Of a stretch of DNA of 21,527 nt, positions 1 through 21,527 are shown one piece after another; position 1 is the first letter of the stretch, and each line of letters begins with the position of its first letter. The stretch is taken from the NCBI GenBank assembly GCA_964373695.1, contig CAYJVT010000005.1, positions 1 through 21,527 on the forward strand. The letters are read 5' to 3'. The notes beneath the pieces are model-generated. The model had not been told where the DNA came from. It ran no database searches and saw only the letters and a program-made list of their open reading frames with translations. This DNA comes from an uncultured archaeon. Its GTDB lineage: Archaea > Aenigmatarchaeota > Aenigmatarchaeia > GW2011-AR5. Position numbers and translations under genes: made by a program.

Positions 1-1
1 A

Positions 2-2992
2 GCAGCATTGATTGACTGCAATCCCGGGATTATAAAAACATTTGAGGCGGATTACGTTGTATATACCGGTCAGAACGACTTATGCAGCGCCGGCATCAAT
101 CCAGAATGCAAAAAAAGATGTGATTATATAGACAAATGTATCGGGAAAAGAGTATGTTTTGTTCCCGTCAGAGATACCTATTGCGGCAATGCCTGCCGAA
201 GCGATGCGGATATAGACCAGAAGTATTTGATATTAAAAGGTATTACATGCGGACCCGCTACCTCTGCACAAGATTCGCCACCCGAGACGTCGAATCCCGA
301 AGGCACCAGGTGCAGCACGGACGACGGCAGGCAGGGCGTGTGCAAAACGACATCGTCATGTGCTGCTGAAGGAATGCAGAGCGTCCAGGGCTTTTGCCCA
401 GGCCCTTCTGATATACAATGCTGCGTAGCGCCGCAACAAGCCGCGGCAGACATGACTGCGCCTGTCATCTCCGTTTTCACTTCAACCATAACAACCGACC
501 CCGCAAATCTTGAAGCGGGCACGAACGAGCCGGCGACATGCAGATATAGCAATACAGACATCAATTATGATTCCCGGACCGAAACACCTCTAGGTACGAC
601 ACATTCGTGGCCCCTTACAGGACTGACAAACAGCCAGAAGACATATTATGTAAGATGCACTGACGAGAGCGGTAACATAGGAAAGACAAGCGCTACAATA
701 AATGTTCAGATAGAAGACATAATTAATACAGAAGATTTCACTCAGATTGCTGCAGATGGGCCTATGGATTTAATAACATCATATTATCCCGGCATAATAA
801 CGGTTTCTTCTACTAAAATTTTAGTAAATACAAACGAAAATGTTAAATGTCGGTATGGAAGGTCCGGACAGCTCTACAATGATATGGCCAGCTGGACTGA
901 AAGCTCTCGGGGAAATCTTCATTCATGGAATGTAGACGTTGAAGACAGGTCTGAAGTCACTATAGCATGTAGAATTAATAGTGGCTACAGCTGGTTTGAC
1001 TCTGTTACAATTCCGGTTCAGATCTCCGCTTCCACCTCCGCTGGCACGGTAGCTTCTGGAACCGCCTACAAATTGTGCCGCAATGACGTAACGAAAACCT
1101 TCACATGCAGTGATACATGCTTATCCGGGGAAGTTGTCGACCCATCATTTACACGGGGCAACTATGGTGATTGTACGCAAATGTGCTCAAATCTGATAAT
1201 TGAGACCGCCTATTTATGCAACACGCCTTCTGACATCCAATCACCGCCCGAATCCGGACGATATGTAATGTGCGCAGGCGACGATCTTGAGGTTGGATGT
1301 TCGGAGAGCGCATGTCCCAGCGGGAGTGACGAAATAGATAGAGGTTTCAGTTCAGAATCGGAGTGCAACTCCATGTGCAACTCAATCCCGTTGCCAAATG
1401 GATTTTATTGTGCGCAGTCGCCACCTGCAGTAATGTGCGCACTCGGTAATTATTATGTATGCAGAACGCCTTCTACCGGAGATAACTGCCAGCCAGGCGA
1501 GAATGTAGGGAAACATTTTGGCACTCTGTCGGAATGCAACGCAGAGCGCGAAAGGCTAAAGGCAGGCCAGTCCATCACGCGCACCTGCGAGCAGGCATGC
1601 AAGCAGAATGCGGCGAAGAAAGGGGTGTGCGTCGGCAGCGATGTGAGGGTTACGTACAACGGCTACAGCACTTCAAGCGGTTATTTTGATCTCGGCTACG
1701 GCAATGGAAGATGGAGTCCGTTAGGGAACAGCGGCGAATACCAGTGCAACGCCAACCAGCAATGCACCTGTTTCTCCGCAAACCGCTACACTTCGATATC
1801 GGTGAGCTTTTTCACCCAGCCGGAAAGGGTAATAGATGTCGGCAGCGAGGAAGCCACCAGAGAGACGATAGCGTCGATGGAGGCCAGAGGTGACCTGTTG
1901 CTGCGGATTCCGAGCAAGAATCCCACAGGCAATGCCAATCCAACGTATGTTGACAGCATACAGTTCTGCGACGTTGAAATAATATCAGGGCAGACGACGC
2001 ATGCGAGAAGCCGGGGCTGCGGCACTGAAATTGTTGCACTTGAGCCGCTTTACATAGGCGCTGACGAGGCTAAAAGCATCAGGATAAAGGGGAAAATAGA
2101 CGCATACTCAGCACACTGCGAAGGCATAGAACTCGCGTGCCTGCAACCCTACAAAGCGGGATGCAGAAGAGTTGAAGAAGGATTAAAGGTGGGTTATAAA
2201 CCCAATTCGTGTTTTGAGGGCGAGGTGAAACTGGCAAGCAAGAAGGAAATGAAAATAGACATGGCCAAGGCCGCCACCATATTATGTGGTGGAAATGTGG
2301 TAAGGAAAATAATTTCAGGAGACTACAACAAAGAAGAAGGAGAGCAGCCGCCGCCCGGCGAACAGGAGGCGAATCTTGCAAAAGATGTTTCCAAATGCGC
2401 CGCAATATATTTGGGTGCTAAGACATGCCCTGACAACGTGAGAGGAACTGTAAAATTCAACATACGAGGCGATATTACAGGGGCAACCCTCAATACGCCT
2501 GCCGGCGGCATCAGTATAGGCGAGCAAGGAGTGACCGGAGCCCCGGGCTACGGGCCTGTAAGCGTAGAGCCAACAAGATCGTTTGGTTCTGAATACTCGG
2601 ATATGTTCTTGTATTATGCGGGCGGCTGTGGCCTCAAACCAGGCGGCGACTTCGACTGCTATAGCGTCTGCGGAAGGAACATAGGGAATGTCAGGGAACC
2701 CACTCCATACCAACCCTCATGCAGCCAGTACAGGGCGTTCCCGCTTGCGGAGCCAGCGCCGCGCGACATTGTTTACAATTGCGATCCGCTGAAAATATCA
2801 TCCACCGACAACCCCATAAGGACGGCGTCAATAATCGTGCAGAAGCCCGACGGCACGACGAAAGAAATTTCCATTCCCGTAACAAACGGCGTCTTTGACA
2901 GCACGATAATGCTGCCTGACGACCTTGATGCTGAAAGCATAGAGTCCGGGCTGTACTACATCTCGATAGGGAGTGTTTCGAAGGAAGTATAG
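2..2992 (+). CDS. Large Cys-rich surface/secreted protein, 5'-partial (Ig-like and small disulfide modules)
   Basis: The frame of the 8..2992 ORF is open back to position 2 (gca gca ttg), so the gene starts upstream of the window. It contains two T-x-E-x-(A/V)-x-C-R-Y Ig-like modules (~449-715, ~780-1020), several small Cys modules and a C-terminal beta-rich domain. No C-terminal TM segment is visible. Confidence 0.85.
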   Translation, partial: AALIDCNPGIIKTFEADYVVYTGQNDLCSAGINPECKKRCDYIDKCIGKRVCFVPVRDTYCGNACRSDADIDQKYLILKGITCGPATSAQDSPPETSNPEGTRCSTDDGRQGVCKTTSSCAAEGMQSVQGFCPGPSDIQCCVAPQQAAADMTAPVISVFTSTITTDPANLEAGTNEPATCRYSNTDINYDSRTETPLGTTHSWPLTGLTNSQKTYYVRCTDESGNIGKTSATINVQIEDIINTEDFTQIAADGPMDLITSYYPGIITVSSTKILVNTNENVKCRYGRSGQLYNDMASWTESSRGNLHSWNVDVEDRSEVTIACRINSGYSWFDSVTIPVQISASTSAGTVASGTAYKLCRNDVTKTFTCSDTCLSGEVVDPSFTRGNYGDCTQMCSNLIIETAYLCNTPSDIQSPPESGRYVMCAGDDLEVGCSESACPSGSDEIDRGFSSESECNSMCNSIPLPNGFYCAQSPPAVMCALGNYYVCRTPSTGDNCQPGENVGKHFGTLSECNAERERLKAGQSITRTCEQACKQNAAKKGVCVGSDVRVTYNGYSTSSGYFDLGYGNGRWSPLGNSGEYQCNANQQCTCFSANRYTSISVSFFTQPERVIDVGSEEATRETIASMEARGDLLLRIPSKNPTGNANPTYVDSIQFCDVEIISGQTTHARSRGCGTEIVALEPLYIGADEAKSIRIKGKIDAYSAHCEGIELACLQPYKAGCRRVEEGLKVGYKPNSCFEGEVKLASKKEMKIDMAKAATILCGGNVVRKIISGDYNKEEGEQPPPGEQEANLAKDVSKCAAIYLGAKTCPDNVRGTVKFNIRGDITGATLNTPAGGISIGEQGVTGAPGYGPVSVEPTRSFGSEYSDMFLYYAGGCGLKPGGDFDCYSVCGRNIGNVREPTPYQPSCSQYRAFPLAEPAPRDIVYNCDPLKISSTDNPIRTASIIVQKPDGTTKEISIPVTNGVFDSTIMLPDDLDAESIESGLYYISIGSVSKEV

Positions 2993-2994
2993 AA

Positions 2995-5900
2995 ATGAGA
3001 AAAGCGCTTTTGGTCGCATTTGTCCTGATGATTTACGCAGATGTTGCTTTCTCACAGTCACTCTTCACGCCTTTTCCAAACCCTGTCGACAACAGCGAGG
3101 GATGCCGCATTGCGATAATAACTGGAAGGGGGGAGATCAATATATTTACTTCTGGAGGACAAAGAATAGGGACGATGACTGAAGGACCAAAGTATTCATC
3201 AAGGTTCAATTATTATTACTATTATTATGAAACGTCTAATCTTCAAGGTAGAGGCTCATATTATATGCAATTTAGAGGAACTGATGGGAAGATAAAAAAA
3301 GGAGTCTTCACAGTTGAACAAGGCTTAAAATTTCAGGACGGCAGGCCTAGATGCGCTGCATCGGAACTGCTTGAGCGGGAGCCTGAAGAAGAAGCTTTGC
3401 CGCCAGAATACAATCTTGAAGGCATCATCTCCGACAGCGCCCTGAGCACCGTCATAAGGACGACCATCGACATACTGTTCGCGAGGCCACTAGAGGCCAG
3501 CATACAGCCCGTGGAGCAGAGCACGGTGCCGCAGAGCCTGAAGAGTGTCAACTCGCTTCTTTATACGGTTACACTGAGAAACCCGAACAGCTTCCCCCTC
3601 GATGCAAAGATTGACAACTTGGAGGACATAACGAGGCCTGCTACACTTTCCATAACGAGAGCCGGGGCGCCACTGGCTGCCGGAAGACTGGCCCAGATAG
3701 CAGGAGGCGGCGAACTGGCAGTACAACTCACGGTGAGCTCGCCAGACGAATGCCCGAACGTCGGCGATACATGCAGGAAGGATTTCTCGATAAAAGTTTC
3801 GTCTTATCAGGGCACGAGGAAAATAGGCGATGCCACAGTTTCAGCTGCCTACATCCTGGTATCGTCGCCTTCGCCCAAAATCATGCCGGTAGAGAACGAG
3901 GCGACGGAGAAGGAGGGCGCCATCAATGCCATAACCAGGCAGGGAGCACCTGTGGAATACAGCTTCTACGTGTTTGACGACGAGAGCGTGAACAGCGGGT
4001 TCGTGCCTTACGATGTTTTATTGACGCAGAGAAAACTCACCGGCACCGGGACGTGGGCTGTCAGCGTGCAGAGCCGGGTCACAATAGAAAAAATAGTCCA
4101 GAAGACAGTCGGCGGGATAACTGAAATGAAGGACGGGATGAAAAGAGTAACAGTGAGCGTGAGCCCGCCGTCGCAATCACCATCAAACAGCCTGAAACCC
4201 GGCGACGAAGCGACATTCGAGATAACGGCGAGGCGCTCTGGAACTACGGATGCCGGAAGCAAGGTTGTCATAAAATACACCATATCGACGCACGGCGACG
4301 GCGTATGCGACCCGGACGAAAGCACCGAGACTTATCCGCAGGACTGCAAGGCGGATGACTTATTTGGATGCGCCTTCAACGGCAGATGCGAGAGACGTGA
4401 GGACAACGGCGTGAGCTTCAGCGCCGCGCTCAAAACAGACAATCCCAGAAATTATGATTTCCTTATATGCAAGAGCGGCGTGGCCGAAGACGTATGCCTC
4501 CGGGCTGTCAGCAACGTGCAGCAAGAATGCAGCTTCACCAAGAACATGAAAGGGCCGTGGGAACCAAAAAGCTGCATAGCCGGGACAAGGGTGCTGCCTC
4601 AGGGCGCTTCTGCTCACGAAGTCTTTTCTGCATGTGCCGACAAAATCGGCGAATACTACTTGCTTGCGGCGACGCGAGGCATAAGCCCGCAGAAGATAAA
4701 GAGCGCGAACACTTATCGCTACGAATGCCCGTTCATCGACATACCGTCCATAGACGGGGTGATAACTAATTTGCGCCAGACAAGGACAAATATGAACGGC
4801 CAGAAAGCCACCCTTATCGAGGAAAACAATGAAATACAGACGAAGGAACTGGCCGGCACGGCAACTTCCAAGGAGATATCAACAAAGGCCCAGAACGCCA
4901 TATGCATAGACACATATGCCTCCATATTCCTAGAGATAGACTCGAGGATAGCTTCCCTCACTAACATCCTTAACACGCCTTCACTTTCAGCGGCTTCGCA
5001 GATTTACGGCGACAAATCTCTTTACGAATGGGATGCCGACTTCCAGGGTGATATAGCGCTGCGCCAGGCGAACGGATGCTTCTCAGAGCTGCGGTCAATA
5101 CTCAACATAGAAAGCGCGACTTTCACGCCAGCATCGGTCAGGGGCGGCGAATCTGTCGCGCTCCGCGTTGTTGTGACAAAAACCGGCACCCAAGATTATT
5201 ACGGCTCTGTTTCCTGCAACATAACCAAGCCGGGCGAGAGCAAGCAGACAATACAACTGACACCACAATGCGTCCGGATATCTGAGGAAATAAAAAATTT
5301 CGGCGCTGAAATTACTACTGCTAATTCCGGCGCTTTGACAGGAACGTGCACTGTTTACGGCTCGCTGAAGAACGACTGCTCTTCTGCCACAATACACGAC
5401 AAGAAAGACGTTTCAGGCAGCGTTTATTCGATACAATATTCGGTGTCTTCCGTTTCCGGAAGCAACGCCATATGCACGGACGCCTCAGGCGCAGCTGCAC
5501 CGGCGACAATGCCATGCACCGTCACGCTCAACGGCAACGAACAGGCTAGGACGGGATTTGCCGCGCATCCAGAATATGGCGCCACAAATTTCACTTGCGC
5601 CCGATGCTCTATAACGCGAAGCAGCGGCAAAACGGAAGAATGCACATTCACGTCAAGAAACGGACTCTCGTCGGTTTTCAACTGCCAGGCCGCCGGCGTC
5701 GGCACTTACAATCTCAAGGGATATGTTGTCGACAATGAGGACTGCAAGCCTGCCACTCCACAGGATTCGCAGACGTCGGGAATATTATCAACTGACTATC
5801 TATGCTACGGCCCCGGAGACGGAAGTCTAACAGCAGGCGAGGAATGCGACCCGGCGAGGACGGCGCAGCAGACCGTGACGGACTGCAACAATCTCGGAAG

Positions 5901-8900
5901 AAGCTCCCCGCACTGGACTTGCAACCAGCAGTCGAGATGCGTTGACAGCACGGCGCCGGCAATATCCAATATAGGCATATCCGGCACATCAATTCTCCAG
6001 GCATCCACAAACGAAGTCGCAAGATGCAAGTATGACGAGCAGGACAAGCCGTATTATAATACAATGACGCCAGACGAAACCCCTTACGGGAGTTCGCACC
6101 GGTGGACGGTTCTCGGGTTGACCAACACCCCCAGAACGCTGTACATAAAATGCACGGACGGCACCAACATAGGCACAGCAACATTTGACGCGAGCCTTTC
6201 GGCCGCATGCACCGGCACAGCACCGCAGAACGCCGTGCTTTGCACAGACGACGACTCTGAGCTTACATCGGGCGCTGCGAGGACGCTGGTTGAGCAGTGC
6301 AGCGCCAACAAGTGCGAGTATATATGCGACGCCAGCAGTGGATATGTGAAGCAGGGCAATTCCTGCATAAAGCCCAACGAGCCGCCGGTGATAAGCGGAG
6401 TCGCGATGCAGGGCTCTTGCATCATAGGGAACACGATAACGGTTACATGCTCGGCAAGTGACCCCGACGGCACGCTTTCCTCCCCTAGCGGCGTCATAAA
6501 AATAAATGGCGCCACGCAGCCGGCAACTTTCGCGAACGGCGTTTACACGACATCCGCTTACCAGATAATCCAGACAGCAGGAACGGAGATAAAGGCGACA
6601 TGCTTTGTGACGGATTCATCAAGAGAAAGCACCAATCTTACCGGCCGCCTCTGCACCGTCCAGGTATGCCCGAACATGCCTACATTCAATAGCATATCAA
6701 TTAGCCCGAAAGAGCCGCCGAAGGGAGGACTTGTTGAGATAAGGTTCACTTCCTCAAAGGCTCTTACACAGAATCCTCAGATTATCATAAAGGCCGGCTC
6801 GACCCAGGCTGCGGCCGCCATAGATTCATCACGCTCAAGCGGGCTGAATTATGTTTACAGCGCAAGGCTGCCTGCATACGCCGGCGACGCCATGCTTGTC
6901 ATAAGAGGGCAGTCAGAGGCGAACTGCATAGGCGAGGCGACAAGGCCATTCCTTGCCGTTGCATCGGCAGGCGCTCCGAAACCCTCGTCGGTAATTGTGA
7001 CTGCAAACCCGGCTGCAATCTCAGCCGACGGCACGACACGTTCCACGATAGCCGCGACGTTCAGGAACGCCGCCGGCGCTCCAATGCCTTACGAGAGCAC
7101 GGTTTCGCTTTCGACCACTTCAGGAAGCATAATGCCATCATGCGCCACCAGAGCCGACGAATCCACATGCTTCGCTTACCTGACATCATCCCAAACACCT
7201 GGAGAGGCGACGGTGACGGCAGCATGGAACGGACTCTCCGGCATCACGGCTGTCAGTTTCCTCACCCCGGCGCCGACAGACATCTACCCGCCGAACATAT
7301 TCAACCCCAAGCCGGTCAGCGGCTCCGTGGTCCAGACAAGAACTCCTTCAGTAAGCATAACGACCGACGAGTCCGCGACATGCAAGTATGCAACTCAGCT
7401 GAATGCAGCGTCTGCGAGCGCAATGACGCCTTCAAACGGCGGCTTGCTGCACACTGCAATTCTCACTCTGACAGACGGGACGAACACAATCTACTTCAGG
7501 TGCCGCGACACTGCCGGCAACGAGGGTAATGATTATCGTTACATCATCTCATACCAAGCAACGGAGCCGCCATCAATCACTTGCGGCGGAACGGCACCTT
7601 CAGGCGCAGGCGTAGTGAAAAGCAGCGCTTCGGGCGCAGGAACATGGAGCTACAAGGAAACAGGGACGCTCAATGCATGCGAATGGCGATGCGCCGACAC
7701 GCATGTCAAGGACGGTAATTCATGCGTGCCGAGGCAGACTGCAACCCCGACATGCACTGATGTCACTGCAGAAACGATGCAGGTATGCGCAGGCGACGAC
7801 ATCGTGGAGAAAAACACGAGAAGAACGCTCGTCACGGCATGCACCAACGCGGTGAAATGCGAATACCAATGCAAGCCGGGCTATAGAATTTCCGGGGATT
7901 CGTGCGTTCAGGAAACAAGTCCCACAGGAACTGACTGCACCAACCCGCCGCAGTTTGCGCAGCTCTGTCCCGGCGACAACTCGAACCAGGCCGCCGCCCT
8001 CGTTGATGCGTGCACGGCAGAAACCAAGTGCGAGTACATGTGCATTACAGGCCGTGTCAGGGAAGGAAGCACTTGCACATCTTCATCAGAATTTTCCGCC
8101 ACAGCCACAGCTACTCCCGAAACCCCCATAGCCGGCCAGCAGTTCACGCTTTCGGTGGAGTTTGCAAACACCAACAGGCTTTTCGCTGACGGGCTCTCGG
8201 CAGGCAGGCAGATATGCAGCTCATCTCCATGCATCCTGACTGACACAAAAACATCTGCAGGCACTTATACCTACACTTTCTGGAACTCAGAGCTGTCGCG
8301 CTCCGTGAAGAAGAGCGTGACGGTAAGGGCGAGCAACGCGCCTGCTGTGGAGCCGGTCTTCGCCGAGCCGAGCATATGCCAGTCCGGAGGCGCGCTCCGC
8401 CTGAAGTGCAGGGTCAGCGACGCGGATGCAGCCGACAGGGAAAGCTTTGATGTCGAGTTTTACGCCGGAAGGTGCGAGTCCAACACCTTAGGAAACACAA
8501 GAAACTGCTTTGATACAAGGGAATGGGCGGATTCATCCGGCAGTTACAGGCTCTTGGGCGGAAAGGAAAGCACCGGACTGTACTCAGTTCTGTTCAACAT
8601 ACCTTCCGACTCGTCGGGTAAGGGCATTGCTGCCACTTGCAGGGCCCGGGACCAGACAGGTGAATACTCCCGGTGGGGAGACGCCTACCCGCTCTGCGTA
8701 GTTGACGTGTGCGACAATGCGCCAAGGATAATGACGCTCCAAACTTACAGAGGCAGCGAACAGAGGACGCAGTTCACCGCGGCCGACACGCTGAGCGTGA
8801 AATTCACGTCAGACAGGGCACTGAGCAACGCAGCGGTCAGGATAAAGACAGGGACAAACGAGTACGATGCGCAGCGTTCAGGCTCGTCAACTGCTCCCTA

Positions 8901-11900
8901 CGAGTTCAGGCTGCCGCTTTCCGGAGTCCAGGCCGGCAATGCACAAGTCGTGGTTTCAGGATACCAGGACGCCAGCTGCATAGGAAGCAGGCTTGCCGAT
9001 ATTAATGTAGAGGAAACAAGGACTGGTCAAACCCCATCATCACTCAGACTGACTTCGTCACCATTTGCCGAAGCTTCGGGAGGAAAGAAGAAGACAACTG
9101 TAACAGCGACATTCCTCGACAATGCAGGCAATCCGATGCCCTTTGCTGCGTCTCTAGTGTTCGAGGTGATGGAAGGACTGGCTATGATTTCCCCGCCAAC
9201 ATGCTCGACCACACCCACCCAATCATCATGTGCAGTTGATGTGACCGAAACGACCGGTGATGCATCCATTAGGGCAAGAACTGGCACGCTGACATCAAAT
9301 ACACTGCGAATTGAATTTTCTTCTGCAACCCCGGCGTGCTCCGGAACGGCACCTTCAGGCGCAGGCGTAGTGAAAAGCGGCGCTTTGGGCGCAGGAACAT
9401 GGAGCTACAAGGAAACAGGGACGCTCAATGCATGCGAATGGCGATGCGCCGACACGCATGTCAAGGACGGTAATTCATGCGTGCCGAGGCAGACTGCAAC
9501 CCCGACATGCACTGATGTCACTGCAGAAACGATGCAGGTATGCGCAGGCGACGACATCGTGGAGAAAAACACGAGAAGAACGCTCGTCACGGCATGCACC
9601 AACGCGGTGAAATGCGAATACCAATGCAAGCCGGGCTATAGAATTTCCGGGGATTCGTGCGTTCAGGAAACAAGTCCCACAGGAACTGACTGCACCAACC
9701 CGCCGCAGTTTGCGCAGCTCTGTCCCGGCGACAACTCGAACCAGGCCGCCGCCCTCGTTGATGCGTGCACGGCAGAAACCAAGTGCGAGTACATGTGCAT
9801 TACAGGCCGTGTCAGGGAAGGAAATACATGCGTCCTCTCACAAGGCGGAACCTCCATTCCAGGCAGGCCCGTGAGCCTCAGGGTCGTTTCGAACCCGGCT
9901 TCAATCGAAATTGGCGGCGGCTCCAGGACGTCGGAGATAACGGCGACTTTCCTCAATAATGCGGGCAACCTGCTGCCTTTTGCAGGGACTATAACATTCA
10001 CGACCACCGCAGGCAGCCTCATACAGACATCATGCCCAACCAATGCCCAGCAGTCGTCTTGCGGCGTCATGCTCCAGTCCTCGAACACGGCTGGAATTGC
10101 AAGGGTCACTGCGACGTGGGAAAACATAAGCAATGTCGCGAACGTCGTATTCACTTCTCCCGCATCGGACACCACGCCGCCTAATGTAGTGAACCCGCAG
10201 CCCCTCGAAACCGTCACTTCACTTCCAATGACGCTTTCGTTCCAGACAGATGAAAGCGCGAGATGCAGATATTCCAGGACGCCCGGAACGGCATACGGGA
10301 ATATGCAGTCGACGACTCCATTGGGCAGGGCACACCAGTGGACTCTGGACGGCCTCACGAACGGCCTGCAGAGATTCTACATAAGGTGCGAGGACGAGGC
10401 GCGCAACGCGGCCCAGCAGGACTTCCAGCATTCATTCAATGTTCAGGTAGCTGGAAACCAGCAGGTCACACTGCTCCGCATATCGCCCAGCAACCCGTCT
10501 ATACAGGCGAACGGCGTCTCAACGACAGCAATAACGGCCAGGTTCACTAACAGCGCCGGTGAAACGTTGGCTTCTGCAAGAACAGTGGACTTCACGACGA
10601 CGGCCGGCAGGCTGCTGCAGAACTCATGCTCAACGACGCCTTCGGAAACGACATGTTCGGTTATACTGCGCTCGTCCACGACGCCCGGGATAGCGACTGT
10701 GTCGGCAACCTCCGGCACGCTGTCCTATGAAACCGGCGTCCAGTTCACGGAACAGCCCCAGCCTTCATGCACTGGAACCCTTCCGGCCAACTCCGAGCTC
10801 TGTTCAGGGGACAACGCGGGACTGTCGACGGACACGCCAATAACTCTTGTCAGCTCGTGCAGTTCGCCCAAGTGCGAATACAGATGCATTGCAGGTTACG
10901 CAAAGCAGGGCGATACATGCGTTCCTTCAAGCTCGACAACCCAGCTGTACAACACCGAGATAATGTCCTTGAGCGTTGTAAATGAAACGCCCGTCACGAC
11001 GCCCATCAACGCCAGCATCGGCATCGCAAACAAGCGCAACGAGGCGAGAAGCGCCCTGGTCACATGCAGGTTCAACTCAACTGCAGTGACGTCGGCGTGC
11101 ACCGCTCTTGCCGCAAATGGGAACGCGCTTGTCCAGATATCCTCACTGGCAAATGCGCCTGGCATCACCACTATAACATGCTCCGTCAACTCGACGACAG
11201 CGGCGTCGTGCCAGAGTTCAGCGCTGGACCACACGTACCCGTCAGCCGCAACGACGCTGGTCACCGAGCCGAAGATGCTCTACATACTTTCCGGCAGCGT
11301 GCCCCAGTCCCTGGTGAGGGGAACGCCGATAAACGCCCAAATAAGCGTAAGGAACCCGATAGAAGTCAGGTACGGCCGCGTCTCATGCACTTTCGATAGG
11401 CCTGGCGGCTCGACTGTCATCAACTCGTCTCAATGCCTCCCTGTCGGCCAGAACTCGGAAAGGGCATACAGCGTGCCGACATACGCAGACGTTTCCGGAA
11501 TATGGATGCTCAACTCATGCAACGTGACGACCTCAAGGTCCAGCGACTGCTCGCTCACCGACAACGTCAGCACAAGGACTTTCAACAGCGCAGTCAACAT
11601 CCTTGACAGGACACAGCTCACCATAAACTCGATAAGCGCCCTGCTGGCGTCCGTGCAGCTTGGGGACGAGAGCGCGGTCAATGTCAGCGTATCGAACCCG
11701 GCGCAGATAGACAAGTTCGCCCGCGTCAGCTGCAGGGTCACGAGGCCGAACAGCGGGCAGAACCAGTATTCAAGCCAGTGCACGCCGATGGCTTTCCAGA
11801 CATCGAAGCAGTTCCTGCTGAACTTCACGCCTACCATGGCCGGCACCTGGACGATAAGCTCCTGCAGCGTCGACGGCTCGGTGAACAGCGACTGCTCCGC

Positions 11901-13254
11901 AAGTTCGCAGGAGGACAACTTCGGAAGCAGCAGCACGGTCGAAGTCCTGTCAGCGGGCTCTCAGTTCATACAGCCGGCAGTATCGGTTTCCCATTCGCCG
12001 GCAGAGCCGAACCTCGGCGAGACGGTGTCCGTAACCGGAACCTCCTCCAGCACCAACATAAGGCAGATAAAGATATACGTGGACGACGGCGTCGTGTCGT
12101 GCAGCACATCACCCTGCACCTATTCAGCCACGTACAGGAGCGGCACGCACAGGTATTACGCCACGGTGGAGAACACGTTCCTGCAGACGGCAAGGGACCC
12201 GCCGGCCAACAATTCCTACAAGAGCTTCACGGTCAGACCGACAGCCGGCAACGCCACGCAGGCTGCCGGATGCTCCATAGTGATAACGTCGCCTTCGTGC
12301 ACGTTCAACAGCAGGACGAGCAGGTACGAAGTCTCGGCCGTGTACAACTGGAGAGGCGGCGATCATTCAAGGACAATAATAGACGGCCTGGAGAAGATAC
12401 AGACTCCCGGCACGAGCAATTTCAGCTACTCCGAGCCGTTGCCGACTCCAGGCGACAAGAACATCATCGCCAAGGTTCAGGACTCGTCGAACAGGGACCT
12501 CTGCTCGACCTCCACACGGCTCACGTGCAGCCCGGCCGCGCCGAAGGAAGAGCTCATCGTCACTAGAGAGATGCCGGATGTCTCAAAGCTCGGGTTCATC
12601 GCCGTCAGGCTCAACCTGGCTCCCGGCCGCGACATAAACAACTTCACGATAAAGGAGCACGTGATTCAGGGGCTTTCGCCGCTCAACCTTGCGGTGCAGT
12701 CCAACACCAGCTTCGCCAACATATCCGGCCCGAGAAGCGTGAGCCTGGACCGCGACTATTCGCAATACACCATATCGACTGCGCTGAAGGACGGAAGAAA
12801 TGTCAGCATATCATACAGACTTAACATAGACAAGGAGGGAGAGTACGAATTCCTTTCAGTGTCGGAGTACGAAGGAAAGAAGAAGGAGGAAAGGGCTACA
12901 CTACTTGTGACGAACTGCGAGCAGCCCGTATATACGCTTGCCGTGTCGCCTGACGGGGAATGCAAGAAGTTCAGGACGGCCTGCGAGGTGCCTTTTGACT
13001 GGAGAAGGGTCGACCAATGCCCGATTCTGAAGAGTGAGACAGATGCGACCGGCGAGGAAGGCGGAGGAGGAGACTCGACGCTGGCGATAATCGTAGTCGT
13101 TGTCGTGCTGGTGGCCCTCATAATACTTTCGTGGAGATACGAGGACGAGATAAGGGAGAAGATAAAGGAGCTCAAGAAGAGGATAGAGGAATGGCGGGAA
13201 GGAAAGGAAGAGAAGAAGCCTTGGGAGAATGAATACCGTGCAAATAGCGCTTAA
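2995..13254 (+). CDS. Giant (3419 aa) Cys-rich cell-surface adhesin-like protein, single-pass membrane anchored
   Basis: Uninterrupted 10.26-kb ORF. N-terminal signal peptide MRKALLVAFVLMIYADVAFS. Four invasin/intimin Big_1-like domains (~6979-7266, 9031-9321, 9865-10158, 10462-10752), three DxxPP...T-x-E-x-A-x-C-x-Y modules and eight C..CE(Y/W)xC..GxxC modules. C-terminal TM LAIIVVVVVLVALIILSW (13081-13134) followed by a charged tail. Confidence 0.92.
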   Translation: MRKALLVAFVLMIYADVAFSQSLFTPFPNPVDNSEGCRIAIITGRGEINIFTSGGQRIGTMTEGPKYSSRFNYYYYYYETSNLQGRGSYYMQFRGTDGKIKKGVFTVEQGLKFQDGRPRCAASELLEREPEEEALPPEYNLEGIISDSALSTVIRTTIDILFARPLEASIQPVEQSTVPQSLKSVNSLLYTVTLRNPNSFPLDAKIDNLEDITRPATLSITRAGAPLAAGRLAQIAGGGELAVQLTVSSPDECPNVGDTCRKDFSIKVSSYQGTRKIGDATVSAAYILVSSPSPKIMPVENEATEKEGAINAITRQGAPVEYSFYVFDDESVNSGFVPYDVLLTQRKLTGTGTWAVSVQSRVTIEKIVQKTVGGITEMKDGMKRVTVSVSPPSQSPSNSLKPGDEATFEITARRSGTTDAGSKVVIKYTISTHGDGVCDPDESTETYPQDCKADDLFGCAFNGRCERREDNGVSFSAALKTDNPRNYDFLICKSGVAEDVCLRAVSNVQQECSFTKNMKGPWEPKSCIAGTRVLPQGASAHEVFSACADKIGEYYLLAATRGISPQKIKSANTYRYECPFIDIPSIDGVITNLRQTRTNMNGQKATLIEENNEIQTKELAGTATSKEISTKAQNAICIDTYASIFLEIDSRIASLTNILNTPSLSAASQIYGDKSLYEWDADFQGDIALRQANGCFSELRSILNIESATFTPASVRGGESVALRVVVTKTGTQDYYGSVSCNITKPGESKQTIQLTPQCVRISEEIKNFGAEITTANSGALTGTCTVYGSLKNDCSSATIHDKKDVSGSVYSIQYSVSSVSGSNAICTDASGAAAPATMPCTVTLNGNEQARTGFAAHPEYGATNFTCARCSITRSSGKTEECTFTSRNGLSSVFNCQAAGVGTYNLKGYVVDNEDCKPATPQDSQTSGILSTDYLCYGPGDGSLTAGEECDPARTAQQTVTDCNNLGRSSPHWTCNQQSRCVDSTAPAISNIGISGTSILQASTNEVARCKYDEQDKPYYNTMTPDETPYGSSHRWTVLGLTNTPRTLYIKCTDGTNIGTATFDASLSAACTGTAPQNAVLCTDDDSELTSGAARTLVEQCSANKCEYICDASSGYVKQGNSCIKPNEPPVISGVAMQGSCIIGNTITVTCSASDPDGTLSSPSGVIKINGATQPATFANGVYTTSAYQIIQTAGTEIKATCFVTDSSRESTNLTGRLCTVQVCPNMPTFNSISISPKEPPKGGLVEIRFTSSKALTQNPQIIIKAGSTQAAAAIDSSRSSGLNYVYSARLPAYAGDAMLVIRGQSEANCIGEATRPFLAVASAGAPKPSSVIVTANPAAISADGTTRSTIAATFRNAAGAPMPYESTVSLSTTSGSIMPSCATRADESTCFAYLTSSQTPGEATVTAAWNGLSGITAVSFLTPAPTDIYPPNIFNPKPVSGSVVQTRTPSVSITTDESATCKYATQLNAASASAMTPSNGGLLHTAILTLTDGTNTIYFRCRDTAGNEGNDYRYIISYQATEPPSITCGGTAPSGAGVVKSSASGAGTWSYKETGTLNACEWRCADTHVKDGNSCVPRQTATPTCTDVTAETMQVCAGDDIVEKNTRRTLVTACTNAVKCEYQCKPGYRISGDSCVQETSPTGTDCTNPPQFAQLCPGDNSNQAAALVDACTAETKCEYMCITGRVREGSTCTSSSEFSATATATPETPIAGQQFTLSVEFANTNRLFADGLSAGRQICSSSPCILTDTKTSAGTYTYTFWNSELSRSVKKSVTVRASNAPAVEPVFAEPSICQSGGALRLKCRVSDADAADRESFDVEFYAGRCESNTLGNTRNCFDTREWADSSGSYRLLGGKESTGLYSVLFNIPSDSSGKGIAATCRARDQTGEYSRWGDAYPLCVVDVCDNAPRIMTLQTYRGSEQRTQFTAADTLSVKFTSDRALSNAAVRIKTGTNEYDAQRSGSSTAPYEFRLPLSGVQAGNAQVVVSGYQDASCIGSRLADINVEETRTGQTPSSLRLTSSPFAEASGGKKKTTVTATFLDNAGNPMPFAASLVFEVMEGLAMISPPTCSTTPTQSSCAVDVTETTGDASIRARTGTLTSNTLRIEFSSATPACSGTAPSGAGVVKSGALGAGTWSYKETGTLNACEWRCADTHVKDGNSCVPRQTATPTCTDVTAETMQVCAGDDIVEKNTRRTLVTACTNAVKCEYQCKPGYRISGDSCVQETSPTGTDCTNPPQFAQLCPGDNSNQAAALVDACTAETKCEYMCITGRVREGNTCVLSQGGTSIPGRPVSLRVVSNPASIEIGGGSRTSEITATFLNNAGNLLPFAGTITFTTTAGSLIQTSCPTNAQQSSCGVMLQSSNTAGIARVTATWENISNVANVVFTSPASDTTPPNVVNPQPLETVTSLPMTLSFQTDESARCRYSRTPGTAYGNMQSTTPLGRAHQWTLDGLTNGLQRFYIRCEDEARNAAQQDFQHSFNVQVAGNQQVTLLRISPSNPSIQANGVSTTAITARFTNSAGETLASARTVDFTTTAGRLLQNSCSTTPSETTCSVILRSSTTPGIATVSATSGTLSYETGVQFTEQPQPSCTGTLPANSELCSGDNAGLSTDTPITLVSSCSSPKCEYRCIAGYAKQGDTCVPSSSTTQLYNTEIMSLSVVNETPVTTPINASIGIANKRNEARSALVTCRFNSTAVTSACTALAANGNALVQISSLANAPGITTITCSVNSTTAASCQSSALDHTYPSAATTLVTEPKMLYILSGSVPQSLVRGTPINAQISVRNPIEVRYGRVSCTFDRPGGSTVINSSQCLPVGQNSERAYSVPTYADVSGIWMLNSCNVTTSRSSDCSLTDNVSTRTFNSAVNILDRTQLTINSISALLASVQLGDESAVNVSVSNPAQIDKFARVSCRVTRPNSGQNQYSSQCTPMAFQTSKQFLLNFTPTMAGTWTISSCSVDGSVNSDCSASSQEDNFGSSSTVEVLSAGSQFIQPAVSVSHSPAEPNLGETVSVTGTSSSTNIRQIKIYVDDGVVSCSTSPCTYSATYRSGTHRYYATVENTFLQTARDPPANNSYKSFTVRPTAGNATQAAGCSIVITSPSCTFNSRTSRYEVSAVYNWRGGDHSRTIIDGLEKIQTPGTSNFSYSEPLPTPGDKNIIAKVQDSSNRDLCSTSTRLTCSPAAPKEELIVTREMPDVSKLGFIAVRLNLAPGRDINNFTIKEHVIQGLSPLNLAVQSNTSFANISGPRSVSLDRDYSQYTISTALKDGRNVSISYRLNIDKEGEYEFLSVSEYEGKKKEERATLLVTNCEQPVYTLAVSPDGECKKFRTACEVPFDWRRVDQCPILKSETDATGEEGGGGDSTLAIIVVVVVLVALIILSWRYEDEIREKIKELKKRIEEWREGKEEKKPWENEYRANSA
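7587..8068 (+). repeat. Copy 1 of a 482-bp intragenic direct repeat
   Basis: By eye it matches 9342-9823 (offset 1755) at 480/482 positions. It encodes three Cys modules. Confidence 0.95.
9342..9823 (+). repeat. Copy 2 of the 482-bp intragenic direct repeat
   Basis: Differs from copy 1 only at agcagcgcttcg vs agcggcgctttg (SSASG vs SGALG). Confidence 0.95.
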
Positions 13255-13657
13255 GTCCGTAGTCATAATAGCAGTCGTAGTCTTGCTACTCGCGATACTG
13301 GGCATCTTCGTGCTCTCGCAGGCCGGGCAGTCCGGGACAAGCGCTTCGTACGACAGGATATTCTTCGCAGGATGCGAGCAGATACAGCAGAGAGGCTGCG
13401 ACTGGGAGGAGGTCCAGAACAACGCCGACTTCCTCAGCGCGTGCCAACATCTTTATGGCAAGCAGTACGAGGCGTATTCATGCGTAAACAGGTTCTGCTC
13501 CTCGTGCCAGAAATTCCAGACCAAGGAAAGCGTCATGTGCGGCGGCTGGTGCGACGGGGTCAACGCGGCCGCCGGCATCGCGTCGCCTTACATGAACAAC
13601 ATATGCAATTCCTATATCCAGTGCAAGTCCTCATGCGGCATATGCAGCGGCTACTAG
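13229..13657 (+). CDS. Small Cys-rich membrane-anchored protein, archaeal type IV pilin-like
   Basis: 142 aa. N-terminal hydrophobic helix QIALKSVVIIAVVVLLLAILGIFVL, then a domain with 12 Cys. Overlaps the end of the giant gene by 26 nt. The start could instead be GTG at 13238. No clear K/R-G prepilin cleavage motif. Confidence 0.6.
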   Translation: MNTVQIALKSVVIIAVVVLLLAILGIFVLSQAGQSGTSASYDRIFFAGCEQIQQRGCDWEEVQNNADFLSACQHLYGKQYEAYSCVNRFCSSCQKFQTKESVMCGGWCDGVNAAAGIASPYMNNICNSYIQCKSSCGICSGY

Positions 13658-13667
13658 GATTGATGCC

Positions 13668-13677
13668 TTTTTATTTA
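13668..13677 (+). promoter_or_regulatory. Candidate TATA box for the tRNA (may also serve as the T-rich terminator of the surface-protein operon)
   Basis: TTTTTATTTA about 35 nt upstream of the mature tRNA 5' end. Confidence 0.4.
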
Positions 13678-13731
13678 CTTGCGTGACTATAGAAGAATTT
13701 GTATCAGAAACGGGCCTGTAGCTCAGCCTGG

Positions 13732-13770
13732 ACAACTTTTTGAAAAAAGTTGTATCAAAAATCGGGGAAA
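13732..13770 (+). other. Non-canonical D-loop tRNA intron (about 36-39 nt; exact splice sites uncertain)
   Basis: Insertion between AGCCTGG and TAGAGC. CCTG (13727-30) can pair with CGGG (13763-66) as the central helix of a BHB-like motif. A strict BHB reading (13733-13768) leaves a 12-nt D-loop, so the boundaries are not resolved. Confidence 0.75.
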
Positions 13771-13788
13771 TAGAGCACCTGCCTTTTA

Positions 13789-13829
13789 ATTTGGAAAAGG
13801 TTTTTGATTGACCTTTTTCCAGAAAGGTC
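13789..13829 (+). other. Canonical 37/38 tRNA intron (41 nt) with bulge-helix-bulge motif
   Basis: C32-U33-U34-U35 pair with intron AAGG (13824-27). Bulges are TA|A and TC|A. The outer helix is TTTGGAAAAGGT / ACCTTTTTCCAGA. Confidence 0.9.
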
Positions 13830-13890
13830 AGCAGGGAGTCGCGGGTTCGAATCCCGTCGGGCCCATTAATTTCTGTCCTTCAGTATAGAA

Positions 13891-14127
13891 TCACTTGGTC
13901 TTTCTTCCGAAATGCACGGTCTTGACCTTCTGGTGCTTTCCCGGGATGGTCCTGCGGTTCCGGCTGTTCACGTGCTTCCATCTCCAGCTTTCCTTCCTTA
14001 TCTTAGGCATGGGAAAACCGCACGCGCTGCACTTCTCAAGGCGCTTGTGGTAAGAGTGGCGGCCGCATCTCCGGCAGCGTATATGTACGACTTTGTTGTG
14101 CTTCCCGAAGGATGGCGTTCCTTTCAT
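13891..14127 (-). CDS. rpl37e: 50S ribosomal protein L37e
   Basis: [33 protein letters not shown] is the L37e zinc-finger signature. It lies directly downstream of Sm, the conserved archaeal gene order. Confidence 0.96.
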
Positions 14128-14129
14128 CC

Positions 14130-14354
14130 CTAATCACTCTTCTCAGGAGAAACGTAAAGTATGTTGTCGCCGCGGACAAGCAGGGTGCCGAGCCTGGTCT
14201 TCTCGCCGTCGCTGTTCTGCTCGGCGCTCTCAAGCCACATGTTGAGATGCAGGTCCATTGCCTGTAATATACCTGATATCTCGGCCCCTTTCTTGAGCTT
14301 TATCAGGACCCTCTTCCCTTTCGCATTATTCAATACATCTATCGGTCGTTCCAT
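14130..14354 (-). CDS. lsm: Archaeal Sm/Lsm RNA-binding protein (SmAP1)
   Basis: [36 protein letters not shown] (Sm1 motif) and [13 protein letters not shown] (Sm2 motif). GGAGGG SD upstream. Confidence 0.96.
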
Positions 14355-14374
14355 TGAAAACCCTCCAAATTCCG

Positions 14375-14427
14375 CAGAAACCGCCGGTTTCTGGGATCTT
14401 GAAGGAGTCAGCGACTCCTTCCAAGAT
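14375..14427 (-). promoter_or_regulatory. Two tandem stem-loops in the predicted 5' leader of Sm-rpl37e
   Basis: CAGAAACC-GCC-GGTTTCTG (14375-14393) and ATCTTGAAGGAGTC-AGC-GACTCCTTCCAAGAT (14396-14427, one bulge). The hairpins are seen directly; a regulatory role is inferred. Confidence 0.55.
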
Positions 14428-14454
14428 TAAAATAGTCTTATTAGGACGCATACT

Positions 14455-14462
14455 TTTATATA
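14455..14462 (-). promoter_or_regulatory. TATA box of the Sm-rpl37e unit
   Basis: TATATAAA on the minus strand, predicting a transcription start near 14432. Confidence 0.55.
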
Positions 14463-14496
14463 CACAATTCCAGGATGCATGAGGGATGAAGCATGG

Positions 14497-14504
14497 TTTT
14501 TTAA
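14497..14504 (+). promoter_or_regulatory. TATA-like box for leaderless rps8e
   Basis: TTTTTTAA centred about 26 nt upstream of ATG 14527. Confidence 0.5.
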
Positions 14505-14526
14505 GCATAGAATGGAAGAAAAACAA

Positions 14527-14904
14527 ATGACAAAATGGCAGATAAAATCCGGAAGAAAGGTCACGGGAGGCCTCCTGAGGAGGCACATGAAGAAGAAGCG
14601 ATACCAGCGCGGGATGGACTTCGTACCTGTGCACGTCGCGGAAACCAGGAAGCGCAAGCTGCGGACCATGGGCGGCAACATGAAGGTATCGCTGATAGCC
14701 GCGAACACGGCCAACGTCCTTGATTCCGGGAAATACAAGAAGGCGAAGATACTGACAGTCCTCGAGAACAAGGCCGACCCCCAGTATGTGAGGCGCAACA
14801 TAATAACCAAGGGCGCGGTAATACAGACCGAGCTGGGGAACGCGCGAGTCACGTCGAGGCCGGGCCAGGACGGCGTCATAAACGCTATTTTGCTGAAGAA
14901 ATGA
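14527..14904 (+). CDS. rps8e: 30S ribosomal protein S8e
   Basis: KWQIKSGRKVTGG..RTMGGN..RRNIITKGAVIQTELGNARVTSRPGQDGVINAILL. ATG 14527 (125 aa) is preferred over the track start 14479 on family length and TATA spacing. Confidence 0.96.
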   Translation: MTKWQIKSGRKVTGGLLRRHMKKKRYQRGMDFVPVHVAETRKRKLRTMGGNMKVSLIAANTANVLDSGKYKKAKILTVLENKADPQYVRRNIITKGAVIQTELGNARVTSRPGQDGVINAILLKK

Positions 14905-14914
14905 GGTGAACATT

Positions 14915-15097
14915 ATGAGACTTGTCAGGCACGAGGAAACGGGGCCGAAGGAAGTGAAGAGCGATGGCTCAGTGTGGGCGTGCATGTGCGGACTCACAGG
15001 GAACAAGCCCCTCTGCGACGGCTCCCACAAGAAAACAAAGGACGAAGTTCCGGGCAAGACTTACGTCTATGAAGGCGGCTCGAGAAGTGAAGTTTGA
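14915..15097 (+). CDS. CDGSH iron-sulfur (2Fe-2S) domain protein
   Basis: Exact CDGSH motif C-M-C-G-L-T-G-N-K-P-L-C-D-G-S-H. SD GAGGTGA precedes ATG 14915 (60 aa). Confidence 0.92.
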   Translation: MRLVRHEETGPKEVKSDGSVWACMCGLTGNKPLCDGSHKKTKDEVPGKTYVYEGGSRSEV

Positions 15098-15144
15098 TTC
15101 TTGTACCATAACTGGTATCTATATGCCATTCCCAGATTCATATC

Positions 15145-15240
15145 ATGCAGTGCATAGTGTGCAGCTCCTCCCCGGCCCTGACAAGGTGCATGGGGGACGT
15201 GTGCGCCTCGTTCTGCACGGCCCATCTGGGAAAAACTTAA
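15145..15240 (+). CDS. Putative 31-aa zinc-finger microprotein (not in ORF track)
   Basis: Translates to MQCIVCSSSPALTRCMGDVCASFCTAHLGKT, pattern CxxC-x8-C-x4-C-x3-CxxH. TATA-like TATCTATATG at 15116-15125 has leaderless spacing. Confidence 0.55.
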   Translation: MQCIVCSSSPALTRCMGDVCASFCTAHLGKT

Positions 15241-15274
15241 ATTCTTTGAAAATGATTGATTATCAGGTGAGTTC

Positions 15275-15697
15275 ATGAGAAATCTGGTTCCCATATATGC
15301 CGTTCTGACATTGCTGTTCCTGGGATACATATTCGTCGTCGAGGACATAACAGGCTCTAGATTCGTCTTTGACAACGGCGGCCGGGACTCCAAGCTGAGC
15401 TTTTACGACTTTTCCATAATAGGCGTGGCCGTGTTTTCCGGGCTTCTCACAGTCATATCGACTCTGTCCTTCAACAGAAGAAAGAGCCAGAAGCTGTTCA
15501 TGGTTTCCATGGCCTTTTTCATATTCACGCTGAAAAGCATATCCGACGCGATTTTCAACCACTTCATAGGCGGCTATTACCTCATAGGCGTCCTGACCCA
15601 GGGAATGGAGCTTCTGGTTCTCCTCATATTCTCGTCAGTTCTCCTTTTCAGGAACGAGCCTGCTGCAGAGCGGGGGGCGGCCGGAAAAAAGAAGTGA
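15275..15697 (+). CDS. Small multi-pass membrane protein of unknown function
   Basis: 140 aa with about four hydrophobic segments. SD AGGTGA; upstream AAAAAC-TTAAAT promoter-like motif. Closely coupled to the HTH gene. Confidence 0.85.
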   Translation: MRNLVPIYAVLTLLFLGYIFVVEDITGSRFVFDNGGRDSKLSFYDFSIIGVAVFSGLLTVISTLSFNRRKSQKLFMVSMAFFIFTLKSISDAIFNHFIGGYYLIGVLTQGMELLVLLIFSSVLLFRNEPAAERGAAGKKK

Positions 15698-15707
15698 GTT
15701 GCGTGAA

Positions 15708-16238
15708 ATGGAAAATCCAGAAAGGTTCCTTAACCTAGAGATAAGGAGAAGAATATACGACTGCATAGACGGCTCCCCTGGCATCCATTTCCGCGAGATA
15801 CAGAGGAGAGTCGTCATCGCCACCGGCTCCCTCGACTACCACCTTCATTTCCTCCACAAGAACGGGCTCCTGAGGACCGAAAAGGAAGGGAAATACCTCA
15901 GGTATTATCCCGTGACGAAGAACTTCGACGTGGAGGAGAAGCAGATACTATCCCTCCTGAGAAACGACAAGATAAGGCACATACTCATCTACCTCATAGA
16001 GAACAAGAGGTCGCTCCCGACGAGGATGGCGGAATACCTCGGCGTGTCAAACTCGACGCTTTCATGGTACCTGAAGAACCTCGAGGAGAAGGGCGTGATA
16101 GCCCAGACGAAGAAGGGGAGATTCCGCATATACCGCGTGAAAGAGCCGGAAAAGATAGTCAAGTACATAATAATCCACAAGAACAGCTTCCTTGACGAGA
16201 TAGTTGACAGGTTCGCGGACGCCTGGGAGTCCGTGTGA
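15708..16238 (+). CDS. Winged-helix transcriptional regulator with two HTH domains (COG3398-like)
   Basis: RRRIYDCIDGSPGIHFREIQ..GSLDYHLHFL..G and ILIYLIEN..MAEYLGVSNSTLSWYLKNLEEKGVI. ATG 15708 is preferred over TTG 15699. Confidence 0.88.
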   Translation: MENPERFLNLEIRRRIYDCIDGSPGIHFREIQRRVVIATGSLDYHLHFLHKNGLLRTEKEGKYLRYYPVTKNFDVEEKQILSLLRNDKIRHILIYLIENKRSLPTRMAEYLGVSNSTLSWYLKNLEEKGVIAQTKKGRFRIYRVKEPEKIVKYIIIHKNSFLDEIVDRFADAWESV

Positions 16239-16273
16239 AAAACTTTTTATTCGGGGCTATGCAGAAATTAATA

Positions 16274-16324
16274 ATGCCTCCAAAGAAAAAAGGAAAGAAG
16301 AAGAACGTGTGCGAATTCTGCTGA
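16274..16324 (+). CDS. Putative 16-aa basic micropeptide ending in CxxC (not in ORF track)
   Basis: Translates to MPPKKKGKKKNVCEFC. AAAAAC-TTTTTATT (BRE/TATA-like, ~16239-16251) is centred about 26 nt before the ATG, and T-tracts follow the stop. Confidence 0.5.
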   Translation: MPPKKKGKKKNVCEFC

Positions 16325-16367
16325 TTTTTATTTTTAGCTTTATATCCAGCCTCCGGCCATTAGTTTT

Positions 16368-17219
16368 ATGCGGAATGCCCTGGTATTCTTTATAGCTCTG
16401 ATGGCTGCAATGTCTCTTGCGCATATGGGAGAGGAAGCCAAGGAGCACGACATCGCCGAGGAGATGCCTATAGAGGACTGCTCAACGGAATCATGCTTCA
16501 TTGAAGACTCCGCCTCATACGGTTTGCTCGCCGCCGAAGCCGGGCTGGCTGTGCTGATTGCCGTTTCACTGCTTTGCATCGCGTTCAGGAAAAAGCTGAA
16601 GCGCAGCCACAAGAAAGCCGTTTTTGCCCTGATGGCTGCAACAATTATTGCCGTAACATCTTTCCTTGCGGTTTCAACCGTATACGCGAATTATTTCTCA
16701 TACTCGGGAGGCCCAGTCCACTGGCACGCGGACTACGAGATATGGATATGCGGGGAGAGGATGAGTCTTGATGAGTCGGAAGGGCTGGAGAACAAAGTCG
16801 GGACGCCTGTCTTCCACCATCACAATGACAACAGGATACATGTGGAGGGCGTGGTTATGAAAATGGAAGACATATACCTGGGGAAATTTTTCGAGGCGAT
16901 AGGCGGGCATCTAGACTCCGAATCCCTGAAGATAAGGCTCATTGACGGCTCCGTGAAAGAGTTCAGGAACGGCGATTTGTGCAGCGAAATCCCGTCAGGA
17001 ATAGCGGTTTTCGTAAATGACAGGGAAATTTTTGATTTTGATAAATATATATTGGCGCCTTATAGCACAGTGCCGCCGGGGGATTTCATCAACATAACAA
17101 CCATTCCTTTTCCTTTGCCTCCGACAGCTTCCTTGGAGCAAGACAATGAAATTCCTCCAGAAGAATTTACGAATATGATAAAAAAATTCGGGCTTCCGGC
17201 ATCTGGTGATAAAACATGA
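16368..17219 (+). CDS. His-rich membrane-anchored putative metal-binding protein
   Basis: Signal-like N-terminus, two TM segments, then HWHADYEIWICG...HHHNDNRIHVEG. TATA TTTATAT at 16339-16345 has leaderless spacing. Confidence 0.8.
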   Translation: MRNALVFFIALMAAMSLAHMGEEAKEHDIAEEMPIEDCSTESCFIEDSASYGLLAAEAGLAVLIAVSLLCIAFRKKLKRSHKKAVFALMAATIIAVTSFLAVSTVYANYFSYSGGPVHWHADYEIWICGERMSLDESEGLENKVGTPVFHHHNDNRIHVEGVVMKMEDIYLGKFFEAIGGHLDSESLKIRLIDGSVKEFRNGDLCSEIPSGIAVFVNDREIFDFDKYILAPYSTVPPGDFINITTIPFPLPPTASLEQDNEIPPEEFTNMIKKFGLPASGDKT

Positions 17220-17926
17220 CAGTTGAAGCAGCATTGCCGGCGCTTGGGACAGTTTTGTTTACTGCGGCGATCGACTCCATAAACCCGTGCGCTATAGGGG
17301 TTTTGATACTTCTTGTCTCGACAATGATAGCAAATTCGCAGAAAAGGGGCAGGATGATTTCGCTGGGCTTAGCATACGTTTTTGCCGTGTTCATCACTTA
17401 CATGCTTGCCGGGCTGGGCCTTATAGCGTTCCTTACCCGGATACCGCTTTTCGTGACCGAATACATATCGATTGCAGTGGGCATCGCAATAGCTGTCATG
17501 GGCATCGTCGAAATAAAGGACTACTTCTGGTACGGAAGGGGCTTCAGCCTCGCCATATCGCCAAAGATGGCAAAGACAATACACAGGAAGCTGCAAAACA
17601 TAAGCCTGCCTGGCGTTGTCCTGCTGGGCGCCTTCGTGGCCGCAGTAGAGCTGCCGTGCACCGGCGGCCCCTACCTTGCTATAACGGTTATACTTGCGCA
17701 GAACTTCGACGCGACGGCTTTCATGCTCCTTGTCCTGTACAACATAATCTTTATCCTGCCGCTCATCGCAATACTTGCAGCCGTCATTGGAGGCATGAAG
17801 ATAACAACGATAAAGAAATGGAAGCACAGGAACAGGCCTTACATGAGGCTTGCTACTGGAATACTGCTCGTCTTCCTGGCATGGCTGCTGATACTGATGG
17901 CAAACGGTTCGATAAATCTGGGATGA
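17216..17926 (+). CDS. CcdA/DsbD-type transmembrane thiol-disulfide electron transporter
   Basis: About six TM segments with both conserved Pro-Cys motifs (DSINPCAIGVL and VELPCTGGPY). Overlaps the upstream gene by 4 nt (ATGA). Confidence 0.85.
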   Translation: MTVEAALPALGTVLFTAAIDSINPCAIGVLILLVSTMIANSQKRGRMISLGLAYVFAVFITYMLAGLGLIAFLTRIPLFVTEYISIAVGIAIAVMGIVEIKDYFWYGRGFSLAISPKMAKTIHRKLQNISLPGVVLLGAFVAAVELPCTGGPYLAITVILAQNFDATAFMLLVLYNIIFILPLIAILAAVIGGMKITTIKKWKHRNRPYMRLATGILLVFLAWLLILMANGSINLG

Positions 17927-17936
17927 TGGTGATGGA

Positions 17937-18206
17937 ATGAAATGCGTCGTGAAAAGAAGAGGACATGAGGAGAAGTTCAGCGAGAAAAAGCTCTACACGA
18001 GCTGCTATTATGCATGCAAGAGCGCCCATCTTAGTACACTGGAATGCACGAAAATATCGAAGGAGATAACGGCTGCGGTGAAAAAAGGCATTGGCGGAAA
18101 GAAATGCGTCACTTCGCATGCTCTTCACATAGAAGTCCGCAGGCTCCTGAAAAAGCGCAATCCAGACGCGGCATTCATGTACGACACGCACAAGGACATC
18201 TCATAA
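17937..18206 (+). CDS. Stand-alone ATP-cone domain protein
   Basis: MKCVVKRRGHEEKFSEKKL matches the ATP-cone start motif VxKRxGxxExFxxxKL. 89 aa with no attached catalytic or zinc-ribbon domain. Confidence 0.8.
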   Translation: MKCVVKRRGHEEKFSEKKLYTSCYYACKSAHLSTLECTKISKEITAAVKKGIGGKKCVTSHALHIEVRRLLKKRNPDAAFMYDTHKDIS

Positions 18207-18237
18207 GAAATTTATATTAGAGGCGCAATGATTAGTT

Positions 18238-18435
18238 ATGGCAACGCTGGATGAAGTGAAGAGAAAGTACCTTGACGTGCTGTACCTTTTTGACAAGAGG
18301 CGAGGGACGCCGCACCACAAGATGTCCCTGGACATAATCTCGGACGAGCTGGAGGTTGCGAAGAAGAATTCGAATCTTGTGGATTTTGACGGCATGCTCA
18401 AGAGGCTTGAGGACATAGAGGTCGGGCTGAATTAA
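18238..18435 (+). CDS. Hypothetical small helical protein
   Basis: 65-aa ORF filling the gap between genes, with TTTATATT at 18211-18218 in leaderless spacing. Confidence 0.6.
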   Translation: MATLDEVKRKYLDVLYLFDKRRGTPHHKMSLDIISDELEVAKKNSNLVDFDGMLKRLEDIEVGLN

Positions 18436-18467
18436 CTTTATATATGAGGCGTGTGCACTACTTTTTA

Positions 18468-21400
18468 ATGCGGCGTATTGCTCTTGTAATGCTTGCATTC
18501 GTCCTTTCTATATCATCATATGCTCTTGCCCAAGACAACGGCACCCAGCAGCCATTCTGCCCGACAGCAAGCTGCGGGACATCGTCGTTGACATGCGGCG
18601 ACGGATTTGTCGCAACGTGTCAGAAGACATGTGACGAGGCATCGCGCTCGTGCACTGCGTGCACGCCTTCATGCGCCGAGCATGAACAGGTGCAGACATG
18701 TTCTGTGACTTCTGACGGCGTCTGCCCGTCTGGATGCGCAGCAGGCAGTGATGCTGACTGCTGCACGAACGCAGGAAAGAAATGGTACTCAGGCTATGGA
18801 TGCTACGACTCCAATGCGCCTGCACCAGGAACATGCTCGACTACATCCGACGGCGTCTGCCCATCGGGGTGCGCAGCGGGCTCTGACTACGACTGCTGCG
18901 CTAATTCGGGAAAGTACTGGTATGACAACGGCTGTTTCAACACTCCAAAACAAACTTCAACTTCTTCGAGCTCCTCGACGAATGCCTCTTCAGGGACAAC
19001 TTCATGCCCTTCTCCCCCTTCAGCTCCTGCATGCCAGCAATACCAATATCTTGAAACAAAATACGGTTCCAATAACTGCATAACTGGATACGAATGCAGA
19101 GATTCTTCACGACCCCAGACCTCATGTCCTACCGCTCCTTCGCCTCCAGCATGCAACGGCTATCTTGAAAACAGATTTGACAATAACGGCTGCGTTGTAG
19201 GCTACGAGTGCAGGACATCTACCAACGTAAACCAGCAGTGCGCCAACGTGGTAACGCCTGCAAGGGATGATGCCGGCAACTGCAAAGAATTCTCGAACTC
19301 GTGCATTCCTCCGGGGTGGCATCCTGTCGACAGGTGCGACAGTTTCAAGGCGCCGTTCTGCGGAGATGCCAGATGCGACGTAGGAGAGAACCCGCAGACA
19401 TGCTCACAGGACTGCAGCGGCAATGTGCAGACGCGGACGAGCCAGACATGCCCCGACGGCTCGCAGATCCAGTGCAAACAGGATGCTGACGGACGCACAT
19501 TCTGCGACCAGTGCCCTGTCCAGAACCTGCCACAGGGGTGCAGGCAGGAAAGAGATGATAAAGGATATGTAAGAGTCCTCTGCGAATCCAGGAGGACATG
19601 CCCCGAGATTTCGCAGGAAGTGAGGCTCAAATGCGTCGAGCAGAAAGGCATCCCGATATTCAAGAAAGACCCTTCCGGATGCGAACAGTTCTCGTGCCAG
19701 TTCGGCAATGAAGTATTGAACCCGTTCAGCGGCTACAACCAGTGCCCGCAGAAGGAGCAGATTGATGCTGAAATGAACAAGTGCGGCTCCCTCGGCCTGA
19801 GAGGCGCAATAGTGTTCGAAGGAGGATGTCAGATTGCGAGATGTATTGGGGAAAGGAGGGAGGAGCAGTGCATCCACGTTTCATCGCAGGAGAAGGAAAA
19901 GATAAGAAATGAATGCCTGGCGAAAGGATTTCAGGGAATAAGAAACCGCTTCGAGGGATGCAGGGAAATCATAGAATGTGCTTCAAGCAACCAAGGGCAG
20001 TATTCATGCCCCAAGGACATGCCGTCAGAGGCCTACCAGATGTGCAGTGAAAAGGGCGGCGAGCTCATAGTCCAGCGCAACCCCGAAGGGTGCATACAGT
20101 TCTCAAGATGTGTTGCCCCCGGCGACGCGTCAAATGTCTATGTTGAAAGGTCTTCGCGGGTGCTTGAAAGCTCCGAGCTTCTTTCCCTTGCGTTCAAGCT
20201 CGAGTCCCTCAATGTGGAGCTTGACAAGCTTGCCAAGCAGACCAATGACATAGCCGAATACTACAAATCGACGGGCTCCGCTGACGAAGGGAGATTCAGG
20301 CGCGTTTCAGACATGTTCGTTTCTGCAAAGGAGGAGTCCAATGGAATAAAGGACAAGATACGGAGCAAGATCGACTCGCTCACCGAAGACGACATGCTCG
20401 AGATAAAACGCGACCTGAAATACCTCAAGGACGTGATGATAAAGGACATACTCTATGTGATGCTCAGCAGCAATGAAGACGTTGAAGGATCTTCCGCTGA
20501 CTCTGAAGAATCTGGTGATGACTGCGGCACAGATGGCGCCTGCTTCGATGAGGCGTTCAGGCTGTGCAAGCCAATAACATTCGAGCCTGACAGGGAGGTC
20601 ACGGTCAGTATAGCCGGTCTTGATGGCGACAACTGCATACTGAAGGCAAAGATGAAGGAAGGAAAAGGGCCTCCAGCGGGCGTAATACCCGGAGTAAACC
20701 CGCCTTATGAAATGACATGCAAAATAAAGAATTACGCCCTCGGCATGAAGGGGCCTGAAGATATAATGCCTTTCTGCGAGGGCTCCATGGTCAAGCTCAT
20801 GGAACAGTTCGGGCCGAATGGCGAGAATATGCCGGGCGTTCCGGGCAAGTGTGAGGGCGAGGAATGCAAGGATTACTGCGGCAGGGGACAGACGGAGGCA
20901 AAGGAATGCCTCGAGAATCTAGGGCAGTATCTGCCTCCTGAAGCGAAGCAGGGGCTTGAGATGCTTGCTTCGGGCAAAGGCGGCTTCGGACGGCAGGGAT
21001 TCGACCAGGGATTTGAAGGCCAGAGCTTCCAGCAACAGGGCTACATGCCGCAGCAGATGATACGTCCCGAGCAGTGTGAATTCACGGACATGAGCGACGA
21101 GGAATGCGTTGACTACATACAGAAAAATCTCGGGCCTCCTTCGGAATGCAGGGGCCTCACGGACGCGCAGTGCAGGAAATTCCTGCTGAGGAAGTGGGAA
21201 AACCAGAAGCAGCAGCCTGTCCAGTCATACGGCGGGCCGCAGCAATTCCAGCAGAGAGGACAGCAATTTGACCAAAGAGGCTTCCAGGAACAGCAACAGT
21301 TTAAAGGACAGCAGGACTTCGGACAGCCTGTTAACCAGCAATTCCCACAGCAGCAGTATGGGCAGGGCGGATTCAACCAGCCGGTCCAGCAGTTTATCGA

Positions 21401-21527
21401 ACAAGACTATGGAAGATATGAAGGCGGGCCTCAGGGACAGCAGCAGTATGTACAACCTCAGCAGACAACTCAACAGCAGCAGTATGTACAACCTCAGCAG
21501 ACAACTCAACAGCAGCAGTATGTACAA
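18468..21527 (+). CDS. Large secreted Cys-rich protein with Gln-rich tail, 3'-partial (not in ORF track)
   Basis: Manually translated: 1020 codons with no stop up to the window end. Signal peptide MRRIALVMLAFVLSISSYALA. TATA TTTATATA at 18437-18444. Repeated Cys modules, a Cys-free helical region (~20160-20460) and a Q/G/F/Y/P-rich tail. Confidence 0.92.
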   Translation, partial: MRRIALVMLAFVLSISSYALAQDNGTQQPFCPTASCGTSSLTCGDGFVATCQKTCDEASRSCTACTPSCAEHEQVQTCSVTSDGVCPSGCAAGSDADCCTNAGKKWYSGYGCYDSNAPAPGTCSTTSDGVCPSGCAAGSDYDCCANSGKYWYDNGCFNTPKQTSTSSSSSTNASSGTTSCPSPPSAPACQQYQYLETKYGSNNCITGYECRDSSRPQTSCPTAPSPPACNGYLENRFDNNGCVVGYECRTSTNVNQQCANVVTPARDDAGNCKEFSNSCIPPGWHPVDRCDSFKAPFCGDARCDVGENPQTCSQDCSGNVQTRTSQTCPDGSQIQCKQDADGRTFCDQCPVQNLPQGCRQERDDKGYVRVLCESRRTCPEISQEVRLKCVEQKGIPIFKKDPSGCEQFSCQFGNEVLNPFSGYNQCPQKEQIDAEMNKCGSLGLRGAIVFEGGCQIARCIGERREEQCIHVSSQEKEKIRNECLAKGFQGIRNRFEGCREIIECASSNQGQYSCPKDMPSEAYQMCSEKGGELIVQRNPEGCIQFSRCVAPGDASNVYVERSSRVLESSELLSLAFKLESLNVELDKLAKQTNDIAEYYKSTGSADEGRFRRVSDMFVSAKEESNGIKDKIRSKIDSLTEDDMLEIKRDLKYLKDVMIKDILYVMLSSNEDVEGSSADSEESGDDCGTDGACFDEAFRLCKPITFEPDREVTVSIAGLDGDNCILKAKMKEGKGPPAGVIPGVNPPYEMTCKIKNYALGMKGPEDIMPFCEGSMVKLMEQFGPNGENMPGVPGKCEGEECKDYCGRGQTEAKECLENLGQYLPPEAKQGLEMLASGKGGFGRQGFDQGFEGQSFQQQGYMPQQMIRPEQCEFTDMSDEECVDYIQKNLGPPSECRGLTDAQCRKFLLRKWENQKQQPVQSYGGPQQFQQRGQQFDQRGFQEQQQFKGQQDFGQPVNQQFPQQQYGQGGFNQPVQQFIEQDYGRYEGGPQGQQQYVQPQQTTQQQQYVQPQQTTQQQQYVQ
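21438..21527 (+). repeat. Perfect 36-bp tandem repeat (at least 2.5 copies) encoding QQQYVQPQQTTQ
   Basis: The unit cagcagcagtatgtacaacctcagcagacaactcaa occurs at 21438 and 21474, and partially at 21510, running off the window. Confidence 0.95.

Follow-up and report, generated by a model that had tools for sequence, protein, structure and literature searches.

Several described systems resemble, each in part, the repeat considered here. In the Thermoproteales, intron families are common to different tRNA genes, and the mechanism of their spread is unknown (PMC4090602; bioRxiv 10.64898/2026.10.13.758758). These transposed tRNA introns were described, as summarised in PMC4090602, by Fujishima et al. 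(2010, Mol Biol Evol 27:2233), and an intergenic counterpart of them is mentioned neither in PMC4090602 nor in bioRxiv 10.64898/2026.10.13.758758. A census of Asgard tRNA introns (2026) tested several routes of arrival and found none (bioRxiv 10.64898/2026.10.13.758758). The repetitive hairpin-forming elements (RHEs) of organelle genomes, for instance those of sponge mitochondria (PMC2800124), offer another parallel: they are tiny enzyme-less hairpin repeats that invade the intergenic regions of very compact genomes, albeit in another domain of life and with no sequence relation to the repeat reported here. The bacterial REP/BIME and REPIN elements with their RAYT (Y1/HUH) transposases and the PATEs of IS200/IS605 form a further kind, in which a short extragenic palindrome with a conserved unpaired tail lies behind genes, with a strand bias and with copy numbers that vary between relatives.

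The repeat described here is a short hairpin module with the consensus NNAAC-T4/5-N2-4-A4/5-GTTNN-ATCAAAA(A), of which one sense and one antisense copy lie in a single archaeal tRNA-Lys(UUU) gene. It can be regarded as a variant on two kinds already described, the transposing BHB introns and the palindromic repeats of REP type. As in the Thermoproteales families, near-identical introns occur in different tRNAs and positions (the D-loop of tRNA-Lys(UUU), the D-loop of tRNA-Glu and position 37/38 of tRNA-Gln), and their removal depends on a BHB motif. Unlike in those families, the shared unit is a 30-nt module and not a whole intron; the module also occurs in operon spacers and in the flanks of tRNA and rRNA genes, in both orientations and in about 100 copies in one genome, and its host is a DPANN archaeon with a single alpha-type EndA. 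The REP-like traits listed above are all found in the module, yet it departs from REP, REPIN and PATE sequences in that no cognate Y1 gene was found in the module-richest genomes, in that its arms vary between copies but keep their complementarity, in that it forms direct tandems and no inverted doublets, and in that it is also found inside spliced tRNA introns. To our knowledge, organelle RHEs have no link to endonuclease-spliced introns. A non-exhaustive literature search on Aenigmarchaeota tRNA introns, MITE-like tRNA introns and hairpin repeats found no description of an intron module common with intergenic DNA, nor of the module motif; the author of the preliminary description had known of no named element matching the repeat.

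The source genome is a 1,020,131-bp (1.02 Mb) assembly of a DPANN archaeon in 60 contigs, 91% complete, and the window, i.e., the whole 21,527-nt stretch analysed here, holds its tRNA-Lys(UUU) gene at 13712..13865 on the + strand. The cloverleaf, read by hand, is encoded in three exons (13712-13731, 13771-13788 and 13830-13865) and comprises an acceptor stem GGGCCUG/CGGGCCC, a D stem GCUC/GAGC, an anticodon stem CCUGC/GCAGG with the loop CUUUUAA, a T arm GCGGG/CCCGU and the discriminator A. Orthologues in other genomes back this reading, and the 3' half of the gene has the same sequence as that of the tRNA-Lys(CUU) gene on contig C25. Removal of 13732-13770 and 13789-13829 leaves a 74-nt tRNA-Lys(UUU) in which the canonical cloverleaf is restored, with the same D arm as in the intron-less orthologue of the congener G020. 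Because the assembly, 91% complete, yielded no further tRNA-Lys(UUU) gene, one can presume that both introns need to be removed. With default settings, ARAGORN reports zero tRNA in the window; with introns allowed, it mis-calls the gene as a tRNA-Gly with a single 75-nt intron, while the Rfam tRNA model gives a partial match of 16.6 bits and zero Rfam matches in the window reach the gathering threshold. The repeat-bearing introns explain this failure of standard tRNA finders on an essential gene.

Intron 2 (41 nt, 13789..13829, + strand) occupies the canonical position 37/38, with a boundary that slides by one A, and forms a textbook hBHBh' motif. Its central helix of 4 bp joins 13783-13786 to 13824-13827 (C13783-G13827, U13784-G13826, U13785-A13825, U13786-A13824), its two 3-nt bulges lie at 13787-13789 (5') and 13828-13830 (3'), each splice site following the second nucleotide of its bulge as in canonical archaeal 37/38 introns, and its inner helix of 11 bp pairs 13790-13800 with 13813-13823. 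Enforcing the motif gives the pre-tRNA -55.2 kcal/mol against -57.1 kcal/mol for the MFE fold, a gap of less than 2 kcal/mol, and the inner helix is already present in the unconstrained MFE fold. Unlike the canonical hBHBh' intron, the inner helix and loop of intron 2 are an inverted copy of a dispersed repeat, and the competing hairpin would destroy the motif. This second module copy, antisense to the tRNA, spans 13801..13830 (- strand); on the + strand it reads TTTTTGAT-TGACC-TTTTTCCAGAAA-GGTCA, with its head at 13801-13808 and its arms at 13809-13813 and 13826-13830. Of its 3' arm GGUCA, the GG belongs to the central helix and the UC to the 3' bulge, while the A is exon nucleotide A38; the arm therefore cannot vary freely. 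Comparison of the folds indicates that a TGACC/GGUCA hairpin would destroy the anticodon stem along with the BHB motif, and in the predicted BHB fold the module core forms the 3' strand of the canonical inner helix.

Intron 1 (13732..13770, + strand) interrupts the D-loop between G19 and U20. In the congener G020 (L146), the D arm of tRNA-Lys(UUU) is uninterrupted (GCTC-AGCCTGGTA-GAGC), which sets the intron 1 junctions at 13731|13732 and 13770|13771 and its length at 39 nt. The intron is made up of the 30-nt module and the 9-nt TCGGGGAAA (13762..13770, + strand), an adaptor that complements the exon sequence CCUG(G) and contains the 3' splice site. The module copy, in sense orientation at 13732..13761 (+ strand), has its arms at 13732-13736 and 13749-13753, its T/A core at 13737-13748 and its tail ATCAAAAA at 13754-13761; the reverse complement of 13732-13761 is TTTTTGAT-ACAAC-TTTTTTCAAAAA-GTTGT. 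In the MFE fold of the pre-tRNA, 13727-13731 pairs with 13762-13766 and the module forms a strong hairpin of 9 bp (13732-13740 with 13745-13753). An alternative conformer pairs the tail UCAAAAA (13755-13761) with UUUUUGA (13737-13743) as an inner helix and CCU (13727-13729) with GGG (13765-13767; C13727-G13767, C13728-G13766, U13729-G13765), leaving bulges at 13730-13732 and 13769-13771. Under this alternative pairing only, the empty-site junctions fall after the second nucleotide of two 3-nt bulges. Because the hairpin conformer is favoured in silico over the junction-fitting one by 8.6 kcal/mol, the BHB of intron 1 is at best relaxed; pairing of the tail AUCAAAAA with the T-run would provide such a relaxed BHB, with bulges at the empty-site junctions.

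Splicing thus appears to make no use of the module hairpin in either intron, the predicted BHB motif being formed by the competing pairing. The competition itself had been pointed out in the preliminary description, and folding identifies the alternative as the BHB splicing motif. The two 30-nt strings that it had placed on opposite strands lie where it put them, each with a perfect inverted repeat of 5-nt arms; its span and hairpin need amending in that 13830 is exon nucleotide 38 and not part of the intron, and in that the intron 1 hairpin reaches 9 bp. Both introns would be removed by EndA. In the source genome, this enzyme is represented by a single PF01974 match (97.5 bits) in a 194-aa ORF of alpha type, for which the closest solved structure is M. 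jannaschii EndA (1a79, E 2e-35). Compared with the latter, it carries a lysine-rich 6-residue insert (LKKGPKS) immediately before the catalytic His; DPANN alpha4 EndA enzymes bearing an insert have been linked with disrupted tRNA genes (PMC5829648).

The exact degenerate pattern first proposed for the element has no third occurrence in the 1,020,131-bp assembly. Further copies were recovered by a profile HMM trained on 45 module copies from other genomes only; a fixed 3'-half pattern and this HMM were used in place of a covariance model because the MAFFT alignment (A1) was gapped inside the 5' arm. The top four HMM matches in the source genome are C6:8983-9008, C12:9442-9468, window 13736-13760 (+) and window 13825-13802 (-), with E values of 2e-4, 3e-4, 0.02 and 0.07, respectively, and all others have E values of at least 0.48. 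All four lie in tRNA introns, with zero intergenic copies in this genome: sense copies in tRNA-Lys intron 1, in the D-loop intron of tRNA-Glu (C12) and in the 37/38 intron of tRNA-Gln (C6), and the antisense copy in tRNA-Lys intron 2. The same four are returned by a relaxed rule (a hairpin with a T-run and an A-run adjoining ATCAAAA); a fifth match, on C38, was judged unrelated by its appearance. Intron 1 and the tRNA-Glu D-loop intron have in common ACAACTTTT, a 16-nt exact block, the 3' end GGGAAA and the arms ACAAC/GTTGT. They are close paralogues at different D-loop positions of different tRNAs, which indicates intron copying between tRNA genes of one genome.

The module is found far beyond the source genome. 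All genomes compared are MAGs. A search of 44 genomes of the family with the pattern of the module 3' half (AAAGKTNNATCAAAA) gave 261 matches, distributed over 38 of them, whereas the reversed control gave 20; in a sample of the phylum Aenigmatarchaeota, 123 of 201 genomes contain the pattern. Copy numbers range from 0 to 99 per genome, with bursts of 99 (genome G024), 30, 18, 14 and 13, and with 0-2 copies in many genomes. When copies are anchored on the 3' arm and tail only, a perfect 5-nt arm complement lies at most 30 nt upstream in 69 of the 81 unique copies; 12 arm pairs are in use, including TAAAC, CAAAC, GAAAC, TGAAC, GCAAC, TGACC and ACAAC, and arms differ among copies within single genomes. 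In many tRNAs, the module is located in introns of the D-loop, the anticodon loop or the T-loop; it also lies immediately behind tRNA 3' ends and, in G024, behind the 16S 3' end, where it comes after GGATCACCTCCT. Many further copies in tRNA introns and at intergenic sites, a patchy presence among relatives and covarying arms are what the preliminary description had predicted, and all were found.

In many introns with a copy, ATCAAAA is followed by a third, distal 3' arm, which pairs with the 5' arm to give the BHB inner helix; in the tRNA-Gln intron (C6), for instance, CUUU and AAGG form the central helix, with GG|U and AA|A as bulges. A split tRNA, in which the intron would hold a promoter for a separately transcribed 3' piece, was considered and rejected: in tRNA-Gln, only about 19 nt separate the T/A core from the distal arm downstream of it, so that transcription initiated 25-27 nt downstream would begin within the distal arm and cut the BHB partner short. 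In protein-gene spacers, the 5' arm often includes a stop codon (TAA-AC, TGA-AC), and a Shine-Dalgarno sequence and an ATG often lie 3' of the module, the start codon being 6 to more than 40 nt away. Tandem and nested arrays exist, and the direct tandems are spaced 27-34 nt apart without cargo between the copies. The T4/A4 core of the module resembles the promoter signal of the organism itself: in the source genome, the sequence ahead of start codons has A at -35..-32, T at -30..-27 and A at -26..-23, which appears to be a leaderless-type BRE/TATA signal centred near -27.

A strong sense bias marks the family. Of the copies counted in tRNA genes, 28 are sense (14 found by script and 14 by eye) and 4 antisense, the latter all found by script; the reading by eye covered 60 further loci and yielded 14 sense copies and zero antisense. 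The 4 antisense copies belong exclusively to 37/38 introns of tRNA-Lys or tRNA-Arg(UCU), namely Lys(UUU) of the source genome, Lys(CUU) of G004 and G026, and Arg(UCU) of G026, and G006, G007 and G009 have degenerate antisense versions (TTTTTGGT) with one mismatch in the arms. The tRNAs concerned share the loop CUUNUAA, and a flipped TGACC copy gives AAGG+UC+A at the 3' splice site; from sequence comparison, the antisense copy of intron 2 is an old exception common to the tRNA-Lys(CUU) and tRNA-Arg(UCU) genes of other genera. Outside tRNA genes, 15 copies in 400 kb of G024 are flanked on both sides by genes of their own orientation; another 6 lie behind such a gene and 5 ahead of one, and 7 are antisense to both neighbours, although 2 of these 7 are really sense tRNA copies. 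Overall, about 26 spacer copies in G024 are co-oriented with a neighbour gene and 5-7 are not, and the genome's copies are split between 24 on the forward and 75 on the reverse strand. Flipped copies directly ahead of a Shine-Dalgarno sequence and ATG are found at L228 and L236.

Given this bias, orientation alone is no argument for a DNA-level element. The opposite orientation of the two tRNA-Lys copies, from which such an element had been argued, holds for that pair but is not the rule in the family (28 sense vs 4 antisense), and the argument is weakened by the bias in both tRNA genes and G024 spacers; the point is better made by the intergenic copies. A sense bias is unexpected under random insertion at the DNA level and fits an RNA-level function or an RNA-mediated route. 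A cause unrelated to RNA is also possible, in that a flipped copy would place two T-runs on the sense strand.

Comparison of filled and empty sites offers a view of the turnover of the module. Empty-site orthologues, which had been anticipated, were found for the tRNA-Lys D-loop intron (missing from the congener G020), the tRNA-Gln intron and two operon junctions. In G020, the tRNA-Gln intron keeps the 5' arm and the distal arm without the proximal arm and tail, and in G019, of the same genus as the source genome, a nested 57-nt insert splits the module of this intron. The tRNA-Gln module thus sits in the loop of an intron that exists module-free in a congener. The tRNA-Glu introns of both G019 and G020 have a degenerate proximal arm and tail (GCTGT, ACCAAAA) and a BHB-forming distal arm that covaries with the 5' arm (ACACC/GGTG); the decay of the former together with the covariation of the latter indicates that the BHB helix, and not the module hairpin, is under selection.

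In the genus g10, the first junction reads TAGTGAGAGCATG in G025, with a 4-nt spacer, and TAGTGA...ATG in G024, with 77 extra nt between stop and start; the second reads TAGCATG in G025, with a 1-nt spacer, and TAGC...ATG in G024, with 78 extra nt that carry AGGTGG 6 nt before the ATG. At both, the extra DNA of G024 consists of the module and a second hairpin. At a third module site of G024, the G025 counterpart is unrelated sequence of similar length, and of four more G024/G025 comparisons, one yielded the second junction above; the others gave no match, other repeat copies only, or flanks on different contigs. The differences between congeners are best read, from the sequences compared, as insertions and probably not deletions. 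Both G025 empty sites already hold the outer 1-3 nt of the 5' arm (TGA and C, respectively), which the inserted 3' arm complements, and these two cases hint at an insertion guided by microhomology or templated on the target. The target-site duplication that, with terminal inverted repeats, characterises a MITE was not found at the tRNA-Lys D-loop site, and no direct repeat flanks the insert at the two G024/G025 junctions; at L010, 11 nt including the start codon are duplicated.

Other explanations bear on the same data to different degrees. It is rather unlikely that the module is primarily a functional cis-element of transcripts under selection, in the form of an intercistronic or 3'-end RNA hairpin, a terminator-promoter cassette or a ribosome-binding-site leader, and that its presence in introns is secondary. 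Such an element would account for the sense bias, for the stop codon often found inside the 5' arm (TAAAC, TGAAC) and the Shine-Dalgarno sequence and ATG often found after the module, for the likeness of the T-run and A-run to the TATA-like signal near -27 and for a phylum-wide occurrence. It accords poorly with a copy number of 0 to 99 per genome, with tandem and nested arrays and with start-codon distances as variable as 6 to more than 40 nt. At the orthologous operon junctions of a congener, moreover, genes simply abut without the module, and the source genome has 0 intergenic copies against 4 in tRNA introns. Harm would also be expected from a promoter or terminator within the sole tRNA-Lys(UUU) gene; a terminator role was rejected for the intron copies, being lethal in that gene, and this rejection does not extend to the intergenic copies. 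Mobilisation in trans of a REP- or PATE-like hairpin by a Y1 (HUH) transposase of the IS200/IS605 or RAYT type, the partner suggested in the preliminary description, is improbable. The module is indeed a hairpin with a conserved single-stranded tail, the strand bias of G024 is strong (24 forward vs 75 reverse) and Y1_Tnp (PF01797) is present in 19 of 44 genomes of the family, including the source genome (C52:1390-1746). Yet PF01797 was found neither in G024 (99 copies) nor in G025 (28 copies), the two genomes of the family richest in copies, represented by MAGs that are 90% and 56% complete, so that the suggested partner is not supported within the limits of this completeness; nor was it found in G019 and G020. 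Copies are arranged in direct tandems and not in inverted REPIN doublets, and arms vary among the copies of one genome, unlike those of REP families.

Two further readings deny that the copies are related. One holds that A/U-rich hairpins arose convergently in BHB introns, whose inner helix is needed for splicing, so that the copies would be non-homologous. In favour of such convergence, the BHB motif and exon A38 dictate the 3' arm of copy 2, and unrelated tRNA-Lys 37/38 introns likewise end in AAGGTC. The hairpin, however, differs from the BHB helix in both introns, the HMM trained on other genomes recovers both copies, and the 7-nt tail ATCAAAA and the complementarity of the arms are common to intergenic copies that have no BHB; these intergenic copies and the common tail largely refute a convergent RNA structure, which we regard as very improbable. 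The other, a chance likeness of two A/T-rich introns of low complexity, can be set aside with near certainty. The pair taken alone gives an unremarkable genome-wide BLAST match (21.8 bits, E about 4-8), and because the hairpin core almost equals its own reverse complement, the orientation of a module is left to the 8-nt head alone. The best local alignment of intron 2 with intron 1 on either strand nonetheless scores 16, against a mean of 8.4 (sd 1.5) for dinucleotide shuffles of intron 1, only 4 of 5000 of which reach that score. Chance is refuted by these shuffles together with the rank of both copies within the HMM top four and the conservation of the antisense copy in orthologous introns of three genera.

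Altogether, these findings favour, with a probability of roughly 60%, a proliferating hairpin repeat that lives in spliceable introns and behaves as a small non-coding selfish repeat. One short module, composed of a 5-bp arm, a T-run, 2-4 nt, an A-run, the complementary arm and an ATCAAAA tail, would have multiplied in Aenigmatarchaeota genomes. In the source genome, it survives in tRNA introns only, where the pre-tRNA would be cleaned by the splicing endonuclease EndA, and new copies might arise through microhomology with the target or by templating on it, as hinted by the two empty sites. The mobile-element interpretation from which this work started is thereby upheld as regards further copies, patchiness, arm covariation and empty sites, and has lost its both-orientation rule and its HUH/Y1 transposase. 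A more specific version is possible but doubtful: a transposase-less DNA-level mobile element whose arms are matched to, or templated on, the target and which, with an exon-complementary adaptor, founds an intron that EndA can splice. Were it true, it would provide a directly observable route of archaeal intron gain, and operon junctions would be rewired by the ribosome-binding site of the element itself.

The gain of archaeal tRNA introns is an open question, and the transposition of introns in the Thermoproteales has no known vehicle (PMC4090602). The module links introns of different tRNA genes, in both orientations, with intergenic insertions that differ between congeners; because a single recognisable module links them, the vehicle is traceable by sequence alone. 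Filled and empty module sites can be compared, and splicing can be tested with one recombinant enzyme. The module therefore provides a concrete handle on the origin and spread of archaeal tRNA introns.

Whole copies of the 30-base hairpin-plus-tail module form direct tandem arrays of two to three units, with a period of 29-30 nt, in G024, the genome richest in module copies, as seen at G024:C2:419583-419627 (L245) and G024:C1:15066-15110 (L235). In the same genome, two copies lie directly behind the 3' end of the 16S rRNA (GGATCACCTCCT), at about G024:C2:239574-239658 (entries '- 160342' and '- 160411'). The intergenic cassettes of G024 often carry a second hairpin type, NNNN-CTTCTCAGAG-NNNN, 3' of ATCAAAA-CGG, as seen among the copies on G024:C2 and in the 77-nt insert at one operon junction, and a TGACC/GGTCA hairpin is found upstream of the Shine-Dalgarno sequence in the 78-nt insert at another G024 operon junction, likewise in L228. 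At L010, a locus of another genome (G005:C6), a module-containing insert that also carries GAGGTG is flanked on either side by 11 nt that include the start codon (ATGGCAACTTT; around locus position 1440-1560), and the 5' arm of its hairpin is formed by the very gene-start sequence that is duplicated.

The genome bearing the window, G000, encodes an IS200/IS605-type Y1 transposase ORF of 138 aa (G000:C52:1390-1746) and a Y1 fragment (G000:C17:1544-1720); an HUH-type enzyme had been suggested as a possible partner of the module in the preliminary description, and no connection between either sequence and the module was seen in this genome. A single 3419-aa open reading frame (window 2995-13254, + strand) lies upstream of the tRNA gene and occupies most of the window there.

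A second intron family, GCCCTTTT[C/G]AAAAAAGCGCYGGCGGAAAA, recurs in G000, where at least four further tRNA genes carry it (L003-L006; G000:C5:56777-56886, C30:6857-6987, C44:3343-3433 and C25:9-161), and the D-loop intron of tRNA-Lys(CUU) is among its members. The AAGCGYNNNCGGAAA motif also comes after the hairpin module in intergenic DNA of G024.

The sole EndA gene of G000 (L057:1222-1806, i.e., G000:C2:46161-46745) encodes an alpha-type tRNA splicing endonuclease of 194 aa which, compared with M. jannaschii EndA, has a lysine-rich 6-residue insert immediately N-terminal to the catalytic His. It adjoins two intron-rich tRNA genes (C2:45652-45809 and C2:45965-46030). A tRNA-Gln T-loop intron of ~40 nt is present in the congeners G019 and G020 and absent from G000 (L172/L173 versus L002); intron content varies gene by gene inside one genus.
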